IMG/VR virus record: IMGVR_UViG_3300045988_023308
Source of the DNA: a virus
DNA length: 42,430 nucleotides
Reading direction: 5' to 3' (one strand)
Shown: piece by piece, positions 1 through 42,430 of the stretch
Position numbering within the stretch: the stretch's first letter is position 1
Layout: each line of letters begins with the position of its first letter
Made by a program: the position numbers and the translations under genes
Notes under the pieces: generated by a model
Told to the model about the DNA's origin: nothing
What the model saw: the letters and a program-made list of their open reading frames with translations, nothing else
Database searches by the model: none

Positions 1-81
1 CCCGGAGCTGCCAATCTGGGCGGAGTACCCGGAGCTGCCAATCTGGGCGGAGTCCCCGGAGCTGCCAATCTGGGCGAAGTC
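1..81. repeat. 27-bp tandem repeat, 3 units, coding (CCCGGAGCTGCCAATCTGGGCGRAGTM)
   Basis: Read directly from the sequence. It is the same unit as at 42272..42430, and the period of 27 equals 9 codons. Confidence 0.95.
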
Positions 82-435
82 CCCGGAATCAACGTTTTCA
101 CTCGATGCCTCAGAAATAGTCTTTTCCAGTACAAAATCCACACATGCTTTGATAAATCCGGATAGTCCCAGTTTTACGCCGATTTTCAGTTTTCTGGAGC
201 AGAATTTTTTCTGGTCATCCGTCTTTGGCTCGTCCAATGCTTCAACTTCTGCGAACTCGTTCGGCGTGCCATCAGAGCGAATCAAATCGTAATAGTCCAG
301 CACGTCAAATGGATTTTCGCAAAAGTGCATTCCCTTTTCACAGATTTTCGCCTCCGATTCCTCGAAGACGGTATTTTCCTGATACTGCTTATCCTTGCAG
401 ATCAAACCTGGGTTGAATCCTTTGTAACCTTTCAT
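1..435 (-). CDS. Repeat protein (DUF7666-like N-terminal domain plus 9-aa tandem repeats), N-terminal fragment; continues at 42430..42026
   Basis: ATG at 435 is preceded by AAAGGAA. It translates MKGYKGFNPGLICKDKQYQENTVFEESEAKICEKGMHFCENPFDVLDYY...SGDFAQIGSSGDSAQIGSSGYSAQIGSSG and stays open to position 1. It is missing from the ORF track because it has no stop in the window. Confidence 0.8.
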   Translation of the reverse strand, partial: MKGYKGFNPGLICKDKQYQENTVFEESEAKICEKGMHFCENPFDVLDYYDLIRSDGTPNEFAEVEALDEPKTDDQKKFCSRKLKIGVKLGLSGFIKACVDFVLEKTISEASSENVDSGDFAQIGSSGDSAQIGSSGYSAQIGSSG

Positions 436-454
436 TTTGCATTTCCTTTCTGCG

Positions 455-1012
455 TTATTTGCTCCCCTCCGGGAGCCCTTCAAATTTCATCCCACCCGCC
501 AGTTCCGCTACAAAGCTTTTTACTGCTCCGGGAAGCTTTTGAAAATCGTTTTCCCGTTTCTGGCAAACCTGGAAGGATCGCTGGAAATTTGAGGCTACCA
601 CGGACTGCACCGTCTCAGCATCCATCAGCGCCCATTCTTTCAGCTGGGCGGGGCTTCCCACCGTCCGCTGTACCGCCGGAGGGAGCTTTTGAAATTCTTC
701 CGCAGCCCCGTACATGCTGTTTTGCAAGGCCTTTGCGACCAACCCCCATGCCTCCATCTGGGTCATCTGCTGGGGCGACTGCATCCGATGGAGCATATCT
801 TTCAGCTGACCGATGGTGGGCATAAAGCCACCGGTATCCGTCGCTATGTACGCCTTTGCAGCGGCGGCGACGGCCTCAAATGGCTCTTCTGCAAACATAT
901 CCGCCCAAAGATTGATTTTCACGTTTGCCGCCTCTTTGGACATCCCCCGGAAAGAATCGGGATAATTTGCCTGTAAAAGCGTGAGAATCTGGTACGCTTC
1001 CTGTTTATCCAT
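455..1012 (-). CDS. Replicative helicase loader/inhibitor-like protein (G39P-like)
   Basis: Start ATG at 1012 overlaps the upstream stop (ATGGATAA). MDKQEAYQILTLLQANYPDSF...INLWADMFAEEPFEAV...FMPTIGQLK matches the pattern of the phage G40P loader family. The longer track ORF (to 1285) overlaps the upstream gene. Confidence 0.6.
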   Translation of the reverse strand: MDKQEAYQILTLLQANYPDSFRGMSKEAANVKINLWADMFAEEPFEAVAAAAKAYIATDTGGFMPTIGQLKDMLHRMQSPQQMTQMEAWGLVAKALQNSMYGAAEEFQKLPPAVQRTVGSPAQLKEWALMDAETVQSVVASNFQRSFQVCQKRENDFQKLPGAVKSFVAELAGGMKFEGLPEGSK

Positions 1013-1721
1013 TCCCAAATTCCTCCCTGTACATCTCCGCCAGACGGTCAACGCCGCTGGTATAACCGCCCGGCTTCTGGCTTGCCGCAGGTCTAGCCGA
1101 ATTCTGCTCCCGTGAGAGCCAGGAGTTGACAAACCGCATGATCCCGGCTTTTGTTTTCCTGTTTTTTGGATTTGCCAAAAGCCAACCACGCATATTCCGT
1201 AGCTGCTGCTCCACGTCCACGGCAGGATACAGACAGGACAACTCGGCAACCATCTCCACGGAAATCTCAAAATCCGTTCCGTCAATCAGCGGAAGCACCG
1301 CCGCAGGCGGGGGGCTGCTCGGCAGCTCACCGCAAACCTCCGTAGGAGGTATATAATTATCCTTTGCCTTTTCCTTTGTCTTTGCCTTTGCCTTTTCCTT
1401 GGTATCGTTGGTATCTTTTTCATACGATGGTACGTTTGGTATACCATCGTATACCGTGGTATCGTTGGTATCTTTTTTGCTCCAACGCTTACTTACGTTG
1501 TCGGCTTGTTTTTTGCACTTGTTGGCATACTTGGCATTATCTCGATCAATCTGTCCACGGAATACCGGGAAGACGAAACGTTCATTGCCACTGAGGTGCC
1601 CGACTTCGCCCGACTTGCTGTATTTAAGGCACGCCACGAAAAGTCGGCCCCGCTCAGCATCCGTGAGGGGTTCCAAAGCATCGAGATAGCTATGATATGC
1701 GCAAAAGTATTCAACCGCCAA
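1005..1721 (-). CDS. Replisome organiser / replication initiator
   Basis: TTG start at 1721, 7 nt after GGGAGGTG. The N-terminus LTDAERGRLFVACLKYSKSGE and the C-terminus LYPAVDVEQQLRNMRGWLLANPKNRKTKAGIMRFVNSWL are typical of phage replisome organisers. Iterons lie inside the gene. Confidence 0.6.
   Translation of the reverse strand: MAVEYFCAYHSYLDALEPLTDAERGRLFVACLKYSKSGEVGHLSGNERFVFPVFRGQIDRDNAKYANKCKKQADNVSKRWSKKDTNDTTVYDGIPNVPSYEKDTNDTKEKAKAKTKEKAKDNYIPPTEVCGELPSSPPPAAVLPLIDGTDFEISVEMVAELSCLYPAVDVEQQLRNMRGWLLANPKNRKTKAGIMRFVNSWLSREQNSARPAASQKPGGYTSGVDRLAEMYREEFGNG
1401..1477. repeat. Putative replication origin: two identical 20-bp direct repeats flanking a 10-bp inverted repeat
   Basis: GGTATCGTTGGTATCTTTTT occurs at 1401-1420 and 1458-1477. 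TACGATGGTA (1423-1432) pairs with TACCATCGTA (1442-1451). All lie within the initiator gene. Confidence 0.5.
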
Positions 1722-1724
1722 AAC

Positions 1725-2105
1725 CTACACCTCCCGTATTTGGATTCCGTAGCGTTCCAGCATCAATTTCCGCTTGATTTTGTATGCTTCCGTTCTTACG
1801 CCTTTTGTATCTTCCGCGACGTAAGCCCCGTCCTGGATATAGGCAAAGTCGGCTATGTAGCTGCATTCCTTTTCTAGCACTTTTCCGGGCTTAAAATGCC
1901 CCTGATGTGCGCCTTTTTTGTAGATTTCGTTTGAGAATTCACGTTGTGTCGGAATCAGTACATATTTCACCTGCCGCTGCAAAGCCGTTATTTTTCCGGC
2001 TCGTTCCAAAAGCTGAAGTTCTCGGAAGCGGTTCGCTTCTTTTTGGCTATCAAACGTAATGCCATCTACCACGGTTTTTCTGTTGCCGTACTTGCTGCGT
2101 GTCAT
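1725..2105 (-). CDS. DUF1064 family protein (putative PD-(D/E)xK nuclease/resolvase-like)
   Basis: MTRSKYGNRKTVVDGITFDSQKEANRFRELQLLERAGKI is the characteristic DUF1064 N-terminus. ATG at 2105 has better RBS spacing than 2111. Confidence 0.7.
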   Translation of the reverse strand: MTRSKYGNRKTVVDGITFDSQKEANRFRELQLLERAGKITALQRQVKYVLIPTQREFSNEIYKKGAHQGHFKPGKVLEKECSYIADFAYIQDGAYVAEDTKGVRTEAYKIKRKLMLERYGIQIREV

Positions 2106-2192
2106 TTGCATTCCCTTTCATACCTGGGGCTTTCGCCCCAGGTGATTGAAACTATACTGTCAATATTTGACAGGAAAGATTGATTTTTACGG

Positions 2193-2804
2193 TCAGAACG
2201 GCAATTGTGCATCGTCATTTTCCAGCATCGTGAAATCCGATGCTCCGGGAACAGGATAGTTGTCATAAGAAGGGGCCTGAACAGGCGCAGGCTTGTTTTT
2301 CAGGGGCTTGTCCTTGGGAACGGTGAAGTTGCCATCCGCTACACTATCCACGCTAATAGCCCGGAATGGCTTTGCCGTCCAGCCGGACTTACCGTTCCAC
2401 TCCCATTCCTCGTTGCGGAACAGAACGCCGATCTCCTTCTTTGCCAAGGTGCGTTCGTCCCAGTTCCAGGTGTACCCCCGGTTGGATTCCTCTACGGCGG
2501 TGATAAAGCCCTTCAGGATGGACTTGGTAAATTCGTCCTTGTCGCTGCCATCGTTTACAGGCAGCCACAACCGGAGAACGCCCTTCCACTTCTTGTCCTC
2601 ACGCTGGTTGTTGTCGAAATTCTCGGCATAGTAGCCAGCCCATTCACCGCTGTTGATATCAACAAGCACACACAGCTGCTGGCCGTAGTCGTTGCTCTGT
2701 ACGACCGCCTGAATGATATCACACACATACGCACCAGCAGGGAGCTTCTGACGGCTTCCGCTGTAGGCTCTCACATCATCCCAATTGTTCGGTCTGTTAA
2801 TCAT
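2193..2804 (-). CDS. DUF669 family protein with SSB-like acidic C-terminal tail
   Basis: [11 protein letters not shown]...[11 protein letters not shown] fits the DUF669 pattern. The C-terminus ENDDAQLPF resembles the SSB tip DDDIPF. ATGA overlap with the upstream gene. Confidence 0.65.
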
Positions 2805-3325
2805 TTTTCATCGTTTCCTTTCTTGTGTTTTCTCCTGTTATTTGCTTGTTCTTTTGCCGTTGCCCAACGGCAGTTATTTGGGCTGTAATTGCCATTATTA
2901 TCAATGCGATCAATCGTCAGTGTAGCCGAATAGCCATTTGCTAGCGCCCACGATTCAAATTGCTCAAAATTGTTTTTCCATTCATTGCAAACAGTAATGC
3001 CACGTCCACCATAATCAGAATAATGTTGTGATTTTGTGTTGAAACACCGTGACATCATCCCGTAGTAAATACGGTACAATCGGTTCATTTTTCGTGGAAT
3101 ATCACCAATAGTTCCGGATTTGTTGTGCTGAATGGTTGCTTCTGATTTCTTGCAACCGCAACTTTTGGTATGCCCAGTCCGTAAGTTTTGGCTGTTTACA
3201 ACAATTACTTTCCCGCAATCGCACTGGCACTCCCACATTACATTTCCTTGTGGATTAGAACCGCATGGACGAGATGCAACCAAACGTCCAAATCGTTGGC
3301 CTGTCAAATTTAGTGGTTTTCTCAT
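2801..3325 (-). CDS. HNH homing endonuclease
   Basis: GQRFGRLV...WECQCDCG...TKSCGC module followed by [26 protein letters not shown] (HNH motif). ATG at 3325 overlaps the upstream TGA. Confidence 0.75.
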
Positions 3326-3942
3326 CACTTTTTACCCAATTCATAATATTCTCTAATTTTTGTGTCTACAATTTTTAGGTCATTATCTATTTCAAAGTCG
3401 AATAACCCCATCGGAGATTTACACGTTGTGGTTCCGTCGCTTTGTGTTTCAAAGACGTGCTTTTTTCCGTCTGTCCAGCACAGCAGCACGATTGAAAACA
3501 GTCCCTCAAGGGTTAGCTGGTTGTCCAGCATCTTGCCCAGGGTTTTTGCTCTGGTTTTTCCGGTGTTGCTGTCCTGGTCGGTGTGATGGAGAAAATAGAC
3601 GATCACGTCCGGCGGGGTCTGGGTGATGACGAATTGCACTAAATTGTAAAAATGCAGTGCCATGTCCGTGTATTTGCCGTAGCCGGTTTCTTTGGCCTTG
3701 GCGAAAGCTTCGAAACACATCAGGTACTGGCTATCATCAATCACAAACGCCTTTTTCTCGCTTCGCTTGATTGCTGCCATAATCTTTCCGTAGTCGGCAG
3801 TATTGCCGACCGGAAGCTTTTTCCGGAAGGGGAGGGGCTTACCAGCTACATTAATGATGTTCACGTCTGCGGGTTCAAAATTGCGCAGGCTTGCGGATTT
3901 TCCGGAACCGGATTCTCCTAAGATAAGTACAGGGATTCCCAT
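3325..3942 (-). CDS. AAA/RecA-like ATPase (Sak4-like recombination protein)
   Basis: Walker A motif [11 protein letters not shown] and Walker B-like FVIDD. Position between Gp157 and DUF669 is typical of Sak4 modules. Confidence 0.7.
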
Positions 3943-3956
3943 ATGCTAGCCCCCCC

Positions 3957-4442
3957 TTACCGGATTCTCAAGCTCTCGCCCCGGTCGCCCAGGGTGGCGA
4001 AGGGGAGGGAGTTTCCGGCTTCCAGGTATTCCCGGATTTTTGCCGTATCCGGTGCTCCGGGCTTTAGCCACGCCGCCGGAACATCTCCCTGAAGCTCTAC
4101 CGGCTTCACACCGCCGTTTTTCTGGATATTGAAGGAGAACAGGGCGGTCTTGAAATTTGTCCGGCCTGTGGCCTTCATGGTGTCGAATAGCCGCTGCTTC
4201 AATGCGGCCTGCCGGTTCTTGACAGCGGTCTTCCGATCCTGAAGCCGCTTGATCTCGGCATCAATCTGGGCGGCATCCCCGTCCAGGCTATTGATGATTT
4301 TTGCGTAACCGTCGGCCTTGATGTCCATGTCCGCTTCGATCATTTCGATTGTGTCAAAAATGGCCTCTTCCGGAATTTCCGGGTCAAGCAGCATTTCAAA
4401 CACGTTTTCCCATTCCTGGGACATTTCATATAGTGATAGCAT
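3957..4442 (-). CDS. Siphovirus Gp157 family protein
   Basis: MLSLYEMSQEWENVFEMLLD... acidic helical N-terminus, a coiled-coil segment, then TNFKTALFSFNIQKNGG, matching the Gp157 architecture. Confidence 0.6.
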   Translation of the reverse strand: MLSLYEMSQEWENVFEMLLDPEIPEEAIFDTIEMIEADMDIKADGYAKIINSLDGDAAQIDAEIKRLQDRKTAVKNRQAALKQRLFDTMKATGRTNFKTALFSFNIQKNGGVKPVELQGDVPAAWLKPGAPDTAKIREYLEAGNSLPFATLGDRGESLRIR

Positions 4443-4443
4443 C

Positions 4444-4547
4444 TTGACAAATCCTTTCCCAACTGATACAATATCAGTGTTATCTAATTTCCTTTCCGTG
4501 TGAACCGCTTCCGGGCTTTCATCCCTGCCCGGGGGCGGTTCTTTTTA
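4444..4547 (+). ncRNA. Candidate ~70-nt antisense sRNA unit (promoter plus intrinsic terminator)
   Basis: TTGACA (4444-4449), a 17-nt spacer, TACAAT (4467-4472). Then a 14-bp stem at 4503-4516/4527-4540 (two G.U pairs) followed by CTTTTTA on the plus strand. No plus-strand CDS is present. Confidence 0.4.
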
Positions 4548-4727
4548 TGCCGGTTCGACCGCCTCGCCATTTTCCAGCCACCGTTCCAAGGCTTTGGCGG
4601 GGATCAGAATCCGCCTACCAACGACTTTTTTCGGGAAACCCTCGCAGTGTATCAGATTGTACATGGCGGGTCGAGAAATCCCGATAACTTCCGCCGCTTC
4701 TGTCACGCTGTAGGCCAGCTTTTCCAT
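4545..4727 (-). CDS. Helix-turn-helix DNA-binding protein (excisionase/MerR-like HTH_17 type)
   Basis: MEKLAYSVTEAAEVIGISRPAMYNLIHCEGFPKKVVGRRILIPAKALERWL. AGGAGG RBS. Confidence 0.7.
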   Translation of the reverse strand: MEKLAYSVTEAAEVIGISRPAMYNLIHCEGFPKKVVGRRILIPAKALERWLENGEAVEPA

Positions 4728-4738
4728 ATCGCACCTCC

Positions 4739-4948
4739 TTAAAGAAGCTCACGAGGGGAGACGTCTAACACTTTGGCGATATCCTTAATCAACTCTCTAG
4801 AAGCGCCCTTTTTACCGTGCTCGATTTGGTTAATCATGCTTGCTGTTACCAAGACTTCTTCGCCAAGTTGCTTTTGCGTCATGCCTGCGCTTAGTCGTAG
4901 CTTTCGCATTTTCATAAAATTTATGGTTCTGTAATTCGTTCTTTTCAT
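4739..4948 (-). CDS. XRE-family HTH transcriptional regulator (Cro-like candidate)
   Basis: ATG at 4948 after AGGAGG. MRKLRLSAGMTQKQLGEEVLVTASMINQIEHGKK. Confidence 0.75.
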   Translation of the reverse strand: MKRTNYRTINFMKMRKLRLSAGMTQKQLGEEVLVTASMINQIEHGKKGASRELIKDIAKVLDVSPRELL

Positions 4949-4961
4949 TCTTTTCCTCCTT

Positions 4962-5333
4962 TCATTCGGACAGTGGTTCGTTTCGCTTGATAGCGATACC
5001 GCCCTTGTATGGATACCCCCGATATGGCACACCAAATTTCACATACGGCTCTAGTGCCGCAAATGATATTTGTGCGCTGCGGTTTCGGCGGTTCAAGCAT
5101 CTGCTGTTCCACCCCGGTTCAGCCGGGATAAATAGGATATGATCTTTCCCCATTTTCACCGTTATGTTATCCACGCCGAGCAGAAGCTTTTTCGCAAGCG
5201 AATTAAAGTTAACCAGGCAGCGTGTATAATCGTAGGAATAAAAGGTTACGGTGGGGACTTTATACCTTCCTTTCCCGGAACTGCTGATATCCAGAAATTC
5301 TTCGTTTTCGTCGATTTCGATATCCGTTACCAA
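4962..5333 (-). CDS. Hypothetical protein
   Basis: TTG at 5333, 6 nt after GAGGAGG, overlapping the upstream TAA (TTGGTAA). The upstream part of the track ORF overlaps gene 5327-5536. Confidence 0.5.
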   Translation of the reverse strand: MVTDIEIDENEEFLDISSSGKGRYKVPTVTFYSYDYTRCLVNFNSLAKKLLLGVDNITVKMGKDHILFIPAEPGWNSRCLNRRNRSAQISFAALEPYVKFGVPYRGYPYKGGIAIKRNEPLSE

Positions 5334-5536
5334 ACTTCCGCCTCCTCGTTGAAAACCGTCATGGCCTCGATGCACCGGGGGCAGTAGTAGTCCTTCCGGT
5401 CGTCCGCATCGATGCACAGCACCATAGGCTCCGCTATCGGTTGCCCGCACCGGGAACAATGGGGGAGCCGTGACATGTACTTATCCCAGGTGGATTCCCG
5501 CCGCTCTGCCTCCGTGTAAGGTGCGTTAATCTCCAT
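5327..5536 (-). CDS. Hypothetical Zn-ribbon protein
   Basis: MEINAPYTEAE... with CSRCGQP...CPRC. The start overlaps the upstream stop region. Confidence 0.55.
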   Translation of the reverse strand: MEINAPYTEAERRESTWDKYMSRLPHCSRCGQPIAEPMVLCIDADDRKDYYCPRCIEAMTVFNEEAEVW

Positions 5537-5885
5537 CGATTTCGCCCCATTCCAGCTTCTCCTGCGCCGCCCGTGCAATTCGGGCGAAGAATACATAATT
5601 CGGGGCCTTGTCCTTCCAGGCCGGGACAGTTCCGTGCAGGTAGCCGTTCAGCACCTTGTATTCGCCGTTTTGGAAGGCGTAATTGATGCATCTCCGGATT
5701 CTCCGTTCTACCGTCGGTGCGGGACAGCTGTACTTGACGGCAAGGGGCTTGTAGATATTCCGGTGCTCGCCGTTCATCCAGGCCAGGATCGCGTCTTCCA
5801 GCATGGAAAAGCCCAGCAGGTGCTCTCCTGCGCCAATGTCCAGCAGAATGTCGGTGATTGCCTTTTTTGCTTTCTTTTCGTCCAT
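5526..5885 (-). CDS. Stand-alone Spo0A C-terminal (DNA-binding) domain protein
   Basis: ITDILLDIGAGEHLLGFSMLEDAI...IYKPLAVKYSCPAPTVERRIRRCINYAF...APNYVFFARIA aligns by eye with the Spo0A effector domain ([24 protein letters not shown]...VERAIRHAIEVAW). No receiver domain is present. Confidence 0.75.
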   Translation of the reverse strand: MDEKKAKKAITDILLDIGAGEHLLGFSMLEDAILAWMNGEHRNIYKPLAVKYSCPAPTVERRIRRCINYAFQNGEYKVLNGYLHGTVPAWKDKAPNYVFFARIARAAQEKLEWGEIDGD

Positions 5886-5889
5886 GGAT

Positions 5890-6288
5890 TTATTCCTCAC
5901 TTTCGTTTTCAATAGGGTAGTACAGCCGGAAAATATACGACGCCGGGAAGACTGCGCCGCCCAGGCAGAAGGCTGCCGCCGCCCACACCGGGAAGGGGCT
6001 GAATGCGGAAAAACACAGCGTAGCCAGGCACACCAGGATATACCGCTTGATGGCCTCGGAAGACTTATATTCCCGCTCCATGTCCTCCCGCGCGGCCTTG
6101 TCCGCCGCCACCCGCTCGGCGATCAGCTCTTCCCGGCTGATTGCCTGGGCAGCTCTCACCGCCCTATGGGCGTTGATACCGGAGATCATTTCCGCCTCAT
6201 AGGCATCCAGTGCCCGATCTGCCGCCTGAGCGGCCTTTTCCTTCTGGTGGTACTCCAAATTTCGCTTGAAAATATCCTGAGTGTCCAT
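5890..6288 (-). CDS. Hypothetical membrane protein
   Basis: Charged helical N-terminal half, then hydrophobic segments ILVCLATLCFSAFSPFPVWAAAAFCLGGAVF. Confidence 0.55.
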   Translation of the reverse strand: MDTQDIFKRNLEYHQKEKAAQAADRALDAYEAEMISGINAHRAVRAAQAISREELIAERVAADKAAREDMEREYKSSEAIKRYILVCLATLCFSAFSPFPVWAAAAFCLGGAVFPASYIFRLYYPIENESEE

Positions 6289-6385
6289 AAAAAGTTACCT
6301 CTTCTCATGTTTTCCTTTCTGTTTGCCCTGCCATCATCGGCGCAGGTGGGGCGGTTCCTGCGGACGGCCAGAAGGCCGTTTCGGC

Positions 6386-6559
6386 TTAGTCTGGGGCTTT
6401 TAGCAAGTCGCTTCTGACATCACTGCCGTTCTCAATCTCCCATTTATCGGCGATACGGTCACCACCTGGGAAACGGTAAACCGGGAATTCTCCGTAATCC
6501 AAGTATTGGAATGTGCCGATGTATCCATCAAAGGTTTTTACATATTTGTGATATTTCAT
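6386..6559 (-). CDS. Hypothetical protein (57 aa, below ORF-track cutoff)
   Basis: ATG at 6559 after GGAAAGGA. MKYHKYVKTFDGYIGTFQYLDYGEFPVYRFPGGDRIADKWEIENGSDVRSDLLKAPD. It fills an otherwise empty gap in the operon. Confidence 0.5.
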   Translation of the reverse strand: MKYHKYVKTFDGYIGTFQYLDYGEFPVYRFPGGDRIADKWEIENGSDVRSDLLKAPD

Positions 6560-6609
6560 CGTTATCTATCCTTTCCTGTGTCGGGCGGGTTGCCCCGCCC
6601 TTTGTAAGA

Positions 6610-6834
6610 TTAAGCGGTGAGCATCGGTGCCATGGAGTACTGACCCAGGGGGAACACTGTTTCGGCGTCCCGGTACTGGCTGTACTTCTTGGAGATGCGG
6701 AGCTTCTTGACCTCCTTGCCATCAGTAACGGTGATGGTCTGAGCGGTACGCTCGGTCACGGTGTAGCTCCAAATGCAATTGTGATCGCAAACACTCCGCA
6801 TGGAGTAGGTAGAGCCAATTTCAAAACGCTTCAT
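6610..6834 (-). CDS. Hypothetical protein, first gene of early operon
   Basis: ATG at 6834 after GGAGG. MKRFEIGSTYSMRSVCDHNCIWSYTVTERTAQTITV... Confidence 0.6.
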   Translation of the reverse strand: MKRFEIGSTYSMRSVCDHNCIWSYTVTERTAQTITVTDGKEVKKLRISKKYSQYRDAETVFPLGQYSMAPMLTA

Positions 6835-6865
6835 TGTTGTTACCTCCAAAAAGTTATCTAAATCC

Positions 6866-6894
6866 TTGAATTTTTATGTTTGTTGTGTTATATT
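6866..6894 (+). promoter_or_regulatory. Putative rightward promoter for the repressor operon
   Basis: TTGAAT (6866-6871), 17 nt, TATATT (6889-6894). It is about 105 nt upstream of the XRE gene at 7005. Confidence 0.5.
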
Positions 6895-6919
6895 GTAGGT
6901 GTTCCTTAACTCTGGTTAC

Positions 6920-6948
6920 ATTATAATCCTAATAGTAGGATTTGTCAA
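6920..6948 (-). promoter_or_regulatory. Consensus sigma-70-type early leftward promoter
   Basis: The minus strand reads TTGACA (6948-6943), 17 nt, TATAAT (6925-6920). The palindrome ATCCTAATAGTAGGAT fills the spacer. Confidence 0.7.
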
Positions 6949-6972
6949 GCTATATTTTAGGATTTTATCCTA
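6926..6972. promoter_or_regulatory. Operator-like palindromes (half-site TAGGAT)
   Basis: ATCCTA-ATAG-TAGGAT at 6926-6941 and TAGGAT-TTT-ATCCTA at 6958-6972. Confidence 0.5.
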
Positions 6973-7004
6973 CTTTTGGGAAAAAAGTTTTGGGGGTGTT
7001 TCCA

Positions 7005-7343
7005 ATGCAGTTTGTTGAGAGGGTGGCAGCCCTCGCAAAAGAAAACGGGGTAACGGAAAAGCAAGTCCTGCTGGATTGCAAACTGAATAAAAATTTATTT
7101 GGCTTATGGCGGCAAGGAAGAACGCCCAGCACGGCGACAAAAAGGGTATTGGCCGATTACTTCGGCGTATCAGTGGAGTACCTAATGGGCGAAACCGACG
7201 ACAGGGGGGAAAAAAATAGCCCCGGTCAGACGACCGAGGCTGAAGGAGCGAAAAAGGCAATATTGGATTTGATTGATGGCATGTCGGACGATCAGCTACA
7301 AAAGCTAGAGACGATCATCCAGGCGGCAAAGAATGTCTTGTAA
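7005..7343 (+). CDS. XRE-family HTH regulator (CI-like repressor candidate)
   Basis: MQFVERVAALAKENGVTEKQVLLDCKLNKNLFGLWRQGRTPS. It is divergent from the early operon and sits at the head of the plus-strand lysogeny module. Confidence 0.7.
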   Translation: MQFVERVAALAKENGVTEKQVLLDCKLNKNLFGLWRQGRTPSTATKRVLADYFGVSVEYLMGETDDRGEKNSPGQTTEAEGAKKAILDLIDGMSDDQLQKLETIIQAAKNVL

Positions 7344-7355
7344 GGGGGCGGGAAG

Positions 7356-7808
7356 ATGAAGCTAAACCCTGATTGCATCCGGGACATTATGATGTTCTGT
7401 GTAGACAAAACCTTTGTAATGGATGAGCACAGAACCGTGAAGAAAGATTCCATCTGTTTTGCAAGTTTTCACGTCCTGCATGTAGATGAGATGGCCAAAA
7501 CCGAGCAAATGCGCAAATATCCATTTGGGGAATTGACCTATCATGTGATTCAGCTTTCAGAAAGTGGATTCCTCGCAACGGATTTTTCGCTGGACACCAA
7601 AAACAGAAAAACCGAATTCCTAGTCCCGGTGATCTACTATGTCACCCCGAAAGGATACGACTTTGTGGCGGCATCCGCCGAAAAGACACAATGGGAAAAA
7701 TCCAAGTCTATCTTGGCGAAGCTGGGCGGCGTGTCAATGTCTGTCCTGGAAAAGGTTGCTGCCAATGTCGCTTCCGCTGCAATTAGTCAGCTAATGGGTA
7801 AGGGCTGA
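7356..7808 (+). CDS. DUF2513-like protein
   Basis: The N-terminus MKLNPDCIRDIMMFCVDK is characteristic of DUF2513 proteins found next to phage repressors. Confidence 0.55.
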   Translation: MKLNPDCIRDIMMFCVDKTFVMDEHRTVKKDSICFASFHVLHVDEMAKTEQMRKYPFGELTYHVIQLSESGFLATDFSLDTKNRKTEFLVPVIYYVTPKGYDFVAASAEKTQWEKSKSILAKLGGVSMSVLEKVAANVASAAISQLMGKG

Positions 7809-8040
7809 TTGCATAGCCGCCCTGGCCGTCGGAACCGAACGACACGGGAGCCGGTTCAAATGTTAGCTTGTCAAGAGCTACGGTTCTGCTGCTGTCAATT
7901 GCGTTCTTTAGGCAGGCCGGAAGCATATCTGCCTGGTCGTATGTAAGCCCATTTTTCTGCATGATTTCCATACACTCGTTTACTGTTTCTCTCATCCGAT
8001 TGCTTTTGAACCAATATCTGGGTGCGTTCATTTCGTCCAT
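7783..8040 (-). CDS. Hypothetical protein (second gene of a small antisense-oriented pair)
   Basis: ATG at 8040 after AAGGAGGA. It overlaps the upstream gene by 13 nt. Confidence 0.55.
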   Translation of the reverse strand: MDEMNAPRYWFKSNRMRETVNECMEIMQKNGLTYDQADMLPACLKNAIDSSRTVALDKLTFEPAPVSFGSDGQGGYAISPYPLAD

Positions 8041-8183
8041 TCCTGTATCCTCCTTAAAATATATTCGGCTTGCTTGTCCGTCAGGGCAAGAACTTCTGCC
8101 TTTAGTTTATCACGGATGGTTTCGGATTGCAATCCGGTGTTTTCAATCGCTTCACAAGCCATAGTGTTATCGTTCCTTTCCAT
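8028..8183 (-). CDS. Hypothetical small protein
   Basis: MERNDNTMACEAIENTGLQSETIRDKLKAEVLALTDKQAEYILRRIQEWTK. The start is uncertain (TTG 8210, ATG 8183, ATG 8162). Confidence 0.4.
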   Translation of the reverse strand: MERNDNTMACEAIENTGLQSETIRDKLKAEVLALTDKQAEYILRRIQEWTK

Positions 8184-8287
8184 TTTAACGGCTGGTGCCG
8201 TTGAATACAATCATATGTTTGGTTTACGCAAGCATATCACACTAATAGTACCATAAAACGGATATGAAAGAAAGAGGGAATATTAAA

Positions 8288-8680
8288 ATGAAGAGAATTG
8301 GGGCGTTGCTGCTTTGCCTGTGTCTGCTGCTGGCAGGCTGTGGAGCAAAAAAAGCGGAGACAATATCCCTGGTTGCGGGAGTACAGGGGCAATACGGCGA
8401 GCCGTTTACCATAAACAAGGGCACGGAATTTGAAGAAAATTATTTCATTTATCGTGTTCCGGCTGGAACATATACGGTGACAAACGTTGGAAAGTACCTA
8501 AACCAATTCACCGTTTTAGGCGAAACTGTATATATCACTGATGCCGGATGGGAAGAGCTATCCGATGTGTACTATGCTAAGTCACTAAAGCCTGGTGAAG
8601 CAGATACAGTAACTATCGAAGATGGGCAAATAATCGAAATTCACGAACCGGGAGAGTTCGAATTGGCAAAAGTAAAATAA
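8288..8680 (+). CDS. Lipoprotein (superinfection-exclusion candidate)
   Basis: MKRIGALLLCLCLLLAGCGAKK has a signal peptide with an LAGC lipobox. RBS AAGAGGGA. Confidence 0.7.
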   Translation: MKRIGALLLCLCLLLAGCGAKKAETISLVAGVQGQYGEPFTINKGTEFEENYFIYRVPAGTYTVTNVGKYLNQFTVLGETVYITDAGWEELSDVYYAKSLKPGEADTVTIEDGQIIEIHEPGEFELAKVK

Positions 8681-8872
8681 AAAGGTAACTTGTGTTTTGA
8701 ATTTGCCCGGCTCCTGGTGCCATCAGGAAGCCGGGCTGCCGCCGGTGTGGTGTGTCCCTTGCCGGTTGCTGCCATTACTGTATCACCTGAAATCGAAACT
8801 TGGAACGACCGGAAAGGGCAAATTTTAACGCAAACCATGTCAAATTGCTATGCAAAATAGGGGTGACGGATT

Positions 8873-9526
8873 TTGAAAATATCGCAGGAAGGAAAGAATT
8901 CGCAAGAAACGAAAGAATTTGTCGAAAGCTTATGGCAGGCCAGGCTAGATAAAAAGCGCACCTATCAGGAAATTTCCGACGAAACCCAAATACCATATCA
9001 CACGGTATGCCGCTTCTTCCAGGGCACGATGGACGATCCTGGGATTTACATCGTGAACGAACTGGCACATGCGTTAGACGTGCCCATGTTTGCGCCAGAT
9101 GCGCCGGACACCACCGCAGAGGTGGAGCGACTGGAATCCGAGCTGTGCCACAAGGATGAACTTCTCGCCGAAAAAGACAAGGCAATTGGAAGGCTGGTAG
9201 ACCGCAGTCGGATTATGCTAACCGGAATTGAATTCCGGGAAAACCGCCTGGCAGAAAAAGAAAATGAATTGCACACCGTGCAGGACGGGAGCAAGCCTCT
9301 AGTTTACGGACTTCTGGGTCTGTGCGTGATGCTGGCTGCCGTCCTGCTCGTTTATATGATCCTTGACGCAAGAAACCCGTATCAGGGATTGATACGGGTA
9401 GGAGAGGGGAGAGTATCCGTTGTCGTTTTGTTGGGCATTCTCGGCGTGACCATTGCGGTGTTTGTACTTATCTATATGGCCGGTGCGCATCGCTTTGTGC
9501 ACCGGGAGAATAAGGGGGAATCCTGA
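8873..9526 (+). CDS. Membrane-anchored HTH protein (N-terminal HTH, coiled coil, two C-terminal TM helices)
   Basis: TTG start. RTYQEISDETQIPYHTVCRFFQG, then an EVERLESELCHKDELLAEKDKAIGRL coil, then LVYGLLGLCVMLAAVLLVYMIL and VVVLLGILGVTIAVFVLIYMA. Confidence 0.55.
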   Translation: MKISQEGKNSQETKEFVESLWQARLDKKRTYQEISDETQIPYHTVCRFFQGTMDDPGIYIVNELAHALDVPMFAPDAPDTTAEVERLESELCHKDELLAEKDKAIGRLVDRSRIMLTGIEFRENRLAEKENELHTVQDGSKPLVYGLLGLCVMLAAVLLVYMILDARNPYQGLIRVGEGRVSVVVLLGILGVTIAVFVLIYMAGAHRFVHRENKGES

Positions 9527-10704
9527 TGCCACGAAAAGCCGCCTCCGGCTCCGGCACGATCCGGAAAAAGGAGATTGTCAGAAACGGCACGAAATACACC
9601 TATTGGGAAGGCCGCTACATGGCAGGACGGGACCCGTTGACCGGGAAGCCCGTCCGTAAATCCATCACCGGAAAAACCCAGAAGGAAGTCGCCCAGAAGC
9701 TCCGGGAGGTGGTTTCCTCCGGTGCCGACAGCGCATACAACCCCAATAGCGGTATCACCGTAGAAAAATGGCTGAATCTGTGGATAACCGACTACGCCGG
9801 GGAGAAGAAAGAAACCACCATAGCCAATTACAAAACCTGGATAGACTACCGTATTGCCCCGGCTCTGGGAAAAATAAAGCTGGAGCATTTGCAGACCAAT
9901 GATATTCAGCGATTCTATAACGGCCTGCGGGGCGATATTTCCGCAAAAACCGTCCGCAATATCCACGGTATTCTGCATAGCGCATTGGCACAGGCTGTGC
10001 GCAGCAGGATCATACCATTTAACCCGGCGGACGCTTGCGCCCTGCCAAGGGTGGAAAAGCGGGAGATAACTCCGGTTGTAGACGATGATCTCACGGCCTT
10101 TTTATCCGCTATCAAAGAGAGCAAATACGAAGATGTCTACTTGGTTGACGTATTCACGGGGATGCGTCAAGGGGAAATTTTGGGGCTGACGTGGGATTGT
10201 GTAGACTTTAAGCGGAACCGGCTATGTGTGAATAAGCAGCTGGCCAGGGTCAAGCGGGGGGGAGGAACCCATGTGCTCCGATCCACCAAAAAAGACAACA
10301 TCCGCTATATTGCGATTCCCGCTATGATTGCCGCCCGGCTGAAAACGATCCAGCAGCACCAACAGACCCTCGCTGCCGAAGACCCGTGCACATACCGAAA
10401 CGACATGAATCTTGTGTTTACGGACGATACCGGGAAGCACCTGGTTGGTATTACGGTTTACAAACACCTGAAAAAAATATTTGCCAAAATCGGAATACCG
10501 GAATCCAGATTCCACGATCTGCGCCATTCTTACGCCGTTGCACTTTTGGAGGCCGGTGTTGACGTGAAAACGCTGCAAACCAATCTAGGCCACTCGAACA
10601 TTTCGACCACCCTTGACGTGTATGCCCACGTTACCCAAAAGCTAAAAGCAGACAGTGCGGACAAGCTGGAAAAATTCGTTTCCGGGCTGCAAAAACAGCG
10701 CTAA
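9526..10704 (+). CDS. int: Tyrosine recombinase (phage integrase)
   Basis: SAM-like N-terminal domain plus catalytic motifs RFHDLRHSYAVALLEAG and LGHSNISTTLDVYAHV. TGATG overlap with the upstream gene. Adjacent to attP. Confidence 0.9.
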   Translation: MPRKAASGSGTIRKKEIVRNGTKYTYWEGRYMAGRDPLTGKPVRKSITGKTQKEVAQKLREVVSSGADSAYNPNSGITVEKWLNLWITDYAGEKKETTIANYKTWIDYRIAPALGKIKLEHLQTNDIQRFYNGLRGDISAKTVRNIHGILHSALAQAVRSRIIPFNPADACALPRVEKREITPVVDDDLTAFLSAIKESKYEDVYLVDVFTGMRQGEILGLTWDCVDFKRNRLCVNKQLARVKRGGGTHVLRSTKKDNIRYIAIPAMIAARLKTIQQHQQTLAAEDPCTYRNDMNLVFTDDTGKHLVGITVYKHLKKIFAKIGIPESRFHDLRHSYAVALLEAGVDVKTLQTNLGHSNISTTLDVYAHVTQKLKADSADKLEKFVSGLQKQR

Positions 10705-10806
10705 AAAACCTGGTTGGGGAAAACTATGGGGCAAACACCGTGAAATGAGATATTCAAAAATTGAATTTTCTTAACAAATCCATGATGGATATGAATAAGA
10801 ATACGG

Positions 10807-10843
10807 AAATCCCCTTGGAATCTGAACAATTCCAAGGGGATTT
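10807..10843. terminator. Perfect 15-bp hairpin next to the attP core
   Basis: AAATCCCCTTGGAAT-CTGAACA-ATTCCAAGGGGATTT. On the minus strand it lies 4 nt downstream of the tRNA-like CCA end. Confidence 0.55.
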
Positions 10844-10847
10844 GCTA

Positions 10848-10870
10848 TGGGGTGGATAATGGGACTCGAA
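10848..10870 (-). other. attP core: 23-nt copy of a tRNA-His-type 3' end
   Basis: The minus strand reads TTCGAGTCCCATTATCCACCCCA: T-loop, 3' T-stem, acceptor 3' strand, C73 and CCA. Compare the E. coli tRNA-His end TTCGAATCCCATTAGCCACCCCA. Similarity stops at the T-loop. Confidence 0.65.
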
Positions 10871-10982
10871 TTTTGCATATTCCGTCCATATAGTTATATT
10901 GCGTTATTTTCTTTCAAAAAACGTCCATATAATTATATTATGTATTGTGGATTGCAAATCCTGTTGGGGAAAAATATGGGGT

Positions 10983-11011
10983 AAAAAGCACCTCCTAATT
11001 TTTGGAGGTGC
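10983..11011 (-). terminator. Rho-independent terminator of the accessory operon
   Basis: The minus strand reads GCACCTCC-AAAAATTA-GGAGGTGC followed by TTTTT, 10 nt after the stop at 11022. Confidence 0.8.
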
Positions 11012-11021
11012 TTTGCTGGCA

Positions 11022-11357
11022 CTAAAATGTGATTAAGTTTTCAGCACGTTGCAGCAAAAGACGAAGATAGATTGGACATTCTCTTGATTCGGTACACCAA
11101 TTTTCGACCGTTCGCTTCGGAATGCAATACCGTTCTGCGAATGCCGCTTGACTCAGGCCAGAATGCGCAACAATTTCCCGGACGGTGCGGGTTGCGGCGG
11201 TATAGATGTCACGCAGGTTTTCCAGCCGTTCGGGCGGAATGGGCGCATCCGGTGCGTCGCCCCAAATGGTGGACAGCGCAATATCTGATATATAGGCGTC
11301 CGGGTCGTCATAATTTGCGGCTTCTGCCACGCAAAAATAATATTGTCTGTCAGTCAT
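11022..11357 (-). CDS. HTH DNA-binding protein (Aca-like/regulator candidate)
   Basis: ATG at 11357. C-terminal GLSQAAFAERYCIPKRTVENWCTESRECPIYLRLLL is an HTH. Confidence 0.55.
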   Translation of the reverse strand: MTDRQYYFCVAEAANYDDPDAYISDIALSTIWGDAPDAPIPPERLENLRDIYTAATRTVREIVAHSGLSQAAFAERYCIPKRTVENWCTESRECPIYLRLLLQRAENLITF

Positions 11358-11359
11358 TG

Positions 11360-11935
11360 TTATTTCCCTTTCTTCTTTAATGCCTTTTCCTTTTTCCTGC
11401 TTTCCCTTAACGCCGAAAGCCAATTCAGAAACTCGTCGTCCGGAACCTGCTGGGCAATGCGGCGCATTTCTTCCGCGGCTTCCCGTGTCTTAAATTCCCC
11501 GATAAAGTGTTGATGGCCGTTAAGAATTTTGTAGGTGAAAAACATCCCCCTAGCCGTTCTTTTCGATACGCCCGTGTGCGTGGAATCGGTGACGTTCCCC
11601 GCCGCCGTGATCCGTGCGTTATCGCATTTCCAGCAGCCACAACTTTTAGTAGTCCCACCCCTTAGGGACGTTGCGGGTACTAGTACAGTGTTTCCGCAGT
11701 CGCATTTGCAAAGCCAGACAAGCGATTTTGCGCGCTTTACGTCTGTTTCACAAATTGCAACCAGGCGGCCAAACCGTTGATCGCTTATGTCCCTGTTATC
11801 TGGCAGGCGGTTCCGTTGTATCAGGGCAAGGCGGCACTGTTCGGAGCAGGTACGCCGCTCATAATAGGAATCCGGGGCGGTAAATTCCGCCCCGCAGATT
11901 ACACAAATGCGGCGTTTTTCTTTGCCATTATTCAT
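11360..11935 (-). CDS. Zn-ribbon / AP2-type DNA-binding protein (HNH-associated module, no HNH motif)
   Basis: CVICG...CSEQC ribbon, a QRFGRLV...WLCKCDCG...TKSCGC module paralogous to 2801-3325, then GVSKRTARGMFFTYKILNGHQHFIGEFKTREAAEE (AP2-like). Confidence 0.55.
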   Translation of the reverse strand: MNNGKEKRRICVICGAEFTAPDSYYERRTCSEQCRLALIQRNRLPDNRDISDQRFGRLVAICETDVKRAKSLVWLCKCDCGNTVLVPATSLRGGTTKSCGCWKCDNARITAAGNVTDSTHTGVSKRTARGMFFTYKILNGHQHFIGEFKTREAAEEMRRIAQQVPDDEFLNWLSALRESRKKEKALKKKGK

Positions 11936-12239
11936 CTACAACCAGATCCCATTCATCACCGTTGTCCCGTTCTTCATCCGTCAGGGCAACCAGAACTTCG
12001 CCATCTTCGCCGCGGTTGGCGGTATCGACTTCATCCTGCCACCAGGAAATCAGGTTCTTGACATCTTCGTCGCTGGCTAGAATAGCTGTGCCGCCTTCTT
12101 CTGTTCCCTTGCCGAACTCCCGGGCAAAGCTGCCGTTTTCCAGGTCATCGAAGCAATCGGGTTCATAACCGGCATTCCAGCCACCCCGCCACAGCTTCAG
12201 GGTGATGTTGATGGTCTTGGTTTCAGTCTTGATAGTCAT
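11928..12239 (-). CDS. Small strongly acidic protein (anti-defence/DNA-mimic candidate)
   Basis: 103 aa with about 27 D/E against about 10 K/R. It is the first gene behind a consensus promoter. RBS AAAGGAG. Confidence 0.6.
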   Translation of the reverse strand: MTIKTETKTINITLKLWRGGWNAGYEPDCFDDLENGSFAREFGKGTEEGGTAILASDEDVKNLISWWQDEVDTANRGEDGEVLVALTDEERDNGDEWDLVVDE

Positions 12240-12287
12240 AATTGTAATCTCCTTTTGGTTTTGTAGGTGCTTTCCTTAACTGTCTGT

Positions 12288-12316
12288 ATTATACCACTCA
12301 TTGGGTGGTATGTCAA
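12288..12316 (-). promoter_or_regulatory. Consensus sigma-70-type promoter with a palindromic spacer
   Basis: The minus strand reads TTGACA (12316-12311), 17 nt, TATAAT (12293-12288). The spacer contains ATACCAC...GTGGTAT. Confidence 0.7.
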
Positions 12317-12348
12317 GTGTTTTCTGAAAAATAGTTGGAAATTATTTC

Positions 12349-12384
12349 AAAAATTTATCCCCAAGAGGTTGAACCCTTGGGGAT
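12349..12384 (-). terminator. Rho-independent terminator
   Basis: The minus strand reads CCCCAAGGG-TTCAA-CCTCTTGGGG (one bulge) followed by ATAAATTTTT, just after the stop at 12390. Confidence 0.65.
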
Positions 12385-12389
12385 AATAG

Positions 12390-12716
12390 TTAATCTTCTA
12401 ACCGCCGCATAATTGCGGCGTATTCCTTGGGATAAAGTGCCCGAACACAATCCATGTGTTCATCCAGTACATCCAAAAGCCGTGGCATTCCAGCCTTCCT
12501 TGCGGCTATGACAAACTCGCTTCCTCCGGTTTCTACCGGCTCCGGTGACATGGAATACATTTGCTCAGGGGCAGGATTAGCGGGATGGGAGCTTTCCGGT
12601 AACAGGTGATCCAGGATGGTGTAGCACGCTGCCATAAGCTGGCAGGCGGAAGCGGTAGGCTTTCGCATTGCCCGGCACTCTTCGATTGTTTCCAGTAAGT
12701 CCCGTTCCGTCAACAT
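12390..12716 (-). CDS. Hypothetical protein
   Basis: ATG at 12716, 6 nt after GGAGGA. MLTERDLLETIEECRAMRKPTASACQLMAACYTILDHLL... Confidence 0.55.
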   Translation of the reverse strand: MLTERDLLETIEECRAMRKPTASACQLMAACYTILDHLLPESSHPANPAPEQMYSMSPEPVETGGSEFVIAARKAGMPRLLDVLDEHMDCVRALYPKEYAAIMRRLED

Positions 12717-12718
12717 TG

Positions 12719-13078
12719 TTAATCCTCCATGCACCGCAGAGCCTTTTCTAAGGCTTCCCGTGTTCTGCTGTCCGGTGCATCGTCCATCATGCGCCGCAGT
12801 TTTTCGGCCATATCCTCCCGTGCATCCGCACGGCTATATCTGCCCATACTGTCACGCTTCCGGCCTCGGTAGCTTACACCGTCCCGTCCATAGTTGCCCA
12901 TAGCGTACCAGTCACCGGCGTTGCTGTACTCTCCGCCCATCATAATCTTGTCCAGATTTTTCAGGGTGTGGGTCAGTTTGTCCACGGTTTCCAGATCACC
13001 AGCGGATAACTCGCCTTTTTCGGCGATTTCGTCCAGTTCACGGCAAAGGGTATCACGCAATTCGTTCCAATGTTTCAT
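12719..13078 (-). CDS. Hypothetical protein (helical ends, Gly/Arg/Tyr-rich centre)
   Basis: MKHWNELRDTLCRELDEIAEKGELSAGDLETVDKLTHTLKNLDKI...YRGRKRDSMGRYSR. RBS GGAGGTGA. Confidence 0.6.
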   Translation of the reverse strand: MKHWNELRDTLCRELDEIAEKGELSAGDLETVDKLTHTLKNLDKIMMGGEYSNAGDWYAMGNYGRDGVSYRGRKRDSMGRYSRADAREDMAEKLRRMMDDAPDSRTREALEKALRCMED

Positions 13079-13094
13079 CGTGTTTTCACCTCCA

Positions 13095-13529
13095 TCACGC
13101 CACGCGTTCGATCATAAGATTTGCGTTCGCAACATTGATTGCCTGGGTGGATATGTTGCGCACAGACAGGCTGACACAGCAGCCACGGGGTACATCAACA
13201 AAGGCAGACGTTGCCACGATAAATGCGTTCTCCACAGCCGCAGGGGTCACGGTTGCCGTTGTGGTGGGCAAAGCCTCCCCGCCCAGAGCCAAGGCTACAC
13301 TGATAGCCCCGACAGTACCGCCCGTGGGAACGGCAATGTTTCCCCCAAACAGCACCCGATACCGGGCGATAGAGGAGCATCCATTGCAGATGCCCCGCAG
13401 CGTTACCAGCCCGGCTCCGTCACGGTGAACAACATACCCCCGGTTACACTTGACCGGTGTGTCGGTAAAAAGCACATTCTGCCCAGCTGCTACAGTCTGG
13501 GTAGCGTTTGCAGTAAGTTCAACCGCCAT
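13095..13529 (-). CDS. Hypothetical beta-rich Cys-containing protein
   Basis: ATG at 13529 after AGGAGG. MAVELTANATQTVAAGQNVLFTDTPVKCNRGYVVHRDGAG...VPRGCCVSLSVRNIS...NANLMIERVA. Confidence 0.6.
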   Translation of the reverse strand: MAVELTANATQTVAAGQNVLFTDTPVKCNRGYVVHRDGAGLVTLRGICNGCSSIARYRVLFGGNIAVPTGGTVGAISVALALGGEALPTTTATVTPAAVENAFIVATSAFVDVPRGCCVSLSVRNISTQAINVANANLMIERVA

Positions 13530-13540
13530 TTTGTACCTCC

Positions 13541-14338
13541 TTACGCTACATTCCCGCATCCGCAGCCGTAGCCGTTACCGCAGCAGTTGGGATTCGGAAC
13601 GACATAAGCCGGTCTTGCAGGGGGATTGTAATAGGCGAACTGGTTCTCGACGTAGCCCTTAATGGTAAGGTTCTGGGCGTTCTGACTGGCCGCAAGCTGT
13701 GCCATGAAAATCTGCTGATTCTGATCCGCAATCTTCTGGTCTTTCGCCGCCAACTCCTGGGCAGTAAGCCGCTGGTCGATGGAGCGGAAGCCGCAGTTCA
13801 TGGCATCGATGATGTCCCTGGTGGTGTTCTGGATGGTGTTCCGGGTGTCGCAACTCTGGGTAGCCAGATTGTAGTTCACGCCCTGGATCGCGGAACGGTT
13901 TTCGCAGCAGCACTCCTGATTTGCCATCTGCATCTGGAAAAGCTGCTGCATCAAGGCAGACTGCTGGTTGCACCGGGAAAGCTCCGCCGCCTGGAAACCA
14001 TTGCTGAGATTCTGGTTCACGTTTGCAAACCCATTCAGCATACCGGTGTTCATGGCATAAAAGCCGTCGCAAACGCCGTTGTTTACGCCGTCGATTTTTC
14101 GCTCGATGTTGGAAAAATCGGAAGCGAGCACATAGCCATCCACAACGCCAGCACCGTTCCTACCGCCGAAGCCACCGCCCCAGCCGTTGCCGCCCCAACC
14201 GAACATGCCGAAGATCAAGAAAACGATGATCCACGTTGCCCAGTCGCCGCCCCAGCCCATACCGCTGTTATAGCCGCCACCGTTTCCCTCGGTGCAAGCC
14301 CTGATATCGGCAGGGGAGAGGTCATTAGAAATACTCAT
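13541..14338 (-). CDS. Low-complexity membrane protein (Gly/Trp-rich TM region, N/Q-rich body, Cys/Gly-rich C-terminus)
   Basis: AGGAGG RBS. GWGGDWATWIIVFLIFGMFGWGGNGWGGGFGG, ...QECCCENR..., C-terminal NPNCCGNGYGCGCGNVA. Confidence 0.65.
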   Translation of the reverse strand: MSISNDLSPADIRACTEGNGGGYNSGMGWGGDWATWIIVFLIFGMFGWGGNGWGGGFGGRNGAGVVDGYVLASDFSNIERKIDGVNNGVCDGFYAMNTGMLNGFANVNQNLSNGFQAAELSRCNQQSALMQQLFQMQMANQECCCENRSAIQGVNYNLATQSCDTRNTIQNTTRDIIDAMNCGFRSIDQRLTAQELAAKDQKIADQNQQIFMAQLAASQNAQNLTIKGYVENQFAYYNPPARPAYVVPNPNCCGNGYGCGCGNVA

Positions 14339-14380
14339 GTTTTTGTTTCCTCCTTATAAGATAATTATTATAACAGCGTT

Positions 14381-14590
14381 TTACCGCTTGTTACCAAAAC
14401 CAAACATTCCCCGGAATTGGTCGAATTGTCCTTGCATTTGCTGTGCCATTTGCTGTGCCTGGTTAAGCTGCTGTTGACTGACCCGTCCGCTCTGCATCAA
14501 CTGGTTAAGCATCTGCTGGGGGTTCTGCCCCTGCATCTGCCGCATAAATTGCGGGAATTGTGTCATAATCTGCATAGGATTAGGAATCAT
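14381..14590 (-). CDS. Gln/Met-rich small protein
   Basis: MIPNPMQIMTQFPQFMRQMQGQNPQQMLNQLMQSGRVSQQQLNQAQQMAQQMQGQFDQF. RBS GGAGGGA. The start overlaps the upstream gene end. Confidence 0.6.
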   Translation of the reverse strand: MIPNPMQIMTQFPQFMRQMQGQNPQQMLNQLMQSGRVSQQQLNQAQQMAQQMQGQFDQFRGMFGFGNKR

Positions 14591-14987
14591 TGCGCTGTCC
14601 CTCCGTCATCTGCTTAATTTTTTCTTCCACAGCGGCGAGCCGTTGTTCAAAACCGGCGTTTACCGTCTCTGTGGTGTTTCCGGAATCCTTGATTTTGTAC
14701 TCATACGCCACAATCGGCATAGGCCGCCCGTTCATGTCGGCTCGTTTTTCGTAAAACACCGGCTTATTGCTGTCCCAGAGCCGGACAAAGCCATTGGCCG
14801 CTACCAAAAACGCCTCTGCTGCTGATTCCGACGCAACCCAAATCCGGTCATCCTGTGGGCTTTGCGGTGGTGCGGCGTTCTGCCCTATGGGCATCTGCTG
14901 GGCAGGCGGCTGCATCTGCGGGAAATAGTTCTGCGGATAGTACCCGCCGGGTTGATAGATTGGCTGCATATACGGATTTGCCATCAT
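14580..14987 (-). CDS. Protein with a Pro/Gln/Tyr-rich N-terminus and a globular C-terminal domain
   Basis: MMANPYMQPIYQPGGYYPQNYFPQMQPPAQQMPIGQNAAPPQSPQDD, then RIWVASESAAEAFLVAANGFVRLWDSNKPVFYEK. ATGA overlap with the upstream gene. Confidence 0.65.
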   Translation of the reverse strand: MMANPYMQPIYQPGGYYPQNYFPQMQPPAQQMPIGQNAAPPQSPQDDRIWVASESAAEAFLVAANGFVRLWDSNKPVFYEKRADMNGRPMPIVAYEYKIKDSGNTTETVNAGFEQRLAAVEEKIKQMTEGQRNDS

Positions 14988-15370
14988 TCACGCCTCCAAA
15001 AATAGATTGGGTTTTCGTCCATCGAATTCCAGGTGTCATACAATACGCCGTCAATCACGGTGACAACGTGGTTTTTCAGGGCAACGACATAGGTTCCAGT
15101 CGGGTACTCCTGGATAAAATCACCCACGGTGTAGCAGTCCGGACATTCTGCCGGAATCGATGCCCGGCGAAAGCCATGTTTCCGGAGGACTGCACCCCAT
15201 ACGTTGTTTGCACTGGGCATATCACATTGTGATATGCCTTCGATTGCTAGCATGACATATGCCTGATACCAGTCAATATCTAACGCCTTCGCAATCGCTC
15301 TTACAGCACAATCGCCGACTTTCGCCGTCCGGGGGTTCGGGTTGAAACTTCGAAAAATGCCCATAGGCAT
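14984..15370 (-). CDS. Hypothetical protein with a possible Cys/His/Asp triad (papain-like fold candidate)
   Basis: MPMGIFRSFNPNPRTAKVGDCAVRAIAKAL...KNHVVTVIDGVLYDTWNS. RBS GAAAGGGG. It is the first gene after the terminator at 15396-15437. Confidence 0.5.
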   Translation of the reverse strand: MPMGIFRSFNPNPRTAKVGDCAVRAIAKALDIDWYQAYVMLAIEGISQCDMPSANNVWGAVLRKHGFRRASIPAECPDCYTVGDFIQEYPTGTYVVALKNHVVTVIDGVLYDTWNSMDENPIYFWRRE

Positions 15371-15395
15371 CGCCCCTTTCTGCTTATAGCATAGC

Positions 15396-15437
15396 AAAAA
15401 ACCAGGCGAACGAATCATCATCGTTTCGCCTGGTTTT
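15396..15437 (-). terminator. Rho-independent terminator ending the late/lysis transcript
   Basis: The minus strand reads CCAGGCGAAACG-loop-CGTTCGCCTGG followed by TTTTTT. Confidence 0.8.
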
Positions 15438-15461
15438 CGTCAGAAAATCGTCACATTGTCG

Positions 15462-15698
15462 TCAAATAATCAGATCGTCCGGGAGTATGGCACTAAACCC
15501 CTTGACCGCATCATATTTCCGCTGCAATCGTCGGACGACCCTAGTTATCGTAGCTTGGGACACACTATATTTTTGTGATTGCCAGTATTGGCAGTGCCCG
15601 GCGGCACGGGTGGTTAAGACATCCTTTTCCAGCGGCGTAAGACACGCCAGCCTGTCAAACTCGTCAATGACCACCCGATTTAACCCGGGCTTGTCCAC
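15462..15698 (-). CDS. Small sigma-70 region-4-like HTH protein
   Basis: LTPLEKDVLTTRAAG...YSVSQATITRVVRRLQRKY. GTG start with a weak RBS, so the start is uncertain. Confidence 0.5.
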   Translation of the reverse strand: MDKPGLNRVVIDEFDRLACLTPLEKDVLTTRAAGHCQYWQSQKYSVSQATITRVVRRLQRKYDAVKGFSAILPDDLII

Positions 15699-15706
15699 CT
15701 ACCGCA

Positions 15707-15964
15707 TCAATCCTTTCTGGGGGTAATGTAATTCTGCGCCTGCTTGCTATCGGAGATACCGGCGGTGGTAGGATCATTGACCACACCCAGGATCACCAGC
15801 ACACCAAAGACGGCGTTGACCACGGCAATCAGCCGATTGCCGATGTCGCCAACATCCAGGGTGTAGCCGAACACGGCGGCCACGGTCTGGATCAGCAGCA
15901 GCACAGCGGGAATCACCGCCAGCCAGAAGTTTTTGTTTTTGAATCGTACAGTCCAGTTAATCAT
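15707..15964 (-). CDS. Holin (phi LC3-type)
   Basis: ATG at 15964 after AGGAGG. MINWTVRFKNKNFWLAVIPAVLLLIQTVAAVFGY... with two TM segments. Located in the lysis cassette. Confidence 0.75.
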   Translation of the reverse strand: MINWTVRFKNKNFWLAVIPAVLLLIQTVAAVFGYTLDVGDIGNRLIAVVNAVFGVLVILGVVNDPTTAGISDSKQAQNYITPRKD

Positions 15965-15984
15965 TTTATTTTCCTCCTTAAATT

Positions 15985-16290
15985 TTAGCCCAGCCCAAGC
16001 CGGGCAAGAATAAACCCTACGACAGCGGCTACGACGATGTAGATGACCCTTTCTACCACAGACTTCCACCGCTTACCGGGTTCGGATTTCAGCTCCTGCA
16101 CATCCGTACAAAGGCCGTCAACCTTCTCCCCGGTGGTCTCCACCTTCTCCGCCATGACGGCAACGGACGTTGCCAAGCGGTTTACTGCTTCCGTCTGCTT
16201 TTCCAGCGCTTCCAGCCGGTGGGAGTTGGACTTGCTCCGCTGCTCTACAGCGGAAATCCACTTAGTGATCTCAGCTTCTTCCATTGGCAT
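15985..16290 (-). CDS. XhlA-like membrane protein (lysis-associated)
   Basis: N-terminal coiled coil (ITKWISAVEQRSKSNSHRLEALEKQTEAV) plus a C-terminal TM segment IYIVVAAVVGFILARL. The start may be ATG at 16284. Confidence 0.6.
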   Translation of the reverse strand: MPMEEAEITKWISAVEQRSKSNSHRLEALEKQTEAVNRLATSVAVMAEKVETTGEKVDGLCTDVQELKSEPGKRWKSVVERVIYIVVAAVVGFILARLGLG

Positions 16291-16299
16291 ACTCCCTTC

Positions 16300-16917
16300 T
16301 CAGCCGTTCCACCGGCTGTACTTTCCATTGTCGATATGTACCCCCCAATCGTAGCGGCCTAGACCGCCACGTCCGGGCATCTTTTCTGCCTGCACCTGCT
16401 CGGCGATTTCTTGCAACCGGGCGGCGGAAATGTCACCGCCGATGGGAGCAAGGTCAATGGCCTGGCCGGTCAGATGCAGGGAGTTCCACACGCCGCCCAC
16501 ATCGGCATTGTGCTGTTTGCACCGCACACCCGAGTTGACGTTCAGGGGCACACCGGCACGGCGGCGGATTTCGTCCGCCAGCCGTACGGTTTCTTCCACC
16601 GGTTCCGCCGGGAAGCCGTTGCAATATTTGCCGCCGCACTGACACCGGAATTCCGCCCGCCGGAAGTGTTGAATATCGTCCCAGAAAGTCCCCGTCTCGG
16701 CGTTTTCCGTTTTGGTGGGCGTGTACATTCTCCCTGCCGCAACCGCCGCTAGGAGGGCGGCCTGGGTCTCCTGGCCTGGGTCTTCGTCCGCTTTTAGCCC
16801 CTCCGCCGCCTGGAAAAGCTTCACAGCCTGACGGGTCTGGTTTCCTGTGATCCCATCCGGTGCGCCCACCGGGTAGCCCAGATAGGCAAGCAAGCACTGC
16901 ACCTGTTTGGTGGTCAT
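16300..16917 (-). CDS. Endolysin: PG_binding_1 domain plus peptidase M15A (D-Ala-D-Ala carboxypeptidase-like)
   Basis: ATG at 16917 after AAGGAGG. QVQCLLAYLGYPVGAPDGITGNQTRQAVKLFQ, then SGVRCKQHNADVGGVWNSLHLTGQAIDL. Confidence 0.8.
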   Translation of the reverse strand: MTTKQVQCLLAYLGYPVGAPDGITGNQTRQAVKLFQAAEGLKADEDPGQETQAALLAAVAAGRMYTPTKTENAETGTFWDDIQHFRRAEFRCQCGGKYCNGFPAEPVEETVRLADEIRRRAGVPLNVNSGVRCKQHNADVGGVWNSLHLTGQAIDLAPIGGDISAARLQEIAEQVQAEKMPGRGGLGRYDWGVHIDNGKYSRWNG

Positions 16918-17024
16918 AGCCTGTCCTCCTTCCCCACTGCCAAAGCCACAAATCCGATGGACAGCCCCACCAGCATTGGCAGGGCTAGAACCACCAGCCA
17001 CAGCAGCTTAGCCGCCGTTCTCAT
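16914..17024 (-). CDS. Putative 36-aa single-TM protein (below ORF-track cutoff)
   Basis: MRTAAKLLWLVVLALPMLVGLSIGFVALAVGKEDRL. Its TGA overlaps the endolysin ATG (ATGA). The start lies inside the upstream gene end and the RBS is weak. Confidence 0.35.
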   Translation of the reverse strand: MRTAAKLLWLVVLALPMLVGLSIGFVALAVGKEDRL

Positions 17025-17178
17025 CCGCACCGTACACGGTATTCACCAGGTCATCCAGCTCCATGTACTCCTCATCGGTAATCCGGTTCCGGGCGTAGAA
17101 CACATCCAGCTTCTTCCGTGCCACCTCGGCGGTCTTGTAGAACTTCCGGCCAATCAGAATCTTCATGCTTTCGTACAT
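17008..17178 (-). CDS. XkdX-like small protein
   Basis: ATG at 17178 after GGAGGA. MYESMKILIGRKFYKTAEVARKKLDVFYARNRITDEEYMELDDLV. Confidence 0.5.
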   Translation of the reverse strand: MYESMKILIGRKFYKTAEVARKKLDVFYARNRITDEEYMELDDLVNTVYGADENGG

Positions 17179-17227
17179 AACAAATTTCCTCCAGTTATAA
17201 AAATTTATGGATACGGCAAACATACCG

Positions 17228-17569
17228 TTACTCCCCTCCAATTTCCGATACGTCTTGATTGTAGATATCCTCCACCATAGCCGCCATAGCGTCCAGCAGC
17301 TCGGCATTCTGTGCGGTCAGGCTTTCCAGCTGCTCCTGCTCATAGGCTCTCTGGGCACTATCCAGCTCCCGCCATGGCTTCCATGGGGATACCATCTCTC
17401 CCTGGAAAACTACGCCATCCGAACGTTCCCAGGTTTCACCATTCGGCACAAAGCGGTATCCCTCGATGTAGGCTTGACACTTTCCGTCAAAGTAGTCCGT
17501 CTCAACTGCTGTCAGGCCGTCCCCCGGTGCGGTGTGGCACTTGTAATCACTGTCAATGTAGATTGTCAT
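17228..17569 (-). CDS. Hypothetical protein (tail-fibre-associated)
   Basis: ATG at 17569, 5-6 nt after GGAGGTG. MTIYIDSDYKCHTAPGDGLTAVETDYFDGKC... Confidence 0.55.
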   Translation of the reverse strand: MTIYIDSDYKCHTAPGDGLTAVETDYFDGKCQAYIEGYRFVPNGETWERSDGVVFQGEMVSPWKPWRELDSAQRAYEQEQLESLTAQNAELLDAMAAMVEDIYNQDVSEIGGE

Positions 17570-17571
17570 AG

Positions 17572-18474
17572 TCACACCTCCAAATAAATTTCGTGGATTG
17601 TGATATCCGCCGTACTAGCAACAATTTGCACAACATAATCGCCGCCCTGCGCTTTGGAAATATCTGTCGATACAATTGTGTTGTCATCAAGCGATTTGGT
17701 AATCCTAGTAGCCGCAACCATATAGGCATATGCGTCTTTTGCATTACTGGCTCCAAGGTATGCGTCATTGCTTATGCCAAAAACACCCCCATGGAAATCA
17801 GCATTGTTTGTAAATACCACTGACACTTTGGTGCAAAGCTTTGACCACCCCATTATTTGCATTTTTTTAGCTGTGTAGATAGATGCAAAGCGTGCGCTTG
17901 TGCCTGCGTAGTATAGACGCACATTGTCTGTATCCCAGGTGATTTTTCCATTTCCCGCCTTACTCTCGCTCCAACCACCGGTTACATCCGTGCGCTTATC
18001 GCCATTTTTATATAAGTACCACTTGTTCACGGTATGGCTCTCGCCGCTGGCTCCAACCGTCACCTTCTCCGCAAAGCCGGTGCTCAGCTTCACCGTCCAC
18101 TCGCCTGCCTCCGTCACTGCACACGCCCATGTGCCGCTGGTGTCCGGCGCATTCAGGGTGGTGCTGCCATTCGTGGCCGTACACACAAGGCCAGCCGGAT
18201 AGGTGATGTTGATTGTGGCCGAGAAAAACGTGATTTCCGCCTGGTAGTCCGCCTTGATTTCCACCGTCTTGCTGGCTGTGTCCGTGCTGTTGGAAATGGT
18301 AATCGTCCATTTCCCTTCTGTCAGGCCCCGGAATACCGCCAAGCCGTTGGCCCCGACAGTCTTACTTTTGACCTTTCCCGCCGTGTTCGTCACGGTGATA
18401 GCGGCACCAACGGGGGCCGTAACGGTCAGCTTGCACCCGGCACCGCTGCCGCCTGCATTCGTAATTCCAATCAT
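17572..18474 (-). CDS. Putative receptor-binding / tail fibre protein
   Basis: 300 aa, beta-rich and Thr/Gly-rich (KLTVTAPVGAAITVTNTAGKVKSKTV...). The call rests on its position at the distal end of the tail module. Confidence 0.5.
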   Translation of the reverse strand: MIGITNAGGSGAGCKLTVTAPVGAAITVTNTAGKVKSKTVGANGLAVFRGLTEGKWTITISNSTDTASKTVEIKADYQAEITFFSATINITYPAGLVCTATNGSTTLNAPDTSGTWACAVTEAGEWTVKLSTGFAEKVTVGASGESHTVNKWYLYKNGDKRTDVTGGWSESKAGNGKITWDTDNVRLYYAGTSARFASIYTAKKMQIMGWSKLCTKVSVVFTNNADFHGGVFGISNDAYLGASNAKDAYAYMVAATRITKSLDDNTIVSTDISKAQGGDYVVQIVASTADITIHEIYLEV

Positions 18475-18486
18475 ATTTTCACCATC

Positions 18487-18804
18487 CTATAATGTGGTTA
18501 TGCTTTGCACGGTAACAATGTAGTTTGGGATAGCGTCGGCGTACACGGTCACCTTGTCAGCGCCCGAAACACACATAGTCTCCAGTCCGCCAGTATCCCC
18601 GGAGAACATGACAAGCGGAACTTCGTCCGCTGTCACGCCCTGGGCCTGGATATCTGCCGCATAGTGATAACCGTTTTCGGTTTCTTCTTCCCGCCATGCG
18701 GATACCGGGATTTGAATATTCTTGTATTTCTTCCCCGCTGCTGTTGCCGTCGCCTTGACTTTCGCAATGAGCCATTTAACGGCCCCTTCGGTCAGCGTTA
18801 CCAT
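18487..18804 (-). CDS. Hypothetical structural protein
   Basis: RBS AAGGGGGAG. Located in the tail-fibre block. Confidence 0.5.
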   Translation of the reverse strand: MVTLTEGAVKWLIAKVKATATAAGKKYKNIQIPVSAWREEETENGYHYAADIQAQGVTADEVPLVMFSGDTGGLETMCVSGADKVTVYADAIPNYIVTVQSITTL

Positions 18805-18820
18805 GGCTCACTCTCCCCCT

Positions 18821-19552
18821 TTATGCGCCCCACATGGTATTCAGGTCGGTTTCCGTCAGCTCCGTGATATCGGCGGCCTTGAGGTAGTCGGACAAGTCAA
18901 CATCCGTGTTGCCGATCTTCTCAAAGGTCTTTTTGTCGGCAAGCCAGATGTATTCGTCGTAGCTGTCGCCGCTGCCGTGAGCGTGTGCAACCAGGTAGAT
19001 GGTGCCCTTTACGCCGGTTGCGGGAAGGGCGGTAACCACGCTGAATTCAATCCCGGTAACACCGGACAGGGCGCTATTGATAGCGTTCTGCACCTGGGTG
19101 GACGTCTGGTAACCCTTGCCGGTGATTTTGGTTTCCACCTGGGCCGCAGTCTGATACCCGTAGCCCTCCACGGTGCTTTTTACATTTGCGGCGGTCTGGT
19201 AGCCCTTGTTTCCGATAGCTGTGTCTACCTGGGCCGCAGTCTGGTAGCCGTAACCCTCGATTTTCTCGCCAATCTGTGCATCGGTGGGAACGGTCACGTC
19301 CACATTACGGGTGGAATCAATGGTCAGGGCAGTGCCGTTGACCTTTACGCCGACAATCTTGTTTTTCTCTGCCCCTACCTTTTTCAGGTCGGCTACACCG
19401 GTAACGGCCCCGTCATAGCTGGTTTTCAGAGCGGCGGTCAGGTCGTTGGTAGACAGGCCCTTACCAGATACCTTTTCTACCTTGTTGTTCAGTGCCGCTT
19501 TGACCTTCGTAATCAGTGCGGTGCCCCAAGATTTACCCAATACTTCACTCAT
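18821..19552 (-). CDS. Tail fibre protein with internal GYQTAAQV repeats
   Basis: ATG at 19552 after GGAGGA. EGYGYQTAAQVDTAIGNKGYQTAANVKSTVEGYGYQTAAQVETKITGKGYQTSTQVQNAI. Confidence 0.6.
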   Translation of the reverse strand: MSEVLGKSWGTALITKVKAALNNKVEKVSGKGLSTNDLTAALKTSYDGAVTGVADLKKVGAEKNKIVGVKVNGTALTIDSTRNVDVTVPTDAQIGEKIEGYGYQTAAQVDTAIGNKGYQTAANVKSTVEGYGYQTAAQVETKITGKGYQTSTQVQNAINSALSGVTGIEFSVVTALPATGVKGTIYLVAHAHGSGDSYDEYIWLADKKTFEKIGNTDVDLSDYLKAADITELTETDLNTMWGA

Positions 19553-19572
19553 GCTTTTTTCCTCCGTAAAAA

Positions 19573-19881
19573 TTAGATTTCTGTGGTATCCCACATGTAT
19601 TCTAAATCCGCCTCGCCCAGGGCGGAATCAGCCGGAATAGCGCCGACGTCTTCGGCGCTGTACCCCGGCTTTGTCGGTTGCTTTGCCCAGTCCGGAACGG
19701 TCGGGTCTTCTTCGTCCATGGCTCCCTGAATCGTCTTGCCGTTCAGGGTGGGCTTGTCCTTTAGGTCGTTATAGCTAGATGACATAACAAAGCTTTCGTC
19801 GTATTCCGCCCCGAAAGTGTTTCCCCCATCCAGCTGCACGGCGAATTCCGGTGTCTGGCTGAATGTAACGGCGAAACTCAC
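19573..19881 (-). CDS. Hypothetical structural protein
   Basis: GTG start overlapping the upstream TGA (GTGA). Contains a KDKPTLNGKTIQG motif common in fibre-associated proteins. Confidence 0.45.
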   Translation of the reverse strand: MSFAVTFSQTPEFAVQLDGGNTFGAEYDESFVMSSSYNDLKDKPTLNGKTIQGAMDEEDPTVPDWAKQPTKPGYSAEDVGAIPADSALGEADLEYMWDTTEI

Positions 19882-20177
19882 GGAATTTCACCGTCCTTCA
19901 AGATACGCTCCACGGTCGTTGAAATGATCTGTGACCGCATGACATTTTCACCCACCCGGATACTGATTTGCATTTCAACAGCGCAATCACACCGCAAAGA
20001 CAGCGTTTCTTCCTGGGTCAGGCGGACAACAAGCTTGTTGTCATCACATTTGCAGTCCTGCAACGGCTTGTCGATTTTTACAGTTCCGTACTGGGCAAAT
20101 GTAATATATGCGTTGTCAATGTTTTCCGTTGAAAATGGAAGCGTGAACGTCAAAGTTGGGGTTGTCCCTCTGTACAT
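19878..20177 (-). CDS. Hypothetical structural protein
   Basis: ATG at 20177. MYRGTTPTLTFTLPFSTENIDNAYITFAQ... The upstream part of the track ORF overlaps gene 20185-21138. Confidence 0.5.
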   Translation of the reverse strand: MYRGTTPTLTFTLPFSTENIDNAYITFAQYGTVKIDKPLQDCKCDDNKLVVRLTQEETLSLRCDCAVEMQISIRVGENVMRSQIISTTVERILKDGEIP

Positions 20178-20184
20178 ATCATCA

Positions 20185-21138
20185 TCATCCCTTCCAACAG
20201 ATAATTGTGTCGATGTTAACAGGTGCGGACGGCTTGCTATCAACATAGATATACACACCGCCGTTATGGCACTCCGCCACCGGGGCAAAATTGTTGTCCG
20301 TCAAGGCGGCAACACTGTACACCACGTTTGGGATCATGGACGCAATCACATTTGCAAGCGTCACCGCCGCCCGGAAAGGATAATCCTGGTATGTGCTATC
20401 CGCCACAAAGGCCGATACCGGGACGGTGGTATCCGCAAATGTCAGTTTCTTCAGCTCCACCGCCGTTCCGGCTTCCAGGTCTGCAAGTTCCTGATTGATT
20501 GCGTCAAGCACACCCCGTGCCTGTGACGTGGTATCGCCAAGAACGGTGTTAACCTTCTCCTTTGTTTCGGACAACATTGTGCTGAACTGGCTTTGCATGG
20601 TGCCGGTATCAACGCTGACTTTCTCGGTCACTAGGCCGCATACGGAAGTGTTCAAGCGTTCGTCCGTAATTGCTGAACCGGTAATTGCCGTAGCACCAGC
20701 CGCAATGTAGATTTGCGCAAGACTGATTTGCTGCACAATATTAGTGTTAGTTAGTGCCGGGGCCGCCGCAGTACTGGACGTTTTGCCTTTCAGGATTTTA
20801 ACTTCCGGATAGTCCACATAGTTTGTGGTCTTCCACTCCACAATCACCCGGTCAATTCGGTTTAATACACCGTCTGCCGGGTCAATGGTAAGTTTCAGCT
20901 TCTCTCCGTCTTTCGTTTCGTTGTCAATCCACCACACCACACCATTTCCACCGGCGTTCGTCATCCAGCCGGTTCCATCTGTGACTTCCACCGCCATGCC
21001 GGGGGTAGACAGTGCACGGACAGCGGCATTGCCATCAGCGGCGAATACGCCGGATGTTCTGCCGTGGTGCCAACGCATTACATCTTCTGCGCCGATGAAA
21101 ACGTCCTGATTGTTGGGAAAACTTTTGATATTAGCCAT
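20185..21138 (-). CDS. Baseplate/tail-tip structural protein
   Basis: 317 aa, directly downstream of the Tal-like gene with an 8-nt overlap. The call is positional. Confidence 0.5.
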   Translation of the reverse strand: MANIKSFPNNQDVFIGAEDVMRWHHGRTSGVFAADGNAAVRALSTPGMAVEVTDGTGWMTNAGGNGVVWWIDNETKDGEKLKLTIDPADGVLNRIDRVIVEWKTTNYVDYPEVKILKGKTSSTAAAPALTNTNIVQQISLAQIYIAAGATAITGSAITDERLNTSVCGLVTEKVSVDTGTMQSQFSTMLSETKEKVNTVLGDTTSQARGVLDAINQELADLEAGTAVELKKLTFADTTVPVSAFVADSTYQDYPFRAAVTLANVIASMIPNVVYSVAALTDNNFAPVAECHNGGVYIYVDSKPSAPVNIDTIICWKG

Positions 21139-22159
21139 TTAATTTCATCGCCCCCAATGCTGTCAAGATAGGGTCACCCAGAAGGATTTCCGTCCGGGTC
21201 TTGTTGTTGTCAAGAGTGTACTTAATACCGGTAATCCGGGCATTAAAGGACACGCCGAACCGGGCAGACACGCACGACACAATGTCCCCAAGGTCGTAAT
21301 ATTTGCCCAGGTCTTCCGGGTCGATGGACACGGAAAAGGATTTTCGCCGGATACGCTTTCCAAGTTCCATTTGCCCATAGGCACGGGCACGTTCTTTGCA
21401 ATCGGCCACTGATTCATCATTTTCTTGGTTGACTGCGGTTTCAAACCACACTTCACGCCGGTTGTCGCCCTCAGCGTCTCCGACAATTACGACAAATGTA
21501 TTGTCTTTGCCCCCAAGACTTCCCTGCACATACGCCACATTGCAAAGGGTAGAATCATCGTCATTGATAACCAGGTCTTTCGCTGTTCCTTGTTCCTCGG
21601 AAAAGACAATGGCGTGGATGCCGTTCGTTAGGTCACGCCCTTTATATAGGCGGAATGTGTGGGTCAGATTGTCAGGATCCCATTCCATTGTTTGGCCTAT
21701 GCCCTTCTCTTCCAGAAAGGGCATGATTTCATCCAGCAGATAGCCGCCTTTGAAGATGTTGTCCGTTTTGTCCTCCATCCCGGTTGCCTCTGCAATCTGG
21801 ATTCTTGTCAGCCCTCGGAGATTATCGCTCACCATTTTATACACGCCGGTTTCGATGTTCGTCATATGGTACTCGGTTGCAATAATGCGCTTGTTTAAGT
21901 ACCAATTCGTAGTGTACCCGTTTGCCGTTATCCGGTTTGTGGTCGTGTCAATTTTCGTGTTTTCTATTACAAATGTTACTTTTCTGTCGGTGTCATATAG
22001 CAAATTACCAACTTTCAAGGCGGAAATATTGTAATCGCTGACAGGTGCAACAAGTATCAGTTTCCCAATATCGTTGTAATAGATGGACATGATAATACTG
22101 ATTGCGTGTCGGATTTCATACCGGGTATGGAAATCTTCAGGGTAAATTTCAAAGCTCAT
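21131..22159 (-). CDS. Tail-tip protein (Tal-like, Sipho_Gp37-type)
   Basis: ATGA overlap with Dit. Size and position after Dit fit. The C-terminus ITGIKYTLDNNKTRTEILLGDP is typical of Gp37-like proteins. Confidence 0.55.
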   Translation of the reverse strand: MSFEIYPEDFHTRYEIRHAISIIMSIYYNDIGKLILVAPVSDYNISALKVGNLLYDTDRKVTFVIENTKIDTTTNRITANGYTTNWYLNKRIIATEYHMTNIETGVYKMVSDNLRGLTRIQIAEATGMEDKTDNIFKGGYLLDEIMPFLEEKGIGQTMEWDPDNLTHTFRLYKGRDLTNGIHAIVFSEEQGTAKDLVINDDDSTLCNVAYVQGSLGGKDNTFVVIVGDAEGDNRREVWFETAVNQENDESVADCKERARAYGQMELGKRIRRKSFSVSIDPEDLGKYYDLGDIVSCVSARFGVSFNARITGIKYTLDNNKTRTEILLGDPILTALGAMKLNG

Positions 22160-23058
22160 AGCGCAATCCCCACAATCTCTGTTGCAAAGTCAATGCCGAC
22201 TTGTAGATTTGCAAGCCCGCTCTTCGCTTCCGGCTTCAATACGTTATCCCCAACTTCCAGATGGAACAGGTTGCTTTTCAGGCTCAGCGCACCCCGACAA
22301 TCCCCATCCACGGAAGACGTGACGTAAGTCCGGTCGTGCGTAATCTGTACCGACAACCGCTCTCCGCTGACAAGGGACTTGTTGACTATCAGGAATTTGC
22401 CTGTTGCGGCGTTGGTGATTTTGGGATTTTCTACGTCGCCACTCGCCGTAAATGTGGCCGTGAACGGAACCGGGACTTGTCCACGGTTTGGAACGTTCAT
22501 AAACAGTTCTTGTTTCAGCCGCCCGAACTGGTATTGCCTAGAGATATTCCAGTCTCCAACTACGCATTGCTTGGCACTGTCCCAATGCCCAACCTTGAAT
22601 AGCGGTTCAATACCAGCTAGCGCAACGGAAGCGGAATCATCCTTGCACCAATACGGATAGGCCGCTAAAAGTGAAAACTGGAACTGTGCGCCCCATCGTT
22701 TCGGTTCGATGTTCGGCGTTGCTGTGGGATACACGTTCAAATAGTAATCATCGGCGTATAGCTTGCCGCCTAGGTCAGGCCGAATGACAGACAACAGTTT
22801 TTCTTTCTTGTCAGCCTGACCCTCGCCAACGATATATCCAGTAATATTTACAGGCCTAGGCTGCACGTTTTTGCTCTGGATTGTTGCGCCGGTCTGGTTG
22901 ATACCTTTAGCTTGCGACAGCGTAACGGATACCGTGTCAATTCCAACTGGTTTGTTGATGAGAAACCCACCGGCAAAATCAAATGTCACGTTATCCCCAT
23001 TTTCATTCACATAGCGAAATAGCTTTGCTAAATTGTTGAAATTCTTCACATTGCCCAC
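22156..23058 (-). CDS. Distal tail protein (Dit)
   Basis: Immediately follows the tape measure gene, about 300 aa. The start is GTG at 23058 or GTG at 23049. Confidence 0.65.
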   Translation of the reverse strand: MGNVKNFNNLAKLFRYVNENGDNVTFDFAGGFLINKPVGIDTVSVTLSQAKGINQTGATIQSKNVQPRPVNITGYIVGEGQADKKEKLLSVIRPDLGGKLYADDYYLNVYPTATPNIEPKRWGAQFQFSLLAAYPYWCKDDSASVALAGIEPLFKVGHWDSAKQCVVGDWNISRQYQFGRLKQELFMNVPNRGQVPVPFTATFTASGDVENPKITNAATGKFLIVNKSLVSGERLSVQITHDRTYVTSSVDGDCRGALSLKSNLFHLEVGDNVLKPEAKSGLANLQVGIDFATEIVGIAL

Positions 23059-25550
23059 CTCGCTTGCGTGAAGTATGCCTCTGTTGCCGCCGCAAGCTCC
23101 ACTTCCGACTGAACAACCGCCTGAATGTTCTGGATAATCGTCATGCCACGGCTTTTCCCACTGCTGGTGTTTTCATCCGTTGCCACACTGGTGCTAGTTG
23201 CGTTAGCAGATTTTCTAGCCCTCCATAGCCGTGCTTCCGCTTTTGTCAGAACCGCTTCTCCCTCGTGCAAGTAGCACAAGTACTCGTCGTAAGGCACATA
23301 GTCTAGGCCACTCTTAGCTTTGGGAATGTTGCTGGCTTCGACATTTGCCTTTATCGTAAGCGTGAAGTTTTTGAAGCTATTTGTCAGCCTGGATTTCATC
23401 TGTGATGCCAGAGAATCCAATTTGCCTAGAACTCCGGACGTGCTATTACTGATTCCAGAAATAAGGCCGTTCATGGTGTTGGTTGCCGCTTGCATTGCAG
23501 CTGATTCTTGGTCAAGGTCACCCACTTTCTCAACGTAACTGTCTGCGGCTTCCTGCATACGGCTTTTTACGTTCTCGACCGCTAACGCCAGACCGTCAGA
23601 GTATTCTGTTCCCGCATTTTTGTAACTTTCAATAGCACTTGACAGCTCGGTCAGTGTGTCTTTTGCTCCGGCCGAATCTGTACCGACTTTTTCAAGTTCC
23701 GATCTTAACGCTGCAAGCAACCCTGCAGCATCCTCCGTGCTCATGGACGCCAAATATTGCGAAAATCCATCGATACTTACGCCAGAGTCTTCGGCTGCTT
23801 GTTCCACGAAAGCAAAGTTTTCATCCATTGCGCCAAGAACTGCAGTGTTTGCTTTGATGTTTGCCATAGCGTCAGCCCACGAAATCTTCGTAGCTTCGAC
23901 GACATCGGTAAACGCAGACCCAGTGTCATGCAACCCATTGTAGATGGTGGTGTATGTATTTTGGTAGTCCTCCAGGATAGATTGCGCTGCAGCGGCATAT
24001 TCTTCGGTTGCCGCCTTAAAGACGTTTGCTGGCTTAGCGGCTTCCTCAGCTGCTTCGGCTTCTGTCTGCTCGAACTCTGCAATTTGGTCTTCGACTTCTT
24101 TAATGGCCTGTTTTAACCCGTGGATATGCGCTATTCGTTCATATGTCCAGCCGCCAGAACCGTTTTCGAGTTCTTCGAGTTCTGATTTCAGGTCAGCATA
24201 TTTTTGCCTAGCGTCTTCGATTGTTTCGGCCTGGCCAGCAAGTGCTTTAATCTGATCCTTGCTAGCATCGGCAAGTTTTTTTGTCGCCACTGCAGCACCG
24301 GCGATAGTCACCGCCATTAACCCGATAGGGTTTGCATTCATGGCCGTGTTCCATGCGTACTGCGCAGCAGTAGCCAAAGAAATTTTCCCGGTCAGCACGC
24401 CAACGGCTATTTCACTAACGGAAAAAACGCCGTTTAGGGTTGCTTCCTGGACAGCGGCTTTGCCACTTTCGACTGTGAAATATTCTAAAGCCGTTGCGTT
24501 TGCAGTGAAAATTGTAGCAATATTGCGTACTGCATTACCGGCCATGTTGGCAACAAGTACAGCCCCTGCCGTGGCGGCGGCCATTGTCACATCCTCTATG
24601 GCTGTAACAACAAGGTCAATCGTGCTGTTGGTTTCCCGCAAATACGAAATAGCTTCCGTTGTTGCGGTTCCAACACCAGTCACAATCTGTTTTACCCGTG
24701 GGACAATGTTTTTTCCAGCTGTAAATACACTGTCAACAAAATCCTGAACCAATTCAGTCATGTCGGCGTTATTATCAGCCATCCCGGTTGCCAGGTTTTC
24801 CCATGCGGCTTTCATGGACGCTGTGGAACCTTCTATGGTGTCCGCCGCTTCGTTTGCCGCATACCCCGCAAGCCCCTGCATATCGATGTAGTCAACAAGG
24901 GCGGCTTGGCAATCCGCTAGGTTGTCAATGGTGTACTCTGTGGCTTTGCCGTTTTCCTCGTTCCACTCGTTTACCGTGTCAATAAGCTGCTGGAATCCCT
25001 CTTTTGTGGGAGTAATGCCCAGCTGCAAATTGTCAAGCATGGTATAGTTGGATTTCATAATGCCGTTAAAGGCATTTTGCACGGCTTCTTGGGAATTGCC
25101 CGTTGCTGCCACAACGTCAGCTTCGGCAGTGATAACCTTATCAGCCAGTTCCGCAGCGGCCTGTGCGTTGCCGTCAAGGGCAGTTTTTAGGCCGGTGGCA
25201 AACCCGTTTACCTGCTGCAAATAGTTATTTTGCGACATTTGCACGGTCTTGTAGGCGTTTTTCGCTTTCTGAGCTACAAAGTCATAAGCGTCCCCGAACA
25301 TCAGTTCTGCGCCGCCTGCAAGTTGCTCATATTGTGCATAATTGGTATACGCCGCTTTTCCGACATCAGATACAACGTTGGCGAGTTTTTTAACCCCGGA
25401 AATAATTGCCCCACTTGCAAGATTGGCTTTTAGCACATCAACAAACATGTTTGTTTGCCGCTCAGAGTTTTTTAGTGCTTGCTCATATCCGCTTGTATCT
25501 AGGGTAATTTTGGCGCATAAATTAAAAATGTCAGCCGCCATCCGGTTCAC
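23046..25550 (-). CDS. Tape measure protein
   Basis: 834 aa, Ala-rich helical protein with a central hydrophobic stretch. Lies between the G/GT chaperone and Dit. The start is GTG at 25550 or ATG at 25541. Confidence 0.85.
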   Translation of the reverse strand: MNRMAADIFNLCAKITLDTSGYEQALKNSERQTNMFVDVLKANLASGAIISGVKKLANVVSDVGKAAYTNYAQYEQLAGGAELMFGDAYDFVAQKAKNAYKTVQMSQNNYLQQVNGFATGLKTALDGNAQAAAELADKVITAEADVVAATGNSQEAVQNAFNGIMKSNYTMLDNLQLGITPTKEGFQQLIDTVNEWNEENGKATEYTIDNLADCQAALVDYIDMQGLAGYAANEAADTIEGSTASMKAAWENLATGMADNNADMTELVQDFVDSVFTAGKNIVPRVKQIVTGVGTATTEAISYLRETNSTIDLVVTAIEDVTMAAATAGAVLVANMAGNAVRNIATIFTANATALEYFTVESGKAAVQEATLNGVFSVSEIAVGVLTGKISLATAAQYAWNTAMNANPIGLMAVTIAGAAVATKKLADASKDQIKALAGQAETIEDARQKYADLKSELEELENGSGGWTYERIAHIHGLKQAIKEVEDQIAEFEQTEAEAAEEAAKPANVFKAATEEYAAAAQSILEDYQNTYTTIYNGLHDTGSAFTDVVEATKISWADAMANIKANTAVLGAMDENFAFVEQAAEDSGVSIDGFSQYLASMSTEDAAGLLAALRSELEKVGTDSAGAKDTLTELSSAIESYKNAGTEYSDGLALAVENVKSRMQEAADSYVEKVGDLDQESAAMQAATNTMNGLISGISNSTSGVLGKLDSLASQMKSRLTNSFKNFTLTIKANVEASNIPKAKSGLDYVPYDEYLCYLHEGEAVLTKAEARLWRARKSANATSTSVATDENTSSGKSRGMTIIQNIQAVVQSEVELAAATEAYFTQARWAM

Positions 25551-26201
25551 CGCCTTTCGTTACAAGTTTTAACCCGGCTTTTTTCATCACATCTGCGACG
25601 ATGTCCTCCGCTGATCGTGTTTCTTTCGGCTTCGGGTGTATGATGTCTGTGTAGCTGATCGACAAATACGATTGCCCTGCATGAACAGCAGTATTCTCGG
25701 TAATCATCTGGATACCGTCCGTGATATACCGATATAAGATTTCTTGCTCACGTTGTTTTTTTAATTTCACCGGAAGAATGGAGAGGTACGCCCTCGCTCG
25801 TACTCGTGGGAGGGCGCACAGAGCACCGATTATTCGCTCTTTTCCCCACGCCCCCACGATTTGAAAAAACTTAGGAGCTCTTTGTCCTCACTCAGCGTTT
25901 TGATTTGCCAGAGCGTAGCCATAGTACTTTGCTTCGCTACTTCCTCGACGCTCTTTCCCTCCATAACAGACAGAATTGCGTAGATATCAGCACGGTGGGT
26001 TTTCAGCAACAGCGGTACAACAGCGGTGATCTTCTGCGCCCCCAGCAGCATGACCCCAACCTTAGTGACGGTTGTTTTGTCCATCGGCTTGCCGATAGCG
26101 TTCATAATTTCCTCATCGGAAACGATGTTCACAATGTGCGGCGTGATTTCGCAAAGCACATCCAAACATTCGTCCGTCCCAAATTCGGATAGTTTTCTCA
26201 T
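25531..26201 (-). CDS. Tail assembly chaperone GT-like fusion via -1 programmed frameshift
   Basis: T_TTT_TTC heptamer in the zero frame at 25869-25863 (AGT TTT TTC). The -1 frame is open from there to 25531 (..FFQIVGAWGKERIIG...). Confidence 0.6.
25830..26201 (-). CDS. Tail assembly chaperone (gpG-like)
   Basis: Lies between the major tail protein and TMP genes. A slippery site sits near its 3' end. Confidence 0.7.
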   Translation of the reverse strand: MRKLSEFGTDECLDVLCEITPHIVNIVSDEEIMNAIGKPMDKTTVTKVGVMLLGAQKITAVVPLLLKTHRADIYAILSVMEGKSVEEVAKQSTMATLWQIKTLSEDKELLSFFKSWGRGEKSE

Positions 26202-26203
26202 GT

Positions 26204-26794
26204 TTAGCCTCCCATACCAGGTTCGGCTTCACCGGCCTTGATATAGATTTCAAACGGTGGGGTATCCTGTGCATTGATCGAATAGTGCCCAGTAAATTCG
26301 AAAGAGAACTGGCCTTTGCTCTGATCTCCGGTTTTAAGCTGGAAACCGCCAGTGGAAAGGCTATTCAGCATGTGGATTGCGAGATACCCGCCGTTTTTTT
26401 TGCCATTCTTGTCTGAATAGTCTGCCACAAGCCAAATATCCTGGAAATCGCTCTCTGCGATATCGTTTCTCGGGGTAATTTTCCCGGACACTTCATCGGC
26501 TGCCGCCGTCATTGCCTTTGCATTGGCAACGTTCACGGACACGAATGTACCACTAACCTTTGTTTCCCAGCTCTCCAGGCGTTTCAACTCTTTCGTGTTT
26601 TTCGGGCAATTGTTGATATCCTCGCCCAAGTCCGTGAAAGTAGGCGTAGCAACAAAGGTCACATCACCGCTAGTTGCGCCGATGATGCTATTGGCAGCTA
26701 CTTCTGCCGTAGATGGATCGAAAGAAGAAAGCAGAATGCCAGCGTTCATTACCAGTTCCTTGAAAGTGTCCTGTGGAATCTGCGTATATTTCAT
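26204..26794 (-). CDS. Major tail protein
   Basis: ATG at 26794 after AGGAGG. 196 aa, located upstream of the chaperones. Confidence 0.7.
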   Translation of the reverse strand: MKYTQIPQDTFKELVMNAGILLSSFDPSTAEVAANSIIGATSGDVTFVATPTFTDLGEDINNCPKNTKELKRLESWETKVSGTFVSVNVANAKAMTAAADEVSGKITPRNDIAESDFQDIWLVADYSDKNGKKNGGYLAIHMLNSLSTGGFQLKTGDQSKGQFSFEFTGHYSINAQDTPPFEIYIKAGEAEPGMGG

Positions 26795-26805
26795 CGTTTT
26801 CCTCC

Positions 26806-27168
26806 TTATACGAAATATTCGGCGGTGATATTTAGAACCCGCCGCTTGATTGTGTTTTCCTCGTCCGGAACAGCTCGCATAAATGGGGAGCCACGCAAAA
26901 GCCAGATATAGCCGCCGTCCACATCTACGGTACATCCGCCTCGGCCTATTGCCTCTCCGATTTCCGCACCCTTTGCGGTTGGGATTGTTTCGGATTCCGT
27001 CTTATACCAGATGTTTACAGTCAGATTTACGGGCATCTCCCCGAAAATGGCCGTAGCGAACGAGTATGTCATATATGGCATTTCCTGCTTATCCGGGACA
27101 GCTGTCTCCGGGAAAGCAGGAATGCCGAAACCGTTGAAAAATTGGTGTAGTGCTTTGTCTGCCGTCAC
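26806..27168 (-). CDS. Tail completion/terminator-like protein
   Basis: GTGA overlap with the upstream gene. Position just before the major tail protein gene. Confidence 0.45.
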   Translation of the reverse strand: MTADKALHQFFNGFGIPAFPETAVPDKQEMPYMTYSFATAIFGEMPVNLTVNIWYKTESETIPTAKGAEIGEAIGRGGCTVDVDGGYIWLLRGSPFMRAVPDEENTIKRRVLNITAEYFV

Positions 27169-27518
27169 TTACTTAGCACCCACCTTTCGGCGGTCACTTG
27201 GCACATATCCAGGGTGCCGAAATCCGGAGACCGCTTATCCGCTCCGTTGCTGGTTGCCCGGAAAATTGCGCCGTCCGATAGCCGCTTGAAAACATCATGG
27301 AAGGATAGGGGAGTGTTCCTTCGGGTGGTGACGGTGTACACATTGGTAACGCCCTCTTTTTCGGCAATCCGGCTTTGCATGGACGTATCCAGGATAATTG
27401 CAGCGTGGAACGCCGCTCCTTCCGTCCATTCCGAAATCCATCCGCCTGCCCCATCCGGTGTGCGCTTCTTTTCCATCAGGACGCAAGCGTCCTTCAGAAA
27501 ATTATCAAGCAAACTCAT
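27165..27518 (-). CDS. Head closure / head-tail adaptor protein
   Basis: ATG at 27518 after GGAGGA, with an ATGA overlap. The call is positional. Confidence 0.45.
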   Translation of the reverse strand: MSLLDNFLKDACVLMEKKRTPDGAGGWISEWTEGAAFHAAIILDTSMQSRIAEKEGVTNVYTVTTRRNTPLSFHDVFKRLSDGAIFRATSNGADKRSPDFGTLDMCQVTAERWVLSK

Positions 27519-27955
27519 ATTTTCCTCCACATCCGCAAGCGTGGCGCAAACACTGTCTTCCAGCTCATGCTTTCGCCTGTGCCGCCGCTTTCGCTTGCTT
27601 TGGTGTACGAATACCCACCGAACGATTCGCTCTGATATGGGCTTTGCAAAGCCTCAGCGTGTTTCTCCTGCCAGACGTTAATTTCATCCAGCAGAATCAG
27701 CAGCTCCGTAGGGATGCAAAGCTCGGTCACGATACCGCTGTAGGTCTCGCTACGCAAATCAGAGTTCCCGTATACATGGATACCGTTGTTTCGGCGGCTT
27801 CCTTCAATCAGGTAATAGTCTCCGTTTTCCAGGCCGGGGAGGAGCAGACGCTTCTCCGTGATATCCTCGCCGAAAAACTGCCACTTTTCACCGGGAAAGA
27901 AATTCCGCAGGTACACAAGCAGCTCGTATAGACTTACGGGCGTTGTCTGCCCCAT
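27515..27955 (-). CDS. Head-tail connector-like protein
   Basis: ATG at 27955 after GGAGG. Contains an SESFGGYSYTK motif. The call is positional. Confidence 0.45.
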   Translation of the reverse strand: MGQTTPVSLYELLVYLRNFFPGEKWQFFGEDITEKRLLLPGLENGDYYLIEGSRRNNGIHVYGNSDLRSETYSGIVTELCIPTELLILLDEINVWQEKHAEALQSPYQSESFGGYSYTKASESGGTGESMSWKTVFAPRLRMWRKI

Positions 27956-27969
27956 GTTTCCCCCTCCTT

Positions 27970-28074
27970 TCACTGGCCCTTAACGGCGGCCAGAATATCC
28001 GCTTTGCTCATTGCGGCACTGACCCCGGCAATGCCGTGTTCTTTGGCGTATTCCAAAAGCTGGGCTTTCGTCAT
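27970..28074 (-). CDS. HeH/Rho-N-like small domain (separate 34-aa protein or C-terminal extension of MCP)
   Basis: MTKAQLLEYAKEHGIAGVSAAMSKADILAAVKGQ. There is no convincing RBS. The frame is open back into the MCP 3' end in the -1 frame. Confidence 0.45.
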   Translation of the reverse strand: MTKAQLLEYAKEHGIAGVSAAMSKADILAAVKGQ

Positions 28075-28124
28075 GCCGTCAAAGTCCACGGCTGCCGGTG
28101 CGGTGTCATTAGCCAGTGCCGCTT

Positions 28125-29024
28125 TTAACCCCCCGGCGTAACGGTGGCAACTGCAATGCCATCCAGGTATTCTGCCCACAGCTTCATGCCCATGATGGCA
28201 TACATATCGCCGGTTGCACGGCTGTAGTCGCCCTCGACATGCACACCGATCAGGTTGGTTTCGCCCTTCACGGTGTAGTTCAGACCCAGCTTTGCGAAGT
28301 CGCTGTCGCTAGGATCAACGTAGTACAGGTCAATGTTTTCCACAGGGGTAGCAATGACCTTACCAGCGGCAACATACTTGTCGGGCAGCAGGAACAGGGT
28401 GCTGTAGCCCAGGAAGTTCTGGACATAGGTCAGGCCAAACATGGTCTGGGTGGTAATTTCCTTATCGCCCAGGTAGTCATAGAAATCCATGATGTTTGCA
28501 AATCCTACGACCTCGGTCACGTCCTTGTCCATGCCCATGAACTTTGCCAGCACTTTGCCCTTTGCCTGTGCAAGTGCCTGCTGCCAGGTCTTGGGGGTCA
28601 GAGCCAGGGAGCCGGTAGCCAGGAAGGCGTAGAAGTCGCCCAGAATCTTGTTCTGAAGGGCAACCAGGAAAGCGTCATCCGTCTTTTCCACGGCAACCTC
28701 TGCGCCGTACTTGGCAACGCTCTCGATGGTTACGCTTTTTGCGTACTTGGATACCTCAATGTCGCCATAGGCAACAGGGGCAACCTTCATTTTGGTGAAA
28801 GGAATCTCGTCGCCTTCCGCAACGGTGGAACCGCCCTTCAGGCCGCCGTCCACCTCAGCCTTATAGGATACCAGCTTAGTGCCGGGGGCTTTGCGGATAG
28901 GTCGCATAATGCCCAGGATCGTGCGCAATGCGTCCCAGTTGTCGTTGAACCGGGTCACGAAATCCACCTCACGGGCGGTAGTCGTGTACTGCGCAGTTGT
29001 AGTTACGTTCGTTTTTGCTGCCAT
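28125..29024 (-). CDS. Major capsid protein
   Basis: 299 aa directly after the scaffold gene. RBS AAAGGAG. MAAKTNVTTTAQYTTTAREVDFVTRFNDNWDALRTILGIMRPI. Confidence 0.8.
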   Translation of the reverse strand: MAAKTNVTTTAQYTTTAREVDFVTRFNDNWDALRTILGIMRPIRKAPGTKLVSYKAEVDGGLKGGSTVAEGDEIPFTKMKVAPVAYGDIEVSKYAKSVTIESVAKYGAEVAVEKTDDAFLVALQNKILGDFYAFLATGSLALTPKTWQQALAQAKGKVLAKFMGMDKDVTEVVGFANIMDFYDYLGDKEITTQTMFGLTYVQNFLGYSTLFLLPDKYVAAGKVIATPVENIDLYYVDPSDSDFAKLGLNYTVKGETNLIGVHVEGDYSRATGDMYAIMGMKLWAEYLDGIAVATVTPGG

Positions 29025-29044
29025 TTCAACAGCTCCTTTCGATT

Positions 29045-29659
29045 TTATTCATTTTCGCTTGCTAAGCTTTGCGCAAGCGCAGCCTGCCGCTCTGCGGTAG
29101 ACAGCAGATACCGGCCTTTATCATCCTTCTTGTAGATTTCAGCCCGGCTTTTTACTCCATCCGTGGTATCGGGCGGTGTCTGGGTCTGGGTTCCGTTCTT
29201 TTTGACTTTCCCAACCAGCCCCTTGTAGTCGCCGGAAAGCAGTCCGTCCAGAGCAGCGGTGTCCTTGATGGTTTCCCCATCCAGCGTCAGGCCGTCAATT
29301 TCAGCCTTTGCGCCCCGGATCACCAGAGCCATGCTCTCGGCGGGAATTCCCTTGCTCTCGAAGTACGCCCTTGCCGCCTTTTCTTTGGCTGCCGCACTCT
29401 CCTTAGCTTCGATTCCCGCCTTGTAGTCCTGGAAATCCTTCTTTTCCTTTTCGTACTTGGCCTTAAAGCCTCCATCGCCGCCCTCTTTTTTCAGGTCGTC
29501 CAATTCCTTCTGAACGCCAGGCAACTTTTCAGCGTCCGCCTTGTAGGTGGCGATTAGGTCTTTCAGCCCATCCACAGTGTCGGTGTGTGCTTCGATGATG
29601 GTGGCAACCTGTTCTTCGGTCAGCCCCATGCTCTTCAAAAAATTGCGAGTTAATGCCAT
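29045..29659 (-). CDS. Scaffolding protein
   Basis: ATG at 29659 after AAGGAG. MALTRNFLKSMGLTEEQVATIIEAHTDTV. Charged, helical, Lys/Glu-rich. Confidence 0.75.
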   Translation of the reverse strand: MALTRNFLKSMGLTEEQVATIIEAHTDTVDGLKDLIATYKADAEKLPGVQKELDDLKKEGGDGGFKAKYEKEKKDFQDYKAGIEAKESAAAKEKAARAYFESKGIPAESMALVIRGAKAEIDGLTLDGETIKDTAALDGLLSGDYKGLVGKVKKNGTQTQTPPDTTDGVKSRAEIYKKDDKGRYLLSTAERQAALAQSLASENE

Positions 29660-29774
29660 GACATGTATCTCCTTTTCTTCGGGGGAAGTTCTTTTCCCTT
29701 TGATATTTTTACCGTAGCACAAAAAGTAGGCCGTGATACACATTTTTCACTCGTTTGTTCGATGATTTCAAAAT

Positions 29775-29806
29775 GGAAAACCCCGCAGCGGATAACCGCC
29801 ACGGGG
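29775..29806 (-). terminator. Strong intrinsic terminator inside the head module
   Basis: The minus strand reads CCCCGTGGCGG-TTAT-CCGCTGCGGGG (11 bp including two G.U pairs) followed by TTTTCC. Confidence 0.7.
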
Positions 29807-29827
29807 TAGGGAAGATGGTATTGTGTT

Positions 29828-30169
29828 TTACATAGCGTCAGCTGCTTTGAACGCTTCCACCAGTTTTGGAAACTGGATTGCGAAGAAATCCACCATTTCT
29901 TCGTTTTGCGCCCAGCTGGAATTTTCCGCAAGGCCACTTTCGAAAAGAAAAGCGTGAATAATCTCATGTCGCTTGTTCTTTCGAATCTGAACCGCTAAAT
30001 TTTTCTTACAAGTTGGATCATCCTCGGAACCGGCGTAGTTATCCACAAGCAATTCCTTCACGGTCTCGTCGCAGATGCCGTCCGCATCTTTCAACCTGAC
30101 ATCTTGGCTTTTGCTGGTAATCGTCAGCGTATAAGCCGCTCCCAGAATGTTAATTTCCTTACTTTCCAT
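29828..30169 (-). CDS. HExxH zinc-metallopeptidase-motif protein
   Basis: KNKRHEIIHAFLFESGL contains HEIIH. 113 aa. RBS AAAGGTGG. Confidence 0.6.
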   Translation of the reverse strand: MESKEINILGAAYTLTITSKSQDVRLKDADGICDETVKELLVDNYAGSEDDPTCKKNLAVQIRKNKRHEIIHAFLFESGLAENSSWAQNEEMVDFFAIQFPKLVEAFKAADAM

Positions 30170-30535
30170 TTAGCCACCTTTCAGCTCTTTTTCCACAATT
30201 GCCTTGTATTTGTCAAGGTGGTTCTCAACTGCCGGACGCAAATACGGCTGCGCTTTTTGCTTGGAAGTGCCTTCTTCCACGCACTGGGCATATTCCACAT
30301 TCGTTCCGATTGTTACCGTGTCATCGTCGGTGTAAAAGGTGATGCTGTTTCTCAGCCTGCCGGTTCTCACGGGGCAAAGCCGTTTTGCGTAGCCCTCCGC
30401 CACCAGGCCGATTGTGACCAACGCCCTGTGAATAGCCAGCCGCAATTCCCTGGTAACGTCATCTGTCAGGTTGAGAGAATCAATTGTCACATGGAAGTCT
30501 CCACCGCCGGAGGATTTTTGAATCCGTTTTGCCAT
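30170..30535 (-). CDS. HK97 gp10-like protein
   Basis: LCPVRTGRLRNSITFYTDDD...VEYAQCVEEGTSKQKAQPYLRPA matches the gp10-family signature. Its position upstream of the scaffold gene is unusual. Confidence 0.6.
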   Translation of the reverse strand: MAKRIQKSSGGGDFHVTIDSLNLTDDVTRELRLAIHRALVTIGLVAEGYAKRLCPVRTGRLRNSITFYTDDDTVTIGTNVEYAQCVEEGTSKQKAQPYLRPAVENHLDKYKAIVEKELKGG

Positions 30536-30538
30536 CGG

Positions 30539-30826
30539 TTATTCCTTTCCGTAAAGGTATTTCCTTGTGTATTCTGTTTCCACAGCGTACAGATTCCCAT
30601 TTTCATCTTCTTTAATCCAGAGTGTGGGGAGCATCAACGTTTCAATGTCGTTCGCCAGCCCGTCCGGTTCTGGTGCATCTGGATTTGATACGCAAAGGAT
30701 AACGCCCATTGTGCTATTTGCTCGAATTTGCCGTTTGGCTTTCTCAAAATCAATTTGCTTTCCTTCACAATAATTTTTAAGAAATACCTTCGCCTTATCA
30801 AGGTTAATCAGTCTTCTCTTCTGCAT
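30539..30826 (-). CDS. Hypothetical protein (immediately after the MuF-JAMM gene, 23-nt overlap)
   Basis: ATG at 30826 after GGGGGA. 95 aa. Confidence 0.55.
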   Translation of the reverse strand: MQKRRLINLDKAKVFLKNYCEGKQIDFEKAKRQIRANSTMGVILCVSNPDAPEPDGLANDIETLMLPTLWIKEDENGNLYAVETEYTRKYLYGKE

Positions 30827-32246
30827 ACATTATCCCCCATTGACCACGGTAGTCATAAATTGCAGATTGTTTTTGATTGAAAAGTTTAAGAATTTTTGTA
30901 TCTCCATCCGACGGAAGCAAACCACCATACACATGGGTATGGCCGCTCCATTTCCATCCGGCATCCCGATATGTCGGTACAGTTAAACCATTCAAGGAAT
31001 TTACATGATGGTCGTTTCCGCGGAAAATCATACGTTCGCCTTTTCTGGTCAACATGGCAAACTCCACGCCCTCATGGGCAGACAGAGCAGCAATGTCTTT
31101 CAAACTGCATTCCCGTTTGCTGACAGATACAAAATCTCCGTCATTCTGCAAACTGTTAAGCAAAGTCCTTTGCTTTTTGCTAAGCGGTGCACCGGCATTT
31201 ACAAAATTCGGTTTTCCAATAGCGGAATTCCTGGCACTTACAGAATCACTCTTATCTGATGCTATTATACCACTTTTCCCGGATTTTTCAACACTTTCTT
31301 GCTCTTTTCCCGCTTTCCAGTCCTCATAGCTCACCCCGTCCAGTTTGGAAGCCCTGGGTGCGTCGCTTTGGTCGATACCCTTCACTACGGAAACCAAAGT
31401 GCATCGGCAATTGTAAATCAGATACCCCGGTGCTTGCGGGTCTCCGGGATATCGGATAGAATCACCGCCCACATGGAATGCCTCACCTACGGCTACTCTT
31501 TGACCGTCAAGCAGTCGGTGCTCGTGCCGGGTTCTGCCGTCCAGCGTAGCAAGCCACTCCTGTTCCAGTTCGATTCCGATAGATTGCGCATATTTGTAGG
31601 TATCGATTCTCCCGGCACATTCCGCCGCCGTGGTTGCCGTCCGGGCAGAGCGGACAGCGGCGTTCAAATCCATGCTTGCCACAGTCACAAGCCGCTTGGC
31701 AATGTCCTGGATGGGGTCGCCCAGCAGAATGCCTTTGTTGATAGCTGCCGTGATATGCTTCTGGTTCCAACGCTTATCAACAGGCACATCTACGGACGGA
31801 AGGGGAAGCAGGTTCGGCTCTTCCCGGATCAGGCGTTCCACCGTGCTATGGTCGTATAGCGTCCACGACAAATTGACGTTTGCTTTCTTCTCGATATCAT
31901 AAGCGGCATAATTGGCATTCAGGGCGTAAACGTCTTTTGCTTCGCCGTTCACAATTTTCATTGCGATTTTGTCGGCGTTGGTGAAATCCTCGGTCAGCAC
32001 ATCGATCATATCTCGCAAATGCTTTTCTTTGCCTAGCAGCTCTTGCCGCCATCCTGTATATGCCTTCTTTGACAGCTTCCCATCTGCAACGGCCTGCGCT
32101 TTCTTTTCGTCAAGCTCCCGGAATTCTGCCAGCACAGCAGAAAGCTTGTCCTTGGCTTCTGACAGAGTATCAGCATATACCTTTGCAATTCGCTTTTCCA
32201 TCACCGCCAATCGCTTGTCGGTCTCCTTGTGCCCATAATCGGCCAT
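30804..32246 (-). CDS. MuF/SPP1 gp7-like head morphogenesis protein with a C-terminal JAMM/MPN-motif domain
   Basis: Core motif ...DGRTRHEHRLLDGQ...YNCRCTL. The C-terminal 135 aa contain EFAML...GHTHVYGGLLPSDGD, which fits HxH-x7-S-xx-D. Confidence 0.7.
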   Translation of the reverse strand: MADYGHKETDKRLAVMEKRIAKVYADTLSEAKDKLSAVLAEFRELDEKKAQAVADGKLSKKAYTGWRQELLGKEKHLRDMIDVLTEDFTNADKIAMKIVNGEAKDVYALNANYAAYDIEKKANVNLSWTLYDHSTVERLIREEPNLLPLPSVDVPVDKRWNQKHITAAINKGILLGDPIQDIAKRLVTVASMDLNAAVRSARTATTAAECAGRIDTYKYAQSIGIELEQEWLATLDGRTRHEHRLLDGQRVAVGEAFHVGGDSIRYPGDPQAPGYLIYNCRCTLVSVVKGIDQSDAPRASKLDGVSYEDWKAGKEQESVEKSGKSGIIASDKSDSVSARNSAIGKPNFVNAGAPLSKKQRTLLNSLQNDGDFVSVSKRECSLKDIAALSAHEGVEFAMLTRKGERMIFRGNDHHVNSLNGLTVPTYRDAGWKWSGHTHVYGGLLPSDGDTKILKLFNQKQSAIYDYRGQWGIMYAEEKTD

Positions 32247-32249
32247 AGG

Positions 32250-33659
32250 TTAACCCTCCGGCGGCTGCTGCTCCTGCTGGTTTTCCTGTTGCTGATTCTG
32301 TGTACCATGATTCTGCATTGCGCCCATACGCTTCAAATCTGCCTCATCTCGCCGTTTCAGAATCTCCGGCACTTCCTCCGGCAATAGCCACGGCAAATGC
32401 CGAAGGGTCGTTTCATCGTCCAGGAATTCAGCTGCGGATATAACCATATTCGTGATTTCTGCCTGATTGATGACCTTGTTCCAGGTGAACGCCGGTTCCG
32501 GGTCATCGATTCCAGCCACAGCGCAAATCTGCCGGATAAAATCAATCAGGAAGTACTCGAAATCTGCGCACTTGTTATCCTGCGGCTGATATGCCGCCGA
32601 AATCTCCGTAGCGGTTTTTTCCGCAGCGGACAAAGCCGATACATCCAGCATTTGTGCATCTTCGTACAGGTCACGCCGCAAGATATCCAGCATGGTTTTT
32701 CGTGCTTCCACGGGTACATCCAGTGTGTGTGCCTCTGCTGCCGTGCCATCGCTGCCGTCAAGCATAGTAGCCTTGACGCTCTTCATCCGCTGCACAAATT
32801 GTGCCAAGTCTTTGTCATCCATGGCTCCGGTGTTTTTCAGAATCCAATATATGCCGCTGGTGTCGTCAATTTGGTTGGCAAACCCGGATTTGATGAAATC
32901 ATAGCAGTCGATGGAGCCACGCAGACCCACCAATTCGCTTTCGTGGGTGTCGTTGCCGTAAAGCGTAGCAATAGGGAGCCGGGTGTAATTCTCGTCGCAG
33001 ACATCTACAACGCCAAGGTCATTCCGTAGCTCTTTCAGGATATATGCCCGCTTCGCCGTTATCATGGTAGCATCGTCGCTGCCTTCCGCCGCCCACTCGC
33101 TCACGCCGTCCAATTCATACAGCGTTGCCCGGAAAAGCGTCTTGTTCCCGGTCTCCCGGAACCAGTACCGGATACCGGCCATCAGCTCAGAAGTGTTTTC
33201 ATCCAGCAGGGGAACGAAACCAGGATTTCCGGGAGTGTCGGCAAAAGAGAATACTTCCAGATGATCCAGATTCCAGTACCCGAAGGCTACGCCCTGCGCC
33301 AGAGCCAGTTTCGCCGCAGTCTGAAGCTTGTTATCAAAATCAGTGCCTAGCTTTTCTTTTTCGTCCATGCTCACGCCGTTTGCGCAGATGTAGCCCACTT
33401 CTTGCAGCACAAGCCGCCGAAACATCAGCGTTTTCAGCCGGTAGTCACTACTCCAAATGTCAGGCGTTTTGTTGCCGGACAGAGTAAAAAGGAATTTCTG
33501 GAATTTCTCGATGGTGATGTTATGCTTGTTGTAATACGCCATCCCGTCCACAGCATCTTTGTAGGCCTTGCTTCCCTGATGCTCCCGAACTGCCGAACGC
33601 AGAAATCCGCCCAGCGTTCCCTTCGTGATTGCTTCCTGCAAATCCTGGTATGTCTTCAT
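32250..33659 (-). CDS. Portal protein
   Basis: ATG at 33659 after GGAGGG. 469 aa, located between TerL and MuF. Confidence 0.8.
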   Translation of the reverse strand: MKTYQDLQEAITKGTLGGFLRSAVREHQGSKAYKDAVDGMAYYNKHNITIEKFQKFLFTLSGNKTPDIWSSDYRLKTLMFRRLVLQEVGYICANGVSMDEKEKLGTDFDNKLQTAAKLALAQGVAFGYWNLDHLEVFSFADTPGNPGFVPLLDENTSELMAGIRYWFRETGNKTLFRATLYELDGVSEWAAEGSDDATMITAKRAYILKELRNDLGVVDVCDENYTRLPIATLYGNDTHESELVGLRGSIDCYDFIKSGFANQIDDTSGIYWILKNTGAMDDKDLAQFVQRMKSVKATMLDGSDGTAAEAHTLDVPVEARKTMLDILRRDLYEDAQMLDVSALSAAEKTATEISAAYQPQDNKCADFEYFLIDFIRQICAVAGIDDPEPAFTWNKVINQAEITNMVISAAEFLDDETTLRHLPWLLPEEVPEILKRRDEADLKRMGAMQNHGTQNQQQENQQEQQPPEG

Positions 33660-33691
33660 TCGTTCCCTCCAAAGTATCAAATTTCAGTTGC

Positions 33692-34972
33692 TTACAAAAA
33701 TGCAGCAGCTGCCGGGTCAAGTGTAGTTTCTTTTTTGCTCCACAGTCGTTTGACGATGCAGGACAGGCTATCCGGTGCATCATCATGCTCGGCTTCTTCG
33801 TTGTAGTCGCAAATCTGGTTGATGTACGCTTTGTCCGTTCCATCCACAAACACGACATTTTTCCACTCAGGCTTTAGCACGCTGGAAATCTTCTCGAATT
33901 TGTTCTGGTTTTCGTGGTACTCCACACACCGTTCTCCACGCCGCCGCAAATCCTTTGCCAGATAGCCCTTGTCACCGTTGTTCTCGCAGTAAATCACACC
34001 GGCATTAAACATTTTCCGATACCGGATAATATCGTCCTTGCAATCATCAACGTGCTTTCTCCACATCTTCCCGAACACATAGTATTTTCCATTGCGTTTC
34101 TTGCAGATGGTAAATGCCGTGTAGTCCTCGCCGCCATAGGCAGCATCCACATGGCAAATGCCCTGTTCCGCAAGGGCAGGGTCAGCACCAGTTACCGGGT
34201 CACGGAATATCACATCATCTGACGCAATGTGCCGTAGTTCGTAGTTTGCGGCAAACAGGGAAGCGGTCATGCTGTCCCGGATTTTGGCAAGCGTCTCTGT
34301 GGATATAAGCCCGGTCTGGTAGCAGTCGTACCGTTCCGCTTCTGGCATCAGCGTGAAACAGTCTTCTTTGTGCCAGGGTGTGCCAGTGTTAAATATCCTG
34401 CCGCCCCGGTTCTTGATATTCTGCAATTCTTGGTAGATGATTTTCGTATGGTCACGCTCTGCCTTGGAGATGCGGTCTTGAACATTTACTATATCGTCTG
34501 TGAAAATAATATCGAAGTGCTTACCCGTCAGGGAGCCGGAAATACCACAGCCGTAAAGCTGCACTGTTCCTTTTGCGTCCTGGGAAAGATTGGTGTTGAT
34601 CTCCACAGCTGATGCGGTAGTCAACGCCAGCGGTCTTCCGTGTATTACTTCGCAAACAGCCTGCATATACGGTGACATAAGGATATTTTGCACCTGCCAG
34701 ATGACCTCTTTCACGTCGCTGTCCGTTTTGCGCATGAACATAATTTTTTTGTTCGGCAGCAGCACGATCAGGCAGGCCAGGGAGATAGACACGCAGGTTG
34801 TCTTGTAACTGCCCCGGTGCGCCTGCAACGTCTTATCAGACTTTGACCGTATCATTTCGCACATCCATGTGTTATGCAGCTTGACGGTCAAATCCTTGAA
34901 GCCAACAGCCCAGCCGATTTTTATCGGCTCATCCTTCAGCAGCTTCACCGCCTGTTCCGCTGTCATCTCCAA
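33692..34972 (-). CDS. terL: Terminase large subunit
   Basis: QAHRGSYKTT (Walker A-like), IIFTDDIV (Walker B-like), C-terminal nuclease motif EHDDAPDS. Confidence 0.85.
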   Translation of the reverse strand: MEMTAEQAVKLLKDEPIKIGWAVGFKDLTVKLHNTWMCEMIRSKSDKTLQAHRGSYKTTCVSISLACLIVLLPNKKIMFMRKTDSDVKEVIWQVQNILMSPYMQAVCEVIHGRPLALTTASAVEINTNLSQDAKGTVQLYGCGISGSLTGKHFDIIFTDDIVNVQDRISKAERDHTKIIYQELQNIKNRGGRIFNTGTPWHKEDCFTLMPEAERYDCYQTGLISTETLAKIRDSMTASLFAANYELRHIASDDVIFRDPVTGADPALAEQGICHVDAAYGGEDYTAFTICKKRNGKYYVFGKMWRKHVDDCKDDIIRYRKMFNAGVIYCENNGDKGYLAKDLRRRGERCVEYHENQNKFEKISSVLKPEWKNVVFVDGTDKAYINQICDYNEEAEHDDAPDSLSCIVKRLWSKKETTLDPAAAAFL

Positions 34973-35309
34973 TCACCATCTTTTCCAGCTCATCCAGCGC
35001 AATGCCCTTTGCATCGGCTACGGTCACATCCACATTGTCCCGCTGATCAAGGTACTGCTTGCCAAGCCAAATAGCCATAGATGCGGACTTTTCTGCAAGC
35101 TGCCATTGCTTACGCCGCAGTGATATTTTCCCCATTCCACGCTTTTGCGAAAAAACTTCGGAGAAACCCGCATGATATGTGCGTTTACACCATGATTCAA
35201 GCGTTTTGTCAGTCACGTCAAAAAAAGCACAAATTTCCAGTTTTGTACACTGAATTCCACATAGATTTTCAAATTCTTTTTGCTTGATTTCCTTCCTTGG
35301 TCTTCCCAT
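34929..35309 (-). CDS. terS: Terminase small subunit
   Basis: ATG at 35309 after AAAGGAGGGAGG. MGRPRKEIKQKEFENLCGIQCTKLEICAFFDVTDKTLESWCKR...SLRRKQWQLAEKSASMAIWLGKQYLDQRD. Confidence 0.75.
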   Translation of the reverse strand: MGRPRKEIKQKEFENLCGIQCTKLEICAFFDVTDKTLESWCKRTYHAGFSEVFSQKRGMGKISLRRKQWQLAEKSASMAIWLGKQYLDQRDNVDVTVADAKGIALDELEKMVIGDDSGTGGEAAEG

Positions 35310-35347
35310 ACGCGCCCTCCCTCCTTTTGGCACAGTACACGGCATTT

Positions 35348-35422
35348 TGGAGCAGCGAGGTCGGAGTTGAACCGCCATCTTTCCGCGGGATGCGGAATGT
35401 TTTACCGTTAAACCACCGCCGC
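35348..35422 (-). tRNA. tRNA-like cloverleaf with encoded CCA (non-canonical; possible pseudo-tRNA or tRNA-like regulatory RNA)
   Basis: GCGGCGG TG GTTT AACGGTA AAAC A TTCCG CATCCCG CGGAA AGAT GGCGG TTCAACT CCG(A)CC TCGCTGC T CCA. U8, A14, GG18-19 and the T-loop are canonical. Deviations are A33, a bulged A in the T stem, and G3.U70. Confidence 0.5.
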
Positions 35423-35433
35423 ATATTGCCGTG

Positions 35434-36171
35434 TTATTGATGCCTTTCTGCTTGCGTTACCTTTTCCCCTTTGTACATTCCAGCGCCCATTTCGTCGATT
35501 TTGGAAAACGGAATAATCGGAACGGTAAGCCGGTCTCTATATGTTTTGTCAATAAAATAGATATATCGGAACATCTTCCCTTCAAGGATTTCCCCGCCGA
35601 ACTGTTCGACGCACTTCTCCAGCGTGAAGTTTTTCCCATGTGTCCTCTCTAAAATATACCTTGACAATGCGCTGCATTTATTCTGCACTTTCATTCTGTG
35701 GGCAACTGACCCGCCGTTTATTTTCACGAGGTAATCAGGAAGTTTCCACATTGATCCGCTTGAATAACCTGTCAAAACAAACCCGCTTGCACGATAAATT
35801 GTTCCGTCACCGCATTGGCAACCATCCGCAAACGAAATGACCCATTTGATTTGCGGCGCGTTTTTGCGGATTAGTTTCATTGCAATCGAAATCGCACGGC
35901 TTTCACTATTGCGTGGGAGAATATCGTCAAACGCCATGCGGTTCAATTCGATGAATTCGTTCCACCCGGTTCCCTCAACAAGCCCTTGGATTTTAGACTT
36001 ATCTAAAGACGGGCCAAAGGACATAACGCCGTGAAGTCTGCCTTCGTAAAACACGCCGAAATGCAAATTGCTGTTATTTACAACCTTTCCGCTGTAATGG
36101 TGTGTTTTCACAAACGGAACGGCAACCTTGCTCGGAATAACTTTTACAATCAAGTCCTTTGCGCTGCCCAT
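35434..36171 (-). CDS. Mom-like GNAT-fold protein (adenine methylcarbamoylation family candidate)
   Basis: VIPSKVAVPFVKTHHYSGKV...FGVFYEGRLHGVMSFGPS...ELNRMAF...NSESRAISIAMKLIRK...ISFADGCQCGDGTIYRASGFVLTG. RBS GAGGTGA. Confidence 0.55.
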   Translation of the reverse strand: MGSAKDLIVKVIPSKVAVPFVKTHHYSGKVVNNSNLHFGVFYEGRLHGVMSFGPSLDKSKIQGLVEGTGWNEFIELNRMAFDDILPRNSESRAISIAMKLIRKNAPQIKWVISFADGCQCGDGTIYRASGFVLTGYSSGSMWKLPDYLVKINGGSVAHRMKVQNKCSALSRYILERTHGKNFTLEKCVEQFGGEILEGKMFRYIYFIDKTYRDRLTVPIIPFSKIDEMGAGMYKGEKVTQAERHQ

Positions 36172-36725
36172 TGCCGTATCACCTCATATAATGCGTTCCC
36201 GTTTTTATTGGCGTTGCCAAACGTTTCTGTTATTTCATCTTCAACACACGTCATGGCATATTCGATCAATTCTTTTTGCTGTTCATGGAGCGTGAATGTC
36301 ATTTGGCAGATTTCCGATTTGTTCCCATCCGGCAAGGAAAAATCAGTTCCGTACTCATCCTCGTTTTCAATCCCCCAATCAAAGTCAAACGCCGACAAAT
36401 CCAGTTCCGGCAGCTCCTCCACCAGCAAGTCCATATCCCATGGGCTTTCGTTGGTTTTGTTGTCCACTAGCCGCAGGGCGTTCACCTGTTCCGGCGTCAG
36501 ATCATCCACGCAGACACAAGGGACGGTTTTCATGCCCAGCTTCTTTGCAGCTTCCGCTCTGCAATGCCCAATGACGATCACGCCGTCACGATCAATGACA
36601 ACCGGCTGCACAAAACCGTACTGCTTGATACTCTCTGCCACGTTGGCAATCTGCTTTTTGTCGTGCTTCTTTGCGTTCTTCGCATACGGCACAATTTCGC
36701 TTAGTTTCTTCTGGATAATATTCAT
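36150..36725 (-). CDS. ParB-like nuclease domain protein
   Basis: LSEIVPYAKNAKKHDKKQIANVAESIKQYGFVQPVVIDRDGVIVIGHCRAEAAKKLG (ParB N-terminal/sulfiredoxin fold). Confidence 0.75.
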   Translation of the reverse strand: MNIIQKKLSEIVPYAKNAKKHDKKQIANVAESIKQYGFVQPVVIDRDGVIVIGHCRAEAAKKLGMKTVPCVCVDDLTPEQVNALRLVDNKTNESPWDMDLLVEELPELDLSAFDFDWGIENEDEYGTDFSLPDGNKSEICQMTFTLHEQQKELIEYAMTCVEDEITETFGNANKNGNALYEVIRQWAAQRT

Positions 36726-36780
36726 AAAATCCCTCCGTTTGAATTAACAGTATCATTATTTTGTGGCTTTGATACACATT

Positions 36781-37092
36781 TCACAGAAAACCGGCTTCTT
36801 TTGCCACGGCATAGACGAATTCTCGGTTCCAGTCCCGTGCCGTGCCTTCCGAAATATGCAGTTGCACGGCGGCACCGGTAACGTTGTACCGCCGTTTTCT
36901 GTAAACTAAATCTATCATGGCAAGCCGCTCTTTGCCTCTGTATTGGCTTTCCGTTTTCTCCAATACATTTTTGACAGCCTCGTCAAATTTAGCTTTTTGC
37001 GCCGCTCCCTGGGCTTGCGCCATGTCGCAGCCGAAACTGCACATTATGGATTTTTTAACGTAATCATGCCACAGATATTTCGGCCTTGACAT
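36781..37092 (-). CDS. Late transcriptional activator candidate (ArpU/RinA-like, sigma-70 region-4 HTH)
   Basis: ATG at 37092 after AAGGAG. C-terminal RRYNVTGAAVQLHISEGTARDWNREFVYAVAKEAGFL. Located upstream of the packaging genes. Confidence 0.5.
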   Translation of the reverse strand: MSRPKYLWHDYVKKSIMCSFGCDMAQAQGAAQKAKFDEAVKNVLEKTESQYRGKERLAMIDLVYRKRRYNVTGAAVQLHISEGTARDWNREFVYAVAKEAGFL

Positions 37093-37108
37093 GGCATAAG
37101 CTCCTTTC

Positions 37109-37504
37109 TTACGGCTTCGTTTCCACGGTAACAAAATCCGGACTGTGAATATACATCTTGTAATGATACGGGTCGGTGTGGGTGCCGGTGATGTCCTCAA
37201 CGATATACAGGGTGTAAACATTCAGGTAGACATAATTTTTCTTGTACTGGCTAGGGCCTACCTTGCAGGTCACTACCAGTTCATTCTCGGCGTTGTTGGA
37301 AATAGATATGTAACCCTCAATTTCCAGAACTATCTTGTCCGTCCGGGCATTGTATACCGTCACCCGGCGTTCGGCTTCAAAATAGTTTGCCTGCTTGCTG
37401 ATGTTGTGGTTTACCTTGCTTGCCTCGGAACACCCAACCATAAACCAGGCCAGAGCCGCAGCCAGTAGCACGACCAACACCAGCGAAATAATACGTTTTT
37501 TCAT
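37109..37504 (-). CDS. Lipoprotein
   Basis: ATG at 37504 after AAGGAG. MKKRIISLVLVVLLAAALAWFMVGCSE (lipobox MVGC). Confidence 0.7.
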   Translation of the reverse strand: MKKRIISLVLVVLLAAALAWFMVGCSEASKVNHNISKQANYFEAERRVTVYNARTDKIVLEIEGYISISNNAENELVVTCKVGPSQYKKNYVYLNVYTLYIVEDITGTHTDPYHYKMYIHSPDFVTVETKP

Positions 37505-37650
37505 AAAATCACTCCTTAAAAACTTTCCCGTCCTTGTAAATCTTGTGCCCCCCGGCTCGGAGGAGCTTTCGCTCCTCCTGCTACGGAAAGGTTGCCTCGC
37601 TCTCATAGGCAAGGCGCACCCCGTCCCGCTTCACTTCCCAAAAGGGCTTT

Positions 37651-37953
37651 TTATCCTCCATTGCTCACCGCCGCTCTTTCCGCCGCTTTCCTGTCCCGGT
37701 ATCGCTGGGCGGCTTGTCTGTCGCAGAATGTCCGCTGGCAATCAAAGCTGCAATAGACTTTCCGCTTGGTCGTACTGTCGTAAAACATTTTTCCACAGTT
37801 GGGGCATATTTTGGGAGTGCCCTGTGGGGCTTCCACGTCCTCCCTATCGCTTTTAATCGGCGGGTGGTATCCGTGCATTGCCATGTACTTGCCGTAGCTC
37901 ATCCCGGCCTCCTGGGCGGCTATGGAGCACAGGGTGAGATAGTCTAGTTTCAT
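37651..37953 (-). CDS. Hypothetical Zn-ribbon protein
   Basis: ATGA coupling at 37953. CPNCGKMF...CSFDC. Confidence 0.5.
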   Translation of the reverse strand: MKLDYLTLCSIAAQEAGMSYGKYMAMHGYHPPIKSDREDVEAPQGTPKICPNCGKMFYDSTTKRKVYCSFDCQRTFCDRQAAQRYRDRKAAERAAVSNGG

Positions 37954-38081
37954 GCCTTTTCCCATGGCCCCCTCCAATCACAAATCCTCAAAATTCTTGC
38001 AACATCGGCAATGTAATTTGCCTCGTTCCGGGAAAGCAGAAACTTCCCCATCAGAAGTTTAATAAAGCGTTTACGTTTCAT
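37950..38081 (-). CDS. Hypothetical 43-aa protein
   Basis: MKRKRFIKLLMGKFLLSRNEANYIADVARIL. It overlaps both neighbours, consistent with translational coupling. Confidence 0.4.
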   Translation of the reverse strand: MKRKRFIKLLMGKFLLSRNEANYIADVARILRICDWRGPWEKA

Positions 38082-38235
38082 CCGTTTTTCCCCATAGCAC
38101 CTTGAATTCTGCCCCGTCGTACAATTTATCGCTTCCAACCGTGGAAGATACCAGCAGAAGTTCTCCGTCTTTCTCCCTCACACCAGAAATACAAATGCAG
38201 CGCATTCCATCCGGAATATCAAGTGTGATTTTCAT
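38071..38235 (-). CDS. Hypothetical 54-aa protein (below ORF-track cutoff)
   Basis: ATG at 38235 after AGGAGG. MKITLDIPDGMRCICISGVREKDGELLLVSSTVGSDKLYDGAEFKVLWGKTDET. Confidence 0.5.
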   Translation of the reverse strand: MKITLDIPDGMRCICISGVREKDGELLLVSSTVGSDKLYDGAEFKVLWGKTDET

Positions 38236-38389
38236 TATAAAAATCCTCCTTTCTCGGCATCTGTTTCAGCCACCGTATGACGGAAAAGAACCGAATGCGT
38301 GACGGCTGATTTTTCGCCCATCGCTCAATGGCGGCAGCGTAAGCAATTCTAGCGTTAAGGCGCTTACGGTGTTCTTGTCTTTCACTCAT
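38219..38389 (-). CDS. Hypothetical small protein
   Basis: ATG at 38389, 7 nt after GGAGGT. MSERQEHRKRLNARIAYAAAIERW... Confidence 0.45.
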   Translation of the reverse strand: MSERQEHRKRLNARIAYAAAIERWAKNQPSRIRFFSVIRWLKQMPRKEDFYNENHT

Positions 38390-38567
38390 TCCCAATACCT
38401 CCATTTTTCGTAAGATATTTAATTTCTTCTTGCAACAGCGTTCGATTGCTCATGATAATATGTGATTCTGTAGTCCTGTTGGGGCAAGCCACGCACTCGC
38501 ACTTATAGGGCGGCTTGCTCTCATTTCCCCCTCTGCACAAACATTGGTAATTGAAGCAGTCTGTCAC
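38382..38567 (-). CDS. Hypothetical Cys-rich small protein
   Basis: GTG start. CFNYQCLCRGG...YKCECVACPN. Confidence 0.4.
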   Translation of the reverse strand: MTDCFNYQCLCRGGNESKPPYKCECVACPNRTTESHIIMSNRTLLQEEIKYLTKNGGIGNE

Positions 38568-38573
38568 TTTCCG

Positions 38574-38954
38574 TCACCCCTTCGGCGGTTCAGGCATCGG
38601 CATCCAGTGGGTGATTTCAATGTCGCTATCCACCAAGTCCGTTTCGTTCGTGCCGTACTCGGCAAGCAAATCTTCACAAACGCACGACCACCAATACCAC
38701 TTTTCCCTGTAATAGACAGCAGTCGCTTTTTGCGGTACGTCCTTAATTTTCCCGTAATACGGCTCTGGTCTGTGATTTACCCACACCACATTTACAGGCT
38801 CAAGTTCCTCCGGCGGTCTCTCACTGCACGGAATCCACCTTGTCCGCTCCAACGCCTCCATGCCCATTCGGCAGGCCTCTATCACAGGGTCTATGCTTTC
38901 GTAATGCTCCCGGTGTTCCGGGTCAAGAATTTCAATCGCTCGGTCAATTGTCAT
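38574..38954 (-). CDS. DUF551 domain protein
   Basis: WIPCSERPPEELEPVNVVW...ITHWMPMPEPPKG is the DUF551 signature. Confidence 0.7.
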   Translation of the reverse strand: MTIDRAIEILDPEHREHYESIDPVIEACRMGMEALERTRWIPCSERPPEELEPVNVVWVNHRPEPYYGKIKDVPQKATAVYYREKWYWWSCVCEDLLAEYGTNETDLVDSDIEITHWMPMPEPPKG

Positions 38955-39127
38955 TGTTCATCCCTCCAATCTAACGGTTTATGACACATCGGACATTCAT
39001 CCGGTTTTTCTCCTTTGGCAATAAGCCCCAGTTGCCGCTTACAGTGCGGGCAAAACGGCACGTTCCACCAACCAAAAGTCGACCCAATGCGCCATTTTCT
39101 TTTTTTGTATGTTGGCTTGTTATTCAT
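38951..39127 (-). CDS. Hypothetical 58-aa Zn-ribbon protein (below ORF-track cutoff)
   Basis: ATG at 39127 after GGAGGG. MNNKPTYKKRKWRIGSTFGWWNVPFCPHCKRQLGLIAKGEKPDECPMCHKPLDWRDEQ. ATGA coupling to the next gene. Confidence 0.55.
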   Translation of the reverse strand: MNNKPTYKKRKWRIGSTFGWWNVPFCPHCKRQLGLIAKGEKPDECPMCHKPLDWRDEQ

Positions 39128-39449
39128 TTTCGCCCTCCAAATCTATTTTGCACCCGCAGCCGTAACACCATTCCGGGAACCCCTGCGGATTGTTTGGCTT
39201 CGGCTCGCATACCGCAGGGCTGCACCCGCATTCACTACAAGCCGGAAAACCGCCCATGTTCACCCACCGCCCATGCCGCACCGGATCCACATCGGCAGCG
39301 GGAGCGTCCAGCACCTCCGACAACATATCATCAACCCAACACGCACGGCACCTGACACCATTCGCATCTTCCCCTTGCTCTTTGCAAGGGGCGCAATACC
39401 GCCCCTCACAACTAGCGATAAACGCCTCCCGGCTGATGTAATCAGCCAT
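39120..39449 (-). CDS. Hypothetical Cys-rich protein, paralogous N-terminal module
   Basis: MADYISREAFIAS...APAADVDPVRHGRW followed by a Cys-rich tail. Confidence 0.6.
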   Translation of the reverse strand: MADYISREAFIASCEGRYCAPCKEQGEDANGVRCRACWVDDMLSEVLDAPAADVDPVRHGRWVNMGGFPACSECGCSPAVCEPKPNNPQGFPEWCYGCGCKIDLEGENE

Positions 39450-39906
39450 CCTTCATTGCCTCCAATGCTTTCTCCGCCTCCTCGCGGGTCAGGAATACGG
39501 TCTTGCCAAAATCGGAAAACCGATAAAACCTTGGAGCCATTGGAACGTATTGTGCTGCAATGCACCATCCGTCAGTGTTCGTTTCGATCCATTTTGCCAC
39601 CATCGGCAATATGGTCTTTTCCCCGTGGAATCCGTACACAACATCCCCCACCTTGCACGGCAGCACCACCAGCCGCCCGTCCCTGTCGGCATCGGCAAGC
39701 TCGCGCAGGCGGCCATACCGCACCGGCTCCACATCGGCGGCGGGCGCATCCTCAAAAACAGATGCAACAGCTTTGCAAAGTTCCTGCATCTTAAAGCAAC
39801 GGTTAATTTGCCGTTGCCCGTCAGCAGCAGCCATAGCAAGATTCCATTCGCCGTATGCGTGTTCCGCAGCCTTTAGTGCCGCCTCACGGCTGATGTAATC
39901 ACTCAC
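39442..39906 (-). CDS. Hypothetical protein, paralogous N-terminal module
   Basis: GTG at 39906 (GTGA overlap), 6 nt after GGAGGA. VSDYISREAALKA...APAADVEPVRYGRL. The upstream part of the track ORF overlaps the ASCH gene. Confidence 0.55.
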   Translation of the reverse strand: MSDYISREAALKAAEHAYGEWNLAMAAADGQRQINRCFKMQELCKAVASVFEDAPAADVEPVRYGRLRELADADRDGRLVVLPCKVGDVVYGFHGEKTILPMVAKWIETNTDGWCIAAQYVPMAPRFYRFSDFGKTVFLTREEAEKALEAMKDG

Positions 39907-40433
39907 TGCAATTCCTCCACATATCGCCAGCTCTGGGGCGGGCGTTTGATTGCATCCTCTTCGTACCGCAGCCCCGTGGGAAGCTCTGGCTTCCGGAATG
40001 CCATAAGCTCCAGCGGAACATCGTAGATTTTCAGATCGGAGATGTGCCAGCCGTACATTGCCTCCCTTCCGAACGCATAATACCGGAATTCTTCCTCTGC
40101 CAGACATGCAGATTTCAAATCATCGTCGTCAATCTCCCACCAACTATCACCGCAGTCGTAATCCATTCCGATTTCCGGGTGCGGGCAGTAATCGTAGTTG
40201 TACGTTGCTATGTTGTCACATGTGAACTCCCCGACAACCATTTTTCCACCGCTCACATTGCATACCATCCCGCCGTTAACTTTGTAGCTCAGGTTTCCGG
40301 CAGTGCAATAAATGTAAACCTTAAACGGCGTTTTCATATTGGGACGGTTCTTTCTGACTTCCAGTGTCTTTTCTCCGTTCAAAATCTTATCCACCCACTC
40401 CGGGCGAATGCTGATAAGTACCGCGTTAGCCAT
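39903..40433 (-). CDS. ASCH domain protein
   Basis: MANAVLISIRPEWVDKILNGEKTLEVRKNRP. ATG at 40433 (or 40439) after GGGAGG. Confidence 0.7.
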   Translation of the reverse strand: MANAVLISIRPEWVDKILNGEKTLEVRKNRPNMKTPFKVYIYCTAGNLSYKVNGGMVCNVSGGKMVVGEFTCDNIATYNYDYCPHPEIGMDYDCGDSWWEIDDDDLKSACLAEEEFRYYAFGREAMYGWHISDLKIYDVPLELMAFRKPELPTGLRYEEDAIKRPPQSWRYVEELQ

Positions 40434-40629
40434 TTCCATTACCTCCCTTTCCTTTAGCTCGGAATCTGATTGGCTCAAAGTCGCAAGACGTGTATTCCGG
40501 CTTAACCGAATACGCCATACTGCACCAATCAATGTTGATACAGTCCCCGCAGGTCATACCGTTCGGCAGCAACATACACTGATGTTTGCAGTTTTTTGCC
40601 TTATACTCTTCGCAGTCTTTACATTTCAT
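40426..40629 (-). CDS. Hypothetical Cys-rich small protein
   Basis: ATG at 40629 after GGAGGG. MKCKDCEEYKAKNCKHQCMLLPNGMTCGDCINIDWC. Confidence 0.5.
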   Translation of the reverse strand: MKCKDCEEYKAKNCKHQCMLLPNGMTCGDCINIDWCSMAYSVKPEYTSCDFEPIRFRAKGKGGNGNG

Positions 40630-40973
40630 CGTTAACCCTCCGGTTCCATGCTTTTTCCGCATCCTCCATTGCCAGAGAATACCGCTCCGGGACGATTTCA
40701 CCATTTCTCCGCATTCTGACCGCCCCGGCATTTGTCAGGTAAGTACAAGGTGGATGCGCAATCAACATATCCCACCGACCCACATCATGCACCTGTCCGT
40801 CCATGGTGGTCACTTGCCCCCCCCTCGATGGCCTTTAGGGCATCCCCTAAGATGTGCCACTCCGGGTGGCCGCCGCTTGGCTCCTGGATGTCGCAGGAGT
40901 AGGCTTCATGCCCCCGCGCCCGGAACGCCTTGCACACGGTTTGCGATTCCTCGCAGGCTATCAGTACTTTCAT
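40619..40973 (-). pseudogene. PPCTYL-motif (methyltransferase-like?) gene interrupted by a frameshift at a G8 homopolymer
   Basis: MKVLIACEESQTVCKAFRARGHEAYSCDIQ...AIEGG, frame break, then VTTMDGQVHDVGRWDMLIAHPPCTYLTNAG. Removing one G from 40817-40824 fuses the two track ORFs. Confidence 0.55.
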
Positions 40974-41866
40974 TCGTCTATCATCTCCAAATAATCCTCC
41001 ATACTGGTCTGTCCCGGCAGCACATCGTACTCCATCCACCAGCGGCACACATCTTCTGCGGTGGTTCCCATGCGCCATGAACCGTCCAGTTTCCCACGCC
41101 GTCTGCGTTCCTCCAGCATCCGTTCAAAGGCGTTCAGGTAGAGTTGCTTGTACTTCGGCCACCGGGCGAATTCTGCTTCCCGCCCTTTCTTGCCAGCCAT
41201 CGGACAGCCAACACACCCAACACGGCATTGCCCCTCTGCGTAAAGCGGATTCATCGGGACTTTCGCATCTTCTAAAAATCCGTACACATCCTTGTCCGCC
41301 CAGTCGATAATCGGGTTTACAACTCGTTTCGCTTTCAGGCGGCAGTTTTCAAAAAGCATACGCTTTTCGTCATTGTCGTTGGCAAGAATGATGCGTTTAT
41401 CCTTGGTTGCGCCCAGTTTTTCGTAGATTCCCCGGTTGTTTTTACGAGACACAGATTCAACCCATCTAACGCCGGTGCAGATGAACCGCCCTGCCCCCCC
41501 TGTTTCTTTCAGCACGGAACAGCAGTACCGCACCAGCCGGGTAGGTGGCATGAGTTTTTGAGGGATTAAGCTCCACATGGACACCCGCCTCCCCTTGTAA
41601 ACCGGCATGTTCACGGTGCATTTGTAGCCCTTTCCCTCCAACCGTTTGAACTCACTTCTGACAAACCGCACCGTTTCTGGGGCATCAGCCGTGGTGTGGC
41701 TGTGTTGGAACTCGCAGGGGATTCCCGCCCGAATGGCAAGCTCCGTGATAACACCGCTGTCCTTGCCTCCGGAAATGCAGATCACAAGGGGCTGCTGATA
41801 CGCCATCAGGGACATTTCCGATGCAGCTTTCAGGCGTTCGATTGCAGTTTGCTCTAAGTCGTTCAT
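40970..41866 (-). CDS. PAPS reductase / ATP-pyrophosphatase superfamily protein
   Basis: ATG at 41866 after GGAGGA. VICISGGKDSGV P-loop (SGGxDS). C-terminal Cys cluster CRVGCVGCP. Confidence 0.75.
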   Translation of the reverse strand: MNDLEQTAIERLKAASEMSLMAYQQPLVICISGGKDSGVITELAIRAGIPCEFQHSHTTADAPETVRFVRSEFKRLEGKGYKCTVNMPVYKGRRVSMWSLIPQKLMPPTRLVRYCCSVLKETGGAGRFICTGVRWVESVSRKNNRGIYEKLGATKDKRIILANDNDEKRMLFENCRLKAKRVVNPIIDWADKDVYGFLEDAKVPMNPLYAEGQCRVGCVGCPMAGKKGREAEFARWPKYKQLYLNAFERMLEERRRRGKLDGSWRMGTTAEDVCRWWMEYDVLPGQTSMEDYLEMIDE

Positions 41867-42036
41867 TCCGCATCCTCCACCGGGGATTTGAACCAGTTCG
41901 ACCAGCATCTTTTGCAGTCGTTGCAGCAAGCCTCTCTGGGATTGGGAGGACAGCCAAGGCCGTCGCAGATGTCAGCCAGCTCCTCATCCGTCATGTTCCG
42001 GATGCGGTCGGCGTTGGTCTTGGGCTTAGTCTCCAT
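41863..42036 (-). CDS. Hypothetical 57-aa Cys-rich protein (below ORF-track cutoff)
   Basis: METKPKTNADRIRNMTDEELADICDGLGCPPNPREACCNDCKRCWSNWFKSPVEDAE. The ATG overlaps the upstream TAA and the TGA overlaps the downstream ATG. Confidence 0.55.
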   Translation of the reverse strand: METKPKTNADRIRNMTDEELADICDGLGCPPNPREACCNDCKRCWSNWFKSPVEDAE

Positions 42037-42430
42037 CACTCTCAGCCTCCACGAACTCCCCGTTTTTCAGCGTGTAAGGCGTATCGGCTTTGATTCGCTC
42101 TCCGTCCACATACTCCGTTTTTACACATACTGGAATGTATCGTCCCTTCGCTCCATCGCGTTTCCACTCCGCAAGTGTAATCCAACAACCAATTTGCGCT
42201 TTTACCACAGAGCCATCTCCAGCGCAGCAAATCACGGAATCGCTTCCAGTGCAGTTAATCCGGGCGGAGTCCCCGGAGCTGCCAATCTGGGCGGAGTACC
42301 CGGAGCTGCCAATCTGGGCGGAGTACCCGGAGCTGCCAATCTGGGCGAAGTCCCCGGAGCTGCCAATCTTGGCGAAGTCCCCGGAGCTGCCAATCTGGGC
42401 GGAGTCCCCGGAGCTGCCAATCTGGGCGGA
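42026..42430 (-). CDS. Repeat protein (DUF7666-like), C-terminal fragment of the gene starting at 435
   Basis: The frame IGSSG[D/Y]SAQ x6 continues without a stop into ...DSARINCTGSDSVICCAGDGSVVKAQIGCWITLAEWKRDGAKGRYIPVCVKTEYVDGERIKADTPYTLKNGEFVEAESDGD*. Confidence 0.8.
   Translation of the reverse strand, partial: SAQIGSSGDSAQIGSSGDFAKIGSSGDFAQIGSSGYSAQIGSSGYSAQIGSSGDSARINCTGSDSVICCAGDGSVVKAQIGCWITLAEWKRDGAKGRYIPVCVKTEYVDGERIKADTPYTLKNGEFVEAESDGD
42272..42430. repeat. 27-bp tandem repeat, 5 full units plus a 24-nt partial unit, coding
   Basis: Read directly. Units start at 42272, 42299, 42326, 42353, 42380 and 42407, with point variants (GGAGTA/GGAGTC/GAAGTC, CTGG/TTGG). Confidence 0.95.

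Follow-up and report, generated by a model that had tools for sequence, protein, structure and literature searches.

A predicted moron-like operon with a jelly-roll protein and a membrane-anchored cysteine-rich protein in phages of gut Clostridia

Organization of the locus

The window studied here is the whole 42,430-nucleotide stretch of the IMG/VR virus record IMGVR_UViG_3300045988_023308. The preliminary description drew attention to four coupled genes at 13095-14987, and all four open reading frames are found on the minus strand with these boundaries. As a unit they are too small: a further gene (A) comes directly after the upstream terminator, and two more (F and G) follow the last of the four (E). 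The resulting operon R-A-B-C-D-E-F-G (12390-15698, minus strand) has seven to eight genes and closes with a terminator. It includes an A-B-C sub-block (14381-15370, minus strand), located downstream of the gene R and a terminator, and a D-E-F-G sub-block (12390-14338, minus strand), which is preceded by a dyad and a promoter-like site. The stop codon of A overlaps the start codon of B (ATGA).

B, C, D, and E all have matches among the PHROG families without an assigned function (E-values between 1e-10 and 1e-52). Thus they are genuine conserved genes rather than chance open reading frames. In agreement with what had been said of these four proteins, profile searches matched none of them to a virion, lysis, or defence family. 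A search of PADLOC-DB gave noise-level matches only (E >= 0.009), for D and R. Nothing exceeded noise when profiles of A, B, D, F, and G were compared with PDB sequences or when homologues of D, F, and G were compared with Pfam. D is the only protein of the block with a hydrophobic segment; in A, B, C, E, F, and G our own reading of the translations showed no hydrophobic signal at the N-terminus. The alignment used for structure prediction was built from database-derived homologues.

Proteins of the block

Gene A (14984-15370, minus strand) encodes a 128-residue protein of the family phrog_3754 (E = 1.6e-33). Residues C21, H101, and D112 are invariant in an alignment of 60 sequences. In the AlphaFold2 (AF2) model (pLDDT 93) the helix 21-29 starts at the cysteine, and His101 and Asp112 are borne by beta-strands. 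The model thus has the papain-like arrangement, with Cys at a helix N-terminus and His and Asp on a beta-sheet, which A has in common with papain-like peptidases such as the Josephin deubiquitinases. It differs from them in being smaller (about 125 residues) and in having no Pfam family. Among the 50 best Foldseek matches listed for the PDB, Josephin-2 is a lone and weak one (E = 0.02, TMq 0.45), and sequence searches against Pfam and the PDB gave no match. Homologues of A in Bacillus phages carry the label “putative peptidase”, and homologues also stand alone in Bacillus Tsamsa-like, Geobacillus, and Lak phages. We regard A as a putative peptidase with a minimal papain-like Cys-His-Asp fold. 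We also considered a Tgl-like transglutaminase that would cross-link Gln-rich partners and rejected it: Tgl is not among the 50 best PDB matches listed by Foldseek, and the sequence searches likewise gave no match.

B (14580-14987, minus strand; phrog_21718) combines a Pro/Gln/Tyr-rich N-terminus with a small beta-rich core. An alignment of 34 homologues gives the conserved core as IWV..E..A..Y.V.PN..V.LWD....FY.K..D..G.P, and no Pfam or PDB match was found for B. The biased composition reported earlier for B and C was recovered: among residues 1-46 of B there are 11 P, 10 Q, 5 M, and 5 Y, and in C, a 69-residue protein (14381-14590, minus strand; phrog_22984, E = 5.8e-19), Gln makes up 30% of the residues and Met 14.5%. 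In the late proteins of this phage, taken as a reference, Gln amounts to 3.6% and Cys to 1.1%. C is not merely of low complexity, as its homologues align over the full length. F (12719-13078, minus strand; phrog_28802) has conserved ends and a Gly/Tyr/Ser/Arg-rich middle (…RDSMGRYSR…); it is colinear in 41 of the 66 related loci and has no family match in profile searches. The 108-residue protein G (12390-12716, minus strand) is present in 14 loci and occupies the variable last position of the cassette, which in other loci holds a DUF7841 protein or an HExxH protease. G of the window is not itself a DUF7841 protein; only the seventh gene of the type found in locus L061 matches this family. From the sequence patterns we read C, G, and both terminal segments of F as helical.

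D (13541-14338, minus strand; phrog_16490, E = 1.9e-41) is a predicted membrane-anchored Cys-rich protein. Its N-terminal part consists of an acidic N-tail of 30 residues, a short hydrophobic anchor flanked by Gly and Trp, and a Gly linker. Next comes an Asn/Gln-rich body that is helical by our reading; the CCC motif, which is invariant, a Pro-rich segment, and a tail of Cys and Gly complete the protein. Residues C143-145, C163, W48, and G49 are invariant in the alignment of homologues, of which there are 7,882 among protein clusters defined at 90% identity. The earlier account of its composition was accurate: D contains 12 Cys, 13% Gly, and 12% Asn, and the Gly/Trp tract, the CCC motif, and the CCGNGYGCGCGN tail are all present. 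The charge pattern weakly favours a predicted N-out/C-in topology. No Pfam, NCBIfam, or PDB family match was obtained for D. In particular, none of 35 D homologues matched YjcZ (TIGR01732) or the exosporium leader (TIGR03720) at E <= 1, and both assignments were rejected.

E (13095-13529, minus strand) is a stand-alone protein of 144 residues, classified by its AF2 model and Foldseek as a TNF/C1q-type jelly roll. Its start at 13529 is supported by 22 homologues that begin at the same Met, and the CC pair noticed at first reading is present. The protein had also been counted among low-complexity ones; instead, the AF2 model (pLDDT 95.5) is a compact all-beta domain with the jelly roll of the TNF/C1q/BclA-C superfamily. 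Foldseek found 116 PDB matches at E <= 1e-3, and the top ones are F-BclA-CTD, BxpB, ExsFA, 4-1BBL, BclA, EDA, and C1q. The best entries (9h38, 8d02, 7r1m, 9h3d, and 1wck) have E-values from 2e-8 to 9e-6 and TMq of 0.67-0.77, and the highest TM-scores (0.75-0.77) belong to BxpB/ExsFA. Sequence identity to exosporium proteins is only 10-17%, and neither Pfam (including BclA_C, PF18573) nor NCBIfam gave a match at E <= 1.

E is the most conserved member of the cassette; its 5,545 homologues were counted among clusters built at 90% identity, and at 50% identity they form 665 clusters. All of its best 150 homologues listed are short (69-196 residues), with no larger fusion protein among them, and E has no Gly-X-Y (collagen-like) region. 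A TNF/C1q-like fold also caps the tips of fibres in many viruses. We considered E as a separate cap for a collagen-like tail fibre and rejected this role, since the tail proteins of the window have no Gly-X-Y runs.

Regulator gene and regulatory sequences

R (15462-15698, minus strand), a helix-turn-helix (HTH) protein of 78 residues, is encoded by the closing gene of the lysis operon. The gene begins 8 nt past the holin gene, and there is no terminator between the two. R of the window has only a weak HTH match (Trp_repressor, E = 0.002). At E <= 0.01, the open reading frames found in the same position elsewhere match Sigma70_r4 in 8 of 23 cases, Sigma70_r4_2 in 7 of 23, and GerE/LuxR in 5 of 23.

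An intrinsic terminator (15396-15437, minus strand) marks the boundary between the lysis operon and the block. It had been proposed from the sequence and proved real, with a folding energy of -24.6 kcal/mol (z = -6.55) and a run of six U, and is predicted to insulate the block from that operon. In 21 of 39 distinct loci A is likewise preceded by a comparable terminator. Right behind its T-run, an extended -10-like box, TGcTATAAG (15383-15391, minus strand), can be read from the sequence; it has no -35 element because the terminator stem fills that position. Eight loci have similar TGn-xAxAAT boxes behind the terminator.

Between the stop codon of R and the terminator are three direct TGACGA boxes spaced by 11 bp (15437-15464, minus strand), at about -59, -70, and -81 relative to the extended -10 box. 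This triple repeat occurs once in the window, with 0.01 occurrences expected by chance. At the equivalent place loci L003 and L004 have repeats of the TGACA type, beside a form of R with 43% identity. We regard the boxes as more likely candidate sites for the adjacent regulator R. Their interpretation as Spo0A (0A) boxes, which they resemble, was rejected, as TGNCGAA is not enriched in the window (32 sites vs 27.7 expected), and it is further weakened by the TGACA repeats of L003 and L004.

Upstream of D there is a dyad TAACAaGCG/CGCTGTTA (14367-14394, minus strand; -9.7 kcal/mol), which overlaps a promoter-like site GTAACA-16-TG-TATAAT. In about 20 of 42 loci, a GC-cored palindrome followed by TTTGnnATAAAT precedes D at a distance of 30-45 nt. 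By consensus matches, the promoter-like sites of the block are of the sigma-A type, not sigma-E or sigma-K. The operon is closed by an intrinsic terminator (12355-12386, minus strand) with a 13-bp stem and a T-run (-20.2 kcal/mol, z = -4.2).

Conservation and optional status of the block

The four genes of the preliminary description are co-conserved, as the gene order across 66 related loci shows: genes A-F are colinear in about 40 of them, and the D-E pair is found in nearly all. The late proteins of the window are common to just 0-4 of these loci, and the lysins, integrases, and tail genes that adjoin the cassette are unrelated from locus to locus. Related loci from metagenome-assembled genomes (MAGs) belong for the most part to Oscillospirales or Lachnospirales.

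The block has the lysis genes on one side and a tyrosine or serine integrase on the other, which is the classical position for lysogenic conversion, as had been supposed. In the integrated prophage L068 it is the terminal phage DNA at the prophage edge, with host genes next to it. The Flavonifractor phage Chenonceau has homologous head and tail genes (its major capsid protein is 66% identical), yet lacks A-G. This absence, the unrelated neighbours, and the prophage-end position in L068 indicate an optional moron-like module. The block thus has the attributes of a moron, being optional, located at a prophage end, and equipped with terminators of its own; its promoters are consensus matches only.

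Other arrangements exist. In larger phages, variant cassettes come directly behind the tail genes and no integrase is in view; some of the contigs that carry them fall into bins assigned to Bacilli, Anaeroplasmatales, or Mollicutes. Dulem virus 35 has the block inside its head module, between portal/MuF genes and scaffold/capsid genes, and an XhlA-like gene lies between A and B. The D-E-F set near sigK in locus L036 was considered as a domesticated chromosomal copy and rejected: the 5' end of D is cut by an ISL3 fragment, so this set is a decayed remnant.

Discussion

Judged by these comparisons, the predicted operon is a self-contained accessory (moron-like) element of temperate phages of gut Clostridia, and it is carried by thousands of such phages. 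It shares position, optionality, terminators, and internal promoter-like sites with the morons found at the junction of lysis and integrase genes in temperate phages of Gram-positive bacteria. Known moron cassettes usually consist of one or two genes, which encode toxins, immune-evasion factors, or superinfection exclusion (Sie) proteins. The block differs from them in its conserved set of seven to eight genes, its own regulator, and its lack of a recognisable effector.

The closest structural relatives of E are BxpB/ExsFA and the C-terminal domains of BclA and F-BclA in the Bacillus cereus group. These have a jelly roll of about 140 residues, as predicted for E, and BxpB/ExsFA is likewise a stand-alone protein. 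These exosporium proteins are not known to have signal peptides, and E has none by our reading of its translation. Unlike the exosporium proteins, E is encoded by phages of Clostridia and not by a chromosomal sporulation regulon, and its putative partner D has a predicted membrane anchor and no leader motif. The likeness of D to YjcZ (TIGR01732), ExsY/CotY, and CdeC/CdeM is compositional only (a hydrophobic core flanked by Gly and aromatic residues, Cys-rich motifs). D differs from YjcZ and the Cys-rich spore-layer proteins by its size of 250-280 residues and by a long body that we read as helical. In the Bacillus exosporium, the partners of BxpB/BclA-type proteins are Cys-rich proteins of the basal layer and Pro-rich leader peptides that are processed at the N-terminus, and ExsF trimers hold such leader peptides in inter-subunit clefts (PMC12357932).

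With these relatives in mind we tentatively propose that the block may build a fibre or coat-like assembly inside the cell, cross-linked and tethered to the membrane, which possibly ends up on the spore of the lysogen. D would enter the cytoplasmic membrane via its short hydrophobic segment with the acidic N-tail outward, and its long body, probably helical and Cys-knotted, would be cytoplasmic and probably make up a trimeric stalk. E would form a putative trimer of the TNF/C1q type, like BxpB/ExsFA and the BclA head, and dock onto D, possibly at the Pro-rich C-terminal peptide, as ExsF does with Pro-rich leaders. One of the partners would be processed by the papain-fold enzyme A; low-GC variants encode an HExxH protease at the opposite end of the cassette. 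A matrix or scaffold could be provided by the low-complexity proteins B, C, and F. Together these parts would yield a disulfide-cross-linkable, membrane-tethered fibre or coat-like layer built inside the cell without secretion. Of the known processes, the nearest is the way in which the mother cell assembles the exosporium nap. Remodelling of the lysogen spore surface would then be the most likely role of this assembly. The more specific idea, that phages carry a portable kit adding an exosporium-like nap or appendage to lysogen spores and so altering adhesion, germination, or transmission, is doubtful. Such a kit would consist of a regulator, a protease, and matrix proteins, with D as a membrane-anchored, Cys-knotted stalk and E as a head of the BxpB/BclA-like kind.

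Of the likeness to spore coats suggested in the preliminary description, the part that stands is the predicted fold of E, which is nearest to BxpB/ExsFA and BclA; the part concerning D does not, as no YjcZ or leader match was obtained. Nor does any protein of the block match a Pfam or NCBIfam spore family. The Spo0A domain gene cited along with the cassette is real (Spo0A_C, 5526-5912), but its linkage to the cassette is not conserved, and the three phage records with Spo0A_C are not D-bearing. Besides the fold of E, we count for a spore-surface role the presence of Spo0A_C in the phage, the Oscillospirales and Lachnospirales MAG loci, and the frequent occupation of the R position by sigma70-r4 or GerE/LuxR-type HTH proteins. 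R itself, as the last gene of the lysis operon, would suit very late lytic expression, which we count against this role. Given the lack of spore-family matches, the unlinked Spo0A_C, the sigma-A type sites, and the use of the same fold by viruses, we treat a spore-surface role as a live hypothesis and not as a finding. A literature search on DUF7841, phage-encoded BclA/BxpB-like proteins, and exosporium-related conversion returned nothing relevant. A 2011 paper on a BclA-BxpB isopeptide bond was left out because it has been retracted.

The location at a prophage end, a known hotspot for such cargo, also suits superinfection exclusion or defence at the membrane, where D and its cytoplasmic partners on the inner face would block DNA entry or abort infection. 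The predicted anchor of D agrees with this, as do the optional occurrence of the block among related phages and its own promoter-like sites and terminators. We nevertheless find exclusion unlikely: no PADLOC match rises above noise, and the block has no nuclease, ATPase, NTPase, or other effector domain. Moreover, known Sie proteins are single small membrane proteins and not seven-gene sets, and the very strong conservation of E is unusual for arms-race genes.

Two further roles seem to us quite improbable. If the block had a very late lytic membrane function (an accessory of egress or lysis, or an assembly platform), R, co-made with the holins, would be its switch. The terminator-free 8-nt junction between R and the holin gene fits such a switch, and three repeat boxes with an extended -10 lacking a -35 have the layout of an activator-dependent promoter. 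Variant cassettes that follow tail genes, where no integrase is in view, and the head-module block of Dulem virus 35 with its XhlA-like gene, point in the same direction. Yet Chenonceau has holin, endolysin, and XhlA-like genes and no block, D has a promoter-like site of its own with no obvious need of an activator, and no block protein resembles a holin, endolysin, or spanin. The other role is an optional virion accessory, with E as a trimeric decoration of head or tail or a fibre tip, D as a stalk or ejection protein, and A as a maturation protease. Here the pairing of the block with unrelated tail and head modules, its absence from Chenonceau despite homologous capsid and tail, and the terminators that separate it from the structural operon all speak against a virion part. 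So do the features of E, which is conserved far beyond the usual receptor-binding tips, has no N-terminal attachment domain, and would find no collagen-like fibre to cap in the window phage. In favour of a virion accessory are the TNF/C1q-like domains that tip collagen-like and tail-fibre proteins in many viruses, the position of the Dulem virus 35 block between portal/MuF and scaffold/capsid genes, and the absence of signal peptides from the block proteins as read from their translations, as in virion proteins.

Whatever the role, the D and E families are very large and entirely unannotated, and the phages that carry them are chiefly those of dominant spore-forming gut Firmicutes. Spores are the route by which these spore formers pass between hosts. 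If the module alters the spore surface or builds a new intracellular structure, phage carriage would be tied to transmission and colonisation. The sporulation functions so far found to be encoded by phages concern chromosome partitioning, DNA repair, and the cell wall, and also include transcriptional regulators (Schwartz et al., bioRxiv 10.1101/2023.01.19.524802). Structural spore genes would join them if the proposed spore role is true, and a true spore-dressing kit would represent a new class of lysogenic conversion with no sequence relationship to the exosporium proteins of Bacillus. Should the role be exclusion or egress instead, the block would still be an eight-part system without a described counterpart.

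Extent of the cassette

The window phage has a temperate siphophage-type genome of roughly 42 kb. Its minus-strand late operon runs from packaging genes near 35 kb through tail genes to the lysin (16300-17001) and ends with two holin-type genes (15707-16290). The integrase is encoded on the plus strand (9526-10704). The preliminary description reported four minus-strand ORFs in this part of the genome and read them as a spore-coat-like lysogenic-conversion cassette. All four were found where it placed them: B (14580-14987), C (14381-14590), D (13541-14338), and E (13095-13529). The odd compositions of B, C, and D were borne out by comparison with the late proteins of the same phage (background 3.6% Gln and 1.1% Cys). 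C contains 30% Gln and 14.5% Met, residues 1-46 of B include 11 Pro, 10 Gln, 5 Met, and 5 Tyr, and D has 12 Cys, 13% Gly, and 12% Asn. The reported Gly/Trp tract, CCC motif, and CCGNGYGCGCGN tail were all located in D. The terminator at 15396-15437 is indeed strong (-24.6 kcal/mol, z -6.6).

The cassette is thus real, but its four-gene limits were incomplete. Gene A (14984-15370, minus strand) lies upstream, its stop overlapping the start of B (ATGA), and is preceded in turn by the first terminator, an extended -10-like box, and a ribosome-binding site. Downstream of E are genes F (12719-13078) and G (12390-12716), both on the minus strand, and 3' of G is a second strong terminator (12355-12386, minus strand; -20.2 kcal/mol). 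Searches of Pfam, NCBIfam, and PADLOC gave no match for B, C, D, or E. Each of them matches a PHROG family of unknown function with E-values from 1e-10 to 1e-52, so they are conserved phage genes.

Directly beyond the second terminator is a perfect TTGACA-17-TATAAT promoter with an upstream TG (12288-12316, minus strand). It heads an unrelated small unit, H-I-J (11022-12239, minus strand), in which H (103 aa) has homologues in no locus, I is HNH-endonuclease-like (phrog_374), and J is HTH-like.

Conservation and mobility of the cassette

For comparison, 58 loci were taken from genome contigs with E as the query, and further loci were obtained through exact protein look-ups. According to tblastn, about 40 of 66 loci share the order and strand of the genes A-B-(C)-D-E-F-(G). 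D is present in 60 of the 66 and E in all; the latter is expected, as E or D homologues were used to fetch the loci. Co-conservation of the cassette genes, proposed as a test in the preliminary description, was confirmed across these 66 loci, in which identities of cassette proteins drop to 25-60%. Unlike the cassette, each of the late structural proteins of the window phage is common to only 0-4 loci.

In most loci the cassette lies between lysis genes and an integrase, and its neighbours vary. The lysins are of the SH3_3, Amidase_2, or Peptidase_M15_3 type, the integrase is a tyrosine recombinase in some loci and a serine recombinase in others, and the tail modules nearby differ as well, with collagen-like fibres, a GDSL lipase, and a 3,752-aa polyvalent protein among their products. 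In a 210-kb contig (L068) the cassette is the final phage segment, followed by host genes for an amidohydrolase, a MatE transporter, and acetate kinase. In Dulem virus 35 (L002, PP511522.1; 3800-7830) the whole cassette is found inside the head-morphogenesis module, flanked by portal/MuF genes on one side and scaffold/major capsid genes on the other, with an XhlA-like gene separating A from B.

The closest isolated relative found for the window phage is Flavonifractor phage Chenonceau (L067, ON453904.1), with identities of 66% for the major capsid protein, 40% for the portal, and 37% for the tape measure. It also has the scaffold, MuF, and major tail proteins of the window phage. This kinship suggests an Oscillospiraceae host. 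No homologues of A-G were detected in the Chenonceau genome. The lysis-integrase junction of Chenonceau carries other cargo on the opposite strand. The varied neighbours and the absence from Chenonceau indicate that the cassette is a mobile, optional module and not part of one virion design.

Variant and decayed cassettes

Four low-GC variants (L025, L037, L048, and L053; ~8,200-11,450 in each) have B-like, C-like, D, E, and F-like genes and finish with an HExxH metalloprotease (phrog_87 / phrog_1233). No A homologue was detected in any of the four. In L025, L037, and L048 the cassette is directly 3' of tail genes and faces opposite-strand replication genes (RuvC-like, dUTPase, NrdG/NrdD-like), with no integrase in view; in L053 it adjoins host genes.

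L036 (8900-10812) carries D-E-F in the context of an Oscillospiraceae chromosome; this copy was set aside as a decayed remnant, because the 5' end of its D is truncated by an ISL3-family transposase fragment. E and F are intact there, and a sigK/sigE-like sigma gene lies 7 kb upstream. In seven loci (L001, L005, L020, L022, L026, L027, and L034) a small ORF of ~45-60 aa (e.g. …LVSLGFTQQMAEDIIWAYQDDLPGLKAYV…), probably helical, overlaps or abuts the start of A. It occurs in loci without a terminator before A and may be a further optional member of the cassette. In L065/L066 D is shortened (237 aa) and separated from E by an additional 84-aa ORF (9743-9997); D may have been split into two genes in this lineage.

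Cassette proteins

E is the best-conserved member, with 78-99% identity among the 120 closest clusters. Its homologues form 665 clusters at 50% identity; the best 150 of these are all short (69-196 aa), and no fusion of E to a larger protein was found among them. The AlphaFold2 model of E (67-sequence alignment, pLDDT 95.5) is all-beta and in a Foldseek search against PDB matches the TNF/C1q jelly-roll superfamily. The top matches are all Bacillus exosporium proteins: the F-BclA C-terminal domain (9h38, E-value 2e-8), BxpB (8d02, TMq 0.77), ExsFA/ExsF (7r1m, 7r5i, 9h3d), and BclA-CTD (1wck, 3tyj), with 4-1BBL, EDA, and C1q ranking below them. In sequence, E and the exosporium proteins are only 10-17% identical, and no profile, including those of Pfam and NCBIfam, connects them. 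Among predicted viral structures the top matches are stand-alone gut-phage proteins of 130-145 aa, some named "BclA protein", followed by C-terminal tips of collagen-like and tail-fibre proteins.

For D there are about 7,900 homologues, and their plan is conserved. It begins with an acidic tail of ~30 residues, in which FTMPVxP or ADIAAV is often found, then a short hydrophobic core with Trp and Gly on its flanks and a Gly-rich linker. The linker leads into an Asn/Gln-rich region, read as helical, in which GF motifs recur. Further on are the invariant CCC motif, other conserved Cys, a segment whose sequence pattern is coiled-coil-like (…LQAENQSLKLAASQAAQN…), the Pro-rich …RPVPAYxVPNP… peptide, and a Cys/Gly tail. 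In 35 homologues the N-terminal tail has on average 0.4 Lys+Arg and 2.7 Asp+Glu, and the 30 residues past the hydrophobic core have 1.4 Lys+Arg. This charge distribution weakly favours an N-out, C-in topology. Judging by the translations, D is the only cassette protein with a hydrophobic segment, and the others have no signal peptide.

The model of A (pLDDT 93.3) places an invariant Cys at a helix N-terminus and an invariant His and Asp on the following sheet; as modelled, this arrangement is papain-like. The sole match among solved structures, a weak one (E-value 0.02, TMq 0.45), is the papain-like deubiquitinase Josephin-2. Outside the cassette, A homologues occur in Bacillus Tsamsa-like, Geobacillus, and Lak phages, sometimes annotated as "putative peptidase". 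B has a small conserved beta-rich core C-terminal to its Pro/Gln/Tyr-rich N-terminus, C is conserved over its full length and was read as helical, and F has a Gly/Tyr/Ser/Arg-rich middle between conserved, probably helical ends. Profile searches for B, C, D, F, and G gave no family or PDB match.

Regulatory elements

The final gene of the lysis operon, R (15462-15698, minus strand), encodes a 78-aa helix-turn-helix protein. Between its stop and the first terminator are three TGACGA boxes (15437-15464, minus strand) with exactly 11 bp spacing, an arrangement found nowhere else in the window (0.01 expected by chance). The extended -10-like box TGcTATAAG (15391-15383, minus strand) lies directly past the terminator. 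At this place L003 and L004 have TGACA-type repeats instead, beside a regulator that is 43% identical; direct-repeat boxes near the A promoter change between loci together with the regulator. The TGACGA boxes are probably bound by the adjacent R and are not likely to be Spo0A boxes.

Of 39 distinct loci, 21 have a terminator ahead of A, often with a TGn-xAxAAT box immediately 3'. In many loci, the ORF just upstream of A is a stand-alone sigma-70 region-4 or GerE/LuxR-type HTH protein (Sigma70_r4 matched 8, Sigma70_r4_2 7, and GerE 5 of 23 ORFs scanned); this HTH type is also present in the very distant L053.

Between C and D, a dyad-symmetric element (14367-14394, minus strand) overlaps a promoter-like site, GTAACA-16-TG-TATAAT. 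A GC-cored perfect palindrome is found 30-45 nt upstream of D in about 20 of 42 loci (including L018, L020, L023, L033, L034, L038, L042, L059, and L061). Its core differs by locus with symmetry kept (CGTGGCCACG, GCGGCCGC, CTGGCCAG, GTGCGCAC), and it is flanked by A- and T-runs and then TTTGnnATAAAT. The dyad may serve as an operator within a promoter or form an intercistronic hairpin/attenuator.

Possible role of the cassette

At the prophage end, the cassette forms an optional operon that is insulated and apparently has its own regulation. Its invariant pair is a membrane-anchored Cys-rich D and a BxpB/BclA-like jelly-roll E, to which a putative papain-fold enzyme and several low-complexity proteins are added, without secretion signals. 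Together these features lead us to infer intracellular assembly. D, probably trimeric, would be anchored in the membrane, its long Cys-knotted body extending into the cytoplasm. Bound to D, E would form a trimeric cap. Such binding has a precedent in ExsF, whose trimer accommodates Pro-rich leader peptides in the clefts between its subunits (PMC12357932). A may process a partner, as the HExxH protease may do in the variants, and B, C, and F would contribute to a matrix.

Among well-understood processes, only exosporium formation resembles such assembly: its nap and basal layer are built within the cytoplasm of the mother cell. If inserted in the mother-cell membrane, a protein would in addition reach the outer forespore membrane and face the coat. 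Remodelling of the spore surface of the lysogen is the role that we rank first, tentatively, because of the exosporium likeness, the Clostridia hosts, the GerE/LuxR-like regulators, and the Spo0A_C gene of the phage. The latter encodes a stand-alone Spo0A C-terminal DNA-binding domain protein (5526-5912, minus strand; PF08769, E-value 2.8e-13, passing the Pfam cut-off), and gut phages are known to carry spo0A homologues (bioRxiv 10.1101/2023.01.19.524802). The original spore-coat idea has gained one hard support, the fold of E, and has lost two earlier ones: the resemblance to YjcZ, as profile searches gave no match for D, and the linkage of Spo0A to the cassette, as three phage-collection records have Spo0A_C homologues and none of them has the cassette.

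Several observations count against spore-surface remodelling. None of the cassette proteins shows homology in sequence to a spore protein, the sites resembling promoters are of sigma-A type, no integrase is in view in the larger-phage variants, and a TNF-like fold is widespread among the tips of viral fibres. Some variant contigs are binned to lineages not known to sporulate, binning of phage contigs being unreliable. R is part of the lysis operon, and the A promoter has a layout suggestive of a need for an activator; both fit very late lytic expression, as for a late-lytic membrane function, which we consider rather improbable. Membrane-based exclusion or defence is unlikely too, if less so. 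An optional virion accessory is about as improbable as the late-lytic function: the independence of the module from structural genes and its absence from Chenonceau weaken a virion role.

The cassette relates to two known kinds of element, the phage moron and the BclA/BxpB-fold protein, and as a whole it has no described counterpart. It is very widespread in gut phage dark matter.

Follow-up and report, generated by a model that had tools for sequence, protein, structure and literature searches.

The window analysed here is a stretch of 42,430 nucleotides from a virus (IMG/VR record IMGVR_UViG_3300045988_023308), in which the minus strand encodes, directly after a portal gene, a 480-residue head protein of the MuF type and then a small gene of its own. 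The features considered below are the following (positions in the window, strand, description and, in brackets, basis):

32250..33680, minus strand: portal gene (ORF; directly upstream of the MuF-JAB gene)
30804..32246, minus strand: MuF-JAB fusion gene, encoding a probable MuF polymorphic toxin of 480 aa (ORF; Pfam Phage_Mu_F, E 2.5e-13)
31395..31760, minus strand: MuF core domain, aa 163-284 (Pfam PF04233; TIGR01641 phageSPP1_gp7 at aa 168-287)
31263..31301, minus strand: junction linker QESVEKSGKSGII, aa 316-328 (divergence of MuF backbones, blastn ends)
30807..31259, minus strand: JAB/JAMM-like domain, aa 330-480 (691-cluster family, AF2, Foldseek, hhalign)
31062..31064, minus strand: codon of E395, predicted general-base Glu of the JAMM motif (99% conserved; aligned with AfJAMM E22)
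30900..30941, minus strand: H436-T-H438-x7-S446-xx-D449, predicted Zn ligands and oxyanion Ser (conservation, hhalign)
30539..30826, minus strand: partner gene of 95 aa, predicted cognate immunity or inhibitor gene (adjacency, co-swapping)
30521..31302, minus strand: swappable cassette, variable tip plus partner gene (blastn against the sibling loci L091 and L092)

The preliminary description of this DNA, made from the letters alone, had taken the 480-aa product for a MuF/SPP1-gp7-like head protein, and this is borne out by the Phage_Mu_F match over aa 163-284 and by the strings HEHRLLDGQ…YNCRCTL, which do occur in it; the protein also matches PHROG head-morphogenesis families, and a match to phrog_595 ("head maturation protease") spans aa 16-385, covering the MuF part and not the JAB domain. 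The gene lies within the head module, between portal and scaffold, 4 nt from the end of the portal ORF; the name SPP1_portal is a precomputed Pfam call on contigs carrying the identical MuF-JAB protein, and the adjacency of 32250..33680 on the upstream side gives the position that defines MuF genes. The MuF core is presumed to be the capsid-targeting, portal-associated part. The exact 480-aa protein turns up on at least 46 contig blocks, most of them gut-metagenome contigs of ~42.4 kb, and the element carrying it is proposed to be an SPP1-like siphophage or prophage of ~42 kb from gut Clostridia. Among cultured phages no relative was found, since tblastn with the window domain and a consensus-like family member gave zero matches among 50,697 GenBank phage records and megablast of half the window returned trivial matches only.

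Motif, conservation and fold of the C-terminal domain

The C-terminal stretch of the protein holds EFAMLTRKGERMIF, which includes E395, and SGHTHVYGGLLPSDGD; the earlier reading of HTH…D at nt 30941..30900, with HxH-x7-S-xx-D spacing, proved exact, and the RadC-like character ascribed to this spacing is correct in that it is identical to that of E. coli YicR. A separate C-terminal domain is indeed present, but its start has to be moved from aa 345, as first proposed, to near aa 330 (nt ~31259), since residues 340-349 (pLDDT 93), part of a conserved peptide with the consensus I-x-S-P-I-E-Q-R-N-T-G-K-G-N-P that precedes the core, fold within the domain.

By itself the motif is not significant, the strict pattern HxHx7SxxD having one match in the six-frame translation of the window where 100 shuffles gave 0.27 on average; its significance comes from conservation, one of the points on which the preliminary description had made its proposal depend. 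In 154 diverse representatives, which are clusters at 50% identity drawn from a 691-cluster family in which the JAB domain is C-terminal in every member, E395 is kept in 99%, H436, H438 and S446 in 100% and D449 in 99%, while the sequences are elsewhere only 35-45% identical. H-T-H is found in 152 of 153 representatives and the spacing HxH-x10-S in 134 of 153, x7 being peculiar to the subclade of the window protein. The calculated pI is ~8.8 for the domain and ~5.8 for the partner, and the charge of both is unremarkable and gives no clue to a substrate or nucleic-acid target.

Two AF2 models of the domain (pLDDT 88.9 and 93.8) have a JAB-like fold: a helix is followed by a strand that opens with E395, HxH closes a strand, and SxxD lies at the N-terminal end of the helix that comes next. 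In Foldseek searches of the PDB the best match of both is PfJAMM1 (probability 0.91 and 0.99, the latter for 5ld9), the PfJAMM1 matches including structures with and without SAMP2; Rpn11, AMSH, CSN5, Cap3 (9ild), a bacterial Ubl-DUB (8tyx) and deaminases are matched as well, and the similarity to DUBs is no closer than that to minimal archaeal JAMMs and deaminases. Every E-value is 5.8e-3 or higher, with TM-scores of 0.34-0.48. When the domain-family alignment is compared by hhalign with that of the AfJAMM family (probability 65%, E 5.9e-5, 82 columns), E395, H436, H438, S446 and D449 fall in register with E22, H67, H69, S77 and D80 of AfJAMM; the same motif is aligned with single sequences of YicR (RadC) and AfJAMM, the value for YicR, a single template sequence, being E 0.0029 (probability 10.7%). 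HMM-to-sequence comparison with JAMM proteins gave E 0.02-0.1, which is marginal and refers to a tiny database. Comparison with lambda K was uninformative, the annotated K being N-terminally short.

Neither a single sequence of the domain nor any of three profiles found a meaningful match in Pfam, PHROGs, NCBIfam, PADLOC or PDB sequences. The expectation that JAB profiles would recognise the domain was thus disappointed: no Pfam family matched the window domain at E<=10, JAB (PF01398), Prok-JAB (PF14464), RadC (PF04002) and DUF4329 (PF14220) included; the 25 most often matched of the 49 families listed at E<=0.1 for 85 members include none of JAB type; no JAB-type NCBIfam model matches; the domain alone has zero PHROG matches; and its profile finds no JAMM among PDB sequences. 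Homology to JAB proteins is therefore visible, with moderate strength, only by profile-profile and fold comparison. Conservation, AF2, Foldseek and hhalign nevertheless agree on a JAMM-type metal and catalytic motif carried by a JAB-like fold, as first supposed, and membership of the JAB/JAMM superfamily, judged from sequences and models, is well supported, if below textbook confidence because of the Foldseek E-values, the TM-scores and the hhalign probability just given. We propose that the domain represents a previously uncatalogued clade of this superfamily, whose fold is deaminase-like.

The partner gene and the exchange of the cassette

The 95-aa partner gene overlaps the 3' end of the MuF-JAB gene by 23 nt. 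A homologue of it follows the JAB domain directly on the downstream side in 67 of 78 loci when ORFs are used and in 80 of 85 by six-frame HMM search, often with an overlap of 4 nt, five of the 85 being without a detectable partner; in distant members (L004, L082 and one on a Deinococcus plasmid) unrelated small ORFs are found downstream, which fits diversification of immunity without proving it. Residues C20, G56, L57, L69, T84, T87 and Y90 of the partner are invariant and its C-terminal segment, FEQTEYTxKYL, is highly conserved. Divergence of the JAB domain is correlated with that of the partner (Spearman 0.57, p 4e-9) and not with that of the N-terminus (-0.02). No recognisable family or fold was found for the partner in Pfam, PHROG, NCBIfam, PADLOC or the PDB, and the immunity families Imm65 and Imm-NTF2-2 were not detected in it. 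A ubiquitin-like nature was considered and rejected: the resemblance to SUMO-2 is not significant (E 0.2 against the PDB; hhalign probability 18%), ubiquitin gives no match, there is no C-terminal Gly-Gly, and the N-terminal beta-hairpin region of Ubl proteins is absent in the SUMO-2 alignment.

Near-identical MuF backbones part company right after ...WKAGKE or after ...KSGKSGII, and, as judged from sequence, it is in the linker at aa 316-328 that recombination joins the variable tip to the constant MuF part. The window is 91% identical to L091 by blastn over 34385..31303 and, after a gap, 93% identical over 30520..26794; with L092 identity is 92% up to 31264 and 94% from 30520, and with L093 homology ends, as with L091, at 31303. 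Sibling homology thus resumes right after the 95-aa ORF, and what replaces the cassette is Ntox50 with a 67-aa ORF, DUF6883 with one of 54 aa, or an unknown domain with one of 65 aa, none of these small ORFs being related to the 95-aa partner. In all, at least six kinds of C-terminus (JAB, Ntox50, DUF6883, two unknown domains and a HEIGH zincin) are found on MuF N-termini 95-98% identical to that of the window, so that the role of MuF as a scaffold for polymorphic C-terminal effectors, which the preliminary description had brought in as general background, is seen directly in these siblings. Ntox50 is an RNase domain known from polymorphic toxins.

The JAB family is large, with 691 clusters at 50% identity and 145 loci in GTDB species representatives, mostly in gut and rumen Clostridia; a relative in a cultured host is that of Christensenella hongkongensis HKU16 (L023). 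The tip is carried by several head-protein backbones, namely MuF1, MuF2/Phage_min_cap2, portal fusions and a 1166-aa post-portal protein. It also occurs, together with the partner, as free-standing pairs in chromosomes, between pta-ackA and an SLH gene, between Fe-ADH and histidine kinase genes or between GGDEF and radical SAM genes; these neighbours are housekeeping genes, with no phage or capsid genes among them, and the free-standing cassettes retain an in-frame "DKSGxSGII" remnant. That the short JAB ORFs might be MuF genes subject to stop-codon recoding or frameshift was rejected, the same frame upstream being full of all three stop codons; no MuF-like ORF was found within 5 kb of them. 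Long orphan arrays like those of CDI/Rhs loci were likewise rejected, a second tandem pair being present in only two of 85 loci (L060 and L069). Among plasmids the search found one divergent, probably truncated member, on Deinococcus gobiensis P3, with an unrelated ORF downstream.

Interpretation of the cassette and rival readings

The explanation that we consider probable, from sequences and models, is that the gene product is a polymorphic toxin of the MuF type, with a toxin domain that is new and JAB-like, and that the partner is its predicted cognate immunity or inhibitor protein; this reading rests on the observation that tip and small ORF are swapped as a unit and that the same pair also stands free between housekeeping genes. 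The constant part (aa 1-315), a MuF/gp7 module, would bring a few copies of the protein into the procapsid via the portal, and the proteins so loaded would be ejected with the DNA, both steps being proposed because of what is known for SPP1 gp7 and MuF proteins. With its catalytic set intact and aligned to AfJAMM, the variable tip (aa ~330-480) is predicted to be an active Zn-dependent hydrolase, in which E395 would serve as the water-activating base, H436, H438 and D449 as Zn ligands and S446 as stabiliser of the transition state. Its motif, conservation and fold are shown; as to activity and substrate, we infer that it would hit a cytoplasmic target in the recipient cell, which it may damage or reprogram by acting on a peptide or isopeptide bond or on nucleic acid. 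In the producing cell or lysogen the 95-aa partner would neutralise the domain by direct binding, a role assigned to it because of strict adjacency, co-variation and co-swapping. Tip and partner would together form a mobile cassette that is joined to various head-protein backbones by recombination at the KSGxSGII linker; bacterial chromosomes have it as free-standing two-gene modules too.

Two ideas of the preliminary description, a deubiquitinase and a capsid-processing protease, fit this context less parsimoniously than a toxin with its immunity protein because of the dedicated partner, the interchange with Ntox50, the free-standing pairs and the lack of E1, E2 or Ubl genes in ~20 kb. A packaged JAB enzyme stripping the Ubl conjugates of Bil-like or CBASS Cap2-type defence systems early in infection, with the partner as chaperone or temporary inhibitor, would make good use of the intact and conserved JAMM isopeptidase set and of the delivery time that placement on MuF affords; the best structural matches are moreover Ubl-directed (PfJAMM1 with or without SAMP2, Rpn11, AMSH, Cap3, 8tyx), and the partner profile has its faint, non-significant SUMO-2 likeness. 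It is nonetheless very unlikely: the slot holds Ntox50 and other unrelated domains in siblings, each with a small ORF, which is the signature of toxin and immunity; free-standing chromosomal pairs make no sense for a virion-delivered anti-defence enzyme; the annotated ~20 kb flanking the gene on identical contigs contain no Pfam family of ThiF/E1, E2 or Ubl type, and a PADLOC search gave zero matches for domain or partner; the structural similarity to DUBs does not rise above that to minimal archaeal JAMMs and deaminases; and an earlier analysis found toxin-type JAB clades to be devoid of the residues of the Ubl-tail tunnel (PMC3482391). Still more improbable is a morphogenetic protease that would process capsid or scaffold, or cleave itself off MuF at the linker, during head maturation. 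The location of the gene in the portal-scaffold interval, the phrog_595 match, the conserved peptide ahead of the core and the fact that the annotated ~20 kb around it show no evident prohead protease of ClpP, S49 or HK97 type would all suit such a protease; yet sibling phages whose head genes are 91-94% identical have unrelated tips in place of the JAB domain, so that this capsid must be able to assemble without it, the phrog_595 match belongs to the MuF part, the JAB-partner pairs also stand apart from any capsid genes, and the conserved peptide is folded into the domain. To our knowledge, SPP1-type heads need no protease.

JAB enzymes are classically paired with small Ubl proteins, and an enzyme with its substrate, cofactor or chaperone, in which the partner would be processed by the JAB domain or escort it and the effect on the host would be regulatory and non-toxic, is accordingly worth weighing. 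Adjacency and co-variation are equally expected of such a module, the conserved FEQTEYTxKYL segment sits at the C-terminus of the partner, and the weak resemblance to SUMO-2 points the same way; peptidase-type MuF tips have also been considered as perhaps mildly toxic, modulating the choice between lysis and lysogeny (Jamet et al., PMC5576092). We hold it to be unlikely, however, in view of a partner devoid of Gly-Gly and of the Ubl hairpin region and unmatched by ubiquitin, of same-site cassettes that are established toxin types (Ntox50) with small ORFs, and of a gene order, size and overlap that follow the immunity-gene pattern of polymorphic toxins (PMC5576092). That the motif arose by chance, or that the domain is without catalytic activity and has a structural or binding role, is scarcely credible; the chance expectation of 0.27 motifs per window, the silence of curated JAB profiles and the weak Foldseek E-values could be cited for this, but the five catalytic positions would hardly have stayed at 99-100% among sequences otherwise so diverged, nor would the motif occupy the secondary-structure elements that bear it in JAMM enzymes and stand in hhalign register with all five AfJAMM residues. 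Very unlikely, too, is a reading in which the virion-delivered tip would be an isopeptidase or peptidase and not a nuclease and the partner a Ubl-like pseudo-substrate plugging its catalytic groove through the conserved C-terminal FEQTEYTxKYL tail or the invariant Cys20.

Known systems and significance

What the locus shares with the MuF polymorphic toxins (among others Zhang et al. 2012, PMC3482391) is a gene placed right behind the portal gene with a MuF domain at the N-terminus of its product, a C-terminal extension that varies between near-identical backbones, a small (<150 aa) ORF directly downstream that changes with the tip, occurrence mainly in Firmicutes (pro)phages and Ntox50 as an alternative tip; MuF toxins are accompanied by small immunity ORFs on their downstream side (Jamet et al. 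2017, PMC5576092), and for one pair, Apk2, this has been shown experimentally (PMC12226406). It differs from them in that its tip family is absent from the listed MuF toxin domains and invisible to Pfam, NCBIfam and PHROG, that the partner family is likewise unannotated, and that chromosomes often have the cassette on its own as well, as a free-standing pair.

JAB clades have been described as polymorphic-toxin domains (Zhang et al. 2012, PMC3482391). With these Tox-JAB toxins, for which a nuclease role was proposed, the window protein has in common a JAB-fold C-terminal tip with a dedicated immunity protein (predicted here) and, with Tox-JAB-2, the signature E, H[ST]H, S, D; unlike it, they were reported on Rhs, T6SS, T7SS and TcdB-type carriers and not on MuF, and their immunity families Imm65 and Imm-NTF2-2 were not detected in the partner. 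Membership of Tox-JAB-2/DUF4329 was rejected: there is no DUF4329 match and hhalign against Xop411 p25, which itself matches DUF4329 at E 8e-5, gave a probability of 0.3%.

The minimal prokaryotic JAMM/Prok-JAB enzymes AfJAMM (1OI0) and PfJAMM1 (5LD9) resemble the domain in their ~120-aa core, order of secondary-structure elements and catalytic motif, and provide its best profile-profile match (AfJAMM, probability 65%, E 5.9e-5) and best Foldseek match (5ld9, probability 0.99). Sequence identity to them is only ~15%, however, Prok-JAB of Pfam does not match the window domain, most members of its family have x10 and not x7 between HxH and S, and the family has an extra conserved N-terminal extension (aa 330-375); PfJAMM1 cleaves SAMP conjugates, whereas no Ubl/E1 partner genes are present at the window locus and nothing comparable is indicated there. 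The same lack of Ubl, E1 and E2 association sets the locus apart from the Ubl-directed JAMM isopeptidases Cap3, BilC, Rpn11 and AMSH. RadC-like JAB proteins (E. coli YicR, PF04002) have the HxH-x7-S-xx-D spacing of the window protein, and RadC domains are known from polyvalent proteins of phages and plasmids (PMC5512222); membership of this group was rejected, as there is neither a PF04002 match nor a UPF0758/HhH N-terminal module, the N-terminus being MuF, and no RadC structure is among the Foldseek matches of the domain.

The domain is probably a new entry in a known class of phage-delivered toxins and no proven weapon against ubiquitin. As a route, MuF polymorphic toxins are recognised but little studied, a route by which temperate phages inject enzymes with their DNA, and the locus adds to it a large toxin-domain family and a matching immunity family (both predicted), unnamed by current annotation resources. 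We found no report of biochemical activity for the JAB-fold toxins Tox-JAB-1 and Tox-JAB-2, predicted since 2012; a compact 150-aa domain with a dedicated, predicted 90-aa inhibitor is a tractable system for deciding between peptidase and nuclease activity in toxin-type JAB domains, and otherwise identical phages with swapped cassettes provide natural controls. Should the isopeptidase or peptidase reading be true, gut phages would inject, at the start of infection, a remover of ubiquitin-like marks of the Bil/CBASS type or, alternatively, an enzyme cleaving a specific host protein, and the free-standing pairs would be a new JAB-based class of toxin-antitoxin modules. For annotation, a correction follows: a predicted effector is hidden under the name "minor capsid protein", and this JAB-partner module accounts for many short gene pairs labelled "hypothetical" in genomes of Clostridia.

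A JAMM-type domain at the C-terminus of a MuF protein

The open reading frames concerned are the following:

30539..30826 (-), partner ORF, 95 aa, overlapping the 3' end of the MuF-JAB ORF by 23 nt
30804..32246 (-), MuF-JAB ORF, 480 aa, immediately 3' of the portal ORF
32250..33680 (-), portal ORF, upstream neighbour of the MuF-JAB ORF

The N-terminal two-thirds of the 480-aa protein matches several PHROG head-morphogenesis families; aa 163-284 correspond to Pfam Phage_Mu_F (E 2.5e-13) and NCBIfam phageSPP1_gp7 is matched weakly, which, with the position of the gene next to the portal ORF, bears out the earlier assignment of a MuF/SPP1-gp7-like protein. The C-terminal part contains HEGVEFAMLTRKGERMIF and, further on, GWKWSGHTHVYGGLLPSDGD, with the catalytic-type residues E395 and H436-x-H438-x7-S446-xx-D449; HTH…D is encoded at nt 30941..30900 (-), where the preliminary description had placed a JAMM motif. 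A six-frame translation of the window contains the strict pattern once, against a mean of 0.27 in shuffled windows, so that the motif alone is not convincing.

A word-indexed search with aa 345-480 returned 11 relatives, in which GWxWSGHTH…SDGD is invariant, and an exhaustive profile search of 1.84 billion cluster representatives returned 691 clusters at E ≤ 1e-3, 173 of them at ≤ 1e-30. Among 154 representatives, just ~35-45% identical to the window protein, H436, H438 and S446 are conserved in 100%, E395 and D449 in 99%, a conservation among homologues that the proposal of a JAMM motif had presupposed; other conserved positions are Q359, K377, D384, T400, R405, R409, G410, G430, G435, Q458, S461 and G468. 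Thr stands between the two His of HxH in 152 of 153 representatives, and the spacing from HxH to S is 10 residues in 134 of these 153, the canonical 7 being restricted to the window's subclade. In 153 of 160 sequences no more than 5 residues separate the end of the domain from the C-terminus. A C-terminal domain is present as proposed; its start has to be moved from aa ~345 to aa ~330, to take in a conserved N-terminal extension (consensus I-x-S-P-I-E-Q-R-N-T-G-K-G-N-P-N-A-I) that is folded together with the rest of the tip in the models, at high confidence.

Neither one sequence nor three profiles led to recognition of the tip in Pfam (E ≤ 10), PHROGs, NCBIfam, PADLOC or PDB sequences, and the Prok-JAB/MPN profile search put forward earlier as a check gave no match in Pfam at that threshold; the tip also falls outside the Prok-JAB, RadC and DUF4329 models. 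When 85 family members were scanned with Pfam, the N-terminal parts matched Phage_Mu_F (27), Phage_min_cap2 (21) and Phage_portal (2), with no JAB-type family among the matches listed. Structure prediction did point to a JAMM/MPN-like fold: AlphaFold2 models of the tip are confident (pLDDT 88.9 and pTM 0.83 with 12 sequences, 93.8 and 0.87 with 46) and comprise a helix, a strand opened by E395, a central strand closed by HTH and a following helix with S-xx-D at its N-terminus, the same placing on secondary structure as in JAMM enzymes. The top Foldseek match of both models in the PDB is PfJAMM1 (5ld9/5lda; prob 0.91 and 0.99), though every E-value is ≥ 5.8e-3 and TM is 0.34-0.48; below it come Rpn11, AMSH/Sst2, CSN5/6, EMC8, Cap3 (9ild), a bacterial Ubl-deubiquitinase (8tyx) and deaminase-fold proteins.

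The family was also compared by hhalign with an alignment built from the AfJAMM sequence (verified as 1OI0) and homologues, all with Pfam Prok-JAB (probability 65%, E 5.9e-5, 82 columns). This paired E395 with E22, H436/H438 with H67/H69, S446 with S77 and D449 with D80, which are the metal and catalytic residues of AfJAMM (1OI0/1R5X) and are invariant or nearly so in that alignment. Single-sequence comparisons aligned the same motif in AfJAMM (E 0.0011) and in E. coli YicR (RadC; E 0.0029) and gave no alignment with Xop411 p25 (DUF4329/Tox-JAB-2-like). The tip very probably lies inside the JAB superfamily, as a divergent, uncatalogued JAB/JAMM clade with its predicted active site intact, and outside all its curated families.

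Exchange of the tip together with a small partner

In a search with aa 1-310 of the window MuF protein, backbones 95-98% identical to the window's were found to carry differing C-termini, parting ways directly past …SYEDWKAGKE or past the linker QESVEKSGKSGII.

C-terminal tips on near-identical MuF backbones
JAB domain, protein of 476-482 aa
Ntox50 (PF15542), protein of 438-465 aa
DUF6883 (PF21814), protein of 439-441 aa
Unknown domain, protein of 453-455 aa
Coiled-coil-like tail, protein of 417 aa
HEIGH zincin, protein of 541 aa (related protein P0230), no Pfam match for the tip

Three sibling contigs share the gene order TerS, TerL, SPP1 portal, MuF-X, small ORF and gp10-like gene (121-122 aa), then 113-aa ORF, scaffold and MCP (299-308 aa) ordered as in the window, their cassettes being Ntox50 with 67 aa, DUF6883 with 54 aa and the unknown domain with 65 aa. 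By blastn, the window is 91% identical to one related contig (L091) from 34385 down to 31303 and 93% again from 30520, and homology to another (L092) stops at 31264 and restarts at 30520; the block exchanged, ~30521..31302, coincides exactly with the JAB domain and the 95-aa ORF taken together. The view of MuF as a scaffold for polymorphic C-terminal domains is thus substantiated in these phages, and such a swap of tip and small ORF is what defines polymorphic toxin/immunity cassettes. It agrees with MuF toxins as described: of the muf genes that bear a toxin, 89% have an ORF < 150 aa after them (PMC5576092). For Apk2, experiments have confirmed MuF toxin and immunity pairs (PMC12226406).

The linker motif KSGxSGII (window 31263..31301, -) is common to unrelated tips (JAB, DUF6883 and the 417-aa variant), the 454-aa variant having 'SLENGIINIG'. 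Since it coincides with recombination breakpoints, it may demarcate the tips, much as VENN does in CdiA.

GTDB species representatives hold 145 related loci, 80 of which were retrieved; their hosts are mostly Clostridia (Oscillospiraceae, Ruminococcus, Lachnospiraceae, Christensenella), the remainder being Chitinispirillia, Fibrobacteria, Prevotella/Bacteroides, Planctomycetota, Acidobacteriota and Myxococcota. A partner homologue follows the JAB domain directly: an ORF-based iterative HMM places one there in 67 of 78 loci, at offsets of -56 to +33 nt and most commonly with a 4-nt overlap, and a six-frame HMM in 80 of 85. In the window, the genes beyond it (gp10-like, 113-aa ORF, scaffold, MCP) are common to close relatives only. 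Over 14 full-length loci, JAB divergence is correlated with that of the partner (Spearman 0.57, p 4e-9) and uncorrelated with that of the N-terminal backbone (Spearman -0.02). The partner family (~85 aa; invariant C20, G56, L57, L69, T84, T87 and Y90; conserved C-terminal FEQTEYTxKYL) has no match in Pfam, PHROGs, NCBIfam, PADLOC or PDB. The sole PDB sequence hit of its profile is SUMO-2, at a non-significant E of 0.2 (hhalign probability 18%, 51 columns), curious given the JAB-Ubl association; ubiquitin gave no match.

Proposed function and alternative readings

A JAMM-type catalytic set and a JAB-like fold are here fused to a head protein, and a small partner of their own is exchanged along with them. 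As in SPP1 gp7 and MuF by analogy, the MuF part would load a few copies into the procapsid, to enter the next host with the DNA; the tip, a predicted Zn hydrolase, would there harm or reprogram the recipient, and the partner would bind and block it in the lysogen or in the cell that produces it. The charge of tip and partner carries no hint of the substrate. The structural neighbours are peptidases; toxin-type and RadC-type JAB domains have been proposed to act possibly on nucleic acids (Aravind and colleagues; PMC3482391, PMC5512222).

Two other roles had been considered in the preliminary description. Since sibling phages whose head genes are the same manage without the JAB domain, it is unlikely to process capsid components. 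That the domain is a dedicated deubiquitinase directed against Ubl conjugation is highly improbable: Ubl, E1 and E2 genes are absent from the annotated surroundings and from the neighbours of free-standing pairs, and an RNase toxin can take the place of the domain, which needs a partner and also occurs without phage genes. The system would work like MuF polymorphic toxins and, by the features compared, belongs with them; it is best filed as a new predicted toxin-domain family and a new predicted immunity family within an architecture and logic already known. The JAB family, large and unannotated, offers a clean system for finding what toxin-type JAB domains do.

Other carriers and the surroundings in the window

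In about 35 of the 63 genome loci with enough upstream sequence, a short JAB ORF (150-200 aa) and its partner stand with no MuF-like ORF within 5 kb. Housekeeping genes surround them, for example pta-ackA with an SLH protein (L050), Fe-ADH with a histidine kinase (L076) or GGDEF with radical SAM genes (L066). Many free-standing JAB ORFs, those of loci L033 (~4940-4985), L035 and L065 among them, keep an in-frame linker remnant (DKSGxSGII) 5' of the start codon, as cassettes would if they had been cut out of fusion genes or were on their way into them. Stop-codon recoding as the source of the short ORFs was tested and is not supported overall; in L033 a TGA codon interrupts the remnant ('DNSG*NGII'). 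Tandem JAB-partner pairs at two loci, L060 (0-1402) and L069 (4115-5688), could be orphan-cassette arrays or recent duplications.

Another carrier is a 1166-aa protein without Pfam domain (contig L094, 3509-7282), preceded by a P22-portal-like gene and followed by an 89-aa ORF; the isolate Christensenella hongkongensis HKU16 (L023) encodes a homologue of it, seen as a 1190-aa stop-to-stop ORF. In a 736-aa protein (P0113), MuF comes with a HELGH zincin as well as the JAB domain. A divergent, N-terminally short member on Deinococcus gobiensis I-0 plasmid P3 (L097 5046-5659; NC_017771.1 38544..39157) has HSH at the HxH position, lacks the RG of the R409/G410 motif, and overlaps by 4 nt a downstream 96-aa ORF unrelated to the partner family.

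The exact 480-aa protein occurs on at least 46 contig blocks, mostly contigs of 42.4-42.7 kb and including some from human gut metagenomes, so that the window is probably a near-complete, common gut phage genome. Its other features are:

29828..30169 (-), 113-aa ORF with an HExxH motif (HEIIHAF), sole match phrog_1233 (unknown function), E 9e-19
30170..30535 (-), HK97-gp10-like/tail-completion (Neck1) gene
34929..35378, 149-aa ORF in the small-terminase position
35348..35422 (-), tRNA-Gly (anticodon TCC), which overlaps the 149-aa ORF at its start
35434..36171, 36150..36725 and 40970..41929 (-), Mom-like, ParB_N and PAPS-reductase-like genes

The last three are Pfam calls precomputed for an identical contig; together they suggest that a module for DNA modification or anti-restriction lies upstream of the genes for packaging. 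The gp10-like gene, placed after the MuF cassette and before the scaffold gene, has an unusual site for a connector gene, and in siblings the 113-aa ORF keeps its position whichever toxin cassette is present.

What the first reader, a model, noticed from the sequence alone, without database searches (positions are those of the whole stretch)
35348..35433. Non-canonical tRNA-like cloverleaf with encoded CCA between the Mom-like gene and terS
The minus strand from 35422 to 35348 folds as a 75-nt cloverleaf. It has a 7-bp acceptor stem (G1-C72, C2-G71, G3.U70, G4-C69, C5-G68, G6-C67, G7.U66), U8, a D arm GTTT/AACGGTA/AAAC with A14, G18G19 and A21, a 5-bp anticodon stem, a canonical G-TTCAACT-C T-loop, and a 3' T-CCA end. 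It deviates from a working tRNA in four ways. Position 33 is A rather than the near-universal U (loop CAUCCCG, nominal anticodon UCC). Position 37 is a pyrimidine. The variable loop has 4 nt. One A is bulged in the 3' T-stem strand. G3.U70 is the classical alanine identity pair. The element could therefore be an Ala-accepting RNA with a Gly-type anticodon, a decaying phage tRNA, or a tRNA-like structure used for another purpose. It is bracketed by the 7-bp inverted repeat CACGGCA/TGCCGTG and sits where terS regulatory or pac signals are expected. The ORF-track TerS start at 35378 runs through it and is probably spurious.
Basis: partly seen in the sequence, partly recalled or inferred. Interest (0 to 1): 0.65.

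Follow-up and report, generated by a model that had tools for sequence, protein, structure and literature searches.

The report
Phage glycine-carrier tRNA beside Mom gene
The odd tRNA-like gene is real and belongs to a large, previously unannotated family of phage-encoded, glycine-type tRNAs that apparently cannot decode; they sit next to the Mom DNA-modification gene, whose Mu prototype was recently shown to take glycine from charged tRNA-Gly, so they most likely serve as Mom's private glycine carrier.

Summary
The 75-nt cloverleaf at 35348-35422 (-) is confirmed. ARAGORN calls it tRNA-Gly(UCC), and Rfam's tRNA model only just passes (30.7 bits, threshold 29).

It is not a decaying tRNA. A covariance model built here finds related elements beside the mom homologue:
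- 63 of 80 viral loci have one within 2.5 kb, 52 of them within about 50 nt of the stop codon.
- 58 of 80 prophage loci from several bacterial phyla have one.
- terS relatives that keep ParB but lack Mom have none.

All four helices covary.

Across 108 distinct elements:
- The bacterial GlyRS determinants are nearly fixed: G1:C72 and C2:G71 108/108, U73 107/108, CC in the anticodon loop 104/108.
- Decoding features are not kept. Only 22 have a canonical loop, 32:38 is paired, and 83 have an extra nucleotide in the 3' T-stem strand.

Mu Mom was shown in 2026 to transfer glycine from Gly-tRNA-Gly to adenine in DNA.

Best explanation (about 0.65): a dedicated, non-translating glycyl carrier for the adjacent Mom-like enzyme, analogous to the staphylococcal non-proteogenic tRNA-Gly. 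Charging and use by Mom are inferred, not shown.

The G3.U70 pair is peculiar to this window's subfamily and remains unexplained.

I found no prior description.

The parts
35348..35422 (-). tRNA-Gly-like RNA gene (75 nt, CCA encoded), a member of the mom-linked family defined here
   Evidence: ARAGORN tRNA-Gly(tcc). Rfam RF00005 30.7 bits. Own model R1 86.4 bits. Identical or near-identical copies in 19 viral loci.
35416..35422 (-). Acceptor stem 5' strand GCGGCGG. G1 and C2 are GlyRS determinants. G3 (35420) pairs with U70 (35354).
   Evidence: Sequence. G1:C72 and C2:G71 in 108/108 distinct relatives.
35399..35413 (-). D arm GUUU / AACGGUA / AAAC, with G18 G19
   Evidence: Sequence. The D stem covaries in the family.
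35381..35397 (-). Anticodon arm UUCCG-CAUCCCG-CGGAA. Loop at 35392-35386, UCC at 35390-35388. C32-G38 can form a sixth pair, leaving a 5-nt loop AUCCC. A33 and C37 are non-canonical.
   Evidence: Sequence. Folds with a 6-bp stem. The 32:38 pair covaries in the family. CC present in 104/108 loops.
35359..35376 (-). T arm GGCGG-UUCAACU-CCG(A)CC with a bulged A at 35361
   Evidence: Sequence. A 6-nt 3' strand is found in 83/108 relatives. RNAalifold predicts the bulge on its own.
35348..35358 (-). Acceptor stem 3' strand UCGCUGC (35358-35352), discriminator U73 (35351), encoded CCA (35350-35348)
   Evidence: Sequence. U73 in 107/108 relatives, CCA encoded in 70/108.
35427..35434 (-). 5' arm (ACACGGCA) of a helix that encloses the RNA gene. 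It starts at the last base of the mom stop codon.
   Evidence: Found only in the window's subfamily.
35337..35344 (-). 3' arm (UGCCGUGU) of the enclosing helix. It ends 10 nt before the terS ribosome-binding site.
   Evidence: One relative (L036) has C->U, which keeps a G.U pair.
35434..36171 (-). Mom-like GNAT gene (245 aa), the proposed user of the charged RNA
   Evidence: Pfam PF25680 Mom, E = 7e-55. PHROG 1384. Mu Mom structure 8bv8, E = 1e-26, with the Mu residues H58, Y59, R111, S124, D149 and Y159 conserved and R151 not conserved (residue roles from PMC13219725).
36150..36725 (-). ParB-like nuclease-domain gene. It overlaps the mom start by 22 nt and is the usual upstream partner of mom in this clade.
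   Evidence: Pfam ParB_N. PHROG 620. Same order in relatives.
34929..35309 (-). terS (small terminase), true start ATG 35309, ribosome-binding site AAGGAGG at 35326-35320. A downstream neighbour, not part of the system.

Best explanation
The element is a phage gene for a specialised tRNA-Gly derivative. It still carries the nucleotides that bacterial glycyl-tRNA synthetase reads, but it has lost the geometry needed for decoding.

Proposed course of events:
1. It is transcribed with the parB-mom-terS genes. This is inferred: same strand, and no promoter or terminator signal in between.
2. It is cut out by the host tRNA-processing enzymes. The CCA end is already encoded. Inferred.
3. The host GlyRS charges it with glycine. 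Inferred from conservation of the determinants.
4. EF-Tu and the ribosome ignore it, because 32:38 closes the anticodon loop, position 33 is A, and the T stem carries a bulge. Inferred by analogy.
5. The adjacent Mom-like GNAT enzyme uses it as glycyl donor to acylate N6 of adenine in phage DNA, and the product then rearranges to N6-carbamoylmethyl-adenine. This chemistry was shown for Mu Mom with E. coli tRNA-Gly. It is inferred for this homologue.

The benefit would be a private pool of activated glycine that EF-Tu does not sequester and that does not drain translation late in infection.
For: **Neighbour and published chemistry**
- The neighbour is a strong Mom family member. Six of the seven Mu active-site candidates named in the paper are conserved.
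- Mu Mom takes glycine from Gly-tRNA-Gly. It rejects Gly-tRNA-Ala and Ala-tRNA-Ala (PMC13219725).

**Linkage to mom**
- Model R1 finds a relative within -15 to +48 nt of the mom stop codon in 52 of 80 viral mom loci. Another 11 have one within 2.5 kb.
- In 80 prophage loci, 45 are adjacent and 13 are nearby.
- The hosts of those prophage records include Bacillota, Bacteroidota, Acidobacteriota, Planctomycetota, Chloroflexota and Pseudomonadota.
- terS relatives that keep ParB but lack Mom have no hit above 12.5 bits.
- L071, whose Mom is 93% identical, carries a different family member on the opposite strand, next to a different terS.

**It is an RNA under selection**
- 93.5% of cells pair, and 21 of 21 pairs show double changes. 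There are 415 double-change cells against 110 +/- 12 in shuffles. Slid controls pair at 41-47%.
- RNAalifold recovers the cloverleaf.
- In the window's subfamily the element is 95-99% identical where the flanks are 50-85%.

**What is and is not conserved across 108 distinct elements**
- G1:C72 and C2:G71 108/108, U73 107/108, CC in the loop 104/108. These are the bacterial GlyRS determinants (PMC10464925). U73 is idiosyncratic for bacterial tRNA-Gly and tRNA-Cys (PMC6097841).
- Only 22 have a canonical loop (7 nt, U33, purine 37). 35 have 6-nt loops and 20 have 8-nt loops.
- 14 of the 52 seven-nucleotide loops carry A at position 34, the ACC form.
- 83 have the T-stem bulge.
- T loops start UGC, GGC or CGC in 45.

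**Precedent**
- Staphylococcal non-proteogenic tRNA-Gly(UCC) have UGC/UGU T loops and bind EF-Tu weakly. They feed FmhB/FemAB, and EF-Tu sequestration of ordinary Gly-tRNA inhibits the transferase (PMC7826273).
Against: - Nothing here shows expression, processing, charging or use by Mom.
- Mu Mom works with ordinary host tRNA-Gly. Mu and two other phages with 33-35% identical Mom have no such element. So a private carrier is not a general requirement.
- 17 of 80 viral loci and 22 of 80 prophage loci have none within 2.5 kb.
- The window's own subfamily has G3.U70. This is the alanine determinant and also a positive determinant for the DTD deacylase (PMC6097841). It fits a glycine carrier poorly.
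- The Mu-essential R151 aligns with Q or C in this clade.
- Whether GlyRS can read C35/C36 in a 5-nt loop is unknown.
- Whether the bulge really blocks EF-Tu is unknown.
- The alignments used for pair counts were fitted to the model, which favours the structure.
- The 80-locus caps mean the percentages apply only to Mom relatives at least about 52% identical to this one.
Confidence: 0.65

Rival explanations
1. It acts as a tRNA-Gly mimic rather than a donor. It could regulate Mom by binding it, for example uncharged, to restrain a toxic enzyme. Or it could be a decoy for a host factor that targets tRNA-Gly, such as a GNAT toxin that acetylates Gly-tRNA-Gly, an anticodon nuclease or a T-box.
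For: - The same linkage and conservation data fit an RNA that must look like tRNA-Gly to some protein.
- Mom expression is tightly controlled in Mu: a Com translational modulator is annotated next to mom.
- GNAT toxins that act on Gly-tRNA-Gly exist (PMC13219725).
- Phage tRNAs that counter tRNA-targeting defence are known (abstract of PMC12409363).
Against: - A pure decoy against host defence would not need to sit next to mom, nor be replaced there by a non-orthologous copy.
- CC in the anticodon loop points to recognition by GlyRS, that is, to charging. The Mom paper suggests Mom reads only the acceptor end.
- The encoded CCA also points to charging.
Confidence: 0.15
2. It is a cis-acting part of the late mRNA or DNA: a processing or stability signal between mom and terS, a translational control for terS, or a pac/cos-related site. 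The tRNA shape would be used only to recruit RNase P/Z or terminase.
For: - It lies 38 nt upstream of the terS start.
- In the window's subfamily it is enclosed by a helix that reaches from the mom stop codon to just before the terS ribosome-binding site.
- In most relatives examined the next gene has a small-terminase-like N-terminus.
Against: - 9 viral and 3 prophage relatives are on the opposite strand to mom and terS.
- 24 lie 0.3-2 kb away.
- In some relatives the next gene does not look like terS.
- terS relatives with ParB but no Mom lack the element.
- A processing signal would not need an invariant U73, G1:C72, C2:G71 and CC in the loop.
- The enclosing helix is confined to one subfamily.
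Confidence: 0.07
3. It is an ordinary phage tRNA-Gly(UCC) that decodes GGN codons for the phage.
For: ARAGORN and Rfam call it a tRNA. About 8 of 108 relatives have both a canonical loop and a regular T stem.
Against: - In the window, A33, C37 and a C32-G38 pair close the loop.
- The family has 6-nt and 8-nt loops, ACC anticodons, T-stem bulges and, in some, reduced D arms.
- Only 4 of 20 relatives pass Rfam's tRNA threshold.
- ARAGORN finds few of them.
- No codon-supply argument explains the fixed position next to mom.
Confidence: 0.04
4. In this window's subfamily the RNA is charged with alanine by AlaRS through G3.U70. It either carries alanine for a variant DNA modification or is a dual Gly/Ala acceptor.
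For: G3.U70 is fixed in all 7 distinct sequences of the subfamily. G3.U70 is the hallmark of tRNA-Ala (PMC6097841).
Against: - U73 and C2:G71 are glycine-type. Bacterial tRNA-Ala has A73 in 136,822 of 136,846 sequences.
- 97 of 108 relatives have G3-C70.
- Mu Mom rejects Ala-tRNA-Ala.
Confidence: 0.05
5. It is a decaying tRNA pseudogene or a chance cloverleaf.
For: It has a marginal Rfam score. The element alone is not unusually stable (z = -1.3).
Against: - It is conserved above its flanks.
- There are 108 distinct relatives with compensatory changes in every helix.
- The 'defects' are shared and themselves covary: the 32:38 pair and the bulge.
Confidence: 0.02

Closest known systems
Non-proteogenic tRNA-Gly(UCC) isoacceptors of Staphylococcus aureus and S. 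epidermidis (NP1-3), glycine donors for FmhB/FemA/FemB (PMC7826273)
   Same: - A tRNA-Gly derivative with a UCC anticodon that keeps GlyRS charging.
- Altered T loop (UGC/UGU), D loop and anticodon arm.
- Poor binding to EF-Tu and the ribosome.
- It serves a GNAT-fold aminoacyl-tRNA transferase outside translation.
- The rationale is the same: avoid competing with EF-Tu for Gly-tRNA.
   Different: - Those are chromosomal genes of one bacterial genus and feed cell-wall synthesis. These are phage and prophage genes in many phyla, physically linked to a DNA-modifying enzyme.
- The alterations here go further: 5-nt effective loops, non-U33, 6-nt or 8-nt loops, a bulged T stem and sometimes no D arm.
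- The window's own T loop is a normal UUCAACU.
- No biochemical data exist for the phage RNAs.
Mu Mom / Gly-tRNA-Gly adenine hypermodification (Silva et al., Nat Commun 2026, PMC13219725; bioRxiv 10.1101/2023.03.24.534169)
   Same: - The adjacent gene is a Mom family member with most catalytic residues conserved.
- The co-substrate established for Mom is a glycylated tRNA-Gly, apparently recognised at the acceptor end. That is the part invariant in this family.
   Different: - Mu uses host tRNA-Gly and encodes no tRNA.
- The paper's main text does not mention phage-encoded or mom-linked tRNA genes.
- Here the enzyme clade (ParB-Mom module, 52-95% identical to the window protein) usually travels with its own aberrant tRNA-Gly-like gene.
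Ordinary phage-encoded tRNAs (codon supply, or escape from tRNA-targeting defence)
   Same: A phage-borne tRNA-shaped gene, found by ARAGORN and, marginally, by Rfam RF00005.
   Different: - The family does not keep the decoding loop.
- It keeps only the synthetase determinants.
- It has a fixed genomic partner.
tRNA-Ala (G3.U70 identity)
   Same: The window's element has G3.U70 and G4:C69.
   Different: - U73 instead of A73, C2:G71 instead of G2:C71, and a UCC anticodon.
- G3.U70 is absent from 101 of 108 relatives.

Membership tests
tRNA (Rfam RF00005) | Score at or above the curated gathering threshold (29 bits) | tested here: met
   30.7 bits at 35354-35422 (-), a narrow pass. Only 4 of 20 related elements pass.
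tRNA (Rfam RF00005) | Four-helix cloverleaf supported by covariation | tested here: met
   93.5% of cells paired and 21/21 pairs with double changes. RNAalifold recovers the cloverleaf.
tRNA (working decoder) | 7-nt anticodon loop with U33, purine 37 and unpaired 32/38 | tested here: not met
   The loop CAUCCCG has A33, C37 and a C32-G38 pair. Only 22/108 relatives have a canonical loop.
tRNA (working decoder) | Regular 5-bp T stem (the EF-Tu contact region) | tested here: not met
   Bulged A at 35361. 83/108 relatives have a 6-nt 3' strand. The effect on EF-Tu was not measured.
Bacterial tRNA-Gly (GlyRS identity set: G1:C72, C2:G71, U73, C35, C36; PMC10464925) | G1:C72, C2:G71 and U73 | tested here: met
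   All present in the window. 108/108, 108/108 and 107/108 in relatives.
Bacterial tRNA-Gly (GlyRS identity set) | C35 and C36 | tested here: met
   UCC at 35390-35388. CC in 104/108 loops. Whether GlyRS reads them in a shortened loop cannot be tested here.
Bacterial tRNA-Gly | G3:C70, the usual pair in tRNA-Gly (my recollection is that it was listed as an E. coli determinant) | tested here: not met
   The window has G3.U70. 97/108 relatives have G3-C70. The lactic-acid-bacteria GlyRS paper does not list 3:70 among the determinants.
Bacterial tRNA-Gly | Glycylation by GlyRS | not testable with these tools
   Needs an aminoacylation assay.
tRNA-Ala | G3.U70 | tested here: met
   G at 35420, U at 35354.
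tRNA-Ala | A73 discriminator (136,822 of 136,846 bacterial tRNA-Ala; PMC6097841) | tested here: not met
   U73 at 35351.
Staphylococcal-type non-proteogenic tRNA-Gly (PMC7826273) | UCC anticodon, charged by GlyRS, with sequence changes in the D and T arms that lower EF-Tu binding | tested here: inconclusive
   - UCC is present and the T stem is bulged.
- The window's T loop is a normal UUC. 45/108 relatives have UGC, GGC or CGC.
- EF-Tu binding was not measured.
Staphylococcal-type non-proteogenic tRNA-Gly | Belongs to the evolutionary lineage restricted to staphylococci | not tested
   No phylogeny was made. The paper restricts that lineage to staphylococci. None of the records holding these elements is staphylococcal, which is consistent with analogy rather than shared descent.
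Mom family (Pfam PF25680), for the neighbouring gene | Profile match above the curated cut-off, and conserved active-site residues | tested here: met
   186 bits against a cut-off of 27.1. H58, Y59, R111, S124, D149 and Y159 are conserved. R151 is not.
Mom family, for the neighbouring gene | tRNA-dependent glycyl transfer to adenine in dsDNA | not testable with these tools
   Shown only for Mu Mom and two unnamed metagenomic homologues (PMC13219725).
Mom-linked tRNA-Gly-like RNA (family defined here, model R1) | - Next to a mom homologue.
- G1 C2 at the 5' end and G71 C72 U73 at the 3' end.
- CC in the loop.
- 32:38 paired.
- Extra nucleotide in the 3' T-stem strand. | tested here: met
   The window scores 86.4 bits, but it was one of R1's nine seed sequences, so the score is by construction. 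It lies 11 nt after the mom stop codon, and all five features are present.

The most novel reading that the evidence does not exclude
A large clade of Mom-type DNA-modifying enzymes has co-evolved with its own virus-encoded, non-translating tRNA. The two would form a portable two-part 'enzyme plus private aminoacyl carrier' module. It would work in hosts from many phyla and would be insulated from EF-Tu and the ribosome. As an extension, acceptor-stem variants such as this window's G3.U70 form may load a different amino acid (alanine), giving a DNA adduct not yet described.
Probability: 0.55. Interest if true: 0.88.

Novelty: new variant of a known kind. Interest (0 to 1): 0.8.

Why it matters
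- **A new class of viral RNA gene.** These would be tRNAs kept for chemistry on DNA rather than for translation. Standard annotators mostly miss them: ARAGORN found few of them, 4 of 20 pass Rfam, and the one isolated phage that carries them was published as having no tRNA genes.
- **Independent genomic support for the 2026 result.** Selection has tied a glycine-identity tRNA to mom in phages across several bacterial phyla, which supports the finding that Mom uses Gly-tRNA-Gly. It also suggests that access to Gly-tRNA, in competition with EF-Tu, limits DNA hypermodification in vivo.
- **A natural experiment on tRNA requirements.** It shows which parts of a tRNA GlyRS and Mom need (acceptor end, U73, C35-C36) and which translation needs (loop geometry, T stem).
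- **Practical uses.** An orthogonal carrier-enzyme pair would help in engineering DNA modification. A covariance model would let phage annotation pipelines flag these systems.

Tried and rejected
- **Nucleotide search against isolated phages.** Searching the mom-terS region gave one weak, unannotated hit and was of no use.
- **terS-anchored loci.** This found only one more copy of the element. It turned out to be a useful negative set: ParB and terS present, no Mom, no element.
- **Exact search for the anticodon arm.** It gave mostly unrelated hits.
- **D-arm/T-loop pattern search.** In viral contigs it recovered the window's subfamily, along with unrelated tRNA-His-like genes. In genome contigs it found only unrelated tRNAs, mostly from candidate-phyla bacteria.
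- **MAFFT alignments of the divergent elements.** They misplaced the 8-nt loops (A3, A4). I built the model from A3 with a hand-written structure and let Infernal realign.
- **Single-sequence folding of the element alone.** It is not significant (z = -1.3) and does not give the cloverleaf.
- **A general flanking helix.** Considered and rejected: strong flank pairing is confined to the window's subfamily, with scattered weaker cases. The mean over 112 loci is -8.0 against -6.7 kcal/mol for shuffles.
- **Missed elements in the 17 viral loci without one.** Checked by scoring every position with filters off. Nothing above 16.8 bits.
- **Attachment-site remnant.** Considered and rejected: the element is full length, lies between mom and terS, and is internal to prophages.
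- **Prior reports.** Six literature searches, and reading of the Mom papers' main texts, found no description of a mom-linked tRNA gene. The Mom paper's supplementary files were not read. The library is incomplete, so this is not proof of absence.
Full report
**1. The observation**

On the minus strand, 35422->35348 reads GCGGCGG UG GUUU AACGGUA AAAC A UUCCG CAUCCCG CGGAA AGAU GGCGG UUCAACU CCGACC UCGCUGC U CCA.
- the 7-bp acceptor stem with G3.U70 and G7.U66;
- A33 and C37 in the loop;
- a 4-nt variable loop;
- an A bulged from the 3' T-stem strand (35361);
- U73 followed by an encoded CCA.

ARAGORN reports exactly these coordinates as tRNA-Gly(tcc), the only tRNA in the window. Rfam's tRNA model passes narrowly, at 30.7 bits against a threshold of 29. 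No other Rfam family matches.

The flanking inverted repeat is 8 bp: ACACGGCA at 35434-35427 and UGCCGUGU at 35344-35337. With it, the region folds as a cloverleaf inside a helix (z = -3.0). The element alone is not unusually stable (z = -1.3).

All genes here are on the minus strand:
- ParB-like, 36150-36725;
- Mom-like, 35434-36171;
- the RNA gene;
- terS, 34929-35309, with start ATG 35309 after AAGGAGG;
- terL, then portal.

The ORF that starts at 35378 merely translates the 3' half of the RNA gene.

**2. It is conserved, not decaying**

A pattern scan of viral contigs found the same element, with the same flanks, in 19 loci that fall into three terS types. Over 12 distinct sequences, the element and the last ~60 nt of mom are 95-99% identical. 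The flanking coding sequence falls to 50-85%.

Most copies have CAUCCUG in the loop, so both C32-G38 and A33-U37 can pair.

**3. The neighbour gives the lead**

The upstream gene is a strong Mom family member (Pfam PF25680, E = 7e-55). It matches the crystal structure of Mu Mom (8bv8, E = 1e-26). Counting along that alignment, the Mu residues H58, Y59, R111, S124, D149 and Y159 are conserved. R151 is not.

Silva et al. (Nat Commun 2026, PMC13219725; preprint 2023) showed the following:
- Mu Mom transfers glycine from Gly-tRNA-Gly to N6 of adenine in dsDNA.
- The adduct then rearranges to N6-carbamoylmethyl-adenine.
- All three E. coli tRNA-Gly isoacceptors work.
- Gly-tRNA-Ala and Ala-tRNA-Ala do not.
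- The enzyme probably reads the acceptor end.

The main text of that paper says nothing about phage-encoded tRNAs.

**4. Test of the link**

I fetched 80 viral loci that encode relatives of the window's Mom, at 54-95% identity. ARAGORN found Gly-type or 'undetermined' tRNAs beside several distant ones.

From nine such sequences I built covariance model R1. Results:
- **Viral loci:** 52 of 80 have an element starting -15 to +48 nt from the mom stop codon, 9 of them on the opposite strand. Another 11 have one within 2.5 kb. 17 have none, even with filters off.
- **Prophage loci:** in an independent set of 80 from genome assemblies, 45 are adjacent, 13 nearby and 22 have none. By record title the hosts include Bacillota, Bacteroidota, Acidobacteriota, Planctomycetota, Chloroflexota and Pseudomonadota.
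- **Negative set:** relatives of the window's terS that keep a ParB gene but have no Mom have no hit above 12.5 bits.
- **Mu-type phages:** Mu and two other phages whose Mom is 33-35% identical have none.
- **Non-orthologous replacement:** L071, whose Mom is 93% identical to the window's, carries a different family member on the opposite strand, next to a different terS.
- **An isolated phage:** Psychrobacter phage vB_PmaS_Y8A has two tandem elements with reduced D arms in the gap between its Mom-like gene and terS. Its paper reports no tRNA genes (PMC10434257).

So the element follows Mom, not terS or ParB, and it does not need to be on the same transcript.

**5. Structure and what is conserved**

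On the model-fitted alignment:
- 93.5% of cells pair.
- All 21 pairs show double-sided changes.
- There are 415 double-change cells, against 110 +/- 12 in shuffles.
- Slid controls pair at 41-47%.

RNAalifold, predicting on its own, recovers the cloverleaf. It adds a sixth anticodon-stem pair (32:38; CG 44, UA 7, UG 3, AU 1) and places a bulge in the T stem.

Across 108 distinct elements:

| Feature | Count |
|---|---|
| G1:C72 | 108 |
| C2:G71 | 108 |
| U73 | 107 |
| CC in the anticodon loop | 104 |
| CCA encoded | 70 |
| 3:70 as G-C | 97 |
| 3:70 as G.U (only the window's subfamily) | 7 |
| Canonical loop (7 nt, U33, purine 37) | 22 |
| Canonical loop and regular T stem | 8 |
| Loop of 6 nt | 35 |
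| Loop of 8 nt | 20 |
| 6-nt 3' T-stem strand | 83 |
| T loop starting UGC, GGC or CGC instead of UUC | 45 |

The invariant positions are the published determinants of bacterial GlyRS: G1:C72, C2:G71, U73, C35 and C36 (PMC10464925). U73 is idiosyncratic for bacterial tRNA-Gly and protects Gly-tRNA-Gly from the DTD deacylase (PMC6097841).

The features that are free to vary or are disrupted are those used by the ribosome and, probably, EF-Tu.

Only 4 of 20 elements pass Rfam's tRNA threshold, and no other Rfam family covers them.

**6. Mechanism proposed**

- **Shown elsewhere:** Mom chemistry needs Gly-tRNA-Gly.
- **Shown here:** a tRNA-Gly-shaped gene with intact GlyRS determinants and a disabled decoding end is genetically tied to mom.
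- **Inferred:** it is co-transcribed with the late genes in this window (no promoter-like or terminator-like site between them on the minus strand). Host enzymes process it, GlyRS glycylates it, EF-Tu and the ribosome ignore it, and the Mom-like enzyme uses it.

The closest precedent is the staphylococcal non-proteogenic tRNA-Gly(UCC) set. Those tRNAs have UGC/UGU T loops and bind EF-Tu poorly. They feed FmhB, and EF-Tu otherwise sequesters Gly-tRNA away from the transferase (PMC7826273).

I put this explanation at about 0.65.

**7. What does not fit**

- Mu needs no private tRNA.
- About a quarter of the related loci have none nearby.
- R151 is not conserved in this clade.
- The window's subfamily has G3.U70. 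This is the alanine determinant and a positive DTD determinant.
- The enclosing helix from the mom stop codon to the terS ribosome-binding site occurs only in this subfamily. It may be a local processing or coupling device.

**8. Rivals**

| Rival | Confidence | Main objection |
|---|---|---|
| tRNA-Gly mimic acting as regulator or decoy | 0.15 | Does not need CC, CCA or a seat next to mom |
| Cis-acting mRNA/DNA signal | 0.07 | Opposite-strand and distant copies; the no-Mom negative set |
| Alanine acceptor | 0.05 | U73, C2:G71 and the G3-C70 majority |
| Ordinary decoding tRNA-Gly | 0.04 | The loop and T-stem anatomy |
| Pseudogene or chance | 0.02 | Conservation and covariation |

**9. Novelty**

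Three components are known: Mom uses Gly-tRNA-Gly, non-proteogenic tRNA-Gly exists in staphylococci, and phages carry tRNAs. Their combination is not in Rfam. That combination is a widespread, mostly unannotated family of phage-encoded tRNA-Gly derivatives with disabled decoding features, linked to a DNA-modifying enzyme. I did not find it in the papers I could search. I class it as a new variant of a known kind.

**Limits**
- No wet-lab evidence.
- Each locus set is capped at the best 80 relatives.
- Pair counts come from model-fitted alignments.
- The literature library is incomplete.

Noticed in passing
L069:1339-1410, L070:656-727, L074:698-769, L075:1465-1536, L077:526-597, L072:1342-1418 (all + strand; 1.0-1.8 kb upstream of mom in relatives of the window phage): A second odd tRNA-like class: GCAGACGUAGCUCAG...GCUGGUUCAAGUCCAGCCGUCUGC-[G/A]-CCA. 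It has a shortened anticodon arm that contains ACC or GCC, and a purine discriminator. ARAGORN calls only the L072 copy, as tRNA-Ile(aat). R1 finds no counterpart in the window. Function unknown.
   Followed up: partly
L149:3162-3229 and 3234-3302 (Psychrobacter phage vB_PmaS_Y8A, OQ059336.1, about 7786-7926): Two tandem elements with reduced D arms lie between the Mom-like gene and terS of an isolated phage. The record annotates no RNA there, and the paper states that no tRNA genes were found. This is a cultivable system for experiments. Tandem pairs also occur in prophage loci L168, L180 and L205. The second copy often lacks the CC.
   Followed up: partly
window 35427-35434 with 35337-35344 (further pairing out to about 35445 and 35326): A helix encloses the RNA gene. 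It runs from the mom stop codon to just before the terS ribosome-binding site. It occurs only in the window's subfamily (duplex -20.7 kcal/mol against about -6 for shuffles) and is longer in the L072-type relatives (-24.7). It may be a processing or expression-coupling device.
   Followed up: partly
L071:3268-3341 (-): A phage whose Mom is 93% identical to the window's has a different family member (GCGGAGG...CCUCCGC-U-CCA, loop CAUCCG) on the opposite strand. It sits after a hairpin and before a different terS. This is a non-orthologous replacement at the same site.
   Followed up: yes
window 35434-35500 (-), the last ~22 codons of the Mom-like gene: The C-terminal tail ...IIPFSKIDEMGAGMYKGEKVTQAERHQ is nearly invariant in protein across Mom relatives that are otherwise 66-79% identical. 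It is 88-98% identical in DNA within the subfamily. It extends beyond the end of the alignment to Mu Mom. It might be a clade-specific RNA-binding tail.
   Followed up: no
window about 35797-35811 (-), Mom-like residues 121-125 (ADGCQCG): The residue aligned with Mu Mom R151, reported as essential, is Q or C in this clade. H58, Y59, R111, S124, D149 and Y159 are conserved. Mu W48 at the dimer interface is K here.
   Followed up: no
window 36150-36171: The ParB-like and Mom-like ORFs overlap by 22 nt. The same ParB-Mom order recurs in most relatives, which suggests one module and translational coupling.
   Followed up: no
window 35381-35397 (+): The terminator-like hit on the plus strand (UUCCGCGGGAUGCGGAA followed by U-rich sequence) is only the anticodon arm of the RNA gene read on the other strand.
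   Followed up: yes
L158, L159, L169, L170, L186, L189, L194, L202 (prophage loci): In one group of Bacillota prophages the element lies about 680-820 nt downstream of mom rather than adjacent, as if one gene had been inserted between them. In L105-L110, L128, L201 and L206 it lies 1.2-2 kb upstream of mom.
   Followed up: no
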